Origin: an uncultured Dehalococcoidia bacterium
GTDB lineage: Bacteria; Chloroflexota; Dehalococcoidia; Lucifugimonadales; UBA3495
Length of the DNA: 64,000 nt
NCBI GenBank assembly: GCA_958296445.1
Contig: OY282565.1
Location: 721,936-785,935 of the forward strand
Direction: 5' to 3'
A program made the translations under genes and the position numbers. The notes below the pieces were generated by a model. It was not told where the DNA came from, searched no databases, and saw nothing but the letters and a program-made list of their open reading frames with translations. Below are positions 1 to 64,000 of this stretch, one piece after another (the first letter of the stretch is position 1; the number at the start of each line of letters is the position of its first letter).

Positions 1-360
1 ATGGGAAATTATCACCAGCCGATTGACTCCATCCGGCCCTGTGGCGCGGAATACATCCCTGTGGTCAAGCAGGACGGAGAGACCATCGGAGGCTTCGCAT
101 TTTTCCACCCCTTGACATTCCCGATAGCGGTCGTTGACCATCTTTCGCAGGCAAGGCCACCCGTACCTTTTGGGGGGAGGCATCAGCGTAGGGTTGGCGC
201 GTAGGAACAGCACCAGCCGCTCAGCCGCCGCCCGATGGTCGGTGCAGTCTGGGTTGCCGCACGATAGGAAATATCCCCAGCGACGAATGCCCGCAATGGC
301 GTCCACCGCATCATTGAACGAATACTCTCGCGCTGTGGCGAAAAGTTCTTTGCCTTGCAT
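1..360 (-). CDS. hypothetical protein, N-terminal 120 codons only (gene runs off the window start)
   Basis: Absent from the ORF track because no stop lies in the window. ATG at 360-358 is preceded by an AAGGAGGG Shine-Dalgarno, and the frame stays open to position 1. Hand translation: MQGKELFATAREYSFNDAVDAIAGIRRWGYFLSCGNPDCTDH... No family recognised. Confidence 0.45.
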   Translation of the reverse strand, partial: MQGKELFATAREYSFNDAVDAIAGIRRWGYFLSCGNPDCTDHRAAAERLVLFLRANPTLMPPPKRYGWPCLRKMVNDRYRECQGVEKCEASDGLSVLLDHRDVFRATGPDGVNRLVIISH

Positions 361-453
361 TATCCCTCCTTGCTATTTCGCTCGTCCGAATCCTTGCCCA
401 GCAACGATGCTAACCACCCAGCAAAATGCAACAGAAGCGGGGAAAGGGAAGGC

Positions 454-1122
454 TCAGGGGTTGGCGCGGTGTTCCTGCCAGGCGGCTAGGCGGGATTCTA
501 GGGCGCGTTGGCGTAGGGCGATGGTTAGGTCGCCGCGGGTGCGCTCTAGGACGGCTCGCATGGCGTCGGTGGTGTGGCGCAGGCCGCCGGTTACGGCTTC
601 GGGGAAGTCTACTGTTACCAGCACGCCGTATATTTCGTCCATTACTTCCATCAGCTCCTCGCAGCGTTCTACGCTGTTAGGGCTGCCTGTGCTTTCTTTG
701 CGTAGGGCGTCTAGGATGTAGCGGCGGAGTTCGCCGATGACTTCGGCTATGCCGTTGAGATAGGCCGGGGGGTCTATGCCCAGCTCCTCGGCGGTGGGGA
801 TGGCGTTGCCGGAGATGACGGCCAGGGTGACGTTGGCTTCGGTGTATTCCTTGCGGGCGTCGTTCATAAAGCCCGCGTTGTAGATTAGGGGGTTGCCGGT
901 TCGGATGTGTTCGGCGGCTTGCAGGCGGGATTGGGCGGCGTCAATCAGCCGGCGGGCTTCGCTGAAATCGGAGCGGTGGACGGCGCGGATGGCGTTGGCC
1001 GAAAGGCGGATTACCTCGCGGGACACGGCCAGCCCTTCCTCGCGGTCGCGGTTGCGGCTGGTGAGCTGCTCGATGGCGCGGTTGCCGATTTCGGTCAAGT
1101 CGGCGCTGTATCTTGACGGCAT
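454..1122 (-). CDS. translin-family protein (COG2178-like predicted nucleic-acid-binding protein)
   Basis: 222-aa ORF. Helical pattern REEGLAVSREVIRLSANAIRAVHR ... EYTEA ... AYLNGIAEVIGELRRYILDAL matches the translin-family signature (SRdi..Sk.aI..lHR; YL.G..D..GEL.R). Its start overlaps the thiE stop by 1 nt. Confidence 0.6.
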   Translation of the reverse strand: MPSRYSADLTEIGNRAIEQLTSRNRDREEGLAVSREVIRLSANAIRAVHRSDFSEARRLIDAAQSRLQAAEHIRTGNPLIYNAGFMNDARKEYTEANVTLAVISGNAIPTAEELGIDPPAYLNGIAEVIGELRRYILDALRKESTGSPNSVERCEELMEVMDEIYGVLVTVDFPEAVTGGLRHTTDAMRAVLERTRGDLTIALRQRALESRLAAWQEHRANP

Positions 1123-2108
1123 TAGACCCGTCCTCCGGCGGATTCGATGGCGGCGGTCATTTGGGCGGCGGCGGCTTCCGGCTCTGGGGCTAGGGCCACG
1201 GCGGCGGTGACGCAGATGGCGTCGGCGCCGGCTTCCACCACCGGGGGCAGGTTGTGCAGGTTGATGCCGCCGATGGCGACTAGGGGGGCGGTTGCCAGTT
1301 CCTTGGCCTGCCGCAGCCGGGCGGGGCCTTGGGGGGAGCGGGCGACGCCCTTGCTGGTGGTGGCGTAGATGGCGCCGAAGGCTACGTGGTCGGCGCCCAT
1401 TTCTTGGGATTCCACCAACTGCTCAAATTCCCGGTTGGAGCGGCCAAGGACTTGATGGGGTTGCAGAATTTGCCGGGCCTGGGCTACCGGCAGGTCGGTC
1501 TGGCCCACGTGCAGCCCGGCGGAGCCTACGGCGGCGGCGACGTCGGCGTGGTCGTTGATGATGAGCATTGCGCCGTGGCGCTGGCATAGTTCCTGCAAGG
1601 CCATTGCCAGGGGCAGCGATTCTCCTTTGTCGCGCAGCTTGTCGCGCAGTTGGAGCATACGCGCCCCGCCGTTGACCGCGGCGACGGCGATGTCGAGCGG
1701 TTCGCGGCCCCCGGTGACTTGGGGGTCTATAATTACGTAGAGGCCCCGCACCTGTTCCGCCTTTTCCCGCCGGAGGGCTGCGCCCAACTGGGCCGACAGT
1801 TCGCCTAGGGCGTGGCGGATGCGCCCGGTAGTTTCCCATCCGATGGGGCTGGACGTTTCGTCGGTTTCAAGCTGGTATAGAAGCATTTGGGCCGCCGCCG
1901 CTAAGGACAATGCTTGTTCGTTGGTTTGCGGGGGCGCGTCGCCGGGCCCGGCTAGGGCCAGAGGCGAGGGGAGCGACGGCAGCAACTCCGCCAGCCCCCG
2001 GTGGGCGGGGGTACTGGCCGCGGGGGGCGCGGTGGCTACTGCGTTCAGGCAGTGGTGAAGCATCGAGTAGTGGCTGGGCCGGTTGCTGGCGGGTCTTTCG
2101 CTGGTCAC
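1122..2108 (-). CDS. thiE: thiamine-phosphate synthase with ~110-aa N-terminal extension
   Basis: The C-terminal ~215 aa read RGLYVIIDP...MLQLRDK...LIINDHADVAAAVGSAGLHVGQTDLP...GRSNREFEQ...GADHVAFGAIYATTSK...LVAIGGI, typical of ThiE. The N-terminal Pro/Ala-rich region is unrecognised. Confidence 0.85.
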   Translation of the reverse strand: MTSERPASNRPSHYSMLHHCLNAVATAPPAASTPAHRGLAELLPSLPSPLALAGPGDAPPQTNEQALSLAAAAQMLLYQLETDETSSPIGWETTGRIRHALGELSAQLGAALRREKAEQVRGLYVIIDPQVTGGREPLDIAVAAVNGGARMLQLRDKLRDKGESLPLAMALQELCQRHGAMLIINDHADVAAAVGSAGLHVGQTDLPVAQARQILQPHQVLGRSNREFEQLVESQEMGADHVAFGAIYATTSKGVARSPQGPARLRQAKELATAPLVAIGGINLHNLPPVVEAGADAICVTAAVALAPEPEAAAAQMTAAIESAGGRV

Positions 2109-2446
2109 AAGTCAAGCCCTTTGGGAGTTTCGCCCTGGCGGGCGGCGTCAATGTTGTCGCGCACCGACGGGGGCATCTCCATTCCGTATTTTTGGAAAGC
2201 GGCCTCTACGTTGCGGCCTATGTTGCGGGGGTCTTGGTAATACTCCGGGGAACGATGCTCGCTGCCCGGCGCGAACTGCTCGTGCACCGAAGCCACCGAT
2301 TTGGCGGTGGCGAAGGACGACATCCGCCGCGCCATTTCGCTGCTGCCGCAGTGGGAGCAAACTGCGGTGACTTCGTTGCCGATGGAGCGGACAAAGAAGG
2401 ACGATACCCGCTCGCAGTCTTGGCAACGGTATTCGTATATGGGCAT
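2105..2446 (-). CDS. FmdB-family CxxC zinc-ribbon putative regulatory protein
   Basis: MPIYEYRCQDCERVSS...VCSHCGSSEMARRMS is the classic FmdB N-terminus. Start set at the internal Met of ORF 2105..2503. A 4-nt ATGA-type overlap joins it to thiE. Confidence 0.7.
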   Translation of the reverse strand: MPIYEYRCQDCERVSSFFVRSIGNEVTAVCSHCGSSEMARRMSSFATAKSVASVHEQFAPGSEHRSPEYYQDPRNIGRNVEAAFQKYGMEMPPSVRDNIDAARQGETPKGLDL

Positions 2447-2508
2447 TGGGCCTCCGGGAATGGTTGTCTGAAAAATAAAACAGTGCTTGCTAATCTTAAA
2501 CAATCGGA

Positions 2509-2841
2509 TTATTCCCGGCTTTCGCCGGATCCGCCGCCAATCTCCCGCCGCATTTGGTCGAAGTCCGGGGTTGTTTGCCCGCCCATTTCGCGCTTGACGC
2601 GGCCCATATAGCGGCTGATGCTGGCCGGGTTGTTTTCGTCAACGTCGCTGGATGTTTCGCGGCTGGGAACCCAATTCAGGCTGTCGCCCCACGATTTGCG
2701 GATGGCGAAGCCCGACATCAGCCGCGACAGGTCGCTGCCGCCGCATTGGCGGCACTCCACGGGGCTGCTGGACGACCAACTGTAGACCAGCCGGGAACTG
2801 ACGGCGTTGCAGTCGGCGCAACGGTATTCATATACAGGCAT
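2509..2841 (-). CDS. FmdB-family CxxC zinc-ribbon putative regulatory protein (tandem paralog)
   Basis: MPVYEYRCADCNAVSS...ECRQCGGSDLSRLMS. Lies directly upstream of the paralog at 2105..2446. Confidence 0.7.
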   Translation of the reverse strand: MPVYEYRCADCNAVSSRLVYSWSSSSPVECRQCGGSDLSRLMSGFAIRKSWGDSLNWVPSRETSSDVDENNPASISRYMGRVKREMGGQTTPDFDQMRREIGGGSGESRE

Positions 2842-2895
2842 AACGCCGGTATTTTAGCACGGCGGGCAATGGGGCGCAGGGATACGGGGATGGGG

Positions 2896-3753
2896 CTATT
2901 CGCCTCGCAGACGGCGTAGCTCCTCGCGCAGACGCTCGGCCTCGGACTGGGCGGTGTCGCGCTCGGCCTTGGCCTCGTCGCGCTTGGTGGCGGCCTCGTC
3001 GCGCTCGGCGGTGGCCTCGTCGCGCTCAACGGCGGTGAGCAGGCGGGCGGCGCGTTCCGAGTCGCGCTCGGTGACGGCTTGGTCGCGCTCGGCGGCGGTC
3101 TGTAGGTGGGCGGCTTTTTCCTCGGCGATGTTGTTGATGTAGGCGCCCGTCTTGCGGTCGTAATACATTAAGCGCGGGCCACTGGCGCAGAGGCACAAGT
3201 CCAGTGCCGGGCTGTAGCCCCATACCATCCCGTCGGCTTCGGTGGTTAGTTCGATGGGCTGGTACTCGCCGTCGGCTAGGGTGTCGCCGGCCAGCGGGGC
3301 GCCGTAGAGACGCCTGCCGGTGCGGTCGAAGCGCCAGTATTCGCCGACGCCTATCCGGGCGTAGAGGTCTCGCTTGGGGCCGGTGTCGGTGCGGCGGGTG
3401 GTTCGCGACGCCACTTCCAGGGCGAAATCCGGCGGTTTGCCGGCTTCGGCGATGATGTATCCGTCACGGGCAAAGATGGATTCGGTGTCCACCCCGAAAA
3501 CGATGTACACATCGGGGCGCACCCGGCGGCGGCGCATATCGTTGGGGTCGTAGAAAACGAAACCGCCGGTGTCTACCAGCGTGTGCGGCTGATGGGAGAA
3601 ATGGTCGCGGAGCAGGTGGCCGGATTCGTCAATGGGTTCAGCTTGCAGCATATCATCGCGCCGGTATTCGGGAGTGGGGCAGACATAGCCCTCGGGCAGA
3701 ATCCTGCGGTAGGGCAGGAAGGGGGCGGCGGGCTTGGATGCTGGGGAAGTCAT
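2896..3753 (-). CDS. Uma2/DUF820-family endonuclease domain fused to a C-terminal ERD-repeat coiled coil
   Basis: Core reads VRPDVYIVFG ... PPDFALEVASRTTRRTDTGPKRDLYARIGVGEYWRFD (PD-(D/E)xK-like Uma2 pattern). The last ~80 aa are a charged repeat (ERDQAVTERDSE...ERDEATAERDEAATKRDEAKAERD) encoded by ~21-nt DNA repeats at about 2940-3030. Confidence 0.75.
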   Translation of the reverse strand: MTSPASKPAAPFLPYRRILPEGYVCPTPEYRRDDMLQAEPIDESGHLLRDHFSHQPHTLVDTGGFVFYDPNDMRRRRVRPDVYIVFGVDTESIFARDGYIIAEAGKPPDFALEVASRTTRRTDTGPKRDLYARIGVGEYWRFDRTGRRLYGAPLAGDTLADGEYQPIELTTEADGMVWGYSPALDLCLCASGPRLMYYDRKTGAYINNIAEEKAAHLQTAAERDQAVTERDSERAARLLTAVERDEATAERDEAATKRDEAKAERDTAQSEAERLREELRRLRGE

Positions 3754-4188
3754 AACGGCCTCGCGCCACGGGGCGGTTGGAGTTGGGGCGGCCTTGCGGC
3801 TAATGATACCAAACCGGGCGCGATGGCGAAACTTCCCGCCGCGCTGAATCCGGCGGCCTGCTAATACTGCTAATATAGGTCACCGCTGGATATTTTCAGC
3901 AAGGCAGGCCGGAATTGGATACGCAGAACCCGGGCATACCGGGCATAATGGCCTTGATAACCCGCGCTCCGTGGCGCGAGGCGGTCACCTGCGGCGAAAC
4001 TTGGCCCCGCGAGTGCGGGGTAATCCAGCGCGACGGCCAGCAGGCGTTGCTGGCGGAATTTTGCCGTCGAGTACGGCGCGGCTAGGGCGTCGGTTTTTCA
4101 CCTACTCTGCGGTGCGCCAAGCCCAAGTTATGATAGGGATGTTTTCAACCCCCGGCTGGAGAGAATTTTGGCAGATTTGGAGTAAGTT

Positions 4189-4791
4189 ATGGCGATGCTG
4201 AAACTGCGCACCGGGGCGCGGCTGTCTATCGAAGAGTTCCTGGAATTGCCGGATACGTTCGACAAGCGGAAGATGGAACTGGACGAGGGGGAGCTGTACA
4301 TAATGCCTAGGCCGCGAGCCGGACACCAGTTTTTGCAACTCAGGATTGGCGGTTATTTCGACAGATACCTTGACGAATTCGACGAACCGCCGGCCGATGT
4401 GTTTCCTGACGTCATTGTCGCTTTGGCGCTGGAGTGCCGCATCCTTTTGTCTCCCGACCTTACTATCGTTCTTAGAGGGGGCGCGGCGATGGTGCGGAAT
4501 GGTATAGTTGAGGGGGCGCCGGACGTTGTTATCGAAATTCTTTCATCCGACCGCAATCGTGACTTGGTGCGTAAACGGCGGTTGTATGCCGAAGCGGGCG
4601 TCGCGGAATACTGGGTTTTCGATTCGTTGAATGACACTGCTACGCTGCTGGAACTGCGGGGGGGCGAGTATGTGGAGCGGGGGGTGCTGGACGCCTCGGC
4701 CACCTTGACCGCGGCGTTGTTGCCGGGCCTTGCCATCCCGCTGGCGGACGTGTTCCGGCACCCCCGCCGCCCGGCGCGGGATTCGCGGTAA
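4189..4791 (+). CDS. Uma2/DUF820-family endonuclease
   Basis: 200 aa. LSIEEFLELPD...ELDEGELYIMPRP...APDVVIEILSSDRNRDLVRKRRLYAEAGVAEYWVFD, typical of Uma2. Confidence 0.85.
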   Translation: MAMLKLRTGARLSIEEFLELPDTFDKRKMELDEGELYIMPRPRAGHQFLQLRIGGYFDRYLDEFDEPPADVFPDVIVALALECRILLSPDLTIVLRGGAAMVRNGIVEGAPDVVIEILSSDRNRDLVRKRRLYAEAGVAEYWVFDSLNDTATLLELRGGEYVERGVLDASATLTAALLPGLAIPLADVFRHPRRPARDSR

Positions 4792-4863
4792 TTGCCGATA
4801 CCGATTGAAAGGGATGCTTTCAACCCCCGGCTGGAGAAAATTTTGGCAGGTTTGGAGTAAGTT

Positions 4864-5466
4864 ATGGCGATGCTGAAACCGCGCACCGGGGCGCGGCTGT
4901 CCATCGAAGAGTTCTTGGAGTTGCCGGATACGTTCGACAAGCGGAAGATGGAACTGGACGCGGGAGAGCTGTACATAATGCCTAGGCCGCGAATTGGACA
5001 CCAGTATTTGCAGGGTGAGCTGATTTGGCATTGCAAGAGCTACTTCAAGGGATTTGCCGAGCCGCCAGCCGAGTTGTTTCACGATGTTATCGTTGCTTTG
5101 TCATTGGAGCGCCGTATCCTGCTGTCTCCTGATATAGCCATCATTCTGCAAGGTGGCAGGGCTGTTGTCACTGAGATGACGGTTGAGGGGGCGCCGGACA
5201 TTGTTATCGAAATTCTTTCCTCCGACCGCAGTCGTGACTTGGTGCGTAAACTGCGGTTATATGCCGAAGCGGGCGTCCTGGAATACTGGATTTTCGACTC
5301 GTTGAACGATACCGCTACGCTGCTGGAACTGCGGGGCGGTGAGTATGTGGAGCGGGGGGTGCTGGACGTCTCGGCCACCTTGACCACGCCGTTGCTGCCC
5401 GGCCTTGCCATCCCGCTGGCGGGCGTGTTTCGCCACCCCCGCCGCCCGGCGCGGGATTCGCGGTAA
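4864..5466 (+). CDS. Uma2/DUF820-family endonuclease (tandem paralog)
   Basis: 200 aa. N- and C-terminal thirds are near-identical to 4189..4791; the middle is diverged. Confidence 0.85.
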   Translation: MAMLKPRTGARLSIEEFLELPDTFDKRKMELDAGELYIMPRPRIGHQYLQGELIWHCKSYFKGFAEPPAELFHDVIVALSLERRILLSPDIAIILQGGRAVVTEMTVEGAPDIVIEILSSDRSRDLVRKLRLYAEAGVLEYWIFDSLNDTATLLELRGGEYVERGVLDVSATLTTPLLPGLAIPLAGVFRHPRRPARDSR

Positions 5467-5557
5467 TTGCCGATACCGCGCCCGCTTGCCCGCACTTGCG
5501 CCTTGCCCCTGGGGTATAATGCGGCAACGCCAGTCTATCGTTGCCGAGGTGCCGGAA

Positions 5558-8320
5558 ATGGCTACGCCTATGCTTATGCCCCTCACTGCCCCGGAACGCC
5601 AGCCGCTCCTGATGATAATGGACGGCCACGCTATGGTGCATCGCTCTTTCCGCGCCATATCCACCCAGCGCAATCTGACCAGCAGCGCCACCGGGGAGGA
5701 CACTACGGGCGTGTATGGGTTCGCCAATGTGTTCCTGCGGGCGTTGCTGGAATGGAACCCGGCCTATTGCGCCATCGCCTTTGACACCTCGGCGCCCACC
5801 TTCCGGCACTTGCAGTTTGAGGCATACAAAGCCCAGCGTCCGCCTTCGCCGCCGGAGCTGCGTCCGCAGTTCGACCGGGTGAAGCAGCTTATGGCCGCTT
5901 TCGGCGTTCCTGTGTTCGAGCTGGAGGGGTGGGAAGCCGACGACGTTATCGGCTCGCTTACCCGGCAGGCGGAGGAGGCGGGCATTGATTCGGTGATACT
6001 CACCGGCGACCGCGACACATTCCAACTGGTTTCCCCCCGCGTGCGGGTTGATCTGGCTTCCAACATCCAGGATAGGAAGGTGTATGACGAGGCGGAACTG
6101 GCGGAACGCTACTCCGGCCTGACCGCCGCCCAGCAGCCCGACTTCAAGGCGATGGTGGGCGACAGCTCCGACAACATCCCCGGCGTCCCCAAGGTGGGTG
6201 AGAAACGGGCATCCGCTCTGCTGGGCGAATACGGCAGTCTGGAGGGCATCTACGAAAACTTGGAGGCGGTAAAGCCGCCCAGCGTCAAGGCGGCGTTGAG
6301 CGAGAACCGCGAGCGGGCCTTCGAGAACCGCCGCTTGATGACCATAGACCGCCAAGCCCCGGTGACACTGGACCCGGAGCAGTGCCGCTTCGGGCGTTAC
6401 GACCGCCGCAATGTGGTGGAATTGCTGACCGAGCTGGAGTTTTACAGCGTCATAGCCCGCGTTCCCAACCCCGACGGGCCGGACGCCGCCGCTGTTGCCC
6501 CGGAGGGCCAGGGCGGGCCGGAAACCGATTACGCCGTGGTGCAGACCCGGCAGCAACTGGACGCGATGATTGCCGCTTTAGAGGAAGCGGGCAGTTTCGC
6601 CTTTGACACCGAAACCACCGCCCTCGACGCTATGCGGGCCGAACTGGCCGGGCTGTCTTTCGCCATCGCGCCGGGCCGGGCTTGGTATGTGCCGGTCGGC
6701 CACCGCGAGGGCGAACAGTTGCCGCTGGAGTCGGTGTTGGCCGCCCTGCGCCCGCTGTTCCAGTCGCCGGACATCGCCAAGTCTGCCCATAACGCCAACT
6801 ACGATATGACGGTCTTGGCGAACTATGGTGTCAGATTCGCCAACGTGGATTTCGACACTATGATCGCCGCCCACCTGCTGGGCCGCAGCTACAACCAGCT
6901 TGGCTTGAAAGAACTTTCGCTGGACGTTCTGGGCCACGAAATGACGCCCATCACCGAGCTTATCGGCAAGGGGCGCAAGCAGGTCACTATTGACCAAGTG
7001 GACATCGCCGCCGCCGCCGACTATGCATCGGCCGACGCCGATATGACTTTCCGCCTGCGCGAATCCTTTGAGCCGCAACTGCAACGGGACAGCCTGCGCG
7101 GGCTGATGGACGATACTGAGATGGCGCTGCTGCCGGTGCTGGTTACTATGCAGCGGCACGGCATCAGGATGGACGCCGGCGTGCTTCACGAAATGTCCGC
7201 CGATATGTACCGGCAGTTGTCGCAGATTGAAACCGACATATACCAGTCCATCGGCCACGAAGTGAACATAAACTCCACCCAGCAGTTGAGCAGTCTGCTG
7301 TTCCAAGAATTGGGGCTGCCCAAGACCAAGCGCACCAAGACGGGCTACTCCACCGACGCCAACGCGCTGGAGTCGCTGCGGGGGCTGCATCCGGTGGTGG
7401 ACGGGATTCTGGAGTACCGGCAGGTAGCCAAGCTGAAGTCAACCTATGTTGACGCCTTGCCCGAAATGGTCAATCCGGCTACCGGGCGGGTGCATACCAG
7501 CTACAACCAGACCGGCTCGGCCACCGGGCGCATATCCAGCAGCGACCCCAATCTACAGAACATCCCCGTCCGCACTGAGCTGGGCCGTCAGGTGCGCCGG
7601 GCTTTCGTGGCCGATGGCGCGCCGGACTGGCAGCTTTTTTCCGCCGACTACTCGCAGATTGAGTTGCGGGTGCTGGCTCATATGTCCCAGGACCCGGGGC
7701 TGCTGGACGCCTTCCGCCGCGGCGAGGACATTCACAGCGCCACCGCGTCGCTGATGTTCGAGGTGCCGGTCAACGAAGTGGATTCGGAGATGCGCCGCAT
7801 CGCCAAGGTGCTGAACTTCGGCGTAATCTACGGCCTGTCGCCCCACGGCATTTCCCAGCAGACGGGTTTCAGCCGCGAGCAGGGGCGGGAGTTTATAGAT
7901 GCCTATTTCGCCAAATATCCCGGCATCAGCGGCTACTTGGAGGAAGTCAAGGCCCGCGCCCGCGCCGAGCAGTATGTGGAGACGCTGCTGGGCCGCCGCC
8001 GCTATCTGGCCGACATCAACAGCCCCAACTTCAACACCCGGGGCGGCGCCGAGCGCATGGCAATCAATATGCCCATTCAAGGCACTGCCGCCGATATAAT
8101 GAAGCTGGCGATGGTGCGGGTGCAGCGCCGCCTGGACGCCGAGGAAATGCGAACCCGGATGCTATTACAGGTTCACGACGAGCTGGTATTCGAGACCCCG
8201 CGGGACGAAATGGACGCGCTGCAAGCTCTGGTGTACGACGAAATGCCCGCCGCAATGAGTCTGGACGTCACGCTGAAGGTGGACACGAAATGGGCGGACA
8301 ACTGGGGGGATATGGAGTAG
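5558..8320 (+). CDS. polA: DNA polymerase I
   Basis: 5'-nuclease domain (LLMIMDGHAMVHRSF...GVYGF), 3'-5' exonuclease-like domain (FAFDTETT) and polymerase motifs (DYSQIELRVLAH; RRIAKVLNFGVIYG; QVHDELVFE). The start could also be 5519. Confidence 0.95.
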   Translation: MATPMLMPLTAPERQPLLMIMDGHAMVHRSFRAISTQRNLTSSATGEDTTGVYGFANVFLRALLEWNPAYCAIAFDTSAPTFRHLQFEAYKAQRPPSPPELRPQFDRVKQLMAAFGVPVFELEGWEADDVIGSLTRQAEEAGIDSVILTGDRDTFQLVSPRVRVDLASNIQDRKVYDEAELAERYSGLTAAQQPDFKAMVGDSSDNIPGVPKVGEKRASALLGEYGSLEGIYENLEAVKPPSVKAALSENRERAFENRRLMTIDRQAPVTLDPEQCRFGRYDRRNVVELLTELEFYSVIARVPNPDGPDAAAVAPEGQGGPETDYAVVQTRQQLDAMIAALEEAGSFAFDTETTALDAMRAELAGLSFAIAPGRAWYVPVGHREGEQLPLESVLAALRPLFQSPDIAKSAHNANYDMTVLANYGVRFANVDFDTMIAAHLLGRSYNQLGLKELSLDVLGHEMTPITELIGKGRKQVTIDQVDIAAAADYASADADMTFRLRESFEPQLQRDSLRGLMDDTEMALLPVLVTMQRHGIRMDAGVLHEMSADMYRQLSQIETDIYQSIGHEVNINSTQQLSSLLFQELGLPKTKRTKTGYSTDANALESLRGLHPVVDGILEYRQVAKLKSTYVDALPEMVNPATGRVHTSYNQTGSATGRISSSDPNLQNIPVRTELGRQVRRAFVADGAPDWQLFSADYSQIELRVLAHMSQDPGLLDAFRRGEDIHSATASLMFEVPVNEVDSEMRRIAKVLNFGVIYGLSPHGISQQTGFSREQGREFIDAYFAKYPGISGYLEEVKARARAEQYVETLLGRRRYLADINSPNFNTRGGAERMAINMPIQGTAADIMKLAMVRVQRRLDAEEMRTRMLLQVHDELVFETPRDEMDALQALVYDEMPAAMSLDVTLKVDTKWADNWGDME

Positions 8321-8360
8321 GGGGCTGACGGCGGCGTAATACTCAAAAAGGAGTCGTATC

Positions 8361-8720
8361 ATGGGACTGACCGAAGTTCAGGCAAGGGTGTTCGGCGAAT
8401 ATGAAACCCGGGAGTACACGTTCATGGTTGATACCGGCTCAACATTTCTGGCCCTCCCGCAAGAGGAAATCGAAGCGCTTGGGCTTCGCCGAGCTCGAGG
8501 GACGGTCAAACTGATGAGTGCTACCGGAATGGTGGATGTGGAGACGTATTTCGCTGATGGCGAGCTTATGGGGTATGAGTTCGGGGCGATTCTGGTGCCT
8601 GCGCCCACGCCACTGCTGGGCTACGAACTGTTGCAAAACTTGCGGTTCAAGGTGAACCCGGTCACTCACCAAATCGAGAAAGTGCCGGATGACGAAATAC
8701 ATCCGCCATATCAGTTGTGA
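8361..8720 (+). CDS. retropepsin-like (clan AA) aspartic protease family protein
   Basis: 119 aa with the FMVDTGSTFLALP catalytic-type DTGS motif. Size and layout fit small prokaryotic clan-AA proteases. Confidence 0.65.
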   Translation: MGLTEVQARVFGEYETREYTFMVDTGSTFLALPQEEIEALGLRRARGTVKLMSATGMVDVETYFADGELMGYEFGAILVPAPTPLLGYELLQNLRFKVNPVTHQIEKVPDDEIHPPYQL

Positions 8721-8765
8721 GGGATGGGGCTGGGCAAATTCTCGCTTTTTCTCCGGGTAAATGCG

Positions 8766-8930
8766 ACCCGATGCTGTTCTAGGTTCACGACGAACTGATA
8801 TTTGAGATACCGCGGACGAAATAGACGCGCTGCAAGCCTTGGTGTACGACGAAATGCCCTCAGCAATGAGTCTGGGCGTCACGCTGAAAGTGGACACTAA
8901 ATGGGCGGACAACCGGGGGATATGGAGTAG
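8766..8930 (+). pseudogene. decayed duplicate of the polA 3' end
   Basis: The DNA aligns by eye to polA 8158-8322 (...aggttcacgacga(g/a)ctg(g/a)tat(t)cgaga...gtgtacgacgaaatgccc...ggtggacac(g/t)aaatgggcggacaac...). It carries in-frame stops and indels. The encoded remnant is VYDEMPSAMSLGVTLKVDTKWADN. Confidence 0.85.
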
Positions 8931-8965
8931 GCGGGCTGACGGCGCATTAATTGGGGAGAGCGAGT

Positions 8966-9376
8966 ATGCAGTTGAAGCGGATAAATTACAGCGAACTCTC
9001 TGCGAAACAGCAAGAGATATACAACTTCCAGAAGTCGGCAGCCTTACTCGCTGATTACGGCTTCAACTGCATCAAACTGTCTGATGATTGGCAAGGAGCC
9101 GATTTCCTAGCCTACCATAAAGACGGAGAACAAACTCTGAAAGTCCAGCTCAAAGGCCGTTTGGGAATCTACAAGAAATATCAAGGTAAAGACTTATATA
9201 TGAACTTTCCGGCCAACGATGTTTGGTATCTGGTTCCTCACGATGAGCTGTTGTGTATTGTGGGAGAAACTACACCTTGGCTGAATAGTAATTCTTGGAA
9301 AAGCGGTGGATATAGCAGTGGGAACCCTCCTCGTAAACTGCTGGAAAGATTGGCTCCTTTTGCTCTTAACAGATAG
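8966..9376 (+). CDS. hypothetical protein, possible small PD-(D/E)xK-fold nuclease
   Basis: AT-richer than its flanks. GGGGAGAG lies upstream of the ATG. The motif order is E(QQEIY)...GADFLAY...TLKVQLKGR, which resembles the D...(E/Q)xK core. No family confidently recognised. Confidence 0.45.
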   Translation: MQLKRINYSELSAKQQEIYNFQKSAALLADYGFNCIKLSDDWQGADFLAYHKDGEQTLKVQLKGRLGIYKKYQGKDLYMNFPANDVWYLVPHDELLCIVGETTPWLNSNSWKSGGYSSGNPPRKLLERLAPFALNR

Positions 9377-9407
9377 CCAGTCATAAAATACAGGAGGTCT
9401 GTCCTAA

Positions 9408-9767
9408 ATGGGACTAGCCGAAGTTCAGGCAAGAGTATTTGGCGAAAATGAGACCCGGGAGTACCGCTTCATGGTTGATACCGGCTCAACATTTCTGGCC
9501 CTCCCGCAAGAGGAAATCGAAGCGCTAGGGCTTCGCCGGGGCCGGGGAGTGGTCAAGCTGATGAGTGCGACCGGAATGGTGGATGTAGAAACATACGTCG
9601 CTGATGGCGAACTTATGAGAGAGGAATTCACCGCAATCATGGTGCCTGCGCCCACGCCGCTGCTCGGCTACGAACTGCTGCAAAACTTGCGGTTCAAGGT
9701 GAACCCGGTCACTCACCAAATCGAGAAAGTGCCGGATGACGAAATACATCCGCCATATCAACTATAG
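9408..9767 (+). CDS. retropepsin-like (clan AA) aspartic protease family protein (paralog)
   Basis: 119 aa, about 85-90% identical by eye to 8361..8720, with the same DTGS motif. Confidence 0.65.
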   Translation: MGLAEVQARVFGENETREYRFMVDTGSTFLALPQEEIEALGLRRGRGVVKLMSATGMVDVETYVADGELMREEFTAIMVPAPTPLLGYELLQNLRFKVNPVTHQIEKVPDDEIHPPYQL

Positions 9768-9775
9768 AAGGCAGA

Positions 9776-10666
9776 ATGATGCAACCAATCCGCAGCTTGA
9801 TTTTTGTTCCCGGCAACCGGGCCGGGATGCTGGAGCGGGCTCGCTCCTTTGATGCCGATGTTATTATGGTGGACTTGGAGGATTCGGTGCCGTTGGGGGA
9901 GAAGGGGAATGCCCGGGATATGGCGCGGGAGTGGGTGCCTGTCTTGCGTGATGGGGGCGGGGGCGCGGGACGGCGGGTTATGGTGCGGGTCAATTCGCTG
10001 GACACCGGGCTTACCCGCGCGGAGCTGGAAAGGGTGGTTGCCCCCGGTCTTTACGGCGTGAGCTTGGGCAAGGTGGAGTCGGTGCGCGATGTCCGCACTC
10101 TCGACGGGCTGCTCTCGGCGCTGGAGCCGGCCGCCGGGCTGGAAGCCGGTTCGTTGCGTATCATCCCTTGGATTGAGACCGCCAAAGCGGTTTGGGACGC
10201 CCGGGCCATCGCCGAGGCGTCGCCCCGGGTGGCGGCCATCGCTTTCGGGGCCGAGGATTTCACCAACGATATGGGCATTGAGCGCAGCGACGGCGGCGAC
10301 GAGGTGGCCGTGCCGCGGGCGATGGTGCCGGTGGCGGCCCGGGCGGGTGAGGTCGGCGCCCTTGACTCCCCCTTTGTCCGGTTCCGCGACCCCGACGCCC
10401 TGCGCGACGACGCCCGGCGGGCGCGGCGGATGGGCTATACCGGCAAGTTCGCCATCCACCCGGCGCAGTTGGAAATCATCAACGAAACCTTCAGCCCGTC
10501 GGCTGAGGAAATCGAATACGCCCGCCGCGTGGTCGAAGCCTGGGACGCCGCGGAGGCCGCCGGGCGCGGCTCTCTGGCCCTGGACGGGCGGATGATTGAC
10601 GTGCCGGTGGTCAAGCGGGCGCAAAATCTGCTGGCCTTGGCCGACGCTATCGGCCAGGCCGGTTAA
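9776..10666 (+). CDS. HpcH/HpaI aldolase / citrate lyase beta (CitE)-like acyl-CoA lyase
   Basis: IRSLIFVPGNRAGMLERA...DADVIMVDLEDSV...EDFTNDMG...KFAIHPAQ, the typical CitE/malyl-CoA lyase family pattern. Confidence 0.8.
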   Translation: MMQPIRSLIFVPGNRAGMLERARSFDADVIMVDLEDSVPLGEKGNARDMAREWVPVLRDGGGGAGRRVMVRVNSLDTGLTRAELERVVAPGLYGVSLGKVESVRDVRTLDGLLSALEPAAGLEAGSLRIIPWIETAKAVWDARAIAEASPRVAAIAFGAEDFTNDMGIERSDGGDEVAVPRAMVPVAARAGEVGALDSPFVRFRDPDALRDDARRARRMGYTGKFAIHPAQLEIINETFSPSAEEIEYARRVVEAWDAAEAAGRGSLALDGRMIDVPVVKRAQNLLALADAIGQAG

Positions 10667-10684
10667 GGGCGGCCCGGAGGCGTT

Positions 10685-11059
10685 ATGCCCGACCAAATTC
10701 TGTTGCAGGGGATGCAGTTCTACGGCTACCACGGCGTCAATCCCGAGGAGCGGACGCTGGGGCAGCGGTACGTCGTTGACTTGACTGTTGACTTGGACTT
10801 GAGCCGCGCCGGGCGGTCGGACCGGCTGGAGGATACGGTCAGCTATTCTTATATCTACCGGACGGTGCGGGCGGTGATGGAGGGGGAGCCGCGCAACCTG
10901 CTGGAAGCCGTGGCCGAGGCGATTGCCGGCCGGGTGCTGGCCGAGTATCCGGTGGACGCCGTGGCGGTGACGGTCAAGAAGCCCAACCCGCCGGTGCGCG
11001 GCTCGTCCATCGAACAGGCCACGGTGCGGATACGCCGCGCCCGCTTGCCGGGGGGCTAG
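10685..11059 (+). CDS. folB: dihydroneopterin aldolase
   Basis: ILLQGMQFYGYHGVNPEERTLGQRYVVDL...DTVSYSYIY..., typical of FolB. Confidence 0.85.
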   Translation: MPDQILLQGMQFYGYHGVNPEERTLGQRYVVDLTVDLDLSRAGRSDRLEDTVSYSYIYRTVRAVMEGEPRNLLEAVAEAIAGRVLAEYPVDAVAVTVKKPNPPVRGSSIEQATVRIRRARLPGG

Positions 11060-11448
11060 GTTGTGTTGCCGCCGGTTCAGGCTATTTTCGTCATTCCCGC
11101 GAGGGCGGGAATCTATGAGACGATGGCGAAACTCGCGTTCCCTCCGGGGGGGTAGGGTGGGGGCGGCCCGGCGGATGCAGGATACCCCGGCTAGGGGCAG
11201 GGCCGGTTTGCGTCGGACAGGTTTGGGGTTCCCGCATAGGCGGTTCACCTTTGGGAGTCGCAGGATTTTTTTTGATTTTCGCGCCATTTGGCACCATTTG
11301 GCACCACTTTGGCTTGGCGGCCGCCGGGTTGGGGATGCTTTGCGGGCTGGCCGTTTGTTTGGGCTTTACAGGTATTATTTTAGGGAGTGGTATTCGGGGT
11401 TGGCAAGGGCGAGGTGTCAGGAGAAAATTGCGGAATTACCTCTCAGTT

Positions 11449-11510
11449 TGTCTGAATCAGGATTTTCAGGATTAAAGGATTTACCGGATGGGGGAATCCT
11501 GATTCAGACA
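11449..11510. repeat. MITE-like palindromic element, short copy (TIR TGTCTGAATCAGGAT)
   Basis: tgtctgaatcaggatt...aatcctgattcagaca. The same termini occur at 41958, 42265 and 54551. Confidence 0.6.
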
Positions 11511-11523
11511 ATCTTGGTTTGAT

Positions 11524-11720
11524 AAAATTGCGGAATTACCCTTTGGCGCCTTGAGCGAAGGGAAGGGTTTCACCGCCCAAGGCGGGGTTCTTCGCTTTGC
11601 TCAGAATGACAGACATTTGCTCAGAATGACGGACGTTTGCTCAGAATGACAGACATTTGCTCAGAATGACGGACATTTGCTTAGAATGACAGATGACGGA
11701 AGTAATTTCGCAATTTTCTT
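11524..11720. repeat. composite intergenic repeat (GAGCAAAGCGAAG-family) including 5 tandem ~22-bp units TTTGCTCAGAATGAC(A/G)GAC(A/G)
   Basis: aaaattgcggaattaccc...cttcgctttgctcagaatgacag, followed by 5 tandem sub-repeats at 11587-11695 and ending in ggaagtaatttcgcaattttc. Confidence 0.8.
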
Positions 11721-11895
11721 TCGTCTATCCCCTGGTCTCTGTGGATTCCCGCCTGCGCGGGAATGGCGGGTAGTTGGCGGGATGGCGCGGTAATGCGGGG
11801 ATGGCGGGGTGAACGGAAAAGGCGGATGAGTAATGAATCGGCGGGCAATTTGGGATGGCGGGTAATCGGGGAAAGGGCAGGAAAGGGGAAAGGAT

Positions 11896-12480
11896 ATGAA
11901 AGTTCACGACTACCATGATGGGAACCGGCAACTCCAGGATCGCTTTGACACGCGGCGGCTGGCCGACCGGCTGAAGGATAGAGTGACCGGAATCATCGGC
12001 GGCGAGGCCAAGGCCATTATTGAGGAAGCGCGGATGTTTTTTCTTGCTACCTGCGACGATCGGGGGCTGCCTACCTGCTCTTACAAGGGCGGCGCTCCCG
12101 GCTTTGTGCGGGTGGTGGACGATTCGACGCTGGCTTTTCCCAACTACGACGGCAACGGCAAGTACCAGTCTATGGGCAACCTGCTGCGCAACCCCAATGT
12201 GGGGCTGCTGTTCGTGGATTTTGAGGGCAGCCAGCGGCTGCGGATTCAGGGCGTGGCGCGGATTGCCGACGATGACGAGCTGCTGGCCGAATACGCGGAA
12301 GCCCAATTCATCGTGCGGGTGGAAGTCACCGAGGTATACAAGAACTGCCCCCGCTACGTCCACAAGTACCGTTTCGTGGAGACGTCGGAGTACGTGCCTG
12401 AAGCGGGGCGGGAAACGCCGCAACCGGCTTGGAAAAGCAGCGAGGAGCTTAAGGACGCTCTGCCCGCCCGGCCTGGCTGA
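11896..12480 (+). CDS. pyridoxamine 5'-phosphate oxidase-family (FMN-binding split barrel) protein
   Basis: FFLATCDDRGLPTCSYKGGAPGFVRVVDDSTLAFPNYDGNGKYQSMGNLLRNPNVGLLFVDF, a PNPOx-like pattern. Confidence 0.7.
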   Translation: MKVHDYHDGNRQLQDRFDTRRLADRLKDRVTGIIGGEAKAIIEEARMFFLATCDDRGLPTCSYKGGAPGFVRVVDDSTLAFPNYDGNGKYQSMGNLLRNPNVGLLFVDFEGSQRLRIQGVARIADDDELLAEYAEAQFIVRVEVTEVYKNCPRYVHKYRFVETSEYVPEAGRETPQPAWKSSEELKDALPARPG

Positions 12481-13036
12481 AGGGCGCCCGCGCGAAAATG
12501 CGCCGCACCATCGGCTCGAAAAACTCTAGGGGCAGCGATTGATAGTCCGGGTCGAAGGACGGCTGATCCCAGCGGTGGCAGAAGTCCACGGCGTCCTGAT
12601 ACCACGGATGGCCGCGGTAGGCGTCGCGGGCGTGGCGGTCGCCGCCGATGTGGTGGGCGTAGTAGTAGCTCTGGAACAGGCCGTGATGCCGCACAATCCG
12701 GTAGGTCTGTTCCGAAACGTAAGGGCGCAGCACGGCGGCGGCCAGCTCGCTGTGGTTGTAGGGCGACAGCAGGTCGCCGATGTCGTGGAGCAAAGCCGCG
12801 ACTACCAGCTCCTCGCTGGCCCCGTCGCGGTGGGCGCGGGTGGCGCATTGTAGCGAATGCTCCAGCCGGTCAACTTGGTAGCCCGACAGCGACCCGTCTA
12901 GGGCGCGGAGCTGCGCTAGAACGCGGTCTGCGGTGCCTGCGGCGAATCTGGCTTCCAGCCGCTCCAGCAGTTCGTAATCCTCGCGGGTGCCTTCGGCCAT
13001 GCTGGTGAAGGCCACCGTTTCCTGTGTGTCCGGCAT
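12449..13036 (-). CDS. HD-domain protein (MIOX/PhnZ-like metal-dependent oxygenase/phosphohydrolase family)
   Basis: LEHSLQCATRAHRDGASEELVVAALLHDIGDLL...NHSELAAAVLRPYVSEQTYRIVRHHGLFQSYYYAHH. Start set at the internal Met (cat at 13034-13036). There is a convergent 32-nt overlap with the previous gene. Confidence 0.65.
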   Translation of the reverse strand: MPDTQETVAFTSMAEGTREDYELLERLEARFAAGTADRVLAQLRALDGSLSGYQVDRLEHSLQCATRAHRDGASEELVVAALLHDIGDLLSPYNHSELAAAVLRPYVSEQTYRIVRHHGLFQSYYYAHHIGGDRHARDAYRGHPWYQDAVDFCHRWDQPSFDPDYQSLPLEFFEPMVRRIFARAPFSQAGRAERP

Positions 13037-13151
13037 CGCGCAACCCCCTGTGCCTGTGGCCCGGCTATCGGAGCCAAAGAAGTGGTGTAGTATATGCTTC
13101 GATTTTACCATCCCGGCGTTTGATTCGGGCCGGTATTCAGGAGGCGGGCGG

Positions 13152-14038
13152 ATGGCTGACCGGAAAAGGCTGGATGGGCGCGTCGCCTTTATTACGGGGG
13201 GCGGGCGCGGCATCGGGCGGGCGATTGCGCTGGCCTACGCGGCGGAGGGGGCGCGGCTGGCGCTGTCGGCCCGCACCGCCGCCGAGCTGGAGGATACGGC
13301 GCGGCTTGTCGCGGAGCGGTTCGGCGGCGACGTTATTACCGCCGCCGCCGATGTGTCCAGCCGCGAGCAGGTGGAGCGGGCCGTCGCTCTGGCCCTGGAA
13401 CGCTACGGCGCGATAGACGTTATGGTGAATAATGCGGGCAACATCGGCCCGGTGGGCCGGGTTTGGGACAATGACCCGGAGGAATGGGCCCGCACGGTGG
13501 CGGTGCATCTTATGGGGGTGTTTTACGGCTGTCGCGCGGTTTTGCCCGGGATGCTGGAGCGGGGGCGGGGGCGCATCGTCAATATGTCCGGCGTCGGCGG
13601 CCCCAATATGTCCGCTTATGACGCGGCCAAAACCGGGATCGTGAATCTGACGGAAAACTTGGCGCTGGAGCTGGCGGATACGCCGATCACGGTCAACGCC
13701 ATCAGCCCCGGCTCGATTCATACCCGGATGTGGGAGGAACGCGGGATCTGGCGCTGGCTGTCGGCGACACGGCGACCTACGAGCGAGGCGTGCAGGTGAC
13801 CTCGGGGCTGGGGGCGTCTATCGAGCGTGCGGCGGAGCTGGCGGTTTTTCTGGGCAGCGACGATTGCGGCGCCTTGTCGGGCCGCCTGATACGGGCCTTT
13901 GCCGACCGCTTCGAGGGATTTCCGGCCCGGGTTGGCGAGATAATGGCGTCGGAAGCCTACCTGCTCCGCCGCGTTGACCCGGAACGGCCTTTCGCTACGT
14001 CGCCATCGTATCCGTCGCTGCCTGTTACCGGGCCGTAG
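13152..14038 (+). pseudogene. short-chain dehydrogenase/reductase with an apparent 1-nt frameshift near 13730-13745
   Basis: Frame 1 reads VAFITGGGRGIGRAIAL...NNAG...SAYDAAKTG...ISPGSIHTRMWEE and then degenerates. Frame 2 continues a plausible SDR C-terminus, TRDLALAVGD...AAELAVFLGSDDCGALSGRLI. AGGAGG lies upstream of ATG 13152. Confidence 0.65.
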
Positions 14039-14050
14039 GGTGCGCGAGCC

Positions 14051-14080
14051 GGGATTCTTCGCTTCGCTCAGAATGACAGG
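14051..14080. repeat. half-copy of the GAGCAAAGCGAAG-family intergenic repeat
   Basis: gggattcttcgcttcgctcagaatgacagg. Confidence 0.7.
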
Positions 14081-14198
14081 CAGAGTAGGCCGTCCTTGTA
14101 ATCGGCGGCGGGCGTGTGATAATCTGAATCGCCTGTTGAATAGGAAAATCCGGGTTGCCGACAGTAAGGGCGGCGGCCTGTAGCAGAGAGATACCGTT

Positions 14199-14408
14199 AT
14201 GCGTTGCCAGATTTGCCTGAAGTCCGGGATGAGCGGCAACAATGTCAGCCACTCCAACCGGCACACCAAGACCCGGTTCAAGGCCAATGTCCACAAGCAG
14301 ACCCTGGATCGCGACGGAACGCCGTTCACGGTCAAGATTTGTAGCCGCTGCCTGCGCTCCCTGCACAAGTCCCCCAAAGTCCGCAAGGCATTCGCGGCGC
14401 TTAAATAG
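14199..14408 (+). CDS. rpmB: 50S ribosomal protein L28
   Basis: MRCQICLKSGMSGNNVSHSNRHTKTRFKANV...ICSRCLRS matches the L28 signature GNNVSHSN+.TKRRF. Confidence 0.85.
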   Translation: MRCQICLKSGMSGNNVSHSNRHTKTRFKANVHKQTLDRDGTPFTVKICSRCLRSLHKSPKVRKAFAALK

Positions 14409-14477
14409 CGCGGGCGTCAGGCGGGGAATTTGTCGGTCGGCGCCCGGCGTTTTCGCTGTGGCGCTGGGAGTTTGTTG

Positions 14478-14813
14478 ATGCCCAACGAATCCAGGAAATT
14501 TGCCGTGATACTGGAGCTGGAGGAGGGCGGGAAGTATTCCATACATTGTCCGGCATTGCCGGGGTGTAGCAGCCAAGGCGAGGATCGCGAGGATGCCTTG
14601 GCGATGATTAGGGAAGCTATTGAACTCGTGCTTGAAGTGATTGAGGACAGGAAACGGGAAGGGGATACCGTTGTTGACGGCCTTCCGTTAGCCGATACCC
14701 CGGCATTACTGGCTCAAGAAGTGCGGGAAATTCTGGAAGACCGGGTGGAGTATGGGCTTCCTTTGGCTATCGAATTTTCCGAAGTCACCGTACCGGCTCT
14801 CATAGCGGCTTAA
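14478..14813 (+). CDS. hicB: HicB-family antitoxin (copy 1)
   Basis: KFAVILELEEGGKYSIHCPALPGCSSQGEDREDALAMIREAIELVLE is a UPF0150/HicB N-terminal domain. Confidence 0.8.
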   Translation: MPNESRKFAVILELEEGGKYSIHCPALPGCSSQGEDREDALAMIREAIELVLEVIEDRKREGDTVVDGLPLADTPALLAQEVREILEDRVEYGLPLAIEFSEVTVPALIAA

Positions 14814-14817
14814 CTCG

Positions 14818-15045
14818 ATGCCGCCATTGCCAGTAGTATCGGGGCGTGAGGCTGTCCGCGCTTTGGAACGGGCGGGTTGGCGGTTTACTAGGCGGAGGGG
14901 GAGCCACATGGTTTTGGAAAAGCCGGAAGTGCGTAACCACTTATCCATTCCTGACCACCGCGAAGTCGGGGTTGGCACATTGCTGGGCGAACTCAGAAAA
15001 GCCGGATTGACCGTTGCCCAGTTTATCGAGCTGCTTGACCGCTAG
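14818..15045 (+). CDS. hicA: HicA-family mRNA-interferase toxin (copy 1)
   Basis: MPPLPVVSGREAVRALERAGWRFTRRRGSHMVLEKP..., the HicA/YcfA pattern (G..W....GSH). Confidence 0.85.
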   Translation: MPPLPVVSGREAVRALERAGWRFTRRRGSHMVLEKPEVRNHLSIPDHREVGVGTLLGELRKAGLTVAQFIELLDR

Positions 15046-15174
15046 GGCGGCCCGGCTAGGCAACCCCGCTGGATGTTCAGCTCGCGCCATTTACCGCCGG
15101 TTAGTTGCGGCCGCGGCAACCGCTGTGGCCGTTTGTTCGAGTCGTTCCCCAATATCCGGTTTTCGGGGGTTGTA

Positions 15175-15504
15175 ATGGAAGAAGGGGCGCAGAAATTCAT
15201 CGTGATACTGGAGCAGGACGAAAGGGGCGGATACGCTATCCATTGTCCGGCGTTGCCTGGGTGTTCCAGCCAGGGGGAAGACCGGGACGAAGCGTTGGTG
15301 ATGATAGTGGATGCTATTGAAGGCGTCCTTGAGGTGATTGAGGAACGCAGAGAGGAAGAGCCTGATTTGGAGTTTATACTGCAAGAAACCCCAAATTTGT
15401 TGGCGGAAGAAGTGCGCGAGATACTGGAATACCGCGCGGAGTGCGGAATGCCTTTGATTGTTGAATTCGCAGAGGTTACTGTGCCAGCAAGGATCCCGGT
15501 GTAA
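15175..15504 (+). CDS. hicB: HicB-family antitoxin (copy 2)
   Basis: MEEGAQKFIVILEQDERGGYAIHCPALPGCSSQGEDRDEAL... Confidence 0.8.
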   Translation: MEEGAQKFIVILEQDERGGYAIHCPALPGCSSQGEDRDEALVMIVDAIEGVLEVIEERREEEPDLEFILQETPNLLAEEVREILEYRAECGMPLIVEFAEVTVPARIPV

Positions 15505-15506
15505 AG

Positions 15507-15734
15507 ATGCCACCTGTTCCGGTAGTATCAGGCCGGGAGGCAGTTCGGGCATTCGAGCGGGACGGATGGCGGTTTATGCGGCAAAGAGGCAGCCACATGA
15601 TTCTGAAAAAGGCAGGAGCCGTTCCGACCCTTTCCATTCCCAATCACCGCGAAGTCTCGAAATACACTCTTGCGCGAGAGATTAGGAAGGCCGGTCTCAC
15701 TATTGCCCAGTTTATAGAGCTGCTTGGCCGCTAG
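15507..15734 (+). CDS. hicA: HicA-family toxin (copy 2)
   Basis: MPPVPVVSGREAVRAFERDGWRFMRQRGSHMILKK... Confidence 0.85.
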   Translation: MPPVPVVSGREAVRAFERDGWRFMRQRGSHMILKKAGAVPTLSIPNHREVSKYTLAREIRKAGLTIAQFIELLGR

Positions 15735-15863
15735 GGCGGCCCGGCTAGGCAGCCGCGCTGGATGTTCAGCTCGCGCCATTTACCGCCGGTTAGTTGCGGC
15801 CACGGCAACCGCTGTGCCGTTTGTTCGATTTGTTCCCCAGTATCCGATTTTCGGGGGGTTGTA

Positions 15864-16193
15864 ATGGAAGAAGGGGCGCAGAAATTTATTGTGATACTGG
15901 AGCAGGACGAAAGGGGCGTCTTTGCCGTTCACTGCCCGGCGGTTCAATGCTCCAGCCAGGGCGATGACCGGGCAGAGGCGCTTGTGATGATAGTTGACGC
16001 TATACAGGGTATGCTTGAGGTATATGAGGAAGATAAAGAAAGCAATCCGTCGCTGATTCCGTTGCCGATGGCGGAAACCCCGGAACTTATCTCTGATGAA
16101 GTAAGGGAAATTTTGGAATTTCGCGTTGAGTGCGAATTGCCGATGATTCTCGAAATTGTCGAAGTCATCGTGCCGGCTCGAGTGCTGGTGTAA
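15864..16193 (+). CDS. hicB: HicB-family antitoxin (copy 3)
   Basis: MEEGAQKFIVILEQDERGVFAVHCPAVQCSSQGDDRAEAL... The CPALPGC motif is altered to CPAVQC. Confidence 0.75.
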   Translation: MEEGAQKFIVILEQDERGVFAVHCPAVQCSSQGDDRAEALVMIVDAIQGMLEVYEEDKESNPSLIPLPMAETPELISDEVREILEFRVECELPMILEIVEVIVPARVLV

Positions 16194-16194
16194 A

Positions 16195-16422
16195 TTGCCT
16201 CCGATCCCGGTCGTTTCCGGTCGAGAGGCCGTTAGAGCGTTTGAGCGAGCCGGCTGGCGGTTTTCGAGACAACGGGGCAGCCACATAATACTGAGCAAGC
16301 CGGGCGAGCAGTATAACGTAAACATTCCCAATCACCGGGAAGTTTCCCGTAGCCTTCTCCGAAAGGAAATCAAAAAGGCTGGCTTGACGGCTGCCCAGTT
16401 TATCGAGCTGCTTGACCGCTAG
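16195..16422 (+). CDS. hicA: HicA-family toxin (copy 3, probable TTG start)
   Basis: LPPIPVVSGREAVRAFERAGWRFSRQRGSHIILSKP... The position homologous to the ATG of copies 1 and 2 is TTG at 16195. Confidence 0.75.
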   Translation: MPPIPVVSGREAVRAFERAGWRFSRQRGSHIILSKPGEQYNVNIPNHREVSRSLLRKEIKKAGLTAAQFIELLDR

Positions 16423-17114
16423 GGCGGCCCGGCTAGGCAGCCGCGCATTCCGCGCATTGCCTCCGGCACCGTTTCGCGGTTGTTGAAGATGGCGCTGCCG
16501 GCTACTAGGATGGCGGCGCCGGCCTTGACCGATTCTTGGGCCGTCCAGTCGGCCTTGATTCCGCCGTCTACTTCTACCTGCGCTGGCAGGGCGGTTTCGT
16601 CTATGATGCGCCGCAGCCGACGGATTTTGCCCACGCTTTCCGGGATAAAGGACTGCCCGGCGAATCCGGGGTTGACCGACATCACCATCACTATGTCCAG
16701 CAGGGGCAGCACTTCCTCCACCGCGGTCACGGGCGTGCCGGGGTTGATGGCGACGCCGGCCTGGTTCCCCTGCTCGCGGATGCGGGCCACGGTGCGGTGC
16801 AGGTGGCGGCAGGCTTCGGCGTGGACCAGAATCTGGTCGGTTTCGGCCTTGATGAACGTGGGCAGCAGGTTGTCCGGCTCCTGAATCATCAGATGGATGT
16901 TCAGCGGCAAATGGGTGGCGGCGCGGATGGCGTCCACCACCACCTCGCCAAAGGAAATGTTGGGAACAAACACGCCGTCCATAACGTCCACGTGAATCAG
17001 GTCAGCCCCGGCCTCGGTGACGGCCTGCACCTGCTCGGCCAGCCGCCCGAAGTCGGCCGACAGCACAGAGGGGGCGATAAGGGCTTTGGGGCCGGAAGTT
17101 GTTTCAGGGGCCAT
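16419..17114 (-). CDS. rpe: ribulose-phosphate 3-epimerase
   Basis: IAPSVLSADFGRLAEQV...HVDVMDGVFVPNISFG...MSVNPGFAGQSFI...VDGGI. Confidence 0.95.
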   Translation of the reverse strand: MAPETTSGPKALIAPSVLSADFGRLAEQVQAVTEAGADLIHVDVMDGVFVPNISFGEVVVDAIRAATHLPLNIHLMIQEPDNLLPTFIKAETDQILVHAEACRHLHRTVARIREQGNQAGVAINPGTPVTAVEEVLPLLDIVMVMSVNPGFAGQSFIPESVGKIRRLRRIIDETALPAQVEVDGGIKADWTAQESVKAGAAILVAGSAIFNNRETVPEAMRGMRGCLAGPP

Positions 17115-17137
17115 ATCGAACTCTTTGATAGTTTTGA

Positions 17138-18001
17138 TTATTGGGAGTCGCTCAGGTTCATCGTGCGCTTGTACTGTCCGGGGCGGACAAACTCGACCAG
17201 TCCAAAATCGCGCAGAAATTGTAGCTGCTGGCGCAATTTTGCCCGGACGTTGTTATTTTCCGGGTACTGTATGGCTGCTATAGGTTCGCACACGTTAAGC
17301 AATTCTTGTAATCCAAACTTGGCTTCGGGCATATTAAGCACCGCATTTAAGGTAATTTTCTGCCAGCCGTCGAAGTTCGCCATTAACGCATCCCGGTCGG
17401 ATATGTAATACGATGCTTCGTCTACCAGTTCGTTGTCGCCTGCCAGAGTCTTGTCCGTTGGCTTGGGCAGCGCTACTTCGATGTTTTCGAGGGCGGTTTG
17501 CAAACCCTGAAGTTCCGCCAACTCCATTTGGCGCGGCGGCTCGGGCGCCCCGAATCCGCTGAGCAATAAAGTTGTGAGTTCCCTTATTAGTGCCTTATCG
17601 CTAGTTCCCAATCCACATTCTGCGTTGCGGCGCAGTCCTGAATAGGTGGCGTTTGCGGATGTCACTAACGCAAAATCGTCGTCAAAGATATACATTTTGG
17701 CGTGAAAATAGCTGCTTTTATCTATGCTCTGAATAGTCATTCCAGCCCGCGCCAATAGGCACAGGCTGTCTAGGCTGGATGCTCGGACAGCGAAATCGCG
17801 CAGGTCTGTTCGAGTAATCAGGGTTCGGGATGCGTCTTTGGAAACAAGATTAGCTAAATCATATAGGCCATCATTGACGTATGGACTGCCGACAAGCATT
17901 CTTGAATTGCAAGACTTGGCATACCCGGCCAAGAAATCGAATGTCGGCGTAGTAACGATTTGCGTATCGCTAAACTTTCCGGCGTTCATTTTATGCTCCA
18001 A
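17138..18001 (-). CDS. phospholipase-D-family (HxK) nuclease with C-terminal winged-helix-like tail
   Basis: FHAKMYIFDDDFALVTSANATYSG is the HxK(x)4D...(x)6GSxN-type PLD nuclease motif. The C-terminal NVRAKLRQQLQFLRDFGLVEFVRPGQYKR resembles the wHTH tail seen at the end of several restriction enzymes. Visibly lower GC than the flanking rpe and argH. Confidence 0.7.
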   Translation of the reverse strand: MEHKMNAGKFSDTQIVTTPTFDFLAGYAKSCNSRMLVGSPYVNDGLYDLANLVSKDASRTLITRTDLRDFAVRASSLDSLCLLARAGMTIQSIDKSSYFHAKMYIFDDDFALVTSANATYSGLRRNAECGLGTSDKALIRELTTLLLSGFGAPEPPRQMELAELQGLQTALENIEVALPKPTDKTLAGDNELVDEASYYISDRDALMANFDGWQKITLNAVLNMPEAKFGLQELLNVCEPIAAIQYPENNNVRAKLRQQLQFLRDFGLVEFVRPGQYKRTMNLSDSQ

Positions 18002-18065
18002 TCATATTTGACGCTATGGGATTGTGGCAAACATAGCACAGCGCACGTTAATTGACAATGCGGCA

Positions 18066-19439
18066 TTAGTAGTCGGCCCCGGATTCCGACTCCGCCACCG
18101 CCCGCTCTGCTTGGGCTAGGGCTTCGGCTACGCGGGGGGGGGCGGTGCCGCCGGGGTTGTTGCGGGCCGCTGCCGATGCCGCCGCCGTGATGCCGTAGAC
18201 GCCGCGGTCGAAGTGGGGGGAGAATCGTTGGTACTGCTCCAGCGGCAGCTCCGCTAGGCCGATTCCTTGCCTGTCGCAGTGGCGGCACAGCTCGCGCATT
18301 ATGCCGTGGGCCTCGCGGAACGGCACCCCTTTGCCCACCAGATAGTCGGCTAGGTCGGTTGCCAGCATCCCGCTTTCCCCGGCCAGCGACTCCACCCGTT
18401 CCGTCTGTAGCTCTAGGCCGGGGAGCATCGCCGCGAACACCGCGATGGTGGTTTGTAGCGTGTCCACCGTGTCGAAAAAGCCTTCCTTGTCCTCTTGCAA
18501 ATCGCGGTTATAGGTCAGGGGCAGCCCTTTCAGCGTGGTCAGCAGGGCCATCAGCCCGCCGTAGACCCGGCCGGTCTTGCCCCGGGCCAGCTCGGCGAAA
18601 TCGGGGTTGCGCTTCTGCGGCATTATGCTGCTGCCGGTGGTGAATTCGTCGGCCAAGCGGATGAACCCGAACTCGCCGCTGGCCCACAATATCAGCTCCT
18701 CGGACATCCGGGAAAAGTGCATCATACACAGGGCCGCCGCCGCCATAAACTCCACCACAAAATCGCGGTCGGAAACGGCGTCCATACTGTTGGCGCTGAT
18801 GCGGGAAAAGCCTAGTTCGCGGGCCAGAAACTCGCGGTCGGTGGGGTAGGGGACGCCGGCCAGGGCGCCGCTGCCCAAGGGCAGCACATCGGCGCGGCGG
18901 CGGCAGTCGTCCAGCCGCCCGATGTCGCGCTGGAACATCTCGAAATAGGCCAGCAGGTGGTGGGCGAACAGCACCGGCTGCGCCCGTTGCAGGTGGGTGT
19001 AGCCGGGCATCACCACCGGCTGATACCGCCGCGCCAGCCCCAGCAGCGCCCGTTGCACGCCGCGCAGCCCGGCCACGGCGTCGGCGACGGCCTCGCGGGT
19101 GTACAGCCGCATATCTAGGGCAATCTGGTCGTTGCGCGAGCGTCCGGTATGGAGCCGCCCGGCGGCCGGGCCGATGAGCCGGTGGAGCCGCCGCTCGATG
19201 TTCATGTGCAGGTCTTCCAGGGAGGCGTCCCACGGAAAGGCGCCGTCCTCGATTTCCTGCCGGACGCGGCCCAGCCCGTCCACGATGGCGGCGGCGTCCT
19301 CGGCGCTGATGATGCCCTGGCGGGCCAGCATCCGGGCGTGGGCCACCGACCCGGCGATGTCCTGGCGGTACAGGCGCCGGTCGTAGTGGATGGAGACGGT
19401 GTAGGCGGCGAAGTTGGGGGCGTCGTTCATATCATTCAT
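18066..19439 (-). CDS. argH: argininosuccinate lyase
   Basis: YDRRLYRQDIAGSVAHARML...HTGRSRNDQIALDMRLY...GYTHLQRAQP...GSSIMPQKRNPD. Start chosen at MNDMND; the ORF extends to 19478. Confidence 0.95.
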   Translation of the reverse strand: MNDMNDAPNFAAYTVSIHYDRRLYRQDIAGSVAHARMLARQGIISAEDAAAIVDGLGRVRQEIEDGAFPWDASLEDLHMNIERRLHRLIGPAAGRLHTGRSRNDQIALDMRLYTREAVADAVAGLRGVQRALLGLARRYQPVVMPGYTHLQRAQPVLFAHHLLAYFEMFQRDIGRLDDCRRRADVLPLGSGALAGVPYPTDREFLARELGFSRISANSMDAVSDRDFVVEFMAAAALCMMHFSRMSEELILWASGEFGFIRLADEFTTGSSIMPQKRNPDFAELARGKTGRVYGGLMALLTTLKGLPLTYNRDLQEDKEGFFDTVDTLQTTIAVFAAMLPGLELQTERVESLAGESGMLATDLADYLVGKGVPFREAHGIMRELCRHCDRQGIGLAELPLEQYQRFSPHFDRGVYGITAAASAAARNNPGGTAPPRVAEALAQAERAVAESESGADY

Positions 19440-19486
19440 ACGGCTACAAACTATATCGCGGCAGCCCGCGCCGCTCAAGGCCGCTG

Positions 19487-19495
19487 TGGTACAAT
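19487..19495 (+). promoter_or_regulatory. candidate extended -10 promoter element TGgTACAAT
   Basis: tgtggtacaat lies 6 nt upstream of the first base of the structured leader. No good -35 element is present. Confidence 0.3.
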
Positions 19496-19500
19496 AGCGG

Positions 19501-19627
19501 CGTCACAACCGCGCCCGGAGGGTTCCGGGCTGTTCCAATCACGGGTTAGCTCCCCGGCTCCGGGGAGCTAACGAAGGGTGCTGTTTGCCCCTGAGTGGAC
19601 CCGTGAGGGAACGATGCGGTTGTGACG
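19501..19627 (+). promoter_or_regulatory. structured 5' leader / candidate cis-regulatory RNA upstream of the repeat lipoprotein gene
   Basis: A perfect 12-bp closing helix pairs cgtcacaaccgc (19501-19512) with gcggttgtgacg (19616-19627). It encloses a 6-bp hairpin (gcccgg AGGGUU ccgggc, 19513-19530), a helix pairing cacggg (19540-19545) with cccgtg (19600-19605), and a perfect 12-bp hairpin pairing gttagctccccg with cggggagctaac (19545-19572). GAGGGGG and ATG 19659 follow. Confidence 0.45.
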
Positions 19628-19658
19628 GATTGCATCCTAGCCACGAGGGGGCGCTTTA

Positions 19659-20639
19659 ATGTTCAGCAAGTTCGTCGCGGGGAAACTGAATCGCGTTTTT
19701 GGGAAAGGCAAGAAAGTTATCGTGACCGTTGGATTGGCGGCGGGGCTACTGGCCGCGGTGGCTTGTCAAGGGGCGGCGCAGCCCGCGGAAGTCGAGGTGA
19801 CTAGGGAAATCGAAGTTACCCGTGAAGTGCCGATTACTCAGCAAGTCGAAATCACCCGTGAAGTGGAAGTGGCGGTAACTCAGCAGGTGGAGGTTCCGGT
19901 AACACAGGAAGTCGAAGTTACCCGTGAAGTGCCGGTTACTCAGCAAGTCGAAGTAACCCGGCAAGTCGAAGTGACTAGGGAAGTTGAGGTTACTAGGGAA
20001 ATCGAAGTAACCCGCAACGTTGAAGTAACCAGGGAAGTCGAAATTACCCGTGAAGTGCCAGTTACTCGGCAAGTGGAAGTAACCCGGCAAGTTCCGGTGA
20101 CTCGCGTGGCTACGCCAACCCCCCGGCCGCGTGTGTTGCGTCCCACTCCTGTACCCACTCGACGTCCGACGCCTACTGCTACCCCCGTTCCGAACGTTTG
20201 GATGAAGTCCGAAGTTAACCAAGATCGCCTTACAGATGAGGAGTCCATATCGTTTTTTACGATAGCCATAGACCACAATTCGGGAGCATTTTATGACCCG
20301 CCATTTTTAGCAGTTATTTGTTATGAAAGCGGTGGCCGTGGTGTGGGAATAAATTGGGGGGGCATCCCTTTGATGGGCAATCTGTTCTCAGACGAAATTA
20401 CAAGCAGCATTAGGTTTGACAATCGGCCAGCAGAAGAGACAAATTGGCTCATCTCATCGAACAATGAGCTTATCGGTAAAGTTTCCAGTGATGCGGATAG
20501 GTTTATCGAAACAATCAAACGATCCAACATTCTATATGTCCGAGTGACCGATTTTCTGGACGAAACCCGCAATGCCGAGTTCAATATCCGCGGGCTATCT
20601 CGAATAATGGCAACGGAGCCGCAGTTATGCGGCTCCTGA
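19659..20639 (+). CDS. lipoprotein with ~17 hexapeptide (V-E/P-V-T-R/Q-E/Q) repeats, Pro/Thr linker and unknown C-terminal domain
   Basis: Signal peptide plus lipobox-like GLLAAVAC, then EVEVTREIEVTREVPITQQ... for 106 aa, then PTPRPRVLRPTPVPTRRPTPTATPVP, then a ~150-aa lower-GC globular part. Confidence 0.8.
   Translation: MFSKFVAGKLNRVFGKGKKVIVTVGLAAGLLAAVACQGAAQPAEVEVTREIEVTREVPITQQVEITREVEVAVTQQVEVPVTQEVEVTREVPVTQQVEVTRQVEVTREVEVTREIEVTRNVEVTREVEITREVPVTRQVEVTRQVPVTRVATPTPRPRVLRPTPVPTRRPTPTATPVPNVWMKSEVNQDRLTDEESISFFTIAIDHNSGAFYDPPFLAVICYESGGRGVGINWGGIPLMGNLFSDEITSSIRFDNRPAEETNWLISSNNELIGKVSSDADRFIETIKRSNILYVRVTDFLDETRNAEFNIRGLSRIMATEPQLCGS
19788..20105 (+). repeat. in-frame 18-bp tandem repeat array (~17 units) inside the lipoprotein CDS
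   Basis: gaagt(c/g)ga(a/g)gt(t/a)ac(c/t)cg(t/g)-type units, read directly from the sequence. Confidence 0.9.
20615..20636. other. perfect hairpin ggagccgca-gtta-tgcggctcc at the 3' end of the lipoprotein gene; recurs at each Uma2 duplication junction
   Basis: Copies at 20615-20636, about 21448-21469 and (imperfect) about 22125-22146. Confidence 0.7.
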
Positions 20640-20663
20640 ATCAGGTAGCGGAGGGCAAGCAGT

Positions 20664-21134
20664 ATGGTCACGCAAACGCCCAAACTCAAGCTGACCTACG
20701 AAGACTATGCCAAAACCCCCGAAGGGGAGCGGTGGGAGTTGATAGACGGAGAGTTGAATATGTCGCCGTCACCTAAAAGGGCGCACCAGCGGAATCAGGT
20801 AAAACTGGGAACCAGAATGTCCTTTTTCGCTGAGGAAAAGGATTTGGGTGAAGTATATTTTGACTTCGACGTGGCGCTGTCGGATACCGACACCGTGCGG
20901 CCCGACCTGCTGTTTGTTTCCAAAGAGCGGCTGCATATCATCACCGAGGATAACGTGCGGGGTGCGCCCGATTTGGTGGTGGAGATACGCTCGCCGTCAA
21001 CGGCGCGGCAGGACTGGACGGTTAAGCGCGAGTTGTACGCCCGGCACGGGGTCAAGGAATACTGGCTGGTGGACCCGGAAGCCGCTACCGTCGCCGTTCT
21101 GTTGCTGGACGGCAAGGTAGAGCGTGTTGTATGA
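20664..21134 (+). CDS. Uma2/DUF820-family endonuclease, C-terminally shortened copy
   Basis: MVTQTPKLKLTYEDYAKTPEGERWELIDGEL...APDLVVEIRSPSTARQDWTVKRELYARHGVKEYWLVDP. Diverges after LLLDG and ends ~28 aa early relative to its paralogs. Confidence 0.75.
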   Translation: MVTQTPKLKLTYEDYAKTPEGERWELIDGELNMSPSPKRAHQRNQVKLGTRMSFFAEEKDLGEVYFDFDVALSDTDTVRPDLLFVSKERLHIITEDNVRGAPDLVVEIRSPSTARQDWTVKRELYARHGVKEYWLVDPEAATVAVLLLDGKVERVV

Positions 21135-21170
21135 TGTCCTCTCTTGGAATCTACAGAATAGGAGCATCCT

Positions 21171-21413
21171 ATGTCGGCAAGGGACAGGTATCGTAGGGGC
21201 CTGGAGTGCCTGGACTGCGGCAGATCTGGCGAAGCCGAATTCTCCGAGAATGATGGCTGGTCGTTTATGAACAACAGGGAGCACTACGTAGAGAGCGTCT
21301 CAGAGGGTTTCGTCGTGGTTGACCATGGTACTGATCACGGTCAGGAAACAGTAATTGGATGCAAATGCGGGGGCGGGCGTGGTGTAAAAACCTACTCAAT
21401 TCTCCGAAGGTGA
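21171..21413 (+). CDS. hypothetical small Cys-containing (zinc-ribbon-like) protein
   Basis: AGGAG upstream of the ATG. CLDCGRSG ... CKCGG. No family recognised. Confidence 0.4.
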   Translation: MSARDRYRRGLECLDCGRSGEAEFSENDGWSFMNNREHYVESVSEGFVVVDHGTDHGQETVIGCKCGGGRGVKTYSILRR

Positions 21414-21499
21414 TACAAAAGGAAGGAAATTATAGGAAAAAATGGCAATGGAGCCGCAGTTATGCGGCTCCTGAAGCATATAAGTGAAGGTGAAATAGT

Positions 21500-22048
21500 A
21501 TGTCCACACAAAAGCCGAAACTCACCTATGACGACTACGCCAAGACTCCCGAAGGCGAGCTCTGGGAGTTCATAGACGGCGAGTTGCTTAAAGGGGATGT
21601 ACCCAATGAGGCGCACCAATCAGCAAGGGCTTGGCTGGGAACCCGGATGTTTTTATTCGCGCAAGAAAAGGGGTTAGGGGAAGTCTACTTCGTGCCTTTC
21701 GACGTGGTGTTCTCGAATACGGACGTAGTGCAGCCCGACCTGCTGTTTGTTTCCAAAGAGCGGCTGCATATCATCACCGAAGATAACGTGCGGGGTGCGC
21801 CCGATTTGGTGGTGGAGATACGCTCGCCGTCAACGGCGCGGCAGGACTGGACGGTTAAGCGGGAGCTGTATGCCCGGCACGGGGTCAAGGAATACTGGCT
21901 GGTGGACCCGGAAGCCGCTACCGTCGCCGTTCTGTTGCTGGATGGCGGGGAGCTGAAGGTTGCGGGCGTTTATGGCGAGGGCGATACGCTGGACTCGGCG
22001 GTTATGAGCGGGTTCAGCATCGCGCTGGCTGAGGTTTTCCGGGGGTAA
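21500..22048 (+). CDS. Uma2/DUF820-family endonuclease
   Basis: 182 aa. The C-terminal two thirds are near-identical to 22175..22729. Confidence 0.85.
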   Translation: MSTQKPKLTYDDYAKTPEGELWEFIDGELLKGDVPNEAHQSARAWLGTRMFLFAQEKGLGEVYFVPFDVVFSNTDVVQPDLLFVSKERLHIITEDNVRGAPDLVVEIRSPSTARQDWTVKRELYARHGVKEYWLVDPEAATVAVLLLDGGELKVAGVYGEGDTLDSAVMSGFSIALAEVFRG

Positions 22049-22174
22049 GTCTTAAATCTGTACGACTATATGGATGTCTACGACGTTGAGTTTAATGTCC
22101 GTGGGCTGTCCGAAATAATGGCAACGGAGCCGCGATTATGCGGCCCCTGAATCAGGTAGCGGAGGGCAAGCAGT

Positions 22175-22729
22175 ATGGTCACGCAAACGCCCAAACTCAA
22201 GCTCACCTACGAAGACTATGCCAAAACCCCCGAAGGGGAGCGGTGGGAGCTTATAGACGGAGAGTTGATTATGCCGCCGTCACCAAAAGAGGCGCATCAG
22301 GCAGTGCAAGTAGACTTGGGCTTGCCAATGCATTTATTCGCCCGGGAAAACGACTTGGGGAAAATCTATTTGGCGCCTTTCGACGTGGTGCTGTCGGATA
22401 CCGATACAGTGCAGCCCGATCTGTTGTTTGTTTCCAAAGAACGGTTGCACATTATCACCGCCGACAACGTGCAGGGTGCGCCCGATTTGGTGGTGGAGAT
22501 ACGCTCGCCGTCAACGGCGCGGCAGGACTGGACGGTTAACCGCGAGCTGTACGCCCGGCACGGGGTCAAGGAATACTGGCTGGTGGACCCGGAAGCCGCT
22601 ACCGTCGCCGTTCTGCTGCTTGACGGCAGGGAACTGAAGGTTGCAGGCGTTTATGGCGAGGGCGATACGCTGGACTCGGCGGTTATGAGCGGGTTCAGCA
22701 TCGCGCTGGCCGAGGTTTTCCGGGGGTGA
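22175..22729 (+). CDS. Uma2/DUF820-family endonuclease
   Basis: 184 aa. The first 31 aa match those of 20664..21134 at every position but one (ELIDGELI vs ELIDGELN). Confidence 0.85.
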   Translation: MVTQTPKLKLTYEDYAKTPEGERWELIDGELIMPPSPKEAHQAVQVDLGLPMHLFARENDLGKIYLAPFDVVLSDTDTVQPDLLFVSKERLHIITADNVQGAPDLVVEIRSPSTARQDWTVNRELYARHGVKEYWLVDPEAATVAVLLLDGRELKVAGVYGEGDTLDSAVMSGFSIALAEVFRG

Positions 22730-22786
22730 TACTATCACGAACGGAATCAGGATGACGCGCAGACTATTTTATGGACGGGGGAAATT

Positions 22787-23050
22787 ATGGAAAAACAGTG
22801 GCAGCTTGAAGAAGCTGAAACTAGGTTCAAGGAAATGCTGGCGGAAAGCGACGCCCACGGCCCCATAATTATCGTCAAGGATGGCGTGAAAGTGGGGGCG
22901 TTGTTGCCCTTTGAGCATTGGCGGCGGCTGGAGTTGAGGGCCAACCCGGACATCAAGGAGGTACTTCTTGCCCCAGAGCCGCGAACCGAGGATCTTGTCC
23001 CGCCGCGCCCCAAGCGTCGCTGGCGGCGCTCACGTCCAACTTTCAAGTGA
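22787..23050 (+). CDS. type II antitoxin (Phd/YefM-like VapB partner)
   Basis: 87 aa. WQLEEAETRFKEMLAESDAHGPIIIVKDGVKVGALLP, typical of an antitoxin N-terminus. Lies 4 nt upstream of the PIN gene. Confidence 0.7.
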   Translation: MEKQWQLEEAETRFKEMLAESDAHGPIIIVKDGVKVGALLPFEHWRRLELRANPDIKEVLLAPEPRTEDLVPPRPKRRWRRSRPTFK

Positions 23051-23054
23051 TGGG

Positions 23055-23459
23055 ATGTTCCTACTTGACACGAATGTAATTTCAGAATTGCGGCGGGCGC
23101 GGCCTCACGGAGCAGTTTTGGAATGGATGGGCAGCGTGCCTAACCATAATCTCTACGTGGCGGCAGTTACATTCGGGGAAATACAGGCAGGGATAGAGAT
23201 TACCCGGGAACAGGATACAGCCAAGGCTGACGAAATAGAGCAATGGCTGGAAAAATTGCTCACTTCCTTTTCAGTATTGGCAATGGATTATCGGACGTTT
23301 CGGGTGTGGGCGCGAATTAAGCACAGGAAATCCAATACTCTCAACGCCGACGCTATGATTGCCGCCACCGCCATCGTCCACAACCTCACGGTAGTAACCC
23401 GCAACGTGCGCGATTTCCGGCAGTTCGGCGTGGCGTTGCTGAACCCTTTCGCCGGTTAG
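23055..23459 (+). CDS. vapC: PIN-domain ribonuclease toxin VapC (FitB-like)
   Basis: MFLLDTNVISELRRARPH...FGEIQAGI...DAMIAATAIVHNLTVVTRNVRDF. Confidence 0.85.
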   Translation: MFLLDTNVISELRRARPHGAVLEWMGSVPNHNLYVAAVTFGEIQAGIEITREQDTAKADEIEQWLEKLLTSFSVLAMDYRTFRVWARIKHRKSNTLNADAMIAATAIVHNLTVVTRNVRDFRQFGVALLNPFAG

Positions 23460-23470
23460 CGCGGCGGCGT

Positions 23471-23585
23471 TGCATATCATCACTGAGGATAACGTGCCGG
23501 GTGCGCCCGACTTGGTGGTGGAGATACGCTCGCCGTCAACGGCGCGGCAGGACTGGACGGTTAAGCGGGAGCTGTACGCTCGGCG
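23471..23585 (+). pseudogene. internal fragment of a further Uma2 gene copy
   Basis: tgcatatcatcac...gagctgtacgc aligns to 21763-21878 of the intact copy and encodes HIITEDNVPGAPDLVVEIRSPSTARQDWTVKRELYA. It has no start or end of its own. Confidence 0.8.
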
Positions 23586-23874
23586 TCGAAGTTCGTCCAT
23601 AACCGCGGAAACTACTATGTGGGTGTCCAGATTCAGCATCCCACCGAATTCCAGTCGAAAAGATGTCGCCGTGGATCTTAATCTTACCCCGCAGGCTGCC
23701 ATTCAGGACGGCCGATTTCCATTCTTTATCCTCGGGCTCGCTGGGGGGGGGCTCGTGGGGGATGACTTTTGCGATGGGCTTCCCGTCTTGGGTGATGACC
23801 AAGCCTTGGGCGTCGAGTTGGGCCAGCAACTCTAGGCAATGCTCTTTGAAATAGGATGCGCCGACGGATTCCAT
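23536..23874 (-). CDS. Phd/YefM-like antitoxin whose C-terminus reads through into the scar region
   Basis: MESVGASYFKEHCLELLAQLDAQGLVITQDGKPIAKVIP...GKIKIHGDIFSTGIRWDAE. The normal stop appears lost, since the ORF continues over the PIN remnant. Confidence 0.5.
   Translation of the reverse strand: MESVGASYFKEHCLELLAQLDAQGLVITQDGKPIAKVIPHEPPPSEPEDKEWKSAVLNGSLRGKIKIHGDIFSTGIRWDAESGHPHSSFRGYGRTSTPSVQLPLNRPVLPRR
23580..23639 (-). pseudogene. N-terminal remnant (~20 codons) of a PIN-domain toxin
   Basis: MLNLDTHIVVSAVMDELRRR resembles the PIN N-terminus (LDT..l.w). It is truncated where it meets the Uma2 fragment. Confidence 0.5.
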
Positions 23875-23957
23875 AATACCCTCCTCTAGGATATGGATGG
23901 TATCATAGGCAAAACCCGCCGGTAAACCGCTGCGCAAGTCAGCCTGGAGTCCGTGTT

Positions 23958-24980
23958 ATGAGAGTCACCCATCGCTTGGCCGCCCCGTCTTTGGCCGCCA
24001 TTCCCGCCGAGGCCGCTTGGGCCGAGTCGGTGGGGTATGATGCGCTGTCCAAGAACGAAACCGCCCACGACTCGTTTATCCCGCTTACGCTGGCCGCTAC
24101 CTCTACCACCCGGGCGCTGTTGCAAACCAGCGTTGCTATCGCCTTTCCCCGGTCGCCGATGATTGTTGCCTATACCGCCCGCGATTTGCAGGATTTGTCG
24201 CGGGGGCGGTTCCGGCTGGGGCTGGGAACGCAGGTGAAGGGGCATATTGAGCGGCGCTTTTCGGTGGCGTGGGAATCGCCGGGGCCGCGGCTGCGGGAGT
24301 ATGTGCAGGCGTTGCGCAGCATCTGGGCCGCGTGGGAAACGGGCGAGCGGCTGAATTTTCAGGGCAGATATTATCAGTTTTCGCTGATGACGCCGTTCTT
24401 TAGTCCCGGCCCCGGCGAATACCCGCCGCCGCCCGTGTTCACCGCCGCGGTCAACGCCTATAACTGCCAAGTGGCCGGCGAGGTGGCCGACGGGCTGATG
24501 CTGCACAGTTTGACGTCGCCCGAGTACGTGCGCGATGTGGTGCGCCCGGCGCTGGTTCGCGGGGCGGAGCGGGCGGGGCGCGACGCCGGGGGGATTGCGG
24601 TCAGCGGGGGCGGCTTCCTCATCACCGGCCCCAACCGGGCGTCGCTGCGGGCGGCCCAGGCTGAGGTGCGCCGCCGCATCGCTTTCTACGCCTCCACCCG
24701 CACCTATCACTCCGTGCTGGCCGCCCACGGCTTTGAGGAAATCGGCCAGCGGCTTCACGAAATGTCCCTGCGCGGCCAGTGGGCGGAAATGGGCGAGCTG
24801 GTCAGCGACGAAATGCTGGCCGCCTTCTCCGTGTCCGGCGAGTACGACGAAATCGCCGCTGAGTTCGCCCGGCGCTACGGCGGGCTGGTGGACGAGGCCA
24901 GCTTTACGCTGTATTCGGAAAAGCCGCCCAATGAGACGGAGCTGCGGCGCATCATCCGCGGTTTCCGGGAGCTGGGGTAG
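23958..24980 (+). CDS. LLM-class (luciferase-like) F420-dependent oxidoreductase family protein
   Basis: GYDALSKNETAHDSFIPL...RFRLGLGTQVKGHIERRF...VFTAAVNAYNCQVAGEVADGLMLH pattern. Confidence 0.75.
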   Translation: MRVTHRLAAPSLAAIPAEAAWAESVGYDALSKNETAHDSFIPLTLAATSTTRALLQTSVAIAFPRSPMIVAYTARDLQDLSRGRFRLGLGTQVKGHIERRFSVAWESPGPRLREYVQALRSIWAAWETGERLNFQGRYYQFSLMTPFFSPGPGEYPPPPVFTAAVNAYNCQVAGEVADGLMLHSLTSPEYVRDVVRPALVRGAERAGRDAGGIAVSGGGFLITGPNRASLRAAQAEVRRRIAFYASTRTYHSVLAAHGFEEIGQRLHEMSLRGQWAEMGELVSDEMLAAFSVSGEYDEIAAEFARRYGGLVDEASFTLYSEKPPNETELRRIIRGFRELG

Positions 24981-24995
24981 GCGGGAATCCGGCCT

Positions 24996-25146
24996 TTATG
25001 ACCGCCGGTGGCGGATTCTTCGCTTTGCTCAGAATGACAGGCGACGTCAGAGTGACAGGCGGCTAGGGAACAATTATGACCGCCGGTGGCGGGATTCTTC
25101 GCTTTGCTCAGAATGACAGGCGACGTCAGAATGACAGACGGCTAGG
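24996..25146. repeat. two tandem copies of a GGATTCTTCGCTTTGCTCAGAATGACAGG-containing unit (~77 bp)
   Basis: ttatgaccgccggtggcgg(g)attcttcgctttgctcagaatgacaggcgacgtcaga(g/a)tgacag(g/a)cggctagg, present twice. Confidence 0.85.
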
Positions 25147-25167
25147 GGCCGATTATGGGAGGCGATT

Positions 25168-26226
25168 ATGACTTCCGGTGACAGTTACGCCCATCTGGTC
25201 GGCTCGGTGCCGCTGGCCGATGCCGAAACCGTTTTTCGCGCCGCGGCCGCCGCGCTGGGGCCGCACTTGCGCCGGATTCCCGATGGCGAGACCGGGGAGC
25301 GTATCCGTTGGATTTGGTTCCAGCGCGATATGCTGTGGAATCACCCGGATATGGAGGAGGACCCGGACGCCGGGCTGTTCGCGGTGTACCAGTGGGACGG
25401 GGTTCTGTTGCGGGAAACGCCTTATCTGCGCTTCAAGCCGTCGGCGGACCCGGACGCGGTGCGCTTTCCCACGGGCTACGCGGAAGCGGCGGCGGCGTCT
25501 TACGCCACTTATGCCCGGCTGCGGGATGAGGGCGTCATCGGCCCGCAAACCCGGTTCCAGGTGTCGTTGCCCACGCCGATGGCTACGGGTTATATGTACG
25601 TCAGCCCCGCCGCCCGCGACGCCTATCTGCCAGCCTACGAGCGCTCTCTGCTGGCGGCCCTGGACGGCATACTGGACGCCATACCCCACGACCGGCTGTC
25701 GATCCAGTGGGATGTCTGCCAAGAGGTGCTGCTTTTCGAGGACTACTTTTCCCATCGTCCGGCCAACTACAAGCAGCAGGTTTTTGACGAGCTGGCCCGC
25801 TTGGGCGGGAGGGTTCCCGAGGCGGTGGAGTTGGGCTATCACCTGTGTTATGGCTCGCCCGCCGACGAGCATCTGGTGATGCCCCAAGATATGGGCGTGC
25901 TGGTGGAAATGGGCAACGGACTGGCCGCTGGGCTGAATCGTAGGCTGGACTTTCTGCACCTGCCGGTTCCCAAAGACCGCGCCGACGCCGCCTATTTCCA
26001 GCCGCTACAGGGGCTGAACCTGCCCGAGGGCGCCGGGGTGATTCTGGGGCTGATTCACTACGATGACGCCGACGGTGACGCCGCCCGCAGCGCCGCCGCC
26101 CGCGCCTTCCTGCCCGTTTTTGGCGTAGCCAGCGAGTGCGGCTGGGGCCGCACCGACCCGGCGCGAGTGCCGGGCCTGCTGTCCAGCCACCGCCGCGCCG
26201 TCGAGCAGCTTAACCGGGGGGATTAA
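25168..26226 (+). CDS. hypothetical protein, possibly MetE-C-terminal-like (cobalamin-independent methionine synthase fold) family
   Basis: 352 aa. GYHLCYGSP and ASECGWGR resemble the metal-ligand segments of the MetE-like family. Assignment is weak. Confidence 0.4.
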   Translation: MTSGDSYAHLVGSVPLADAETVFRAAAAALGPHLRRIPDGETGERIRWIWFQRDMLWNHPDMEEDPDAGLFAVYQWDGVLLRETPYLRFKPSADPDAVRFPTGYAEAAAASYATYARLRDEGVIGPQTRFQVSLPTPMATGYMYVSPAARDAYLPAYERSLLAALDGILDAIPHDRLSIQWDVCQEVLLFEDYFSHRPANYKQQVFDELARLGGRVPEAVELGYHLCYGSPADEHLVMPQDMGVLVEMGNGLAAGLNRRLDFLHLPVPKDRADAAYFQPLQGLNLPEGAGVILGLIHYDDADGDAARSAAARAFLPVFGVASECGWGRTDPARVPGLLSSHRRAVEQLNRGD

Positions 26227-26282
26227 CCGGGGATTAACCACAGAGGGCGCAGAGAACACAGAGTTGTTTTCGCTGGGGTTAA

Positions 26283-27095
26283 TCAGGAATACAGGAATTG
26301 CCATTCGATGCTGCCGAGGCCGAAGCGGATGCGGCGGAAGGCTTCGGTGTGGTCTAGGCCGGTCAGTTCCTTGTAGCGGCCGGCGTTGTTGGCGATGCGG
26401 GACAGGCGCTCCTCGGTGGTGGCCGGGGACATCTGGCTGGCGTGGGCTTCTAGGGACAGTGTTTTGGCCTCTAGGTAGTCGCTGATTTCGATGAACACGT
26501 CGGGCGACTCGCTGCCCCACATATACGCCTGCTCTACCCGGTGGGGTTGCAGCCCTTCCTCGGTGATTTGCTCCGGGAAATGCCGGTAGCTCCAGGCGTA
26601 GGTAAAGGCCGCGTCCAGGGCCACCCGCCCGCTCATCCGGTGGTCGCGGTGGGTGTGGCTGGTGCTGCGGTAGGGGTCAATGCACAGAATCAGGTCGGGG
26701 CGGTAGCGGCGTATTTCCCGCGTTACTTGGCTGCGGAACAGCATAGTGTCTTCCAGGCCGCCGTCGGGATAGCGCAGAAACACGATGTCTTTGGCGCCCA
26801 CGATGTCCGACGCGGCCCGCTGCTCGACCTCGCGGGTGGCGGCCAGCCGCTCCGGGGTGAGGCCGCGCTCCGAGGTGCCTTTGTTGCCGTTGGTGCACAT
26901 CACCACCACGGCTTCGGTGCCGAACTCCTTGACCCACTTAGCCAGCGCCCCGCCGCAGCCGCCTTCGCAGTCGTCGGGATGGGGCGTAACCGCCAGGGCC
27001 ACCCGGGGGGCGGTGGTGACTATCTCAAAACCGTCGCCCGACGCACTGCCGGGCGCGGTGGGGCCGGACATACCGAACTGCGTGTTTTGGAGCAT
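26283..27095 (-). CDS. PIG-L/LmbE-family N-acetylglucosaminyl deacetylase
   Basis: VALAVTPHPDDCEGGCGGALAKW...YPDGGLED...HTHRDHRMSG. Confidence 0.8.
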   Translation of the reverse strand: MLQNTQFGMSGPTAPGSASGDGFEIVTTAPRVALAVTPHPDDCEGGCGGALAKWVKEFGTEAVVVMCTNGNKGTSERGLTPERLAATREVEQRAASDIVGAKDIVFLRYPDGGLEDTMLFRSQVTREIRRYRPDLILCIDPYRSTSHTHRDHRMSGRVALDAAFTYAWSYRHFPEQITEEGLQPHRVEQAYMWGSESPDVFIEISDYLEAKTLSLEAHASQMSPATTEERLSRIANNAGRYKELTGLDHTEAFRRIRFGLGSIEWQFLYS

Positions 27096-27119
27096 TGCCG
27101 TTTTCCCCTTTGAAGCCCG

Positions 27120-27560
27120 CTAATTTCGATTGTGCCTTCTGAACAGCCTTGTAGCCCATATTGACAGAATGACGGCGGAGAAAATTCCGATAAAAGGTTG
27201 CACTGTGCCAACCCACTTGGCCCATCCGGTTGGCTCCGGCGCCCAACTGCCGTAACCCAGCGCAGTAAAGGATACCAAGCTATAATACAGTGCCGTTTTC
27301 AATGCCGGATGTCCGATTTGCGAATTTTCGCCATCGGACTCCAGCACGAAGTAGCCGAACTGCCAGTATAATAACCATATAGCTACAAATACTGCGGCAA
27401 TGACAATCAGAATCCTGCCCGGCTCTTCGCCATAAGCGAGCAATAACTTCCACGCGAACCAGAAAGAAGCCGATATAACCTTGCCCGCGATTCGGAAAGG
27501 AACCAGCAAAGGCTTGAGGCATCGTCCCAATGATGACAGGAATCCCCGTAACCTATTCAC
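27120..27560 (-). CDS. two-TM potassium-channel-like pore protein (Ion_trans_2-type)
   Basis: Hydrophobic helices flank ALYYSLVSFTALGYG, a TxGYG selectivity-filter-like motif. Lower GC than the flanks. Confidence 0.65.
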   Translation of the reverse strand: MNRLRGFLSSLGRCLKPLLVPFRIAGKVISASFWFAWKLLLAYGEEPGRILIVIAAVFVAIWLLYWQFGYFVLESDGENSQIGHPALKTALYYSLVSFTALGYGSWAPEPTGWAKWVGTVQPFIGIFSAVILSIWATRLFRRHNRN

Positions 27561-27581
27561 GAGTTACACATCACTAGGCAA

Positions 27582-28508
27582 TTAACCGTTATTGCCGCTT
27601 CTTCTCAAACCTTTCCAAACTTGCGTCAGAAAAGTGCGCAGTCCCGAAAATTCGTCAGTCAATGACTTCAGCTGAGCCTTGCGCCTGGCTTCCATTTCCC
27701 TATAGCGGAACTTGCTGGCAATGCTAAAAAATCCGGCCGCTTCGTGCCACTCTCCTATCTGGCGATATTGAGCTATCGCTGCCTGATAGTCGCCATTATA
27801 TTCTAAGGCGTTAATATAATCTTTTCCCCAATTCACTGCTTCGAGCCGGGTTCCAGGCGAAATGAAGGCGCCGATAAAATTGGCGTCCTGCAAATTCACG
27901 TGGCTCAGGTCGGAGTCGATGATCCGGGCGGATTTCAGAGAGGCCGCCGTTAATATCGCGTACTGCAACGTGGCGTCATTCAGCTTGGCCCAATCTAGGT
28001 TGGCTTCTTTCAAGTCGGCATAAGACAGGTCGGATCCTTGAAGGTTGCTTCTGATCATAATGGCTTGGTTGAGGCTGGCCCACCGGAAATCGGAGCGCGA
28101 CAGGTTTGCCAAATTCAGGTGAGCGCCGTCAAGCTGTGTGGGCTGAACCGACATTATCCCATTGTGTAAGTTGCCGGTGTGCCAGTCGTTGAGCGCCGCT
28201 GGGTAGGCCAAATCTCCGATAGGCAGGGTTTTGCCGCTTTTGAGGGTTATCAGGGGCATGGCTATTGCGCCTTCCAGATTGCAGCCGGAGAGAATGGAGT
28301 TTCGCAAGTCCATTCCCCGCAGGTCAATCCCGCGCATATCCAAGCCGGATAGCAACCCACGCTTTCCGTATTGCTTAAGCAGCCCTTTTAGCTTGCTCCG
28401 TACCAGAGGCCGCACCTGTTGGCCGTTCTGGATTATTCCCCAATCGCAGAGGGTTTTTCGCACGGGGTTAGGGATTTGGCCGGTTTCGTCATCGCTGATC
28501 ATCGCCAC
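27582..28508 (-). CDS. pentapeptide-repeat protein
   Basis: LSGLDMRGIDLRGMDLRNSILSGCNLEGA... and ANLSRSDFRWASLNQAIMIRSNLQGSDLSYADLKEANLDWAKLNDATL... (A(D/N)LxX repeats). Lower GC than the flanks. Confidence 0.85.
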   Translation of the reverse strand: MAMISDDETGQIPNPVRKTLCDWGIIQNGQQVRPLVRSKLKGLLKQYGKRGLLSGLDMRGIDLRGMDLRNSILSGCNLEGAIAMPLITLKSGKTLPIGDLAYPAALNDWHTGNLHNGIMSVQPTQLDGAHLNLANLSRSDFRWASLNQAIMIRSNLQGSDLSYADLKEANLDWAKLNDATLQYAILTAASLKSARIIDSDLSHVNLQDANFIGAFISPGTRLEAVNWGKDYINALEYNGDYQAAIAQYRQIGEWHEAAGFFSIASKFRYREMEARRKAQLKSLTDEFSGLRTFLTQVWKGLRRSGNNG

Positions 28509-28512
28509 GCCC

Positions 28513-29226
28513 CTACCCGCCCAGGGTCACCGAGCGGCCTAGGTCGGTGGCGGCGTAGCGGCCGGAGCGGCCGGGGATGCGCTCGAGCCAGCCGAATTTG
28601 GAGCGGGCGGCGTTGCGCAGCGTTTGGGTGAAGCTGTTGGCCCGGCGCCAGCCGGCTAGGTCGAACAGCTCGCCCAATTCGTCGGCGTTCACCCCTTCCG
28701 CCTGGAAAAAGCGGCTGGCCGCCTCCGCCGCCACCACCACCCGGCGCATATCGCCCATAGGGTTGATGGCCTGGCAGAAGGCGATGTAGTCCGAGCGCGA
28801 TTCCGGCGTCTGGCTTTCCAGATACAGCCCGTCGTCGTCGGCTTCGTTGGCGGGAAGCATCGGCGCGGCGAACCCGGCGGCGGCGCTGACGGCGGGGGCG
28901 GGCGCGGGGGGAGCAGGGGCGGGCGGGGCGGCCTGCGCCGGTTCGCCGCCGTAGGGCTGCCGGTTCGCAACCGCGCCGTTGGACGGGGGCGGAGCGGCGG
29001 GCGGCGCGGGCGTTACATCCGTACTTTTTTCCCCATCGGCGTTGTGTTCGCCATTTTGTCCGTTGGGTACGGCGGGGGGGGCGGCGGGCGCGGGTGTATT
29101 CCCCGGCGCGGCGGCTAGGGGAAAGCCGTTCAGCACCATACCCAATACGCCTTGAATGAACTCCGATTCCTCGGATTCCAGCGTAATCTGGGTGCTGTTA
29201 GGCAAGGATATGGATAATTTCACCAT
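28513..29226 (-). CDS. hypothetical protein (N-terminal small domain, Pro/Ala-rich linker, C-terminal unknown domain)
   Basis: 237 aa. Its stop lies 4 nt from the start of the pentapeptide gene. No family recognised. Confidence 0.55.
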   Translation of the reverse strand: MVKLSISLPNSTQITLESEESEFIQGVLGMVLNGFPLAAAPGNTPAPAAPPAVPNGQNGEHNADGEKSTDVTPAPPAAPPPSNGAVANRQPYGGEPAQAAPPAPAPPAPAPAVSAAAGFAAPMLPANEADDDGLYLESQTPESRSDYIAFCQAINPMGDMRRVVVAAEAASRFFQAEGVNADELGELFDLAGWRRANSFTQTLRNAARSKFGWLERIPGRSGRYAATDLGRSVTLGG

Positions 29227-29484
29227 CTCTCACACATCAAGCCCGGCGGTTTTGCGGCCCCTGCCGGATTGCCCTGCTGCCTTGCCGGTCGCCTTGCCCG
29301 GTTGCTTTGCCCGGTTGCTTTGTATAATACTCCGGGCGGCGGCTGATGCCAAGTACTTGCATTACCAATTTACCCGTCCGGCCAGCTTTATTACACCGGA
29401 AAGGGGCGGAAAAGGGAACACAGGGGCAGTTCCGCGTTACATAAATGTAACATCCGAACCGAGGCAACCGGGGCGGCCGGGCGG

Positions 29485-31389
29485 CTAGACCGTCTGCTTG
29501 AGGCGGATGGCGAGGGAGCGGGTCATACCGGGGACAGCGGCGATTTCGTCCAGCGCCGCTTCCTTGATGCCCTTGAGGGAGCCGAAACGGCGCAGCAACA
29601 TTCGCTTGCGTTTCGGCCCGATGCCGCTGACCAGGTCAATGGGCGAGCCGAGGCTGCCTTTGCTGCGCAGGTTGCGGTGGTAGGTGATGGCGAAGCGGTG
29701 GGCCTCATCGCGGATGCGCTGAACTAGGTAGAGGGCCTGCGAGTCGCGGGGCAGGATGATGGGTTCGGGGGTGTGCGGCACGAAAAGCCATTCGTTTTCT
29801 TTAGCCAGGGACGCCAAGGGGATGTCGTCCAGCCCCAGCTCCAGCATAACCTCAAGGGCCGCCGAAAGCTGGCCCTTGCCGCCGTCTATCAGCACTAGGT
29901 CGGGAACGGCGGCCCAGCCGTCCTGCACTGCGGGAAGGGCGCCGGCGCCATCGGCGTACTCGCTGTTGCCGGCGGACTGGCGGGCCGCGGCCAGCCGCTT
30001 GAAACGGCGGCGCAGCACCTCGCGCATACTCTCGAAATCGTCCACGCCGTCCACCGTCTTTATCTTGAAACGGCGGTATTGGGAACGCTTGGGGCGGCCT
30101 TCCTCAAAGACCACCATACTGCCCACCGAGTTGCTGCCCTGGATGTGGGAAATGTCGTAGCACTCCATCCGGCGCAGGGGCAGGGGCAAGGAAAGCTCTT
30201 CCTCCAGCTCGGCCATTGCCTGCTGGATGATGTCTTGGTTGTCCAGCCACTTGATGCGGTGCTGGGCCAGGCCCTGGCGGGCGTTGTCGGCCACGGACTC
30301 CACCAGTTGCCGGTTCACGCCGCGCTGGGGCCACACCAGTTGCACCGCCCCGCCGCGCAGCCCGCGCAGCCACTGGGCCACCAGCTCTTGATCTTCCAAT
30401 GGATGCTGGACGATGATTCGCGGCGGGATGGTCAGGGCGGAGCCGTAGAACTGCTTGATAAACTGGCCGATAACCACGCCGGGGGTGTCATCCTGGGCGC
30501 CGTCCATAAAGAAATGCTCGCGCCCGATGAGCTTGCCCTTGCGGATGAAAAAGACTTCCACCCAAGCCTCGGCAGAACCTTGGGCTAGGGCGATTACGTC
30601 CATACCGGCCTGCCAGGCCAAGTTGCCCCCGGCGGCGGGGTTGGAGTCCACCTTAATGCGCCGTTCCTCGGCCACCCGCTCAACCGCCTTGATGCGGTCG
30701 CGCAGCACCGCCGCCCGCTCGAATTCCAGCCGCTCGGCGGCCAGGGTCATATTCTCTGCTAGGTCGCGGGTGACGGCGTCGGTGTCGCCCTCCATAAACA
30801 TAATGACCTGTTCGATGACCCTGGCGTAGTCCTCGCGGCTGGCGTAGCCGGTGCAGGGGGCTACGCAGCGGTTGATGTGATACTCAAGGCAGGGGCGCGG
30901 GTCGGCGCCGGTAATCGTCTTGGTGCAGGAGCGGTAGGGGAACAGCCGTTTCACCAAGTCCATAGACTTGCGGACGGTGTTGGCGGTGGCGAAAGGCCCG
31001 AAGTAGCGGGCTCCGTCCTTGACCACCCGGCGGGTGATATAGACGCGGGGGAAGTCCTCGTTCAGGTCTATTTTCAGGTAGGGGTAAGTCTTGTCGTCCT
31101 TGAGGCGGGCGTTGTAGCGGGGCTTGTAGCGCTTAATCAGGGTGTTTTCCAGAATCAGGGCTTCGGCTTCGGTGTCGGTGACGATGTACTCGAAATCGCG
31201 GACGTGGCCCATCATCCGCCGGGTCTTGCCGGGCTGGGCGGCGGGCGAGCCGAAGTAGCTGCGGAGCCGGTTTCGTAGCACACTGGCTTTGCCGACATAC
31301 AGCACCGCACCCCGGGCGTCCTTCATCAGGTAGACGCCGGGGCGTTCCGGGGTGGCCTGAAGCCGTTGTTCGGCCAGAGGAAGCGGCAT
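29485..31389 (-). CDS. uvrC: excinuclease ABC subunit C
   Basis: GIY-YIG N-terminus (PGVYLMKDARGAVLYVGKA...L.NRLRSYF), a UvrB-binding region and a C-terminal (HhH)2 (LVSGIGPKRKRMLLRRFGSLKGIKEA). Confidence 0.95.
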   Translation of the reverse strand: MPLPLAEQRLQATPERPGVYLMKDARGAVLYVGKASVLRNRLRSYFGSPAAQPGKTRRMMGHVRDFEYIVTDTEAEALILENTLIKRYKPRYNARLKDDKTYPYLKIDLNEDFPRVYITRRVVKDGARYFGPFATANTVRKSMDLVKRLFPYRSCTKTITGADPRPCLEYHINRCVAPCTGYASREDYARVIEQVIMFMEGDTDAVTRDLAENMTLAAERLEFERAAVLRDRIKAVERVAEERRIKVDSNPAAGGNLAWQAGMDVIALAQGSAEAWVEVFFIRKGKLIGREHFFMDGAQDDTPGVVIGQFIKQFYGSALTIPPRIIVQHPLEDQELVAQWLRGLRGGAVQLVWPQRGVNRQLVESVADNARQGLAQHRIKWLDNQDIIQQAMAELEEELSLPLPLRRMECYDISHIQGSNSVGSMVVFEEGRPKRSQYRRFKIKTVDGVDDFESMREVLRRRFKRLAAARQSAGNSEYADGAGALPAVQDGWAAVPDLVLIDGGKGQLSAALEVMLELGLDDIPLASLAKENEWLFVPHTPEPIILPRDSQALYLVQRIRDEAHRFAITYHRNLRSKGSLGSPIDLVSGIGPKRKRMLLRRFGSLKGIKEAALDEIAAVPGMTRSLAIRLKQTV

Positions 31390-31410
31390 AAAAGCCTGCG
31401 CGGCAGGATA

Positions 31411-31794
31411 TTACAGTACGATGGCGAGGACGATGAGGGCGGTCAGCACCGCGGTTGAGAGTATGCCGATGCGCCGGAGTTCAGCCCCGACGTAGTTGTA
31501 GGCGGCGGGGCGCTCGCCGCGGATGCGGCCCGCGCCGCGGGGCTGAACGGCGTTCTGCGAGGACGGACGCCGGGCCGCGGCGACGGATGCCGTCGGCGCC
31601 GGGGCGGCCGGCTGCCCGGCGGCCGGGGCGGCGACGCTTACGGCGGTTTCCACGGCAGTAGCGGCCGCTCCGCCGCCGTTCTGCTGCGGCTGCGACGGGA
31701 CGGCGGGGATGCCGCTGGGCCCGCGCTGGGCCCGCTTTCGGCGGCGGCTCAATTCACCTTGCCGGGCCGCGACCCGGCGGGATTTGCCAGCCAT
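31411..31794 (-). CDS. hypothetical tail-anchored membrane protein
   Basis: Basic N-terminus, Ala/Pro-rich middle, and a C-terminal TM segment ILSTAVLTALIVLAIVL. Confidence 0.45.
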   Translation of the reverse strand: MAGKSRRVAARQGELSRRRKRAQRGPSGIPAVPSQPQQNGGGAAATAVETAVSVAAPAAGQPAAPAPTASVAAARRPSSQNAVQPRGAGRIRGERPAAYNYVGAELRRIGILSTAVLTALIVLAIVL

Positions 31795-32137
31795 AACAAT
31801 ACACCTCGGGGAGAGGGTACGGACGCCGGGCGGCCCGGTTCAGCCCGCCAAAGGGCGGGGGCGCTCCGGCGGTATTTTCGGAAGTTCACTAACTAATATA
31901 CCAGCAAACCGGGCAAAAAGGCAGTCTAGCGCCGGGCAGTTATGGTCAACGTGGATTCCCGCGCCCCACCCGTGGGTTCCCGCCTGCGCGGGAATGACGG
32001 GGGGCGCGGGAATGAGGCAGGGGGAATGGCGCAGCTAGGAATGGCGCAGCTAGGGAATGACAACGGGCGCGGCTTGGTCATTGAGGGGGAATTACGCCGG
32101 GCGCGGCTTGGTCATTGCCGGTTTGGGTTGGGAACAG

Positions 32138-33058
32138 CTAGGCCCGGGGGTGGCTCTTTTCGTATTCCTCGCGCACGTAGGGGCTGGTTAGGTGGGTGTA
32201 AACCTGAGTGGTGGAGATGCTGGAGTGGCCCAGCAGTTCCTGGACGTGGCGGAGGGAGGCCCCGTTTTGGAGCAGGTGGGTGGCGAAGCTGTGGCGCAGC
32301 GTGTGGGGCGTGATGCTCGACTTGATTCCGGCGGCCTGGGCGTAGCTTTTGAGGATTGACCATACCCATTGCCGGGTCAGCCGCTCGCCCCGGTGATTCA
32401 CGAACAGGGCGGGTTCCTGCTTGCGGTTGCCCAGCAGCGCCAGCCGGGCGTTTTTCATATACCGCATCAGCTCTTGCAGGGCTTTGGGGTAGAGGTGGAC
32501 GATGCGCTCTTTGGATCCTTTGCCCAGACAGCGGATATAGGATTCCTCGGTGTTGACGTCGGCCACGTTCAGCGACACCAGCTCGCCCACTCGCAGGCCG
32601 GTGGCGTAGAGCAGCTCCATAATCACCGCGTCGCGCTGCCCCTCGTTGGTGGCGGGCTTGTAGCTCGCTTCCAGCAGCTTGGTGATTTCGTCCTCGGTGA
32701 GGAACTTGGGCAGCGACCGGCCCACCTTGGGAGTGCCTAGGGATTCTGAGGGATCTTCGGTGATGATGCCGTTTTCCGCCATAAATCCGAAAAAGGACTT
32801 GACCGACGCCACCTTGCGGGCGGTGGTGGCGTTGCGGTATCCCTTGCGGTCTTTCAGGTCGGTGATGTACTGGTTCAGGGTGTCAATGTCCACCCGTGTC
32901 CAGTCATAGGCACCCTTGCCGTCGCCGGGGCCGCCGCCTCTCTGGGTCAGGAACTCGGAAAACTGGGACAGGTCGTTGCGGTAGGCGTCGCAGGTGTTCT
33001 GGGAGAAACCCTTTTCCACAAGGAGATGCTGTAGGAAAGAGGAAATAGTGCGCTCCAT
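32138..33058 (-). CDS. site-specific tyrosine recombinase XerC/XerD type
   Basis: FLQHLLVEKGFSQNTCDAYRNDLSQF...GLRVGELVSL...HTLRHSFATHLLQNGASLRHVQELLGHSSISTTQVYTHL. Confidence 0.9.
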   Translation of the reverse strand: MERTISSFLQHLLVEKGFSQNTCDAYRNDLSQFSEFLTQRGGGPGDGKGAYDWTRVDIDTLNQYITDLKDRKGYRNATTARKVASVKSFFGFMAENGIITEDPSESLGTPKVGRSLPKFLTEDEITKLLEASYKPATNEGQRDAVIMELLYATGLRVGELVSLNVADVNTEESYIRCLGKGSKERIVHLYPKALQELMRYMKNARLALLGNRKQEPALFVNHRGERLTRQWVWSILKSYAQAAGIKSSITPHTLRHSFATHLLQNGASLRHVQELLGHSSISTTQVYTHLTSPYVREEYEKSHPRA

Positions 33059-33353
33059 AAACTCGTATCCTTTCGCCGAAGCGTAAAACAGATGAACAAG
33101 TCATCGCCCGTTGGCCCTTGCTTTGGGCGGGATGCCTGTCCAGTACTGCGGCGGATACTAGCACAGCCCGCCGCGCCCGCTACGATTGGAGCGTGTGCGG
33201 AATTTTCGGAATTTAACCAAAATTGAACTGCGGCCAATTCACCCCTGCCGCTTACAGGAAACGCCCCGGCGGGCAAATTCCGCTGTCCCTGAGCTGGTCC
33301 AAGGGTGAACGGAATTTGACCGCCGGGGCGGGCGGGAACGGCGGGGCTTGGGG

Positions 33354-34550
33354 TTACGCCGCCAGCAGCACGGTGCCGGTGGATGACAGGGAGCCGCCGG
33401 TGCCGTTGACGATGGACGTTTGGGCCGGCTGGCCGGGGGCGCGTTTGCTCATCACCTGCCGCTGGCCGCATTCGCCCCGGAGCTGGCGCACTGCTTCCAC
33501 CAGCAGGAATATGCCGTACATCCCCGGATGGGTGTAGGACAGCCCGCCGCCGCTGGTGTTCAGCGGGAAGTCGCCGCCCGGCGCGGTGCGCTGGCTGGCT
33601 ACGAAGTCGGCGGCCTCGCCCGGCCCGCAGAAGCCCAGCGACTCCAGAGTGACCATTACGGTGTAGGTGAAGGAGTCGTAAATCATCGCCAAGTCTAGGT
33701 CATCGTGGGACAGGCCGGCCCGGGCCATGGCCCGCGGCCCCGACTCCCGGGCCGGGGTGACGGTGTAGGACGGCATCTGGCTTACGATGTTATGGTCGTG
33801 GGATTCGCCGCCGCCCAGCACCCAGACGGGCTGCTTGCGGCAGTTGGCGGCCCGCTCCGCCGTGGTGACGATTACTGCCGCGCCGCTGTCGGTGACTAGG
33901 CAGCAGTCCAATAGGTGGAAGGGCCAGGACACCCAGCGCGAATTGTGGTAATCGTCAAAGCTCATTGGCGTATCGTGCATTTGGGCTACCGGGTTCAGGT
34001 TGGCCCACTTGCGGGTGGCTACGGCGATTTCCGCCATACCTTGCCGCGTGCGTTCCTCGCCATACTCGTGCATATAGCGGGTGCAGGCCATTGAGTAGTT
34101 GACCGGGGCGCCGATGATGCCGTAGGGGGCCTCATACATTGCCGCCGGCAGGTTCCCGTCGGCTGGCACGCGCACCCGCGTTGAGCGCCCGGCCTGCCCG
34201 TGGGTAATCAGGGCCGTTTCGCAGTAACCGGCGCGGATGGCGGCTACGGCGTGGGCCACGTGGATGACGAAAGAGGAGCCGCCGACGTAGGTGCTGTCGG
34301 TGAACACCGGCTCGATGCCGAAATACTCCGCCGTAGCCAGAGTTGAAAACCCGGCGGTCAGGATGCCGTCAATGTCGCGCATCGAAAGCCCGGCGTCGGC
34401 CAGCGCGTTATGGGCGGCCTCGGCGTGGTGCTGCAACGACGACTTGCCCGGCACATTGCCCATAACGTCGGACTCGGCAACCCCCACGATAGCGATGTCC
34501 CGGGGAGCAGACCCGTTAGAAGTCACAACAAACCCCCAAAAATCCAGCAA
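33354..34550 (-). CDS. thiolase-family protein (SCP-x/lipid-transfer-type thiolase)
   Basis: IAIVGVAESD...; ...SGGGLSYTHPGMYGIFLLVEAVRQLRGECG. The exact start is uncertain. Confidence 0.75.
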   Translation of the reverse strand: MLDFWGFVVTSNGSAPRDIAIVGVAESDVMGNVPGKSSLQHHAEAAHNALADAGLSMRDIDGILTAGFSTLATAEYFGIEPVFTDSTYVGGSSFVIHVAHAVAAIRAGYCETALITHGQAGRSTRVRVPADGNLPAAMYEAPYGIIGAPVNYSMACTRYMHEYGEERTRQGMAEIAVATRKWANLNPVAQMHDTPMSFDDYHNSRWVSWPFHLLDCCLVTDSGAAVIVTTAERAANCRKQPVWVLGGGESHDHNIVSQMPSYTVTPARESGPRAMARAGLSHDDLDLAMIYDSFTYTVMVTLESLGFCGPGEAADFVASQRTAPGGDFPLNTSGGGLSYTHPGMYGIFLLVEAVRQLRGECGQRQVMSKRAPGQPAQTSIVNGTGGSLSSTGTVLLAA

Positions 34551-34648
34551 ATGATGGGCCTGATACTACAATACCGCCGCCCCCGCCACAAGCGGGGCAT
34601 ACCGCCGGTTCCCGCCCCGCCCCGCCCATTCCCGGTTATTCTGGCCGT

Positions 34649-34813
34649 CTGTCATTCTGAGCAAAGCGAAGAATCCCGCCCTGCGCGGTGAGACCCTTCG
34701 CTACGCTCAGGGTGACAAAGGGGTTGCTCAGGGCGACAAAGGGGCAGGGTGACAAAGGGGTTGCTCAGGGCGGCAAAGGGGCAGGGCGGCAAAGGGGAAT
34801 TTCGCAATTTTCT
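34649..34813. repeat. composite intergenic repeat (GAGCAAAGCGAAG family) with GGTGACAAAGGGG sub-repeats
   Basis: ctgtcattctgagcaaagcgaagaatcccgcc...gagacccttcgctacgctcagggtgacaaagggg...ggggaatttcgcaattttctc. Confidence 0.85.
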
Positions 34814-34889
34814 CCGTTTTCCCGGCCAACACTAGCGGCCCGGCGTGCTAAAATACTCATTTATTTCAATGCCGAACTCCAGAGGGGAT

Positions 34890-35444
34890 ATGCCGAGCAA
34901 CTTCTGGATGATTATCAACAATGAGCGCAATTTCAGGATTACCCAGGGCTTGGGGTTCTCGGTGATGGGGCTGAAAGCGCAGCACCGCCGCAAGGTTCAG
35001 CGTATTTCCGATGGCGACCGCATTTTGATGTATCTCAGCCACCGGCGCTGTTTCGCCGCCACGGTCACGGCCACCTCGGGCTATTTCGAGGTCGAGGATA
35101 CGATTTGGGAGAAGGAAGGCCGGGCCGGGTTTCCCTTCCGGGTCAACATCCGTCCCGAAATCGTGTTGCAGGATGAGCAGTTTATGGACGCCAACCTCAT
35201 CGCGCCAAGGCTGGATTACGTGAAACGCTGGGCGCCCGAGGACTGGTATATGGCCTTTCAAGGCAACCTGCACCTGCTGCCCAAGAGCGACTTCCTGCTA
35301 ATCGAAGAGGAAATGAAAAAGCTGCACTACGCCGGGGATTACGAACCAACCCCGATAATCCCCACCCGCCCGCAGCAACGCCGCCGCCGCTCCGGCGCCC
35401 GCAAACCCGCCGCCGAAACCCCGCCGCCCGCGCCCCGGCGTTAG
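34890..35444 (+). CDS. EVE/PUA-like domain protein (UPF0310-like)
   Basis: FWMIINNERNFRITQGLGFSVMG...ISDGDRILMY...FAATVTATSGYFEVEDTIW...FPFRVNIRP... parallels the archaeal UPF0310 pattern (YWIcItN.eNw......WGv...v.pGD.l.iY). The C-terminal tail is basic. The start could be 34869. Confidence 0.55.
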   Translation: MPSNFWMIINNERNFRITQGLGFSVMGLKAQHRRKVQRISDGDRILMYLSHRRCFAATVTATSGYFEVEDTIWEKEGRAGFPFRVNIRPEIVLQDEQFMDANLIAPRLDYVKRWAPEDWYMAFQGNLHLLPKSDFLLIEEEMKKLHYAGDYEPTPIIPTRPQQRRRRSGARKPAAETPPPAPRR

Positions 35445-35504
35445 CGGCGCAAAACCAAATCTCCCGCGGATATTCGCCTAATCCCCTCCCCCTCCGGGGG
35501 AGGG

Positions 35505-36716
35505 TTAGGGTGGGGGCGTCCCCGGTTCGCCGAGATACTGAAGTGCCGCCGCGATTTCCTCCTGCACGCCAGGGTCGGTTTCGGCGCGGGCGGCGTCGGA
35601 CAGCAGGGCCGCGGCTTGCGGGCCGCCGATGCGCCCCAAGGCCCAGGCCGCATGGCCCCGCACCACCGGCCCGGCCCCGCTCAGTACGCGCCCCAACGCT
35701 GGAACCGCCGCACCGCTCCCGGCCAGCGGCGGCCCTAGGTTGCCCAAGGCGACACAGGCGTTGCGCTGCATCCCTTCCCGCTTGGCCCGCATTATCGAAG
35801 TTCCGGCGAAACGGGCGCGGAAATCATCCTCGGACATTTCCAGCAACTCCAGCAAGTCTGGGGAACCATTAACCGCAGAGGACACGGATAGCGCAGAGTT
35901 TTTTGGGGTTGAAACGCCCGGACGCGCCTTGCGGTTTACCGGGCAAACGTCTTGGCAGATGTCGCAGCCGAAAACCCAATCCCCCATCAGCGGGCGGAGT
36001 TCGCGGGGAATCGGCCCCCGGTTTTCGATGGTCAGGTAGGAAATGCAACGGGCGTTGTCCACCACATAGGGCGCCACGATGGCCCCGGTGGGGCAGTCCT
36101 CGATACATAGGACGCAGGCGCCGCAGGATTTCTTTAGCGGCGCGTCCGGCTCCAGCTCCAAATCGGTGATGACCTGTCCTAGAAACACCCACGACCCATA
36201 GCCCGGCGTCAGGATGTTGGTATTCTTGCCGAACCAGCCGATGCCTGCCCGGTTAGCCGCCGCCCGGTCCAGCATCGGCCCGTCGTCCACATACCAGCGG
36301 GCCGCCACCGCCGAACCCAATTCCTGCTCCAGCCCGCGCACAAACTCCCGCATCCGCCGCTTCATCGCCCGGTGGTAATCGCGCACCCACGCATACCGCG
36401 CCACCCGCCCGGCCGCCGCGGCGCCGCAATCATCGTCCGCATCCGCCGAACCATCATCCGCCGAACCATCCACCAGATAGCTCACCCCCAAGCAGATGAC
36501 CGACCGCGCCCCCGGCAGCAGCTCCGCCGGGCGCGTTCCCCGCATAACCCGCGATTCGGTATACCACGGCAGCCCGTCCATCCGCCCCGCGCGGATACGC
36601 TCCAGGGCGGCATCCCGGTCGGCGGCGAAGTCGTCGGCAGTAGTGACGCCCACGAGGTCGAACCCGGCGGCGCGGGCTTGGGCGGTGATGGTGGCTTTCA
36701 GGTGGGTTGCCGTCAT
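35505..36716 (-). CDS. queG: tRNA epoxyqueuosine(34) reductase
   Basis: CGACVLCIEDCPTGAI...ARCISYLTIE...GCDICQDVCPVN, plus a C-terminal HEAT-like region. The ORF extends to 36752. Confidence 0.9.
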   Translation of the reverse strand: MTATHLKATITAQARAAGFDLVGVTTADDFAADRDAALERIRAGRMDGLPWYTESRVMRGTRPAELLPGARSVICLGVSYLVDGSADDGSADADDDCGAAAAGRVARYAWVRDYHRAMKRRMREFVRGLEQELGSAVAARWYVDDGPMLDRAAANRAGIGWFGKNTNILTPGYGSWVFLGQVITDLELEPDAPLKKSCGACVLCIEDCPTGAIVAPYVVDNARCISYLTIENRGPIPRELRPLMGDWVFGCDICQDVCPVNRKARPGVSTPKNSALSVSSAVNGSPDLLELLEMSEDDFRARFAGTSIMRAKREGMQRNACVALGNLGPPLAGSGAAVPALGRVLSGAGPVVRGHAAWALGRIGGPQAAALLSDAARAETDPGVQEEIAAALQYLGEPGTPPP

Positions 36717-36775
36717 TGCCCAATGATAGCGCGGATGGTATGATTCCGCCAATCAGACACTAAGGAGATTGGAAA

Positions 36776-37891
36776 ATGCCGCTGTATCGCTGGGGTGCCG
36801 ACAAGCTGGAGCCAGTGCCGTCTACCAACTTTGAGTCTGAAAGTTTGATGGAACGGGGCGACTTGCAGAGACTGCTACGTGACCAGTCCGATGCCCTAGA
36901 AAAGGGGCTGTTCATCATCACAGAAGAGTACAGCAATTGGAAAGAATCTGGCCGTAGCATAGATTTGCTGGCGTTGGACAGCAAAGGCCATTTAGTGGTC
37001 ATCGAACTGAAGCGGACACAAACTGGCGACCACAGCGAGTTGCAGGCCATCCGCTACGCTGCGATGGTATCCAATATGACGCTGAATCAGGTTATTACCG
37101 CGCATCGTGAATACTTGGTGAAACGCGGCATTGACGAAGACGCGCGAGTTCAAGTCCTCAATCATTTGGATGCTGCTGACGAAGCGGATGCGGAAATACG
37201 CACTGAACGTCCGCGCATAATCTTGGCATCCGCAGGGTTCTCTAAAGAGTTGACTACCAGCGTTTTATGGTTGCGTGATGGCGGTATGGACATTAGTTGC
37301 GTTAAACTGCAACTTTATAGCGATGGCAATGGCTTGTTGTTGGATACAAGTCTTGATATTCCATTGCCCAACGCAAGAGATTATCAAACGCAAGTTCGGG
37401 TTAGGCAAGAAGAAGTCAGACAGCAGAGCCAAGTAACGAATACAATGGGAAGTGACGTTTTCCGACAGCGTATCGCCGATATGCCCGAAAGGGCCCAAGA
37501 AGAACTGACCCGCCTGTGTGATTTGGCTGATTACTTGGAAAGAGAAGGCTTGGCTCGCCCTATGACACGGCAAGGGTCTACTAACACCGTATTGAGAGTC
37601 AACCTGCCAGGAGCAAATACTAGGTTGATCAATGCTTACATCACTAATCCGAATGGCAAGAGCATTGGGTTTTATCGTGGTGCATGGGAAAGACACGCCC
37701 GCGAATCAATGAATCGCTTGGAAGAAGCCATTGAACCCAATGCTCTGAATGTTTATGGCACTTACCTGGCCGAATGGTCTGATGAGATGCTGGCCGTCGT
37801 GCGCGACGCCTACCGCGAGGCCAACGGCGTCTTGCCCCCTACAGCCCCTCTCCCTGATACCGCCCCGCATACCCCCGGCCCGGCGGCGTAG
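36776..37891 (+). CDS. NucS/DUF91-like PD-(D/E)xK nuclease-domain protein with unknown C-terminal half
   Basis: ESESLMERGDLQRLLRDQSDALEKGLFIITEEYSNWKESGRSIDLLALDSKGHLVVIELKR (E...D...ExK). Visibly lower GC than queG and the dut-like gene. There is a convergent 53-nt overlap with the next gene. Confidence 0.6.
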   Translation: MPLYRWGADKLEPVPSTNFESESLMERGDLQRLLRDQSDALEKGLFIITEEYSNWKESGRSIDLLALDSKGHLVVIELKRTQTGDHSELQAIRYAAMVSNMTLNQVITAHREYLVKRGIDEDARVQVLNHLDAADEADAEIRTERPRIILASAGFSKELTTSVLWLRDGGMDISCVKLQLYSDGNGLLLDTSLDIPLPNARDYQTQVRVRQEEVRQQSQVTNTMGSDVFRQRIADMPERAQEELTRLCDLADYLEREGLARPMTRQGSTNTVLRVNLPGANTRLINAYITNPNGKSIGFYRGAWERHARESMNRLEEAIEPNALNVYGTYLAEWSDEMLAVVRDAYREANGVLPPTAPLPDTAPHTPGPAA

Positions 37892-38360
37892 ACAGGCGGA
37901 AAAACGCTAGTTGCGCCGCCCGCGCATTACGTTGCAGCCGGAACCCGGCGGGGTGATGCACCGCCAGTAGCGACTGCGAGCGTCCGCGGTAGCCCGCATC
38001 CCACACCGCCGTGTGTAGCGATACGCCGCAACGCAGCAGGCTGGAGCGGGGGCGGCCCAGCGCCATCAAGTCCCGCGGCAGGTTGACAGCTTCGTTGAAC
38101 GTTATCAGATACGCTCCCGGCGGCAGGGTTAGCCACCCGTCGGCGCCGAACTCCAGCGGCGCGGCGCCGGCCAGCACCCTATCGGCGTCCGATGCGCCTA
38201 GCTGCCCCGGCGCAACGAACCGCGCCGCCGCCCTTGCCGTCAAGTCAAAGCCGTTGGGCTGCAATTGCGCCTCAAGGTCAACGTAATCCGCAATCAGCGG
38301 CGGGCTGCCGTCTACTATCAGATGCCGGATTTCCTCGCGGTTCAGCGGATTGCCTTTCAT
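37839..38360 (-). CDS. dCTP deaminase/dUTPase-superfamily protein (archaeal-type dUTPase-like)
   Basis: GRPRSSLLRCGVSLHTAVWDAGYRGRSQSLLAVHHP...RNARAAQLAFF, a GRSS..R.G....vDaGy.G pattern. Confidence 0.7.
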   Translation of the reverse strand: MKGNPLNREEIRHLIVDGSPPLIADYVDLEAQLQPNGFDLTARAAARFVAPGQLGASDADRVLAGAAPLEFGADGWLTLPPGAYLITFNEAVNLPRDLMALGRPRSSLLRCGVSLHTAVWDAGYRGRSQSLLAVHHPAGFRLQRNARAAQLAFFRLSTPPGRGYAGRYQGEGL

Positions 38361-38440
38361 AGCCGCCCCAAAGGATTGGCCCGGACGGGCTTTCGCCAAT
38401 CCGGGCCGATGGTTGCCGGAATTTGCCTAATGCCGCACCG

Positions 38441-40066
38441 CTAGTCGTGCATGAAGTCCTGCATATCGGCGGGGAGGGGCTTTTCGATGGGGATTTCGGT
38501 GATGATGGCTTCGGTGGTTAGCATCATTCCGGCGATGCTGCCGGCGTTTTCGAGGGCCGAGCGGGTGACCTTTACCGGGTCTATGATGCCGGCCTGAATC
38601 AGGTGGGTGTACTCGCCCAACTCGGCGTTGAAGCCCCAGTCGCCTTCGCCGGAGCGGACGTTATTGACTACCACCGGGGCCTCGTAGCCCGAGTTTTCGG
38701 CAATCAGCGACAAGGGGGCGCTCAGGGAGTCGCGCACCAGCCGGGCGCCTAGGGCTTCGTCGCCCTCTAGGGAGCGGATAACGCCGTCCAGCACGTGGCC
38801 GGCGCGAATCAGGGCCACGCCGCCGCCGGGGACGATGCCCTCTTCGATGGCGGCGCGGGTAGCGGACAGGGCGTCCTCGGTGCGCGACTTGCGCTCGCTC
38901 ACTTCCGGCTCGGTGGCCCCGCCGACCTTTACCACCGCCACGCCGCCCACTAGGGCGGCCATACGCTCTTGCAGCTTTTCGCGGTCGTAATCCGAGGTGG
39001 TTTCCTCGATTTGCACCCGTAGCTGGTCCAGCCGGTCCTTGACGCCCTGCTCCGGGCCGTGGCCCTCAATGATGGTGGACTCGTCTTTGGTGGCGACCAG
39101 CCGCCGGGCGGAACCGAGGTGCTCAAACTCGGCGGTGTCCAGCCGCAGCCCGCGGTCGGAGCTGATGACCGTGCCGCCGGTGACGATTGCCATATCTTCC
39201 AGCAGGGCCTTGCGCCGCTCGCCGAACCCCGGCGCCTTGACGGCTACGCAGTCCAGAATGCCCCGCACCTTGTTGACCACTAGGGTGGACAGAGCTTCGC
39301 CGTCTACGTCCTCGGCAATCAGAACCAGCGTCCGGCGGCCGGCGCCTACCATCTTTTCGAGGATGGGGATGAGGTCGTTGGGCGAGCTGACTTTCTGGTC
39401 GGTGAGCAGGAAAGAGGGGTTGTCGAGGGCGACTTCCATCCGCTGGGTGTCGGTTACGAAGTGGGGCGACAGATAGCCGCGGTCAATGCGGACGCCTTCC
39501 ACGAAGTCCAGTTCGTCGGACAAGGATTTGGATTCCTCGATGGTCACCACGCCGTCGCGGCCCACCTTTTCTAGGGCGTCGGCCAGTTCCTCGGCGATGG
39601 CTTCCTCGTGGGCGGACAGGGCGGCGACGCGGGCAATCTGCTCGCGGTTTTCCACCGGGATGGCCATATCGCGGAGTTCGGCCACTACTGCGTCCACAGC
39701 GGCCTCGATGCCGATGCGCAGGCTCATTCCGTTGGCGCCGGCGGCCACGTTCTTGAAACCGTGGCGCACGATGGCGTCGGCCAGCACCACCGAGGTGGTG
39801 GTTCCGTCGCCCACGGCGTCGTTGGTTTTGGAGGCCGCTTCCTTGACCAACTGGGCCCCCAGATTTTCGTAGGGGTCGGGCAGCTCGACTTCCTTGGCGA
39901 TGGTGACGCCGTCGCTGCACACCACCGGGTTGCCGAACATCCGGCTGAGCATCACGTTGCGCCCGCTGGGGCCGAGGGTCAGGCCGACGACGCGCCGCAA
40001 CTGCGACACACCGCTCAGCAGGCTTACTTGGGCTTCCGAATCAAAGGTTAGCTGCTTGTCCGCCAT
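38441..40066 (-). CDS. groL: chaperonin GroEL (no adjacent groES)
   Basis: AVGDGTTTSVVLA...; ...VVKVGGATEPEV.E+K.R.EDAL.ATRAAIEEGIVPGGGVAL. Confidence 0.97.
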   Translation of the reverse strand: MADKQLTFDSEAQVSLLSGVSQLRRVVGLTLGPSGRNVMLSRMFGNPVVCSDGVTIAKEVELPDPYENLGAQLVKEAASKTNDAVGDGTTTSVVLADAIVRHGFKNVAAGANGMSLRIGIEAAVDAVVAELRDMAIPVENREQIARVAALSAHEEAIAEELADALEKVGRDGVVTIEESKSLSDELDFVEGVRIDRGYLSPHFVTDTQRMEVALDNPSFLLTDQKVSSPNDLIPILEKMVGAGRRTLVLIAEDVDGEALSTLVVNKVRGILDCVAVKAPGFGERRKALLEDMAIVTGGTVISSDRGLRLDTAEFEHLGSARRLVATKDESTIIEGHGPEQGVKDRLDQLRVQIEETTSDYDREKLQERMAALVGGVAVVKVGGATEPEVSERKSRTEDALSATRAAIEEGIVPGGGVALIRAGHVLDGVIRSLEGDEALGARLVRDSLSAPLSLIAENSGYEAPVVVNNVRSGEGDWGFNAELGEYTHLIQAGIIDPVKVTRSALENAGSIAGMMLTTEAIITEIPIEKPLPADMQDFMHD

Positions 40067-40212
40067 CGTTGGCTCCTTATTATGTTTAGGGTATTTCTAG
40101 GGGATTGCCTTAAAAGAACACGCGCAAACACATTAAAATATGCGCCAATGTAGGGGGATTGTCAACCTTAAATTGGCAGTCGGGCCAGCCGAGCGCTAAT
40201 CCAGGCACTAAG

Positions 40213-40728
40213 CTACGGGTCAACCGCCCCTATGGGAGTAACGCCGTCCTGCCCCCCGGCGTCTTGGGCCAGTTGGGCGACGCTCCGGCTCAGGGCCGGG
40301 TGAACCGCCGACGGGGCCAACTCGGCCAGGGGTATCAGGGCGAAGGCCCGCAGGTGCAGCCGGGGGTGGGGAATCTCCAGATGGGGCAGGTTCACTATCC
40401 GGGAGCTGTAGAGCAGTATGTCCACGTCGATCAGACGCGGCCCCCAGCGCGGCCCCGGCTGTCGGCCTATTTCCTGCTCGACGGCCTGGCAGCGCAGCAG
40501 CAGCGGCTCCGGCTCCAGCGTGACGGCGGCCTCGGCGGCGCAGTTCAGGAAACGCGGTTGGTCGGCGACGCCCCACGGCTCGGTTTCGTATACCTGCGAC
40601 ACGCGCAACAGCCGGACGCCCGGCGCGGCGGCCAACAGGCGCAGCGCATCCCGCAGGTTGGCCCAGCGGTCGCCCAAGTTGGTCCCCAAGCCTAGATAGG
40701 CGATGATTTCGTCGGGTTTCGCTGACAT
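40213..40728 (-). CDS. folK: 2-amino-4-hydroxy-6-hydroxymethyldihydropteridine diphosphokinase
   Basis: AYLGLGTNLGDR...VSQVYETEPWG...RWGPRLIDVDILLY...LEIPHPRLHLRAF. Confidence 0.9.
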   Translation of the reverse strand: MSAKPDEIIAYLGLGTNLGDRWANLRDALRLLAAAPGVRLLRVSQVYETEPWGVADQPRFLNCAAEAAVTLEPEPLLLRCQAVEQEIGRQPGPRWGPRLIDVDILLYSSRIVNLPHLEIPHPRLHLRAFALIPLAELAPSAVHPALSRSVAQLAQDAGGQDGVTPIGAVDP

Positions 40729-40745
40729 TTTCTGCCGTTCCTGCC

Positions 40746-40930
40746 GGATTCCCGCCTGCGCGGGAATGACGGGATTACTTCCGCTGCCTGTCATTCTGAG
40801 CAAAGCGAATGCCTGTCATTCTGAGCAAAGCGAATGCCTGTCATTCTGAGCAAAGCGAAGAATCCCGGCTTGGTCGGTGAGACCCTTCGCTTTGCTCAGG
40901 GTGACAAAGGGGAATTTCACAATTTTCTCG
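40746..40930. repeat. REP-like hairpin (attcccgcctgcgcgggaat) plus composite GAGCAAAGCGAAG-family repeat with 3 tandem half-units
   Basis: cctgtcattctgagcaaagcgaatg twice, then ...aagaatcccggcttggtcggtgagacccttcgctttgctcagggtgacaaaggggaatttcacaattttctc. Confidence 0.85.
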
Positions 40931-40951
40931 TATATTGCCGGGGATGGCGAA

Positions 40952-41869
40952 TCAGGTTGGCAGCCATCCGTCGGGGCGCCAGTTGCGGATGATGGCGTCG
41001 CTTACCCGGCAGACTCGCGCCATTTCCCGGACGTCGTGGACGCGCACGATGTCGGCTCCGGCGGCTATGGCGAGGGCAACGGTGGCGGCGGTGCCTTCGA
41101 TGCGCTGTTCCGGGGGCAGATTCAGCAGCCGCCCGATGGTGGACTTGCGCGATGTGCCTACCAGCAGGGGCAGCCCTAGGCCCGCGTCGCCGTGGCGGGA
41201 CAAGCGGCCCAGCTCGCGCAGGGTTTCGATGTTCTGGTCGGCGGTCTTGCCGAAGCCGATGCCGGGGTCAACTATCAGGTTGGCGCGAGGGACGCCCGCG
41301 GCTAGGGCGATTTCGACGCTGCGTTGTAGCCCGCGGATGATGCCGTCCAGCAGGCCGCCGTTTTCGTAGTGGTGGCCTTGCTGATTGTGCATCAGCATCA
41401 GCCCGGCGCCGTGGGCCGCCGCCGCTTCCGCCACGCCCGGCCCCGGGGCGGGTTCGGGCGGCCGCAGCCCCCAGATGTCGTTGATGATGCTGGCCCCGGC
41501 GTCAAGGGCGGCGCGGGCCACCGCCGGTTTCCAAGTGTCAACGCTGATGGGGATGGCAACGCGGGCCGCCACCGCCTCAAGCGCGGGCAACAGCCGCCGC
41601 AGCTCCTCGGATTCCGGCACCGGGCTATGCCCCGGGCGCGTGGATTCGGCGCCGATGTCGAGGAAGTCCGCGCCCTCGCCCTCGAAGCGCAACGCCTGCT
41701 CCGCCGCGGCCCGGACATTCGCCCGCGCATCCTGCCCGCCCAGCCCGTCGCCGGAAAAGGAGTCGGGCGTGACGTTAATCACGCCCATAACATAGGTGCG
41801 GCGGCCCCAGGAAAGGCGCTCGCCGTTGGCGACGGTGAGGCCGGTTAGGGCGGTCATTCCAGCAGGCAT
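40952..41869 (-). CDS. folP: dihydropteroate synthase
   Basis: YVMGVINVTPDSFSGDG...GADFLDIGAESTRPG...ISVDT...INDI...DPGIGFGK. Confidence 0.9.
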   Translation of the reverse strand: MPAGMTALTGLTVANGERLSWGRRTYVMGVINVTPDSFSGDGLGGQDARANVRAAAEQALRFEGEGADFLDIGAESTRPGHSPVPESEELRRLLPALEAVAARVAIPISVDTWKPAVARAALDAGASIINDIWGLRPPEPAPGPGVAEAAAAHGAGLMLMHNQQGHHYENGGLLDGIIRGLQRSVEIALAAGVPRANLIVDPGIGFGKTADQNIETLRELGRLSRHGDAGLGLPLLVGTSRKSTIGRLLNLPPEQRIEGTAATVALAIAAGADIVRVHDVREMARVCRVSDAIIRNWRPDGWLPT

Positions 41870-41957
41870 ATCAGCGGCCTTGCGGCATCGTATTTCAACG
41901 GGCAGTTGAGCCGGTAATCCCAATTTTACCCCAAGTCATTCGGGGTCTTTAGGCGAT

Positions 41958-42038
41958 TGTCTGAATCAGGATTTGCCGGATTTGCGGATTTTCGGGATGT
42001 TTCCAATCCGGTGAATCCTGAAAATCCTGATTCAGACA
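41958..42038. repeat. MITE-like palindromic element copy (81 bp)
   Basis: tgtctgaatcaggatttgccggatttgcgg...gaaaatcctgattcagaca. Confidence 0.65.
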
Positions 42039-42071
42039 AAGATAGAAACGCCCGGCAATTTTATCATCGTT

Positions 42072-42230
42072 GGGCGTGACGTTGATCACGCCCATAACGT
42101 AGGTGCGGCGCCCCCAGGAAAGGCGCTCGCCGTTGGCGACGGTGAGGGCGGTTAGGGTGGTCATTCCAGCAGGCATATCAGCGGCCTTGCGGCATCGTAT
42201 TTCAACGGGAAGTTGGGCCGGTAATCCCAA
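42072..42230 (-). pseudogene. duplicated 5' fragment of folP (first ~53 codons)
   Basis: Encodes MGLPAQLPVEIRCRKAADMPAGMTTLTALTVANGERLSWGRRTYVMGVINVTP and then runs into the MITE copy. Confidence 0.8.
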
Positions 42231-42264
42231 TTTTACCCCAAGTCATTCGGGGTCTTGAGGCGAT

Positions 42265-42353
42265 TGTCTGAATCAGGATTTGCCGGATTTCAGGATTCAC
42301 CGGATTGGAAACATCCTGAAAATCCGCAAATCCTGAAAATCCTGATTCAGACA
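42265..42353. repeat. MITE-like palindromic element copy (89 bp)
   Basis: tgtctgaatcaggatttgccggatttcagg...gaaaatcctgattcagaca. Confidence 0.65.
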
Positions 42354-42475
42354 AAGATAGGAAATGCCCGGCAATTTTATCATCGGGCATAGCGTCTAGC
42401 GGATATGCGCGATAAAATGCGGCGGGAAAAGCGGGCGGCGGCAAGAGAGAGTCGGACGATAGAGCAGGAGGCTAC

Positions 42476-44041
42476 GTGACTGCGGAGCAACGGCAGATTG
42501 ACCGGCAGTTGGAAAACCTGGAATCCATGCGCCGCCAGTCGCGGCTGGGCGGCGGGCAGAACCGCATTGACCAGCAGCACCGGCGGGGCAAGCTCACCGC
42601 CCGCGAGCGGCTGGAGCGGCTGATGGACGAAGGCACCTTTCAGGAGCTGGACCCCTTTGTCACCCATCGCACTTCCGATTTCGGCTTGGGCGACCGGCGG
42701 CCTTTGGGCGACGCCGTGGTGACCGGCTACGGCAAGGTGGAAGGGCGGCAGGTGTTCGCCTTTGCCCAAGACTTTACCGTTATGGGCGGTTCCTTGTCTG
42801 AGGTGGTAAGCCAGAAGATATGCAAGGTGATGGACTTGGCGGCCAAGGCCGGCTGCCCGGTGGTGGGGCTGAACGACTCCGGCGGCGCCCGCATCCAGGA
42901 GGGGGCGCTGTCGCTGGCGGCCTACGGCGATATTTTCCTGCGCAACACGTTGTACTCCGGCGTGGTGCCGCAGATTACGGTCATCGTCGGCCCGGCGGCC
43001 GGCGGCGCGGTGTATTCCCCGGCCATCACCGACTTTATCTTTATGGTAAAGGAAATCGGGCAGATGTACATTACCGGCCCCGACGTTATCAAGGCGGTGA
43101 CCGGCGAGGAAGTGGGGCATGAGGAGTTGGGCGGCGCCGCCACCCACGCCACCCGCAGCGGCGTGGCCCATTTCGTCTGCGAAACCGAGGAAGAGTGCAT
43201 CAACGAGGTGCGCCACCTGCTCAGCTACCTGCCCGGCAACAATATGGACGACCCCCCGGAAGACCCGGCGGACGACCCGCCCGGCCGCCGCGAGCCGGAC
43301 TTGCGCTATCTGGTGCCGGAAGACCCCGGCCGCCCCTACGATATGCGCGACGTGGTGTACAAGGTGGTAGACCACGAAGAATTTATGGAAGTGCATCAGA
43401 ACTACGCGCCCAACATTATCGTCGGCTTCGCCCGGATGAACGGGCGGCCCGTGGGCATCGTCGGCAACCAGCCCGCCTACCTGGCCGGGGTGCTGGACAT
43501 TGACGCATCGGTCAAGGCGGCCCGTTTCGTCCGCTTCTGCGACTGCTTCAACATCCCGCTGGTCACCTTTGTGGACGTTCCCGGCTTTCTGCCCGGCGTC
43601 ACCCAAGAATACGGCGGCATCATCCGCCACGGGGCCAAGCTGATTTTCGCCTACGCCGAGGCCACCGTTCCCAAGGTGTCGGTCATCACCCGCAAAGCCT
43701 ACGGCGGGGCCTACATCGTGATGAGCAGCAAGCACCTGCGTTCCGACGTCAACCTAGCCTGGCCCGCCGCCGAAATCGCCGTAATGGGGGCCGACGGCGC
43801 GGTAAACATCATTTACCGGGAGCAAATATCCCAATCGGAGAACCCGGAGCAGACCCGCCGCGAGCTGATAGACGACTACAAGGAACGCTTCACCACCCCC
43901 TACATAGCCGCCGGCCGCGGCTTCCTGGACGACGTGATAGACCCGGCCGACACCCGCCCCCAAATCATACGCGCCCTAGAAATGCTCCAGACCAAGAGCG
44001 ACAACCTGCCCCCCAAAAAGCACGGCAACATACCCCTGTAG
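42476..44041 (+). CDS. acyl-CoA (propionyl-/methylmalonyl-CoA-type) carboxyltransferase beta subunit
   Basis: [22 protein letters not shown]...[14 protein letters not shown]...[13 protein letters not shown]...; GTG start. Confidence 0.9.
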
Positions 44042-44070
44042 AAAACGCCTGCTATCCTGCTATATGGAGT

Positions 44071-44211
44071 GAGAAAATTGCGAAATTCCCCTTTGTCACC
44101 CTGAGCAAAGCGAATGTCACCCTGAGCAAAGCGAAGGGTCTCACCGCCCAAGCCGGGATTCTTCGCTTTGCTCAGAATGACAGATAGCGGAAGGAATTTC
44201 GCAATTTTCTC
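44071..44211. repeat. complete copy of the composite intergenic repeat
   Basis: gagaaaattgcgaaattcccctttgtcaccctgagcaaagcgaa...gcgaagggtctcaccgcccaagccgggattcttcgctttgctcagaatgacag...ggaatttcgcaattttctc. ctgagcaaagcgaag and cttcgctttgctcag can form a 15-bp stem. Confidence 0.85.
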
Positions 44212-44288
44212 GTGGAGCGAGTAGGGATAGCGCCATCATCAACCCGGTGTTAATATGGATACACTTGATAACGGAGGCACACCGGGCA

Positions 44289-44462
44289 ATGACAACATCC
44301 AACGGACAAGTTTACTGGCAAATTGGCGAGCTACGGGGCGAGCTAAACGGCCTGAACCGCCGAATGGATGACTTGCATCGCCTGCTGATGGTGTTGATAG
44401 GAATAGCAGGCGGCGGGCTGATTACGGCCGTCACCAGCCTAGTACTACAGTTGCTGAAATAA
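44289..44462 (+). CDS. hypothetical small tail-anchored membrane protein
   Basis: GGAGG 13 nt upstream. MTTSNGQVYWQIGELRGELNGLNRRMDDLHRLLMVLIGIAGGGLITAVTSLVLQLLK. Confidence 0.35.
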   Translation: MTTSNGQVYWQIGELRGELNGLNRRMDDLHRLLMVLIGIAGGGLITAVTSLVLQLLK

Positions 44463-44517
44463 ACCGCCGCCCGCTTGCCCCACCCGGCGGCAAGGCGCAC
44501 CCCGGCGGGGCAGGTCG

Positions 44518-44985
44518 TCATTCGCCCTCGCCCGTCGCTATGGGCAACAGCTCGCCGGTGAGTCGCCGCCAGCGGTTGCGCTCTGATCTAGTGGTGATAG
44601 AGGCCGGGCGCTGCGGCTGGCGGCGCAAGGTATCCAGTTGCTGAAGCAAGTTCTTTGCGGTGATTATGCGGCCCCCGATTTCGTCCAGTTCCATATCGTC
44701 TTCGTAATAATTGATGTGCAGCTTTTCTACGGCGTCGTATAGAAACATCAGGTCGGGCCGTTGCCACTCCTCGCACAGCAGATAGGCGGCGTCGTTGAGC
44801 AGGCGGTGGCCCCAATGGTTCCAGCCCCGTTGCTCGGCGATGGACTTGATGGCCTCGGCTACTGCGCCCCAACCCTTTTCCGACGCTTGCACCCGGTCGC
44901 CTGCTTGCAGGTATTCGTCGGCCTTTTGGATGTAGTGGCGGCTTAGGGCGGCGTACTTTTCCGGTTCGTAATTTGGTTGTTGCAT
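44518..44985 (-). CDS. PaREP1-like (HEPN-superfamily-related) protein, copy 1
   Basis: YIQKADEYLQAGDRVQASEKGWGAVAEAIKSIAEQRGWNHWGHRLL...LHINYYEDDM parallels the PaREP1 pattern (GD.vQASEK.WGA...A.K..A...G....sH..l...LH.NFYE). Confidence 0.6.
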   Translation of the reverse strand: MQQPNYEPEKYAALSRHYIQKADEYLQAGDRVQASEKGWGAVAEAIKSIAEQRGWNHWGHRLLNDAAYLLCEEWQRPDLMFLYDAVEKLHINYYEDDMELDEIGGRIITAKNLLQQLDTLRRQPQRPASITTRSERNRWRRLTGELLPIATGEGE

Positions 44986-45013
44986 CGCTCCCTCTGGCTG
45001 GGTTGCCTTTGAT

Positions 45014-45499
45014 TTATTCCGGCTGTAGGTGGTCTGGCCCGTGGGCGGCGTCTAGGGGCAGCAACTCGCCGGTGAGTCGCCGCCATCGGTTGCGCTGGTC
45101 GCGGGTTGCGATTACGGGCAGGATGGGCGGTTGCTGGCGCAAGGTTTCCAGTTCCCGCAGCAGTGTTTTGGCGTTGCCGACGCTGGTTGCGATGTCGTCC
45201 AGTTCCATATCGTCTTCGTAAAAATTGATGTGCAACTTTTCGATGGCGTCATACGAAACCTTCACGTCAGGCCGGCCCCACTCTACTGACAGCAGATAGG
45301 CGGCGTCGTTTATTAGCCGGTGGCCCTGATGGTTCCAGCCCCGTTGCTCGGCGATGGACTTGATGGCTTCGGCTACTGCGCCCCAACCCTTTTCCGACGC
45401 TTGCACCCGGTCGCCAACTTGCAGGAATTCGTCGGCCTTTTGGATGTAGTGGCGGCTTAGGGCGGCGTACTTTTCCGGTTCGTGATTCGGCTGTTGCAT
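45014..45499 (-). CDS. PaREP1-like protein, copy 2
   Basis: 161 aa, same pattern. Tail RNRWRRLTGELLPLDAAHGPDHLQPE. Confidence 0.6.
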   Translation of the reverse strand: MQQPNHEPEKYAALSRHYIQKADEFLQVGDRVQASEKGWGAVAEAIKSIAEQRGWNHQGHRLINDAAYLLSVEWGRPDVKVSYDAIEKLHINFYEDDMELDDIATSVGNAKTLLRELETLRQQPPILPVIATRDQRNRWRRLTGELLPLDAAHGPDHLQPE

Positions 45500-45527
45500 C
45501 GCTCCCTCTGGCTGGGCTGCCTTTGAT

Positions 45528-46013
45528 TTATACCGGCTGGGGATGGTCTGGCCCGTGGGCGGCGTCTAAGGGCAACAGCTCGCCGGTGAGTCGCCGCCAG
45601 CGGTTGCGCTGGTCGCGGGTTGCGATTACGGGCGGGCGGGGCGGCTGTTGGCGCAGGGTTTCCAGTTCTTGCAACAGGGTTTTGGCGTTGCCGACGCTGG
45701 TTGCGATGTCGTCCAGTTCCATATTGTCTTCGTAAAAATTGATATGCAGGCTTTCTGCGGCGCGGTATAGAGTCCGCACGTCGGGGCGGCCCCATTCCTC
45801 GGCTAGGAGATAGGCGGCGTCGTTGAGCAGGCGGTGGCCCCAATGGTTCCAGCCCCGTTGCGCGGCGATGGACTTGATGGCCTCGGCTACTGCGCCCCAG
45901 CCCTTTTCCGACGCTTGCACCCGGTCGTCGGCTTGCAGGTATTCGTCGGCCTTTTGGATGTAGTGGCGGCTTAGGGCGGCGTACTTTTCCGGCTCGTGAT
46001 TCGGCTGTTGCAT
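45528..46013 (-). CDS. PaREP1-like protein, copy 3
   Basis: 161 aa, nearly identical to copy 4. Confidence 0.6.
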   Translation of the reverse strand: MQQPNHEPEKYAALSRHYIQKADEYLQADDRVQASEKGWGAVAEAIKSIAAQRGWNHWGHRLLNDAAYLLAEEWGRPDVRTLYRAAESLHINFYEDNMELDDIATSVGNAKTLLQELETLRQQPPRPPVIATRDQRNRWRRLTGELLPLDAAHGPDHPQPV

Positions 46014-46041
46014 CGCTCCCTCCGGCTGGGCTGCCTTTGGT

Positions 46042-46527
46042 TTATGATGGCTGGGGGTGGTCTGGTCCCGGGGCGGCGTCTATGGGCAGCAACTCGCCGG
46101 TGAGTCGCCGCCATCGGTTGCGCTGGTCGCGGGTTGCGATTACGGGCGGGCGGGGCGGTTGTTGGCGCAGAGTTTCCAGTTCTTGCAGCAGTGTTTTGGC
46201 GTCGCCGACGCTGGCCGCGATGTCGTCCAGTTCCATATTGTCTTCGTAGAAATTGATATGCAGGCTTTCTGCGGCGCGGTATAGAGTTCGTACGTCGGGG
46301 CGGCCCCATTCCTCGGCTAGGAGATAGGCGGCATCGTTGAGCAGGCGGTGGCCCCAATGGTTCCAGCCCCGTTGCGCGGCGATGGACTTGATGGCCTCGG
46401 CTACTGCGCCCCAGCCCTTTTCCGACGCTTGCACCCGGTCGCCAACTTGCAGGTATTCGTCGGCCTTTTGGATGTAGTGGCGGCTTAGGGCGGCGTACTT
46501 TTCCGGTTCGTGATTCGGCTGTTGCAT
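46042..46527 (-). CDS. PaREP1-like protein, copy 4
   Basis: 161 aa. Confidence 0.6.
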   Translation of the reverse strand: MQQPNHEPEKYAALSRHYIQKADEYLQVGDRVQASEKGWGAVAEAIKSIAAQRGWNHWGHRLLNDAAYLLAEEWGRPDVRTLYRAAESLHINFYEDNMELDDIAASVGDAKTLLQELETLRQQPPRPPVIATRDQRNRWRRLTGELLPIDAAPGPDHPQPS

Positions 46528-46555
46528 CGCTCCCTCTGGCTTGGTTGCCTTTGAT

Positions 46556-47041
46556 TTATGCCGGCTGGGGATGGTCCGGCCCCGGAGCTGCGTCTATGGG
46601 CAGCAGCTCGCCGGTGAGGCGCCGCCATCGGTTGCGCTGGTCGCGGGTTGCGATTACGGGCGGTTGGGGCGGTTGTTGGCGCAGGGTTTCCAGTTCCCGC
46701 AGCAGGTTTTTGGCGTTACCGACGATGGCGGCGATGTGGTCCAGTCCAATGTTGTCTTCGTAAAAGTTGATGTGCAGATCTTTGGCGGCGGTGAACAGAA
46801 TCAGCACGTCGGGGCGGCCCCATTCCTCGGATAGCAGATAGGCGGCGTCGTTTATTAGACGGTGGCTCTGGTGGTTCCAGCCTCGTTGCGCGGCGATGGA
46901 CTTGATGGCTTCGGCCACTGCGCCCCAGCCCTTTTCCGACGCCTGCACCCGGTCTCCGGCTTGCAGGTATTCGTCGGCCTTTTGGATGTAGTGGCGGCTT
47001 AAGGCGGCGTATTTTTCCGGCCCTTGATGCTGTGGTTCCAT
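46556..47041 (-). CDS. PaREP1-like protein, copy 5 (ORF extends to 47074)
   Basis: The start at MEPQHQG keeps the 514-bp phase. Confidence 0.6.
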   Translation of the reverse strand: MEPQHQGPEKYAALSRHYIQKADEYLQAGDRVQASEKGWGAVAEAIKSIAAQRGWNHQSHRLINDAAYLLSEEWGRPDVLILFTAAKDLHINFYEDNIGLDHIAAIVGNAKNLLRELETLRQQPPQPPVIATRDQRNRWRRLTGELLPIDAAPGPDHPQPA

Positions 47042-47153
47042 TGCTCTCTCCGGTTGACCAGCTTGTAAGCTCATTCGGTTATCCTATATTAGCATCGCGC
47101 CGGGCAATGTGGTGTAGAATGGCGGGCAGACACCGATGTATGAGGGGCTGTCC

Positions 47154-48164
47154 ATGAAGTTTGGCGTTTTTTACCAGATGCCCTGCGCGGCGGAGCAGTC
47201 TCCGGCGCAGCGTTATCAAGACACCATCGCCCAGGTGCAGTTGGCCGACGAGTTGGGGTTCGACGCGGCCTGGCTGGCGGAACTGCATTTCAACCCGCGC
47301 TTTTCGGTGATGCCCGCGCCGCTTATGGTTGGCTCCGCCATCGCCCAGACCACCCGCCGCATTCGCATCGGCACTGCGGTGCATCTGATGCCGCTGCACC
47401 AGCCCATCCGGCTGGCCGAGGAGGCGGCTGCGCTGGATGTGCTGTCGGGCGGGCGCTCCATCTTTGGCATTGGGCGGGGGGCCATTCCCGCGCACTTTCA
47501 GGGTTACGGCGTAGACCAGGAAGAGGCAAGGGAGCGTTTCTTGGAAGGGCTGGAAATGGTGCTGGGAATGTGGGCGCAGGACGGCTACCGCTATCAAGGC
47601 AAGTACCACCAGGCCGACGGAATCACCATCGCGCCGAAGCCGATCCAGAAGCCCCACCCGCCGGTCTACATCGCCGCCAACAGCGCCGACACCTTCAACC
47701 TCGTGGGGCAGTTGGGGCATAACATACTGGTGGCGCCGACTATCGTCACGTCTCAGGGCGCGTTGGCCGGGCTGGAAACCTACCGGGGCGAGCTGGCGGA
47801 TAACGGCCACGACCCGGCAGACCGGGACGTGAATGTGACCGTTCACGTCAATGTCGCTCAAGACGAAAGGAAAGCCCGCAACGGGTTCGAGGAGACCATC
47901 AACAACTACTTAGGCACCCTGCGGGGCGGCTCCGGCCGGGGCTCGGCGCGGGCCCAAACGCTGGATTACGAAACCGTGCTGAACGAGTACGCCGCCGTCG
48001 GCACGCCGGAGCAGGTGGCCGAAAAATTAGACAAGTTCAAGGGAATGTACGGCCCCGACGGGTTTATCTGCTGGTTCAACACCGGCGGGATGCTGCCCCA
48101 CGAGGACGTGAAAGCCTCAATGAGCCTTTTCGCGGAAAAGGTGATGCCCCGTTTTGCCGACTGA
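47154..48164 (+). CDS. LLM-class flavin-dependent oxidoreductase
   Basis: MKFGVFYQMP...LGFDAAWLAELHFNPRFSVMPAPLMVGSAIAQTTRRIRIGTAV. Confidence 0.8.
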   Translation: MKFGVFYQMPCAAEQSPAQRYQDTIAQVQLADELGFDAAWLAELHFNPRFSVMPAPLMVGSAIAQTTRRIRIGTAVHLMPLHQPIRLAEEAAALDVLSGGRSIFGIGRGAIPAHFQGYGVDQEEARERFLEGLEMVLGMWAQDGYRYQGKYHQADGITIAPKPIQKPHPPVYIAANSADTFNLVGQLGHNILVAPTIVTSQGALAGLETYRGELADNGHDPADRDVNVTVHVNVAQDERKARNGFEETINNYLGTLRGGSGRGSARAQTLDYETVLNEYAAVGTPEQVAEKLDKFKGMYGPDGFICWFNTGGMLPHEDVKASMSLFAEKVMPRFAD

Positions 48165-48204
48165 AACCGCCCCCGCCGGAAAATACCCTAATCATCCGGT
48201 AGAG

Positions 48205-48410
48205 GAGAAAATTGCGAAATTTTCCTTTGTCGCCCTGAGCAATCTACTTTGTCGCTCTGAGCGGCCCTTTGTCACCCTGAGCAATCCCTTTTGTCGCCCT
48301 GAGCGGCCCCTTTGTCGCCCTGAGCGGAGCGAAGGGTCTCACCGCCCAAGCCGGGATTCTTCGCTTTGCTCAGAATGACAGGATTTGCTCAGAATGACAG
48401 GATTTTCTCG
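48205..48410. repeat. composite intergenic repeat with 4 TTTGTC(G/A)CCCTGAGC sub-repeats
   Basis: gagaaaattgcgaaattttcctttgtcgccctgagc...gagcggagcgaagggtctcaccgcccaagccgggattcttcgctttgctcagaatgacagg. Confidence 0.85.
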
Positions 48411-48424
48411 GCAGAGGGTCAGGG

Positions 48425-49819
48425 GTGTCCCCCGGGCATACCACAAAACCCATCCCCCTCGGGATTAGGGTGGGGGTGAATTTGAGTTCCAGCGAATCAC
48501 TATTCCAGCGGCAGCATCGCCTGGACGCGGAACGGAACGCGCCCTTGGCGGAACGGATGCGGCCCAAGAGCTTCGACGAGTTCGTGGGCCAAGAGCAGGT
48601 GGTGGGGCGGGAGCGGGTTCTGTTCCGCGCCATTGCCGCCGGGCGCTTGCCATCGTTCATCCTTTGGGGGCCGCCGGGTTCGGGCAAGACCACGCTGGCC
48701 CGTCTGGTAGCCACCGCCACGCAAGCCGCTTTCGAGCCGGTAAGCGCCGTCACTTCCGGCGTGGCCGACCTGCGGCGCATCGTGGGCGAGGCCCGCGACC
48801 GGCGCGGGATGCACCGCCAGGCTACCATCCTGTTCGTTGACGAAATTCACCGCTTCAACAAGGCGCAGCAGGACGTCATCCTGCCCCACGTGGAAAACGG
48901 CACAGTGACCTTTATCGGCGCCACCACCGAAAACCCGTCCTTCGAGGTTATCGCGCCGTTGCTGTCGCGCAGCCGGGTTTTCGCGCTACAAAGCCTGGCC
49001 CCGGAGGAAGTGGAGGCCATCGTCAACCGCGCCGCCGCCGACCCGGAGCGCGGCCTGGGCGGGATGGGGGTAAGCGTCGCCGCCGACGCTATGGCCCACT
49101 TGGTCAACATCGCCAACGGCGATGCCCGCGTCGCCCTCAACGCGCTGGAAACCGCCGCTTTCGCCACCGGGCCGGGGCAAGACGGCGCCCGGCTGGTTGA
49201 TTTGGACACCATCGCCGACGCCCTGCAACGCCGCTCTCCGGTGTACGACAAGGCGGGCGACAGCCATTACGACACCATTTCCGCCTTTATCAAGTCGGTG
49301 CGCGGCTCGTCGCCCGACGGGGCGCTCTACTGGCTGGCCCGGATGATTGAGTCGGGCGAGGATCCGCTGTTTATCGCCCGCCGTCTGGTGATTCTGGCGG
49401 CGGAGGACATCGGGCTGGCCGACCCGCAGGCTCTGGCGGTGGCGGTGGCGGCGCAACAGGCGGCCCACTTCATCGGTATGCCCGAGGGGCGCATACCCTT
49501 GGCCGAGGCCACCGTCTACCTAGCCGCCGCGCCCAAGAGCAACTCGGCCTACGCCGCCCTGAACGAGGCGATGGCCGACGTGCGCCGCTTGCCCAACGAC
49601 CCGGTGCCGCTCCACCTGCGCAACGCCGTAACCGGGATGATGCAACAGATGGGCTACGGCCGGGACTACAAGTATTCCCACGACTACGAAGGCCACTTCG
49701 CCGAGCAGGAATACCTGCCCCCATCGCTACAAGGCCGCCGCTACTATCACCCGGGCACGGAGGGGGCGGAGCGGGCGATGGGCGAAAGGCTGCGCCGCTG
49801 GTGGGGCGGCGAAATTTAA
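48425..49819 (+). CDS. rarA: replication-associated recombination protein A (AAA+ ATPase)
   Basis: LAERMRPKSFDEFVGQEQ...LWGPPGSGKTTLA...LFVDEIHRFNKAQQD..LP.VE.G...IGATTENP. The start is uncertain. Confidence 0.9.
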   Translation: MSPGHTTKPIPLGIRVGVNLSSSESLFQRQHRLDAERNAPLAERMRPKSFDEFVGQEQVVGRERVLFRAIAAGRLPSFILWGPPGSGKTTLARLVATATQAAFEPVSAVTSGVADLRRIVGEARDRRGMHRQATILFVDEIHRFNKAQQDVILPHVENGTVTFIGATTENPSFEVIAPLLSRSRVFALQSLAPEEVEAIVNRAAADPERGLGGMGVSVAADAMAHLVNIANGDARVALNALETAAFATGPGQDGARLVDLDTIADALQRRSPVYDKAGDSHYDTISAFIKSVRGSSPDGALYWLARMIESGEDPLFIARRLVILAAEDIGLADPQALAVAVAAQQAAHFIGMPEGRIPLAEATVYLAAAPKSNSAYAALNEAMADVRRLPNDPVPLHLRNAVTGMMQQMGYGRDYKYSHDYEGHFAEQEYLPPSLQGRRYYHPGTEGAERAMGERLRRWWGGEI

Positions 49820-49868
49820 TAGCAAACTCAGAAAACTCAGACAAGGCTTATTAGGAAAAGTGCGAGTT

Positions 49869-50231
49869 ATGGCGAAATCAACAGAAATACCGATAATATG
49901 GAAAACAAAGCAGGCTGTAGCCAACCGGCTGCTGGGTGATGTCGGCCGGCCTCTGCTAGACCAATGGCTGGAGCATACCAAGCGAGTAGCTTCCGAATAC
50001 CAGTGGCCGCTGAAAAGAATCAGCGTCGAGTATTATCAGGATTATGAGATTTTAGATTGGGAATACATTGTGCTGGTGATGGATTTCGACTGTTCCAGTG
50101 CCAAAGCGGAAAAAATCTTTTGGGAAGACTACATAAAGGGAATTGTCGGAGCAAAACAAAAGGAGCTGACAGGGCTGGAGAAAGAGATTTTTGCGACAAT
50201 GATACATTATGATCTCGAGAGCAATCCGTAG
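49869..50231 (+). CDS. hypothetical protein (upstream partner of the HEPN-like gene; not a recognisable MNT)
   Basis: AT-richer than the flanks. Overlaps the next gene by 23 nt. No GSx(n)DxD nucleotidyltransferase motif seen. Confidence 0.45.
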   Translation: MAKSTEIPIIWKTKQAVANRLLGDVGRPLLDQWLEHTKRVASEYQWPLKRISVEYYQDYEILDWEYIVLVMDFDCSSAKAEKIFWEDYIKGIVGAKQKELTGLEKEIFATMIHYDLESNP

Positions 50232-50607
50232 CTTTGGCGCCGTTGCGCCGGAAGAGTATCTTGTTTTGGCTGCCGGATTAGCTTTGTCCGCAGACACAGC
50301 TTCACGCCGGTCTGCGGCAGACAGGGCCTATTACGCAGCGTTTTTAGCCGCCCGCGATGAACTAATTGGCAAACGCTACATAAGTGCAGTGGGAAATGCT
50401 AACGCTCACGCGCAAGTGGCTAACGTCTTGAAAGATATATCGGTAGACGCGAGTGAAAGATTATCTGCCTTGCGCCGCACCCGCAACCGCCTCACATATC
50501 AAACAGAACGCATAAACCTTCCGCGGCGGCAGTCTCTCGAAAGCCTGATTGAATCAGCCCGCGCCGTGATAGAAGCGGTGCGGGCGTTGCCTGCAAACTC
50601 TGTCTAG
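50209..50607 (+). CDS. HEPN-domain-like protein
   Basis: SAADRAYYAAFLAARDELI...NANAHAQVANVL...LSALRRTRNRLTY parallels the HEPN (PF05168-type) helices (a..rAYYA.f.aa+alL...sH.....f...L...R..R....Y). Confidence 0.55.
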   Translation: MISRAIRSFGAVAPEEYLVLAAGLALSADTASRRSAADRAYYAAFLAARDELIGKRYISAVGNANAHAQVANVLKDISVDASERLSALRRTRNRLTYQTERINLPRRQSLESLIESARAVIEAVRALPANSV

Positions 50608-50647
50608 GGTGTGCTGGCAACGCCCGTCCGTATAATCTGCGAGACGT

Positions 50648-50893
50648 TTACTTTGGAAGGGATGCCCACTGCATCTTGAGCAAAGCCTCATCCAATTCCG
50701 ATGACTCTTGAGAATATACCGCGTCCAGTTTTTCCCGAACATTGCCGGGGTCGGATGTTTCCGCTATTGACTTGGTTTTGATATAAGCCACTAACGCCTG
50801 GCGGAAAAGCTCGCTTTTTGATATTCCCAAGCGTTTCGCCAAGTTCCCGGCTTCCAAGAAAACATCATCCGGCACGGATGTCCCTATTCGCAT
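50648..50893 (-). CDS. ribbon-helix-helix (CopG/MazE-type) antitoxin-like protein, no cognate toxin adjacent
   Basis: MRIGTSVPDDVFLEAGNLAKRLGISKSELFRQALVAYIK is a typical RHH N-terminus. Confidence 0.6.
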   Translation of the reverse strand: MRIGTSVPDDVFLEAGNLAKRLGISKSELFRQALVAYIKTKSIAETSDPGNVREKLDAVYSQESSELDEALLKMQWASLPK

Positions 50894-50940
50894 ATTCCCG
50901 CCAAAGATTCGTAATCCAGCTTGATTGAATCATATCACGA

Positions 50941-51429
50941 CTAAGCCGTTCTTTCCTGCGCCGCCCCGCTCAGGTCAAACACTTCCCCGCCGCAAGCCAG
51001 TATCAGATTGGCCGGGGTGAGCATTATCTCTTGGCCCCAGACGCCTGCGCCTACGCCCAGCTCGTCCTCGCGCATCAGGCAGGCGTCCACTATGGAGCGG
51101 AAGCCGGGGGGCTGCCAGTGGAAGGGCGGGATGGAGCCGATTTCGTATCCGGTGACCGCCTTGACCGCGGCCGGGTCGGCCAGCCGGATGTTGCGGGAAC
51201 CCAGCGCCCGCTTCAGCCGTCCTGACACCGCGTTTTTGTCGCCGCCCAGCATCACCAGCGCCCGCTCCCCGGCGGCGGTCTCGAAAATCAGCGTCTTGAC
51301 CATCTGCGCCTCGGCGTATCCCAGTGCCTGGGCCACGCTGGCCGCCCCCTTCTCCGTTTCCGCCGGAAACTCCAGCCGCCGGTGGGGGATTCCCCGCTGT
51401 TCCAAGAACCTGTGCGCCGGTAAATCCAT
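50941..51429 (-). CDS. YbaK/EbsC-type aminoacyl-tRNA editing deacylase
   Basis: FLEQRGIPHRRLEFP...VKTLIFE...LVMLGGDKNVS.K.LK...; GYEIGSIPPF. Confidence 0.8.
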   Translation of the reverse strand: MDLPAHRFLEQRGIPHRRLEFPAETEKGAASVAQALGYAEAQMVKTLIFETAAGERALVMLGGDKNAVSGRLKRALGSRNIRLADPAAVKAVTGYEIGSIPPFHWQPPGFRSIVDACLMREDELGVGAGVWGQEIMLTPANLILACGGEVFDLSGAAQERTA

Positions 51430-51523
51430 CCGGGTCATCTCCTTGCGCTGCGATACGCGGCGAACCGCCGCCGGATTTCCGGTGACTCCCGTTCCGGCGG
51501 CCCGGCCCGGCTCTGATTCAGTA

Positions 51524-51679
51524 TCAGGATAGGATAGGGGAACCGTTAAACACATGGTCGCGTAGGGCGGCGTAAATCACATGGCCGACAGCGATAGCCA
51601 GGGCCAGAATGGCGATATGCCGGGCGCGAATCCGGCGGCGTCCAGGCCGGCCGCCCCCGTTGGGGCGCTCCCCGGCCAT
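51524..51679 (-). CDS. possible 51-aa membrane micro-protein, ATGA-coupled to the isochorismatase gene
   Basis: Hand translation: MAGERPNGGGRPGRRRIRARHIAILALAIAVGHVIYAALRDHVFNGSPILS. The ATG overlaps the upstream TGA. Below the ORF-track length cutoff. Confidence 0.3.
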   Translation of the reverse strand: MAGERPNGGGRPGRRRIRARHIAILALAIAVGHVIYAALRDHVFNGSPILS

Positions 51680-52266
51680 CAGCCCGCCAGTGCCGCGATA
51701 ACGTCCGCCGACTGCACCACTTCGGCCTGCCGCGGGAATATGCGCCCGGTCAAAAAGTCGTGAACCTCGACGTCGGAATCGGAGCAGCAGTCCTCAACCA
51801 CGAACAGGTTATAGTCCAAGTCTGAAGCGTAGCGCACGGTGGACAGCACTACGCCGCTGGTGGCGTAGCCCAAGATAATCAGGTTGTGAATATCGTTGGC
51901 CCGCAGCGCCACGTCCAGCCCGGTGCCGTACAGCGCGTTGACCCGGTGCTTGCCCACCACCACCTCGCCCTCGGCGGGGGCGACGGCGGGGTGAATCACC
52001 GCCAGCGGGTCGAACACCGCCGGCTGCCCCGACGCCTTGCGCTGCCCAAATGTCTTGTTGCGGGCGCCAATCTCCGGGTAGCCGGGCCGGAACACGGTAG
52101 CGCAGTAGCAGACCATAACCCCCGCATCCCGCGCCGCCCGTTGCAACGCCGCGGTTTTCGCCACCACATCCCGCTCTACGGCGTGGGGGATGGTGGTCAT
52201 CATCGCCTCATAAAAGTCGGCGATGAGCAGGGCGGTGCGGGATTTATCCATAACAATGTCAGGCAT
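51679..52266 (-). CDS. isochorismatase-family cysteine hydrolase
   Basis: TALLIADFYE...KHRVNALYGTGLDVALRANDIHNLIILGYATSGVVLSTVRYASDLDYNLFVVEDCC. Confidence 0.85.
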   Translation of the reverse strand: MPDIVMDKSRTALLIADFYEAMMTTIPHAVERDVVAKTAALQRAARDAGVMVCYCATVFRPGYPEIGARNKTFGQRKASGQPAVFDPLAVIHPAVAPAEGEVVVGKHRVNALYGTGLDVALRANDIHNLIILGYATSGVVLSTVRYASDLDYNLFVVEDCCSDSDVEVHDFLTGRIFPRQAEVVQSADVIAALAG

Positions 52267-52275
52267 TTCTTTCCT

Positions 52276-53079
52276 CTACAAACTATGGGCTGTAAGCGCA
52301 AGGCTCACTTCCGACAGTCGCGCGTTGGCCGTTTCAACAAAACCCCGTTGCCTTTCGATTCCGATAAAGCGCCGCCCAAGCCTGCGGCACACTACGGAAC
52401 AAGTGCCAACGCCCGCGAAAGGGTCCAGTACGAGGTCGTTTTCAACCGAGCTGGCCTTTACCAGCCGCTCTATGAGTTTTTCCGGCTTTTGGATGGTGTT
52501 CAGGGCTTCCCGGCTGACCAGTTCCTTTGACTTATAAGTTAATTGCTTTACATCGCCCCAAACGTCGCCGGGGTTCTTGCCTTCGTCATTAAACTTGGTT
52601 TTGCCGAATTTTCCGTTGGTTACGGACGGCACCCGCTCGCAGCGTAGCCGGTGCTCCAGTTCCACCAATTGGGCAACCCGTATTTCGTCCAGATTGAAAG
52701 TCTTGGGGCGTTTGCCTTTTATGAAGTAGCAGATAATATCGTAATTGTTGGTGTAGCTGATTCTACCCTGCCCCAAACGGCTGGGCTGATACCAGACGAT
52801 TTTTGAGCGCAGATTAAGAAACGGGCGATAATCTATGAAATCAACGCAGTCCGGTTTCCCGAACAGATACAAGGCCGCGCCATCTTTCATCTTGGCCGCG
52901 AATATCTTTATCAACTCCAAGTTAAATTCCTGAATAGAGTTCACCCTATCCCAATCGTTGCCCGTAACCCCATAAGGGCCGTCGCAGATTATCAAGTCAA
53001 TGGACTCGTCCGCAATGTGCGGCAGTAACTCAAAGGCATCGGCGTGGTATATCCGGTCAACTTCCAGCATATTCGCCAT
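52276..53079 (-). CDS. beta-class DNA methyltransferase (N6-adenine or N4-cytosine), solitary
   Basis: Motif IV variant IDLIICDGPYGV lies N-terminal and motif I VLDPFAGVGTCSVV lies C-terminal. Lower GC than the flanks. Start set at the internal Met MANMLEV. Confidence 0.85.
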   Translation of the reverse strand: MANMLEVDRIYHADAFELLPHIADESIDLIICDGPYGVTGNDWDRVNSIQEFNLELIKIFAAKMKDGAALYLFGKPDCVDFIDYRPFLNLRSKIVWYQPSRLGQGRISYTNNYDIICYFIKGKRPKTFNLDEIRVAQLVELEHRLRCERVPSVTNGKFGKTKFNDEGKNPGDVWGDVKQLTYKSKELVSREALNTIQKPEKLIERLVKASSVENDLVLDPFAGVGTCSVVCRRLGRRFIGIERQRGFVETANARLSEVSLALTAHSL

Positions 53080-53096
53080 TCCTGTATTCCCTTTGC

Positions 53097-53172
53097 CTGT
53101 CATTCTGAGCAAAGCGAAGAATCCCGGCTTGGGCGGTGAGACCCTTCGCTTTGCTCAGGGTGACAGACAGGG
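53097..53172. repeat. composite intergenic repeat copy
   Basis: cctgtcattctgagcaaagcgaagaatcccggcttgggcggtgagacccttcgctttgctcagggtgacag. Confidence 0.85.
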
Positions 53173-53180
53173 GAACGATG

Positions 53181-54233
53181 TTAGCCCGCCCGCACTTCCC
53201 GCACGGCGGCGGAGGTGCGCGACAGTGCTTCCTCAATGTCCGCCGGGGTTATGTGGCGGTGGGTGACCATTCGGATGGATTGCTTGCCGGGGTAGGATAC
53301 CTTGACGCCGTGGCGCTCTAGGGCGGCGATTAGCTGGGCGGCGGTTCCGAGGTTTTCGTCAACCTCGAAAAAGACTATGTTGGTTTGGATGCGCTCCGGG
53401 TCTACGCTCAGGCCGTCTATGTTGGCGAGGCCCTGGGCTAGGCGGCGGGCGTTCTGGTGGTCTTCGGCCAAGCGGTCTACCATCGTGTCGAGGGCCACCA
53501 GCCCGGCGGCGGCCAGCACCCCGGCCTGCCGCATCCCGCCGCCCAGCATCTTGCGCCAGCGTTTGGCTTGGGCGATGAAATCCTGCGACCCCACCAGCAC
53601 CGACCCCACGGGGCAACTCAGCGACTTGGACAAGCAGAAGCTCAAATCGTCCACGTCGCGGGTGAGTTCGGCGGCCGGCACTTCCAGGGCGACGGCGGCG
53701 TTGAAAATGCGGGCGCCGTCCAGATGCACCGGCACCCCCGCGGCGTGGGCCGTGTCGCAGACGGCCTTGGTGTCGGCCGGCGTCAATGCGCCGCCGCTGC
53801 AACGGTTGTGGGTGTTCTCCAGACATACCATGCTGGTGCGGGGGAAGTGCAGGTTGCCCGGCGGGCGGATGGCGGCGGCCACGTCGTCGGCGTTGATGCG
53901 CCCCTGCTCGTCATTAGGCACCAGCCGGGTCTGCACCCCGGCCAGCGCCGCCTGCCCGGCCCCTTCGTTCCAGAACATATGCGCCTGGTCGCCCATAATG
54001 ATTTCGTCGCCGTGGCTGCCCCAGGCCAAGGTGGCGATAAGGTTGCTCATCGTGCCGCTGGAAGTCAGCAGCCCGGCTTCCTTGCCCAGCAGGGCGGCGG
54101 AGCGCTCCTGTAATTCGTTGATGGACGGGTCTTCGCCGAAAACGTCATCGCCCACCTCGGCGGCGGCCATAGCACGCCGCATCTCCTCGGTCGGCTGGGT
54201 AACGGTGTCGCTGCGCAGGTCAATCGCTGTCAT
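53181..54233 (-). CDS. ltaE: low-specificity L-threonine aldolase (PLP-dependent)
   Basis: IDLRSDTVTQPTEEMRRAM...GDDVFGEDPS.NELQ...; ...FCLSKSLSCPVGSVLVG. Confidence 0.9.
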   Translation of the reverse strand: MTAIDLRSDTVTQPTEEMRRAMAAAEVGDDVFGEDPSINELQERSAALLGKEAGLLTSSGTMSNLIATLAWGSHGDEIIMGDQAHMFWNEGAGQAALAGVQTRLVPNDEQGRINADDVAAAIRPPGNLHFPRTSMVCLENTHNRCSGGALTPADTKAVCDTAHAAGVPVHLDGARIFNAAVALEVPAAELTRDVDDLSFCLSKSLSCPVGSVLVGSQDFIAQAKRWRKMLGGGMRQAGVLAAAGLVALDTMVDRLAEDHQNARRLAQGLANIDGLSVDPERIQTNIVFFEVDENLGTAAQLIAALERHGVKVSYPGKQSIRMVTHRHITPADIEEALSRTSAAVREVRAG

Positions 54234-54334
54234 CCGGCCCTCTACTATTATGTGAAACGGAATTATTGTCGAATCGGGCCTATTCTATCAGTATTGCGGT
54301 GAAATGGGGAATCGTGGCGGCAAACCCGCAGGGC

Positions 54335-54678
54335 GGGCAACCATCCGGCAAAACGGGCAACCGGGCGGCAGGGCGGGCAACCATCCGGCAAGACGGGCAA
54401 CCGGGCGGCAGGGCGGGCAACCACAAGGGTTGCCCCTACCGGGCCGGGGCCACGCCGCCGGATGTAGGGGCAACCCTTGTGGTTGCCCCCGCCCGGTTGC
54501 CCCCGGTGTGGTTGCCCCCGGCCGGTTGGCGGCAATCCCTTTCGATTCTTTGTCTGAATCAGGATTCACCGGATTTAAGGATTTTCAGGATTACCCCCAT
54601 CCGGTTAATCCCAATAATCCGGCAAATCCTGATTCAGACAATCGGCCCCGTCCGGTTGCCCCCGTCCGGTTGCCCCCA
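54335..54678. repeat. GGGCAACC / GGTTGCCC motif array in opposed orientation around a central palindrome
   Basis: GGGCAACC at 54335, 54355, 54375, 54395 and 54415 (20-bp period). Central palindrome gggcaaccacaagggttgcccctac...gtaggggcaacccttgtggttgccc (54415-54487). GGTTGCCCCC at 54481, 54495, 54510, 54654 and 54669. A MITE copy interrupts the right arm. Confidence 0.85.
54551..54640. repeat. MITE-like palindromic element copy (90 bp)
   Basis: tgtctgaatcaggattcaccggatttaagg...ggcaaatcctgattcagaca. Confidence 0.65.
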
Positions 54679-54790
54679 TCCGTCCGAGAAAATTCCGCTA
54701 CTCGGTTTCGGCCCTTTAACCCTGTCTGAATCCGTCAGCTGTTGACGAAAGCTGTCAGCATGACTCAGACGCCTCAGTGACGAATTTCGC

Positions 54791-54973
54791 TCATTGGGGC
54801 GAATTGCAACTGACGTATAAGGAACCGGGATAGCGGGTTGGCGGCGCGGGGGTGTCGGGGTCGTCTGGTATGGCATAGGTCTGGTAGTCGGGAATCCGTA
54901 GGTAGTCAACGGCATCCTGCAGATGGTTCAGGATGGGGTTGGTCAGACGGCGGAAGGGGCGGGGCTTTGCCAT
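54791..54973 (-). CDS. hypothetical 60-aa protein (last gene of the micro-ORF operon)
   Basis: AGGGAG upstream. MAKPRPFRRLTNPILNHLQDAVDYLRIPDYQ... Confidence 0.4.
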   Translation of the reverse strand: MAKPRPFRRLTNPILNHLQDAVDYLRIPDYQTYAIPDDPDTPAPPTRYPGSLYVSCNSPQ

Positions 54974-54983
54974 ACGCTACTCC

Positions 54984-55079
54984 CTAGCAGCAGCAGGTTG
55001 CTAACGCGGCTGCGTAGTCTGCGTATTCGAGCAGCCGTTTGAGCAGTTCGTCCAGAACTGGATCGGGTCCATCATTCAC
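54984..55079 (-). CDS. possible 31-aa peptide ending in CCC (GTG start); an alternative ATG frame at 55075 gives a 24-aa peptide
   Basis: Hand translation: MNDGPDPVLDELLKRLLEYADYAAALATCCC. AAGGAAG lies upstream. The frame choice is ambiguous. Confidence 0.25.
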   Translation of the reverse strand: MNDGPDPVLDELLKRLLEYADYAAALATCCC

Positions 55080-55084
55080 CTTCC

Positions 55085-55213
55085 TTATCCTGCCAGTCTT
55101 GTCGCAACCCCTTGTAGGACATCTGCCAGCAACACCGTTCCTAGCACCAGTCCTAGACTTAAAGCCGCCAAAGCCGTCAGTTGCGCTGCTATTCTCAGTC
55201 CTTTAACCATCAT
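55085..55213 (-). CDS. 42-aa hydrophobic micro-protein
   Basis: Hand translation: MMVKGLRIAAQLTALAALSLGLVLGTVLLADVLQGVATRLAG. GGAGG lies immediately upstream. Confidence 0.45.
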   Translation of the reverse strand: MMVKGLRIAAQLTALAALSLGLVLGTVLLADVLQGVATRLAG

Positions 55214-55257
55214 TGCCTCCGGTGTGGGATTTTTTGCCGCAGTACCAGCAACTCCAG

Positions 55258-55374
55258 CTACATCCCGCCGGTCAAGAACAGATACAGGTATTGCCTGCCT
55301 TGCTCAGACGCCATCAGTGCGCCTATGCCGAGGATGGACAGCAACGGCAGGGCGATAATCAGCTTTATTAACAT
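55258..55374 (-). CDS. 38-aa hydrophobic micro-protein
   Basis: Hand translation: MLIKLIIALPLLSILGIGALMASEQGRQYLYLFLTGGM. GGAGGG lies 7 nt upstream. Confidence 0.45.
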   Translation of the reverse strand: MLIKLIIALPLLSILGIGALMASEQGRQYLYLFLTGGM

Positions 55375-55394
55375 CCTTCAACCCTCCGGTTTTT

Positions 55395-55601
55395 CTAGTT
55401 CTCCGGCCCCAGGTACCAGTAGGCTGTTGCCACGAACCCTGCGGCGGCAGCTAGGAGTAGCCCTATCGAGAAAATCAGCGTGCCAGTCTCTCCCCCGCTC
55501 ATGGGTAGCAGTAGCAGTGCGCCGATGAATGCGGCGCTGGCCAGTAGATACGCCCCGGCTTTCGCCGTTACTGGCAATGCCCGTTTGATTAGCCTAAGCA
55601 T
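55395..55601 (-). CDS. 68-aa two-TM micro-protein
   Basis: ORF-track entry. AGGAGAG upstream overlaps the preceding stop. Confidence 0.5.
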   Translation of the reverse strand: MLRLIKRALPVTAKAGAYLLASAAFIGALLLLPMSGGETGTLIFSIGLLLAAAAGFVATAYWYLGPEN

Positions 55602-55611
55602 TCTCTCTCTC

Positions 55612-55743
55612 CTAAGTTTGGGTTATCCGCCCCACGTGAATATGGGCGTAAATTTCACCGGGATTGCCGCCAAATCCAAACGCGACCCCCAGAGCTACCG
55701 CGTCCACCGCCAGGAGCATCAAGATACCTTTCGCTTTTGCCAA
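55612..55743 (-). CDS. 43-aa (TTG start) or 35-aa (ATG 55719) hydrophobic micro-protein
   Basis: Hand translation: (M)AKAKGILMLLAVDAVALGVAFGFGGNPGEIYAHIHVGRITQT. GGAGG lies 10 nt upstream of the TTG. Confidence 0.4.
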   Translation of the reverse strand: MAKAKGILMLLAVDAVALGVAFGFGGNPGEIYAHIHVGRITQT

Positions 55744-55763
55744 TATTGTCTTACCTCCGCCGT

Positions 55764-55883
55764 TTACCAGCCCATTACCGGAACGAGCCCCCGGCTAGGC
55801 TCCGGTATGACGCCAAGCGCCATCAGCGCGAAGAGAGTTACGAACAGAACTGGGAACGCTGCTATAACCGCCAGTTTCAGCAT
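55764..55883 (-). CDS. 39-aa hydrophobic micro-protein
   Basis: Hand translation: MLKLAVIAAFPVLFVTLFALMALGVIPEPSRGLVPVMGW. GGAGG lies 9 nt upstream. Confidence 0.45.
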   Translation of the reverse strand: MLKLAVIAAFPVLFVTLFALMALGVIPEPSRGLVPVMGW

Positions 55884-55902
55884 CCGAATGTACCTCCGGT
55901 TT

Positions 55903-56181
55903 TTATTCTTCCCTGCCGGAATCCCTAAGCTGGCTATTGTCTGCGTCTTTCCGTTTCTCAGGGCGTCTGCCCCGGGCCCCCTGATCCTGTTGGTCGCCAG
56001 GCAGTGGCGCGAATAGCGCGCTGTACAGACCTAGGACCAACGGCGCCGCCGTCATGAGCGTATAGAGCGTGAACGCTCCGCCCTGCGGCTTAACCGCTAT
56101 GCCGAACCCTAGGATCCCGAGTAAGACAACCACGGAACCTGCTACTGCCCCCCGGAAGGCAATTCTCCTTATCCGTCCCAT
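55903..56181 (-). CDS. 92-aa two-TM protein with charged C-terminal tail
   Basis: ORF-track entry. GAGGGAG upstream. The start lies 19 nt downstream of the integrase-fragment stop. Confidence 0.5.
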   Translation of the reverse strand: MGRIRRIAFRGAVAGSVVVLLGILGFGIAVKPQGGAFTLYTLMTAAPLVLGLYSALFAPLPGDQQDQGARGRRPEKRKDADNSQLRDSGREE

Positions 56182-56200
56182 TTCTCTCCCTCTGGCCCCG

Positions 56201-56635
56201 CTAGGGAACCAAGTCCATAGATTCGCTGCCTCCTGCGTTGAGCTGCAGGTAAGCCATTGTGGTTGTGAGCCTGGCGTGGCCCAGCCAGGCTGAAACTTCG
56301 TTGAGTTGCACGCCGTGTTCCAACCAATGCCTGGCTGCAGAGTGTCGTAGGGTGTGCGCCCCCAAGCGGTCAGTGTCCAGCCCTGCCGCTATGGCCGCGG
56401 CCTTAGTCCATTCCCAAATGCGCTGGGGTCTGACGGCGGCACCATCCCGTCCGGGTAGCAGCAAGGCGCCGGCCGGCTTCCCCTCTACGGTATAGCCCAG
56501 GCGGACGCCGATTTTCTTGTGGCAAGGAACAATGCGGCCGGGGCGGCTGCGCTTGGCCTCGCTTTGGACGCCCCCTTGCGGAGGTAAACCGGCGACTGCG
56601 ACACAAGGAAGAACCGCAGCGGCGCAGGGCGGCAA
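56201..56635 (-). pseudogene. 5'-truncated tyrosine recombinase/integrase (C-terminal catalytic segment only)
   Basis: ...GAHTLRHSAARHWLEHGVQLNEVSAWLGHARLTTTMAYLQL carries the H-x-x-R and terminal Tyr boxes. The N-terminal SAM-like domain and first Arg box are absent. Confidence 0.75.
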
Positions 56636-56649
56636 CCAAAGCGGCCGGC

Positions 56650-56815
56650 GGTTCTTGGGACACGGCGGGGCGGAGTTGCAGCGAGTTCTGGGCCAGTTGC
56701 CGGTTCCTGACCCTTACGACGAATGGCTGAAACTGTCTGCTTCGCTGAAATCGGCGGGGCTTTCGATGGCGGAAGTCAGTAGCTGGAGTCGCAGGGGGAA
56801 GAAATACCGAGAAAA
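56650..56815 (+). pseudogene. fragment resembling a primase C-terminal (PriCT-2-like) domain
   Basis: LGQLPVPDPYDEWLKLSASLKSAGLSMAEVSSWSRRGKKY parallels the PriCT-2 pattern (..yd.W..vg.AL......g...f..WS....kY). There is no intact gene around it. Confidence 0.35.
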
Positions 56816-56986
56816 GAAAAATCCGCTACTCGGTTCCGGCCTCAGCTCAGCCCGAACCCGCCGCCGCGCTGAGGTAAGGAGTCGATGGGGATAGGTCGGC
56901 CGGTGGCAGATTCCCGGCATTTTGCGGGTTGGGAAATTGGCCCGGTGGGGCGCGAAGCCCCTATCGTTCCTGCTCCTTATAGCTAA

Positions 56987-57014
56987 GGGCCGCCCCGGTT
57001 ATCCGGGGCGGCCC
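56987..57014. terminator. perfect 12-bp GC hairpin (gggccgccccgg-ttat-ccggggcggccc), possible bidirectional terminator
   Basis: Read directly from the sequence. No clear U-tract follows. Confidence 0.35.
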
Positions 57015-57416
57015 TGCTGCGTCTACTGCCGCGTGTCGGCTTAGGTCTACGGCTCGTTGGGAATCGTCCGACTGCGTGCCGGAGGGGGGTAAGGGGGTTT
57101 GTGGGCTTCCGGCACTTAAGAGAAAAATCCACTACTTGGTTTCGGCCTTTAACTTGGCCTGAATCAGTCGTTATATTGACGAAAAACGTCTAGGCAAATG
57201 ATTCTGATGCGGTGAAGAATTCTGCCCTTTAGGGGAATTTTGGAATCATCCTGGCCGGACATAAAATAAGGGATTGTATGCCGACTTTACCCGCGCGCTT
57301 GGAAGTGTGCGAAATTAGGCCGGCCGTTTGGAGAGCGGCGACTCAATTTCGCACATGGACGGCCTGCTGGATGCAATGGCGGCAAGGCCGGGCGTTTCCG
57401 CCGTGGATTGTTGCCA

Positions 57417-57665
57417 CTAGTACGAGGACGCTGGTACTCGGTCGTTGAGGGTAATGCCACGGGCGACGTTGCGCCGCCGGGTGATGTAGCCTCCGCGTTC
57501 CAGTTGCTTGATGTGGTAGTGCGCCACTGATGTGCTGCTCATGCTGCAATTGAGTTGAATTTCACGGATGGAGGGCGGGTAAGAGTGCTGGGCGCGGTAG
57601 GCCCGCAGGTACTCCAGGATGCGTTGCCGGGGCGGGCTGAGCGGCGGCGCTTGGCGTTCGGGCAT
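57417..57665 (-). CDS. LexA-type winged-helix DNA-binding domain protein lacking the S24 peptidase domain
   Basis: LSPPRQRILEYLRAYRAQHSYPPSIREIQLNCSMSSTSVAHYHIKQLERGGYITR parallels the LexA N-terminal domain. Only 82 aa. Confidence 0.75.
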   Translation of the reverse strand: MPERQAPPLSPPRQRILEYLRAYRAQHSYPPSIREIQLNCSMSSTSVAHYHIKQLERGGYITRRRNVARGITLNDRVPASSY

Positions 57666-57742
57666 GGTTGGCTCTGTTGCCAGCGGTTTTGGTATCGGCG
57701 ACCGCTGGTGGAACCATTGTGTCGGCTCGCACTGGGTATGCG

Positions 57743-58609
57743 CTATGGGGAAGTGTCACTTAGGTCCTTGCGGTTGACGGTGGCCCGGGTCTCCATGTCC
57801 GAGGGTACTAGTTCCGTGTAATTGGGGAAGTTTCCCAGGGTCAGCCGGGAGTGTATCTTTACGGTTTCGCTGGGGATCCTCATGGTGGACAGGCTGTGGG
57901 TGATCTCCGGGTTTTCGCTCTCTTCCCGGTCATCCCCGTTGTCTGACTTGTGGTTGCCGAAGGCGAGGGTGACGGAGCCTTCGGCGGCTGGCAACAGCCT
58001 CGCCAGTTCTACTACTGTCTTGTTGGGAATATTGACGTTCAGGTCGTGCTCCGTGGCTTCGGCCAGCTCCGTTTCCTGGATGGACAGACGGAATCCGTCT
58101 GCGCCGGCCACGTTCAGTTTGATCCCGTTGGCTCTCAGGTTGAGGGAGTTCAGCATGGGCCTTGTCTCGCCCTTCTCTGTGGTGAAGTAGGTGCGCTGAA
58201 TGACCTTGTACAGAACTTTGGTGTCCACCTTGAAGGATACTTCATCCTGTAGGGCCGGGGGATCCGCCGTTTTATCGGGGTTGGCATTGACGTAGATGTT
58301 GCTGATGCTACGGCCGGCCGTGACCCTCATCAGATTTCTTTCCGGGTCTTGGTCGAGGTCAACGCGGGTGCGGTTCAGGCATTTGGCCACTTGGGTGAAC
58401 AGTTCGGACGATAGGGCGGCTTTGCCTTCTTGGTTCACGTCGCAGCCTATCCAGGTTGTCATGGACAGGTCGGGGTCGCCTGCCCGGAGCTGTAGAGTTC
58501 CGTTTTCGGCGGTAAGCACGGTGTACTTGGCTTCGCTGTTCCCGTGGGCTGCGCGGTCAACGATGCTCAGGGCCCTGCTGAGTCTTTCCTGAGTGCGTGA
58601 GATTTCTAT
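57743..58609 (-). CDS. DNA polymerase III beta sliding-clamp homolog, domains I-II only (ORF extends upstream to 59080)
   Basis: IEISRTQERLSRALSIVDRAA...LQLRAGDPDLSM...RPMLNSLNLRANGIKLNVAGADGFRLS...LGNFPNYTELVP; stops ~12 aa into domain III. No canonical start codon at the homologous N-terminus. The upstream 157 codons are low-complexity. Confidence 0.7.
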   Translation of the reverse strand: MEISRTQERLSRALSIVDRAAHGNSEAKYTVLTAENGTLQLRAGDPDLSMTTWIGCDVNQEGKAALSSELFTQVAKCLNRTRVDLDQDPERNLMRVTAGRSISNIYVNANPDKTADPPALQDEVSFKVDTKVLYKVIQRTYFTTEKGETRPMLNSLNLRANGIKLNVAGADGFRLSIQETELAEATEHDLNVNIPNKTVVELARLLPAAEGSVTLAFGNHKSDNGDDREESENPEITHSLSTMRIPSETVKIHSRLTLGNFPNYTELVPSDMETRATVNRKDLSDTSP

Positions 58610-59149
58610 CGTGTCTCCTCTTCTTCCGAGTCTTTCCGTAGTCCTCTTGCGCTTAGAATTGAGTGACGGCGGGATGAAGCGTTGGGTAAGGGGGGTTCTG
58701 GTGGTCCGGTTCGAGGAATTTCTTGGGCTGGCGATGTTGTTGGGGATTGTGGTTCTGGCTTGGCTGGCAACCGACTCTGATCCCCGTCCGTCGGCTTTCG
58801 GGCCTGCTCCGGGATTCTGGGGGCGGATGGTTTCCGGGGGCCGGAGGAGTTGGCTGTTGCTTGCGCCGGTTCTGGGGCTGTCGGGGTTCTTGACCTCGCG
58901 CCGGTGGGAGCCCGCGGTGATGTACCCCGTCTGCGGGCTTTCGGCGGCGTTTGTCTTATGGTCCGCACTTCCGTGGTTTCTGTCCGGGCTGGTCAACGTT
59001 CTGTTGGCTCTGCTGATGTTCGTTCTGATCTTGCCAGTCGCTTTCGTGAAGGGGTTGTTCCTGTAGATTCCGGGTGACAAGGAAACCCGGCAGACATTGA
59101 AGTCTGCCGGGCGAACCGGGCTTTGACGCTGTGTGGAGGGCCGGATTGT

Positions 59150-59695
59150 TTACTGTCCGGTAGGGTCCCCTTTTTCCTTTTCCCGCCTCTGGCGTTCCCG
59201 CTCTTCGGCAACTCCTTGGGCGTACCCTTCGGCGCGTCCTTGCTCGATGTATTCGGGGCCGATGTTTTTTCGGAACCGCCGTTCCATTGCGGCCTCACCC
59301 CATATCCGGTCGATGAAGTTGTAGCCTACCTGGAAGGCTCCCATGATGGTTCCTCCTGTTAGTGAAATGGGGTAGCTCAGCAGTATGGTTGCTGCCAGCA
59401 GTCCAGGGGCGATTGAGGAGAATTCTTTCAGGATTTTGGTGGTCAGCGTCATGACGCCTACCACGGATATGGTGGTCTCCGTTCCCGGATCCCTCAGGGT
59501 CAGGACGGTTGCCACCGCCATTCCTAGGGCCGTGGCCACGATGAATATCGGGAAGAACGCTCTGGCCACGTTCCTCGGGATGGTGGCGATGGCTTCCCTT
59601 TCCTGTAGGGCTTTCCTCTCCCGGGTTTTCTCAGAGTTGTCCAGTCCCAGCTTTTTGCCCAGCCGGAGCAGGACCTTCGCGATTTTGCCTGTCAT
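59150..59695 (-). CDS. hypothetical multi-TM membrane protein with charged C-terminal tail
   Basis: 181 aa with 3-4 hydrophobic segments. No family recognised. Confidence 0.5.
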   Translation of the reverse strand: MTGKIAKVLLRLGKKLGLDNSEKTRERKALQEREAIATIPRNVARAFFPIFIVATALGMAVATVLTLRDPGTETTISVVGVMTLTTKILKEFSSIAPGLLAATILLSYPISLTGGTIMGAFQVGYNFIDRIWGEAAMERRFRKNIGPEYIEQGRAEGYAQGVAEERERQRREKEKGDPTGQ

Positions 59696-59978
59696 CAGGC
59701 TTCTCCTTGATTTCGCAGGCAGGAGAATCCCGGTGACGGCGCTGGTCGGCGCAGCCCTCAGGGTTCGGCTGCGCCGCGGTATTCTTGGGGTTGTCCGGGC
59801 TTCTCTTTCCAGTCCTCCTTGTCAGCGTCTGCGTCCGGTTTTCGACAGCAAGGCCGGTCCCTTAGGATGGCCTTGAGTTTGAGGGTTCAATCGTATGTTT
59901 TCGATTTCCTGGTTGTCAATTCCTGTGGCTCAGGTTTCTGGGATCCGGACGTGACGGGGTAGGTGAGGTTGCGGATCT

Positions 59979-61934
59979 CTATTGCGTTGGTTTTCCATCA
60001 CTGTCGTCGTGGGTGAACATCATCCAGTCGTCGTCTCTGGATAAATGGAGGAGCCGCACGATATTTTCCTTTCTTAGAAGTTCTATGTATCTTGATGGGA
60101 TTCGGGCTTTTCTCAGTTCTTTGCAGAGTGTGTCGAATCCCCATAGTGGGACATCTCTACGCTGGGGAATTCCTAATTCTTCGGCGTCGCTGAGACTGAT
60201 GTAGATTCCCCGCACCGTTGTCGGGCACTCTGGCAGTCCGAGGAGTGTGGTGATATCTTTAGGTTCCTCTTGTAACCGAGTCACTAATTCGCAGAATCGT
60301 TCGTATGATTCTTTCAATCCTTGATCTTGCGTTGAGCGCCCCTTGACTTCGGCTACCAAGATTTGGTTTTCACCCTCCCGGTGTTGCCCTCCTACCGCGT
60401 CAATCTCTCGTTTCGGGTTGTTCACTATCATGCTGTTGCGGACTGTGCTGTAGCCTTGTGCAGTTAAGTACAGGGTCGCGATTGTTTCCGAAAAAGCCGC
60501 TCGCAGGGCCGCGTTAGTTTCAACGTCTCTTTTATGAGCCGCTCGTAGTTCGTTCCAGCCATGAGGCGACAGAAGTTGTATTAGTTCGTCATCGTCGAGT
60601 GGACCGACGTCCGTGACTTTGACGTATTGTTCATACCTGCCTAGCAGGCGTTCTAGGCGCACTTCTGAGCCTATGATTTCCGGATCTGAAACCCCTGTGC
60701 CGGCCACTCCGTAGAAGCACCACCAAGTGGTTTGGTCCGAGATTATCCCTATCAATGGCATTTCCAATGCGATTGTAATTTTGGTATATGGATTGTCTTC
60801 TCGCATACTGCGTATCCATAGTACGTTGGCGTGGCTGTTTGGGAGCAACTTGGAGCATATGCCGTGCAAGATGGTCTCTACCAGCGGGTAGCTGAGTTCG
60901 TTGGCGGCTGCTACCAATCGGCGGTTTCTGCCTAGTATGATGCCCAGCCGCCTGTGCTGTGAATACACTGGCTCGGGTGGAGTCGTTAATTCCGGTGTTG
61001 ATATTTTGATTATCCTGTTCGGTGTAATTAGTTGGTTCTCCGCGTGTTCGTAGTACCTGAGGAATCCGTTCAGCTTTGCCTTTATGGACTGCATCAGTGT
61101 CCATATATCTCTGGTTAGCGAGTACGGGAACGTTTCGCCAATGCTTCCTTTCTGCAGGTCTGCGGTAGCGAAGGCTAGTGCCGCTATTGTTCCCAATGGC
61201 TGTGACGGATGTTCTTGGCGTGGTTTTGGGAGCCACAGTCTGTAGTCTTCGTCCAGTGGTGTGAGTATATTTGTCACGGATTCTTCGTCCCGGTATATAT
61301 CTATGGGGCGTCTGCTGCCTCCAGGGTTTATGAACTCGACCGCGTTGCTTATCGCGCGGCCGTCCCACAGTGGCCCGGCCAGCCAGTCTGCGGCCCGTTG
61401 TTTGATGATGTCAGACGTGCTGGCGGCTGCACTGACATCAGTTTGTTTGCTCGTTACTTGGTACTCAGGAAGTGTTTCTAGAACAGTTTGGGTGAACCCT
61501 TGTATATCTCGCATCACTTTCGTGAGATTTCCCCAACGATTTCCTGCCCTGCGGCAACCTGCCATGAGGCCATTTATTGTCGCTAATATGTTCGCTAGGT
61601 CTTGGTCCGACGACTCGGTGGCCACAGGGATGGCTTGCGAGCCGCCTTCTCTGGTAAAGAACCACTTTTGTAGATTTTCGTCGGCCTCGTACCCAAAAGC
61701 TGTTGGTTCTCCTATTAGCGGTTCCATCAGGCTATTCAGGCTTGCCTGTAGTGCTTCGCTGTACCCGAAGACGAAACCGTAGTTATCCGCAAATTTCCGG
61801 AAGGAAGGACATTGGTCTTCTAACTGGGCCAGTTCATCCTCTACGGTGCTCGCCGTAATTGCTTGGGTTATCCTCAGCATCGCGTGTAGATTCGTGTGGG
61901 CTTCAGCATTCCATCTTGTAGCTTTTTCAACCAT
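59979..61934 (-). CDS. large hypothetical protein with C-terminal PD-(D/E)xK (restriction-endonuclease-like) motif
   Basis: 651 aa. GAGGAA upstream. The C-terminal region reads ETIATLYLTAQGY...KREIDAVGGQHREGENQILVAEVKGR (E...D...ExK). The N-terminal ~470 aa are unrecognised. Confidence 0.65.
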   Translation of the reverse strand: MVEKATRWNAEAHTNLHAMLRITQAITASTVEDELAQLEDQCPSFRKFADNYGFVFGYSEALQASLNSLMEPLIGEPTAFGYEADENLQKWFFTREGGSQAIPVATESSDQDLANILATINGLMAGCRRAGNRWGNLTKVMRDIQGFTQTVLETLPEYQVTSKQTDVSAAASTSDIIKQRAADWLAGPLWDGRAISNAVEFINPGGSRRPIDIYRDEESVTNILTPLDEDYRLWLPKPRQEHPSQPLGTIAALAFATADLQKGSIGETFPYSLTRDIWTLMQSIKAKLNGFLRYYEHAENQLITPNRIIKISTPELTTPPEPVYSQHRRLGIILGRNRRLVAAANELSYPLVETILHGICSKLLPNSHANVLWIRSMREDNPYTKITIALEMPLIGIISDQTTWWCFYGVAGTGVSDPEIIGSEVRLERLLGRYEQYVKVTDVGPLDDDELIQLLSPHGWNELRAAHKRDVETNAALRAAFSETIATLYLTAQGYSTVRNSMIVNNPKREIDAVGGQHREGENQILVAEVKGRSTQDQGLKESYERFCELVTRLQEEPKDITTLLGLPECPTTVRGIYISLSDAEELGIPQRRDVPLWGFDTLCKELRKARIPSRYIELLRKENIVRLLHLSRDDDWMMFTHDDSDGKPTQ

Positions 61935-62102
61935 AATTCCTCGGTAAATCTATGTAAAAAGTAGGATGCGCCCTGACGGCGGGTTGATTGCTTTACGAAG
62001 TTCGCAGGAGCTTGCCTGATTAAGATGGATCAACTCTTGACCTAATCCGTTATGTTTGGATGGCAATCTAGTGTTGCACTGATCAGGGAGATGATTGCTC
62101 TG

Positions 62103-62351
62103 TTAATCGGTGGCGGCTAGGCTGTCTTTGGTCAATAGCAGGTTCATTATGGCATCGCCGGTCTGTATTGCGCTATGGGGTGGTGTCATCGGAATTTCTG
62201 TGACGTGCGCTTTTGGGTCAGGCGGCGACAATGCCCGTTGTGGAATATGTGGTTGCCTCGGAATTGCGACTTTCACTTGCATGATGCCGTTGGCTACCAG
62301 CCAGTAGGCCAGCTCTAGATTGCTGCGGGCGGCAATGTGGTGGATTTTCAT
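62103..62351 (-). CDS. hypothetical 82-aa protein
   Basis: GAGGTAAAGG upstream of ATG 62351. The ORF-track version (from 62387) overlaps the upstream gene by 11 nt. MKIHHIAARSNLELAYWLVANGIMQVKV... Confidence 0.45.
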   Translation of the reverse strand: MKIHHIAARSNLELAYWLVANGIMQVKVAIPRQPHIPQRALSPPDPKAHVTEIPMTPPHSAIQTGDAIMNLLLTKDSLAATD

Positions 62352-62376
62352 AATTGTACCTTTACCTCTCATTGAG

Positions 62377-63978
62377 TTAGATTCCACAAAGCCCTTCGCA
62401 TTCTTCTTGCATACTGTCGACTTCCGTTCCTTGGGTGTTGAATTTGACTTCGTTCAGTGGGAGCCGCGATTTGTGCAGGTACGCGGTTCCTGTGAGTGCC
62501 CCCCGGCTCTGCGGCACGTTCTGCATAGCCCATTCGATATTGACCGCGTCCTGGAATGAGATCGGGTCGTTCTCTTTCATGCTGGCCCACATCCGGTCTG
62601 TATGGTAGGGACAACCGATACAGGCACTTTTGGGCAGATCCCGGCCGGGGTAGCGCTCTTGGAACCATTGGTACAGTTGTGCCCTCGATATGTCTCTTTC
62701 CAGTAGGGGGTAGACTAGGGTTATCCAGGCCTGTTTACTGGGTTTCACCCGTGCAGCTTCGTCGATACTCAGGCCCAGCCACATATCTACCTGCTGGTCC
62801 TTCGGTGTCAGCTGGCCATTTTTCAGGCCCAGGTGCTGTCTGAGGTACTGGTGGATCGGTTTTAGCTTGTACTGCTTAGTGCACTGCCGTGTTCCGACGT
62901 AGTGTTTTCCGTCGTCCTTCACCACGAATACCGGTATGTCTATGAATTTCCGTCCCTCAGGATTAATTCCTCGCAGGATGTCTTCCCTGATATTGCCATT
63001 ACTTACCCGAATCACAGGGTAGCTTAGTTGCTGTTCCAGCCAATCTAGGTGGTCGTAAACTGCCTTGGGTTCCCACCCGGTGTCGGCGAATATGGCAAAA
63101 TCCGGTTTGGGGAAGCCCTCGTACTCCTGTTCAGCCATGAGAGCCATGACTGTTGACTGGACGCCTGCGCCTAGGCTGAGTACCTGTAGGTTATGCCTTC
63201 CCCGCAGTTTAGTCCGGTCGGATACATATTTTGTCTGGCGCATAAGCCGGTCGGCGGATTTCATGGTGATTTCTTGTATCTCTTTCCGGCTTAGAGAATC
63301 GAGCAACCGTGCGCCTGCGGCCCGGTTCAGGTCTCTTGCCATTTCTCTCGATCCTTCCCTGCTGATTCCCTCTGCGCCGGTCATTAGCTCCCGTAGGTAC
63401 TCTGCCAGCACGTTGGGGGAGCGCATTACGTAGTATCCGGTGCAGTTGTGGTAGTCTTCCGGGTTATGAGAGAAATGATCCAGCACCTGCTTAGCGGTGA
63501 ATGATTTTCCGCTGTCTGCGGCTCTTTGGGCGATTTCTGCGACCCACAGCGTTCTTCCTGCCACGCTGGCGTCGGTGATGCCCCGTCCGCTCTCCGGCAG
63601 GTAGTGGAGCAGGGTGTGGCTGGTTGGATTGGCGGCGTTTGGCAAGGGCCATCGGGAGATGCCGAACTCCAGCAGGTGAAAGCAGCTTAGCCAGGCTAGC
63701 AGCATGGGGTCGGCCATGTGTGCCGGAGTGATGTCCGGTATATTCTCGCGGAACTTGAGGGCGTGCTGGTCGGCCCGGGCTTTGGATGTCCGGTTGTACT
63801 GTGTTGCCGGGGGCATACTGATCTCGCCTTGAGCGAACAGGCCGGTGGGTTCGGCGTAATTGGGGATGTTGAGAGACTCTAGGAGTTTCCCGAAGTCGGT
63901 CTGTGGGTTTTGCCAGACCTCGGGGGTCTGTCGTGCCACCGACCGCAGGGCGTCCATTGCCTCGGTTGTAAGCCTCAT
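62377..63978 (-). CDS. fusion protein: unknown ~260-aa N-terminal domain + PAPS-reductase-like (PP-loop ATP pyrophosphatase) domain
   Basis: NLQVLSLGAGVQSTVMALMA is a PP-loop variant. DFAIFADTGWEP; C-terminal Cys cluster SACIGCPYH ... EECEGLCGI. The start lies 22 nt from the window end. Confidence 0.75.
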   Translation of the reverse strand: MRLTTEAMDALRSVARQTPEVWQNPQTDFGKLLESLNIPNYAEPTGLFAQGEISMPPATQYNRTSKARADQHALKFRENIPDITPAHMADPMLLAWLSCFHLLEFGISRWPLPNAANPTSHTLLHYLPESGRGITDASVAGRTLWVAEIAQRAADSGKSFTAKQVLDHFSHNPEDYHNCTGYYVMRSPNVLAEYLRELMTGAEGISREGSREMARDLNRAAGARLLDSLSRKEIQEITMKSADRLMRQTKYVSDRTKLRGRHNLQVLSLGAGVQSTVMALMAEQEYEGFPKPDFAIFADTGWEPKAVYDHLDWLEQQLSYPVIRVSNGNIREDILRGINPEGRKFIDIPVFVVKDDGKHYVGTRQCTKQYKLKPIHQYLRQHLGLKNGQLTPKDQQVDMWLGLSIDEAARVKPSKQAWITLVYPLLERDISRAQLYQWFQERYPGRDLPKSACIGCPYHTDRMWASMKENDPISFQDAVNIEWAMQNVPQSRGALTGTAYLHKSRLPLNEVKFNTQGTEVDSMQEECEGLCGI

Positions 63979-64000
63979 TACGGATATAGGGTTCGGCAGC

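Follow-up and report, generated by a model that had tools for sequence, protein, structure and literature searches.

What is encoded by a string of eight micro-ORFs lying directly behind a broken integrase gene in an uncultured Chloroflexota genome, and are these frames genes at all? We addressed this question in a 64,000-nucleotide stretch of a Dehalococcoidia contig, hereafter called the window. A first-pass annotation had likened the string, surviving in mobile-element debris, to virion, lysis or pilus modules. All eight ORFs were found at the sizes it gave. They follow each other on the minus strand from 56181 to 54791, over about 1.4 kb, and encode 92, 39, 43, 68, 38, 42, 31 and 60 aa. 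The gaps between a stop codon and the next start measure 19, 20, 10, 20, 44-47, 5 and 10 nt from ORF1 to ORF8, giving a coding density of 91%. The tight spacing proposed earlier was thus borne out (5-47 nt), but no two ORFs overlap. ORF1 itself starts 19 nt after the stop codon of the recombinase fragment.

Two of the ORFs are predicted to encode two-helix hairpin membrane proteins. ORF1 (55903..56181, minus strand like all the others, 92 aa), preceded by a GGGAG Shine-Dalgarno, begins with RIRRIAFR and carries two hydrophobic segments, at residues 12-30 and 42-60 on the Kyte-Doolittle scale, followed by a 35-aa C-terminal tail rich in charge; its AlphaFold2 model places helices at residues 3-29 and 35-57 (pLDDT 67). 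ORF4 (55395..55601, 68 aa; AGGAG, 7 nt, ATG) was also modeled as a hairpin (pLDDT 83). Four further ORFs have one predicted TM helix each: ORF2 (55764..55883, 39 aa; GGAGG, 9 nt, ATG), where the helix is N-terminal and followed by a 15-aa C-terminal tail, ORF3 (55612..55743, 43 aa; GGAGG, 10 nt, TTG), ORF5 (55258..55374, 38 aa; GGAGG, 8 nt, ATG) and ORF6 (55085..55213, 42 aa; GGAGG, 5 nt, ATG). For ORF3, some public pipelines call an internal ATG instead, which gives 35 aa, and a second ATG in ORF6, at 55210, would give 41 aa with a better Shine-Dalgarno spacing than the first. ORF8 (54791..54973, 60 aa; GGGAG, 6 nt, ATG) is soluble and proline-rich, with no TM helix. The least certain member is ORF7 (54984..55079, 31 aa), an acidic amphipathic helix ending in CCC, which has a GTG start, a poor Shine-Dalgarno and a rival 24-aa ATG frame. 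The 31-aa frame matches the codon-position GC of the cassette and the 24-aa frame does not.

These eight ORFs behave like real, translationally coupled genes and form one operon-like cassette of orphan micro-proteins. We scanned the 1,431-nt cassette stretch for GGAG[GA], GGGAG or AGGAG followed by 3-10 nt, a start codon and an ORF of at least 24 aa. Seven such sites were found on the minus strand and none on the plus strand, against a chance level of 0.78 per 1,431 nt per strand (window average); 2,000 first-order Markov simulations gave a mean of 0.79 and a maximum of 5. Strong GGAG(G)-type sites thus precede seven of the ORFs, and the earlier claim of a Shine-Dalgarno before each falls short at ORF7. 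This is also the one ORF missed by public gene callers, which called the other seven. By composition, no other sense frame of any of the eight scores as well as the annotated one. Codon-position GC in the cassette is 0.66/0.47/0.63, compared to 0.67/0.47/0.78 in host genes, and a GC3 below that of the host is typical of foreign DNA; six neighboring genes scored as part of the island have a GC3 of 0.54-0.77. The codon log-likelihood of the cassette is only about 0, versus 0.2-0.6 for most host genes, a low codon adaptation that would be in keeping with foreign DNA.

Six of the eight ORFs reach 1.6 or more in a 19-residue Kyte-Doolittle window, compared to 7.8% of the 360 ORFs of 38-95 aa in the window (binomial, 5e-6), confirming the count given by the first-pass annotation. 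ORF1 and ORF4 contain two such segments each. A K/R cluster lies ahead of the first helix in all six TM peptides, and all of them fit the positive-inside rule.

A competing plus-strand gene (ORFs of 178 and 115 aa) was dropped for lack of a family match and for poor composition. The repeated junction AAAAACCGGAGG prompted us to consider a tandem duplication of a triplet of genes (two-TM, one-TM, one-TM), which was rejected at the sequence level: pairwise alignment against shuffles gave no significant paralogy, the best pair being ORF1-ORF5 (z = 3.4, uncorrected over 28 pairs). Upstream of the cassette, the minus strand showed no sigma-70-like promoter even when the search criteria were loosened.

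Homology searches returned no family for these peptides. ORF1 had no relatives in collections of 5.8 billion and 1.84 billion proteins. The search of metagenomic viral contigs that had been suggested also came back empty, with no relatives of ORF1, ORF4 or ORF8 in IMG/VR, nor of ORF4 in JGI metagenomes. One apparent relative of ORF1 (P0081), obtained in an exhaustive search, was spurious, being a repetitive cadherin-like protein with a score summed over five repeats. The cassette DNA matched no phage or plasmid record, and its only other database copies are 100% identical, so that a single sequence type is represented. None of the eight ORFs matched Pfam, and no transporter or membrane-protein family appeared even at E values up to 10. 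PHROGs gave no significant match for the seven ORFs searched (ORF6 versus a holin PHROG, E 0.05, not significant), and NCBIfam and PADLOC gave none for ORF1, ORF4 and ORF8. Foldseek searches of BFVD and the PDB with the ORF1 and ORF4 models retrieved nonspecific helical hairpins, all with E > 0.5.

The truncated integrase reported upstream was readily recognized. The fragment (56201..56536, minus strand) comprises the last 111 aa of a tyrosine recombinase of the mini type, about 190 aa long, and retains the HxxR, H and Y residues (HTLRH, WLGH and the catalytic Tyr). Homology starts at residue 85 of the ~195-aa relatives, and the open frame extends without homology to 56635. In none of the frames was the part preceding residue 85 found, nor the box I Arg region, which reads WRAGLRVSEAL in relatives. 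Judged from its sequence, the fragment is a tyrosine recombinase (PF00589) by descent that lacks the full catalytic set R...K...HxxR...H/W...Y; having lost residues 1-84 and with them the box I Arg, it cannot be active. Its relatives are short recombinases of about 180-210 aa consisting of the catalytic domain only (PF00589; P0017, P0019, P0020 and others), to whose C-terminal 111 residues it is 40-46% identical, the match taking in HTLRHSAARHWL, WLGH and the catalytic Tyr.

As in the window, small ORFs lie close behind the recombinase gene in four of the six loci fetched for intact relatives (L009, L010, L011 and L017), where they are co-directional and start 23-94 nt after it. Some of them resemble ORF1 in encoding a protein with two TM helices and a basic tail, and those of L009-L011 share no sequence with ORF1-8. 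In the other two loci, which are circular contigs of 28 and 38 kb (L018 and L019), the gap to the next ORF is 232 nt. Two of the relatives (L010 and L017) lie on plasmid-like contigs with ParA and a resolvase. The mini-recombinase family is almost absent from IMG/VR, and a viral rather than plasmid-like origin is therefore not supported.

On the other side of the recombinase, the primase debris mentioned by the first-pass annotation corresponds to a PriCT_2 (primase C-terminal) fragment on the plus strand (56682..56820), which is borderline but convincing (E 1.3e-4, 22.7 bits against a cutoff of 22). It ends at the middle copy of a direct repeat and has no homology with the D5-type primase encoded next to the intact mini-recombinase of L011. 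Together with the cassette and the recombinase fragment, the PriCT_2 fragment makes up one relic of about 2.4 kb.

The whole relic is flanked by the conserved direct repeat (GGCCGRAACCRAGTAGYGGAWTTTTCT), which is present in three minus-strand copies with 28-75 nt alignable between them. Copy 1 (54686..54760; core GGCCGAAACCGAGTAGCGGAATTTTCTC) lies directly downstream of ORF8 and is a candidate att site or element boundary; copy 2 (56814..56841), within the debris, matches over the 28-nt core and more weakly beyond; copy 3 (57120..57190) is the candidate opposite boundary. Three of the 28 core positions vary among the copies, and the motif also occurs once in each of three other Chloroflexota MAGs. 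Because of these mismatches and single copies, the repeat may not be an att site. It matched nothing in Rfam. For a structured RNA, a few compensatory pairs were seen, among only five sequences. A MITE with terminal inverted repeats was considered, and the signal was weak and inconsistent. Between the relic and a threonine aldolase gene lies a separate block (54263..54680, strand unspecified) of 20-nt tandem repeats and near-perfect 25- to 26-nt inverted repeats, possibly a transcript end or stabilizer.

The relic sits in a variable, defense-rich genomic island of this Chloroflexota genome, which may come from a sponge-associated bacterium. Its island neighbors include an SspD-like/DUF6339 protein and an N4/N6 methyltransferase, and sister loci carry TIR, SNF2/PLD and Bil genes. 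In the sister genome the cassette is absent, and a neighboring 500-bp LexA-DBD module is 91-93% identical. Together with the recombinase 19 nt away, the foreign-like GC3 and the bracketing repeats, this absence supports the proposal that the cassette belongs to mobile-element debris. As noted earlier, no morphogenesis ATPase is visible: none of the island ORFs of at least 150 aa in the window carries a Walker A motif, as pI/Zot or conjugation ATPases would, and none of the larger ORFs tested (56201-63978) matched Zot. No large adsorption or spike protein was found in the window, and no endolysin or muralytic domain in the neighboring ORFs.

We infer that the relic was left by an integrative element, either virus-like or plasmid-like, which used a mini recombinase of ~190 aa together with a primase of the PriCT type. 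Our tentative reading, to which we give a probability of roughly 0.4, is that the cassette encodes membrane or envelope proteins of this degraded element. The six hydrophobic peptides would enter the cytoplasmic membrane in an N-in orientation, as suggested by the K/R clusters, ORF1 and ORF4 as helical hairpins and ORF2, ORF3, ORF5 and ORF6 as single-pass anchors with external tails of 12-19 aa, while ORF7 and ORF8 could be small soluble partners. Jointly, the six might have served as membrane-embedded structural or egress proteins of a nonlytic (budding or filamentous) element, the role suggested for small TM proteins in inoviruses, in fuselloviruses and in the IME1 elements of Chloroflexota. 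We favor this mechanism, although taken by itself it is less likely than not. Since the recombinase N terminus, an assembly ATPase and a recognizable promoter are missing, the module probably does not belong to a working element any more, and it may be silent.

Compared by architecture only, the IME1 elements of Dehalococcoidia/Chloroflexota would be the closest analogue of the relic. They are proposed to be budding or filamentous double-stranded DNA viruses of 21-28 kb. Besides a tyrosine recombinase and a primase-helicase, they encode a pI-like ATPase and several small TM proteins in a row, and they have 14 conserved orthologous groups (pI-like, HOG04; TM, HOG05-07, HOG00 and HOG01; recombinase, HOG02; primase-helicase, HOG13), arranged as recombinase, regulators, ATPase, TM genes, and then primase and repressor (bioRxiv 10.64898/2026.09.15.751708). 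Shared with the relic are the host phylum, integration, a tyrosine recombinase, an archaeal/phage-type primase, the run of small TM proteins and a GC below that of the host. However, the relic measures 2.4 kb and the window has no such ATPase; its TM genes directly follow the recombinase with no ATPase or regulator between, whereas those of IME1 follow the pI-like ATPase, and the PriCT_2 fragment lies on the opposite strand.

The structural block of Inoviridae (g7/g9/g8/g6-type coat genes; PMC6813254) is likewise made of consecutive coupled genes for hydrophobic proteins of 30-110 aa, a feature that the six peptides (38-92 aa) show as well and that is not family specific, and some inoviruses integrate via tyrosine recombinases (Roux et al. 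2019, PMC6813254). In contrast, the window lacks the hallmark pI/Zot ATPase, a g3-like large protein and a rolling-circle Rep, and the cassette has neither a PHROG or Pfam match nor the coat pattern of signal peptide, acidic region, TM helix and basic tail. Inovirus major coat proteins have a basic C-terminal tail right after the single helix, and none of the window peptides has such a tail. The absence of an ATPase, of homologues of ORF1, ORF4 and ORF8, of a promoter and of a specific fold match speaks against a virion role. More generally, likeness to virion, lysis or pilus modules was found in size and hydrophobicity only, with no match in sequence or fold, and to this extent the earlier suggestions were not supported. 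We also considered an integron cassette array. Integron attC sites are imperfect palindromes of about 60-120 nt between promoterless ORFs, with a divergent IntI. No inverted repeats were found between the ORFs, whose 5-47-nt gaps each hold a Shine-Dalgarno, and the window recombinase is co-directional, of the short type, and scores far below the NCBIfam integron-integrase cutoff.

Among the alternatives, the peptides could be accessory, moron-type cargo that acts at the host membrane, benefits the host or the element, and was kept in the defense island after the element died, such as holin/antiholin-like pore formers, superinfection-exclusion proteins or abortive-infection membrane toxins. ORF1 is indeed predicted to be shaped like a class II holin (N-in/C-in, two TM helices, charged C-terminal tail), ORF4 less clearly so, both within 68-92 aa; all eight frames are intact despite the broken recombinase, and the neighborhood is rich in defense genes. 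But the holin match of ORF6 is not significant, ORF1, ORF4 and ORF8 have no PADLOC match, neither an endolysin, spanin nor sensor partner was found in the neighboring ORFs, and six membrane peptides in series, four of them single-pass, exceed the needs of any described lysis or exclusion cassette. As a promoter was not found either, and a recent deletion may alone explain the intact frames, we consider this role rather unlikely. Small membrane parts of a conjugative or intramycelial-spread apparatus (cf. actinomycete Spd or VirB2/VirB3-like proteins) from an integrative plasmid-like element seem highly unlikely. Actinomycete AICEs combine an integrase, a primase-type replication gene and overlapping small hydrophobic ORFs, a layout resembled by the gene combination in the window, and relatives of the mini-recombinase occur on plasmid-like and circular 28- to 38-kb contigs. 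However, the likeness to Spd is one of architecture alone: no FtsK/TraB, VirB4 or coupling ATPase lies beside the small membrane genes in the island or elsewhere in the window, and no transfer protein was matched in Pfam, NCBIfam or PHROGs.

It is decidedly unlikely, in our view, that these are not functional genes, be they chance ORFs, the fragments of a larger multi-pass membrane protein gene or once-real genes in a silent, decaying relic. The lack of homologues and of a promoter, the single sequence type, the weak ORF7 start and the codon log-likelihood near 0 would fit, the last, however, being equally expected of foreign DNA. Seven well-spaced, strong Shine-Dalgarno sites are expected neither from chance nor from a frameshifted pseudogene, and all six TM peptides follow the positive-inside rule. 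A single large pseudogenized membrane-protein gene was rejected, given the Shine-Dalgarno sites before the ORFs and the absence of any family match. The silent-relic version is compatible with the favored reading and no true rival to it. A bacteriocin or RiPP locus appears extremely improbable. Bacteriocin loci often contain small TM immunity proteins, and ORF7, with its acidic helical N-terminal half and T/C-rich end (...ALATCCC), could be imagined as a precursor with the small TM proteins in immunity or export; but of the eight ORFs this one is the least secure, neither a double-glycine nor a known leader motif is present, and the neighboring ORFs encode no modification enzyme, protease or ABC exporter. 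Finally, we regard it as very improbable that the cassette is a complete membrane or virion module of an undescribed tiny virus-like or satellite element of Chloroflexota built of 31- to 92-aa micro-proteins, or such a module that the host has taken over and now uses in the defense island, as an anti-phage or exclusion device acting on the membrane.

Overall, the most fitting reading of the locus is cargo left behind by a dead mobile element. It illustrates how gene callers and 60-aa cutoffs miss or shorten strings of micro-genes, and how decayed integrative elements leave orphan coding debris in defense islands. If expressed, the cassette would enlarge the protein set of an uncultured Chloroflexota symbiont by at least six unannotated micro-membrane proteins and would provide a lead to nontailed, membrane-associated mobile elements in this phylum, of which IME1 is the only group that we found described.

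The cassette occupies positions 56181-54791 on the minus strand of the window and consists of eight ORFs (ORF1 to ORF8) of 92, 39, 43, 68, 38, 42, 31 and 60 aa. The first-pass annotation had given gaps of 5-44 nt or overlapping sites; all eight ORFs are separate, with stop-to-start gaps of 19, 20, 10, 20, 44-47, 5 and 10 nt, and coding sequence makes up 91% of the 1391 nt. We scanned for Shine-Dalgarno motifs (GGAG[GA], GGGAG or AGGAG) located 3-10 nt ahead of an ATG, GTG or TTG codon opening at least 24 codons. Seven such sites were found on the minus strand of the cassette and none on the plus strand across the same stretch. The density over the whole window was 0.78 per equivalent length and strand, and 2000 first-order Markov simulations averaged 0.79 sites, with a maximum of 5. 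The claim of a Shine-Dalgarno sequence ahead of each ORF thus holds for seven of them and fails for ORF7, which starts with GTG behind a poor ribosome-binding site and has a rival in a 24-aa ATG frame. Its composition supports the 31-aa frame over this rival, and we regard ORF7 as a doubtful member. The starts of ORF3 (TTG, giving 43 aa, or ATG, giving 35 aa) and ORF6 (42 or 41 aa) are ambiguous.

For all ORFs, the annotated frame scored best among the three sense frames. GC content by codon position was 0.66/0.47/0.63 in the cassette versus 0.67/0.47/0.78 in host genes; positions 1 and 2 are host-like and position 3 is lower, as in six island-scored neighbors (0.54-0.77). Public gene callers had already predicted seven of the eight ORFs, and the long antisense ORFs opposite the cassette had no family match. 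The minus strand from 57300 to 56150 contained no sigma-70-like promoter, even when 8 of 12 matches sufficed, and no canonical terminator was detected downstream of ORF8. The cassette is compact and translationally coupled, and it has the statistics of real genes.

A 19-residue Kyte-Doolittle window of at least 1.6 was found in six of the eight products, two hydrophobic segments being present in each of ORF1 and ORF4. Only 7.8% of 360 window ORFs of similar length harbor such a segment (binomial, about 5e-6), in good agreement with the membrane character initially proposed for six peptides. All the hydrophobic peptides start with a K/R cluster (MGRIRRIAFR, MLK, MAKAK, MLRLIKR, MLIK and MMVKGLR), the positive-inside pattern that marks genuine membrane proteins. 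AlphaFold2 models were helical hairpins, with pLDDT values of 67 for ORF1 and 83 for ORF4. Taken together, the Shine-Dalgarno, hydropathy, frame and composition evidence confirms the tightly packed micro-ORFs far beyond chance.

Directly upstream of the cassette, an open frame (56635-56201, minus strand) stops 19 nt before ORF1, and Pfam assigns its last 111 residues to the catalytic domain of tyrosine recombinases (2.4e-14). The nearest relatives, at 180-215 aa, are uncommonly short for recombinases and are hereafter called mini-recombinases. In tblastn with three of them, homology began at their residue 85 (window position 56536), and no trace of the N-terminal part, including the box I arginine, was found in any frame. 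The integrase is indeed truncated. Whatever the cassette originally did, integration and excision by this recombinase are no longer possible, and the intact cassette frames may reflect a recent deletion and not selection. Primase debris is also present: a PriCT_2 primase-C-terminal fragment (56682-56820, plus strand) has a borderline score and a convincing motif (YDEWLKLSASLKSAGL...WSRRGKKY).

Three copies of a direct repeat with the core GGCCGRAACCRAGTAGYGGAWTTTTCT lie on the minus strand, with no further copy in the window: directly past ORF8 (54686-54760), at the point where the PriCT_2 fragment breaks off (56814-56841) and at 57120-57190. The two outer copies share about 80% identity across about 75 nt and enclose a 2.4-kb segment, the relic, comprising the primase fragment, the recombinase fragment and the cassette. 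The cassette is contiguous with a broken recombinase inside foreign-looking, repeat-bracketed DNA. The core is also present, as a single copy and in unrelated contexts, in three other Chloroflexota/Dehalococcoidia MAGs. Alignment extended the similarity to roughly 85-110 nt in most copies, ending in GGCCGRAACCRAGTAGYGGAWTTTTCTC; the copies lie at 54686-54800, 56814-56841 and 57120-57235 in the window (minus strand) and at 1745-1872, 1651-1778 and 3172-3299 in the MAG loci L012, L013 and L014, and in L013 a Rieske oxygenase gene begins 45 nt downstream of it. The element matched no Rfam family, a five-sequence consensus fold contained a few compensatory pairs, and a test for terminal inverted repeats gave a weak result. 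The element could be a small mobile sequence, or else a conserved small RNA or leader that serves as a target for integration.

Between the relic and the host genes (threonine aldolase, DNA methyltransferase and isochorismatase) lies a repeat block (54263-54680) with at least four 20-nt tandem units (GCAGGGCGGGCAACCATCCG / GCAAAACGGGCAACCGGGCG), and two inverted repeats, one of 25 nt and perfect (54415-54439 / 54464-54488), the other of 26 nt (54550-54575 / 54616-54641). Motifs of the CTGAATCAGGATT type recur at other intergenic spots of the window, for instance at about 11452, 41961 and 42268, like a genome-wide REP element. Elsewhere in the window, five tandem paralogous genes of 155-172 aa (44518-47074, minus strand) follow a 514-nt period; three are annotated as PaREP1 (PF05942), a family known mainly from archaea, in a matching metagenome contig. 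An 89-nt tRNA-Ala(AGC) called by ARAGORN (33195-33283, minus strand; anticodon at position 32), inside overlapping long ORFs, is probably a false positive.

The opposite flank is a defence-type island. It begins with a 500-bp module (57264-57760) carrying a LexA-type DNA-binding gene (57417-57665, minus strand, 82 aa), followed by a DnaN-like gene, a membrane protein, a 651-aa protein and an SspD-like/DUF6339 protein. The DnaN-like frame (57743-59080, minus strand, 445 aa) matches DNA polymerase III beta clamp domains 1-2 over its C-terminal ~260 residues (TIGR00663, 3.1e-33, below cutoff), and its first ~180 residues are low-complexity and Pro/Ser/Arg-rich; either this is an island-borne sliding clamp, truncated or divergent, or the true start sits further inside the frame. 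The 533-aa protein at 62377-63978 (minus strand), at the window's edge, combines DUF6339 (also PADLOC PDC-M33C) with a PAPS-reductase/SspD-like domain (PADLOC SspD, 2.3e-15), which suggests a phosphorothioation-type or related DNA-modification defence gene with partners beyond 64000. The sister genome (3.97-Mb circular contig) carries the LexA module at three loci with 91-93% nucleotide identity, while identity to the window in the isochorismatase gene is only about 72%; it lacks the cassette, the recombinase and the repeat. The module lies at about 9900-10400 in L006, L007, L008 and L015, and its gene at 3229-3477 in L016; the variants in L015 and L016, two further contigs, are at least 90% identical at the protein level. 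In the four loci with recognizable domains, the module stands at the end of variable defence-type gene sets (DUF1156 methylase with SNF2/PLD helicase, ThsB-TIR, ResIII and, in the window, the DnaN-like and SspD-like genes); genes upstream of it in L006 and L016 had no Pfam hits, and in L008 a 2.4-kb insertion separates the final 66 bp of the module from the rest. It seems to serve a defence-island system as a conserved terminal or anchor module.

We then searched for relatives of the cassette. Several contigs from two ENA metagenome assemblies, and one 4.0-Mb contig, carried the locus itself with 100% identity across 3.6 kb; only identical copies turned up, with no population variation among them. 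The peptides put individually to the sequence collections were ORF1, ORF4 and ORF8. No relative of ORF1 was found among 5.8 billion clustered proteins or among 1.84 billion representatives scored exhaustively with HMMER, none of ORF1, ORF4 or ORF8 in IMG/VR, and none of ORF4 in JGI metagenomes. A lone extra HMMER match to ORF1 was rejected as a repeat-protein artefact. Neither ORF1 (tblastn) nor the cassette DNA (blastn) matched any of 50,697 phage or 72,556 plasmid records. None of the eight peptides had a significant Pfam match, PHROGs gave no family for seven peptides and likewise none for ORF2 (39 aa), and NCBIfam and PADLOC no match for ORF1, ORF4 and ORF8.

The surroundings of intact mini-recombinases were inspected at six loci (L009, L010, L011, L017, L018 and L019). 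In the first four, co-directional small ORFs follow 23-94 nt after the mini-recombinase, including a 101-aa two-TM protein with a basic tail in L010 and TM proteins of 95 and 68 aa in L009. Neighbors were a D5-type primase-helicase (L011), ParA and a resolvase (L010), a resolvase (L017) and, further off, RtcB (L009). The other two loci, L018 and L019, are circular ENA contigs (28 and 38 kb) in which the next ORF lies 232 nt away; both are dominated by giant fn3/cadherin-like/Calx-beta proteins and may represent an uncharacterised plasmid or virus type. The small ORFs of L009-L011 do not resemble ORF1-8 and most are not hydrophobic, and the family is nearly missing from IMG/VR. Since small co-directional ORFs trail the mini-recombinase in four of the six loci, this combination on an extrachromosomal or integrative element is a recurrent layout; the ORF1-8 string itself is unique so far.

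We infer that an integrative element, virus- or plasmid-like, left the cassette behind as its surviving cargo. The six hydrophobic peptides would insert N-in into the cytoplasmic membrane and, embedded there, would have served a non-lytic element as structural or egress components. Such a role has been proposed for the small TM proteins that inoviruses (PMC6813254) and the IME1 elements, which are restricted to Chloroflexota (bioRxiv 10.64898/2026.09.15.751708), encode in runs; the cassette resembles the structural blocks of both in size, hydrophobicity and coupling. IME1 and the relic also share a tyrosine recombinase, a primase and a lower-than-host GC content, a likeness of architecture. 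Against this mechanism, the defining hallmark of both families, an adjacent pI-like ATPase, is absent beside the cassette, and no pI/Zot ATPase was found among the tested ORFs or by a Walker A motif scan of the island, as already noted in the first pass; furthermore, the tested peptides had no fold or sequence match, the gene order is unlike IME1, and no promoter was found. We give this mechanism, taken on its own, a probability of roughly 0.3.

We consider membrane-acting accessory genes of the holin-like, exclusion or abortive-infection kind an unlikely alternative; lysis cassettes would be expected to include an endolysin, and none lies beside ORF1-8. Conjugation or spread proteins have a slim chance, as the translocase expected of conjugation modules is missing too. 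That the ORFs are non-functional is a little less improbable than this; the coding statistics speak for real genes. A virion or egress module made of micro-proteins only, or a membrane defence device that has been domesticated, would likewise be a long shot, and a peptide-bacteriocin locus is very improbable. Integron arrays would carry attC sites, whereas the cassette has none and its gaps measure only 5-47 nt.

Because these defining features are missing, the cassette is placed in none of the inovirus, IME1, lysis, conjugation or integron families. The first-pass interpretation is partly supported: the virion, lysis or pilus assignments once called typical for such strings are likenesses of size and hydrophobicity, and the earlier view that the module fits no known element type held. 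Overall, we see a cluster of orphan small membrane proteins carried by an integrative element in decay. Clusters of this kind are already known, and the novelty is low to moderate: one orphan example within a familiar class.
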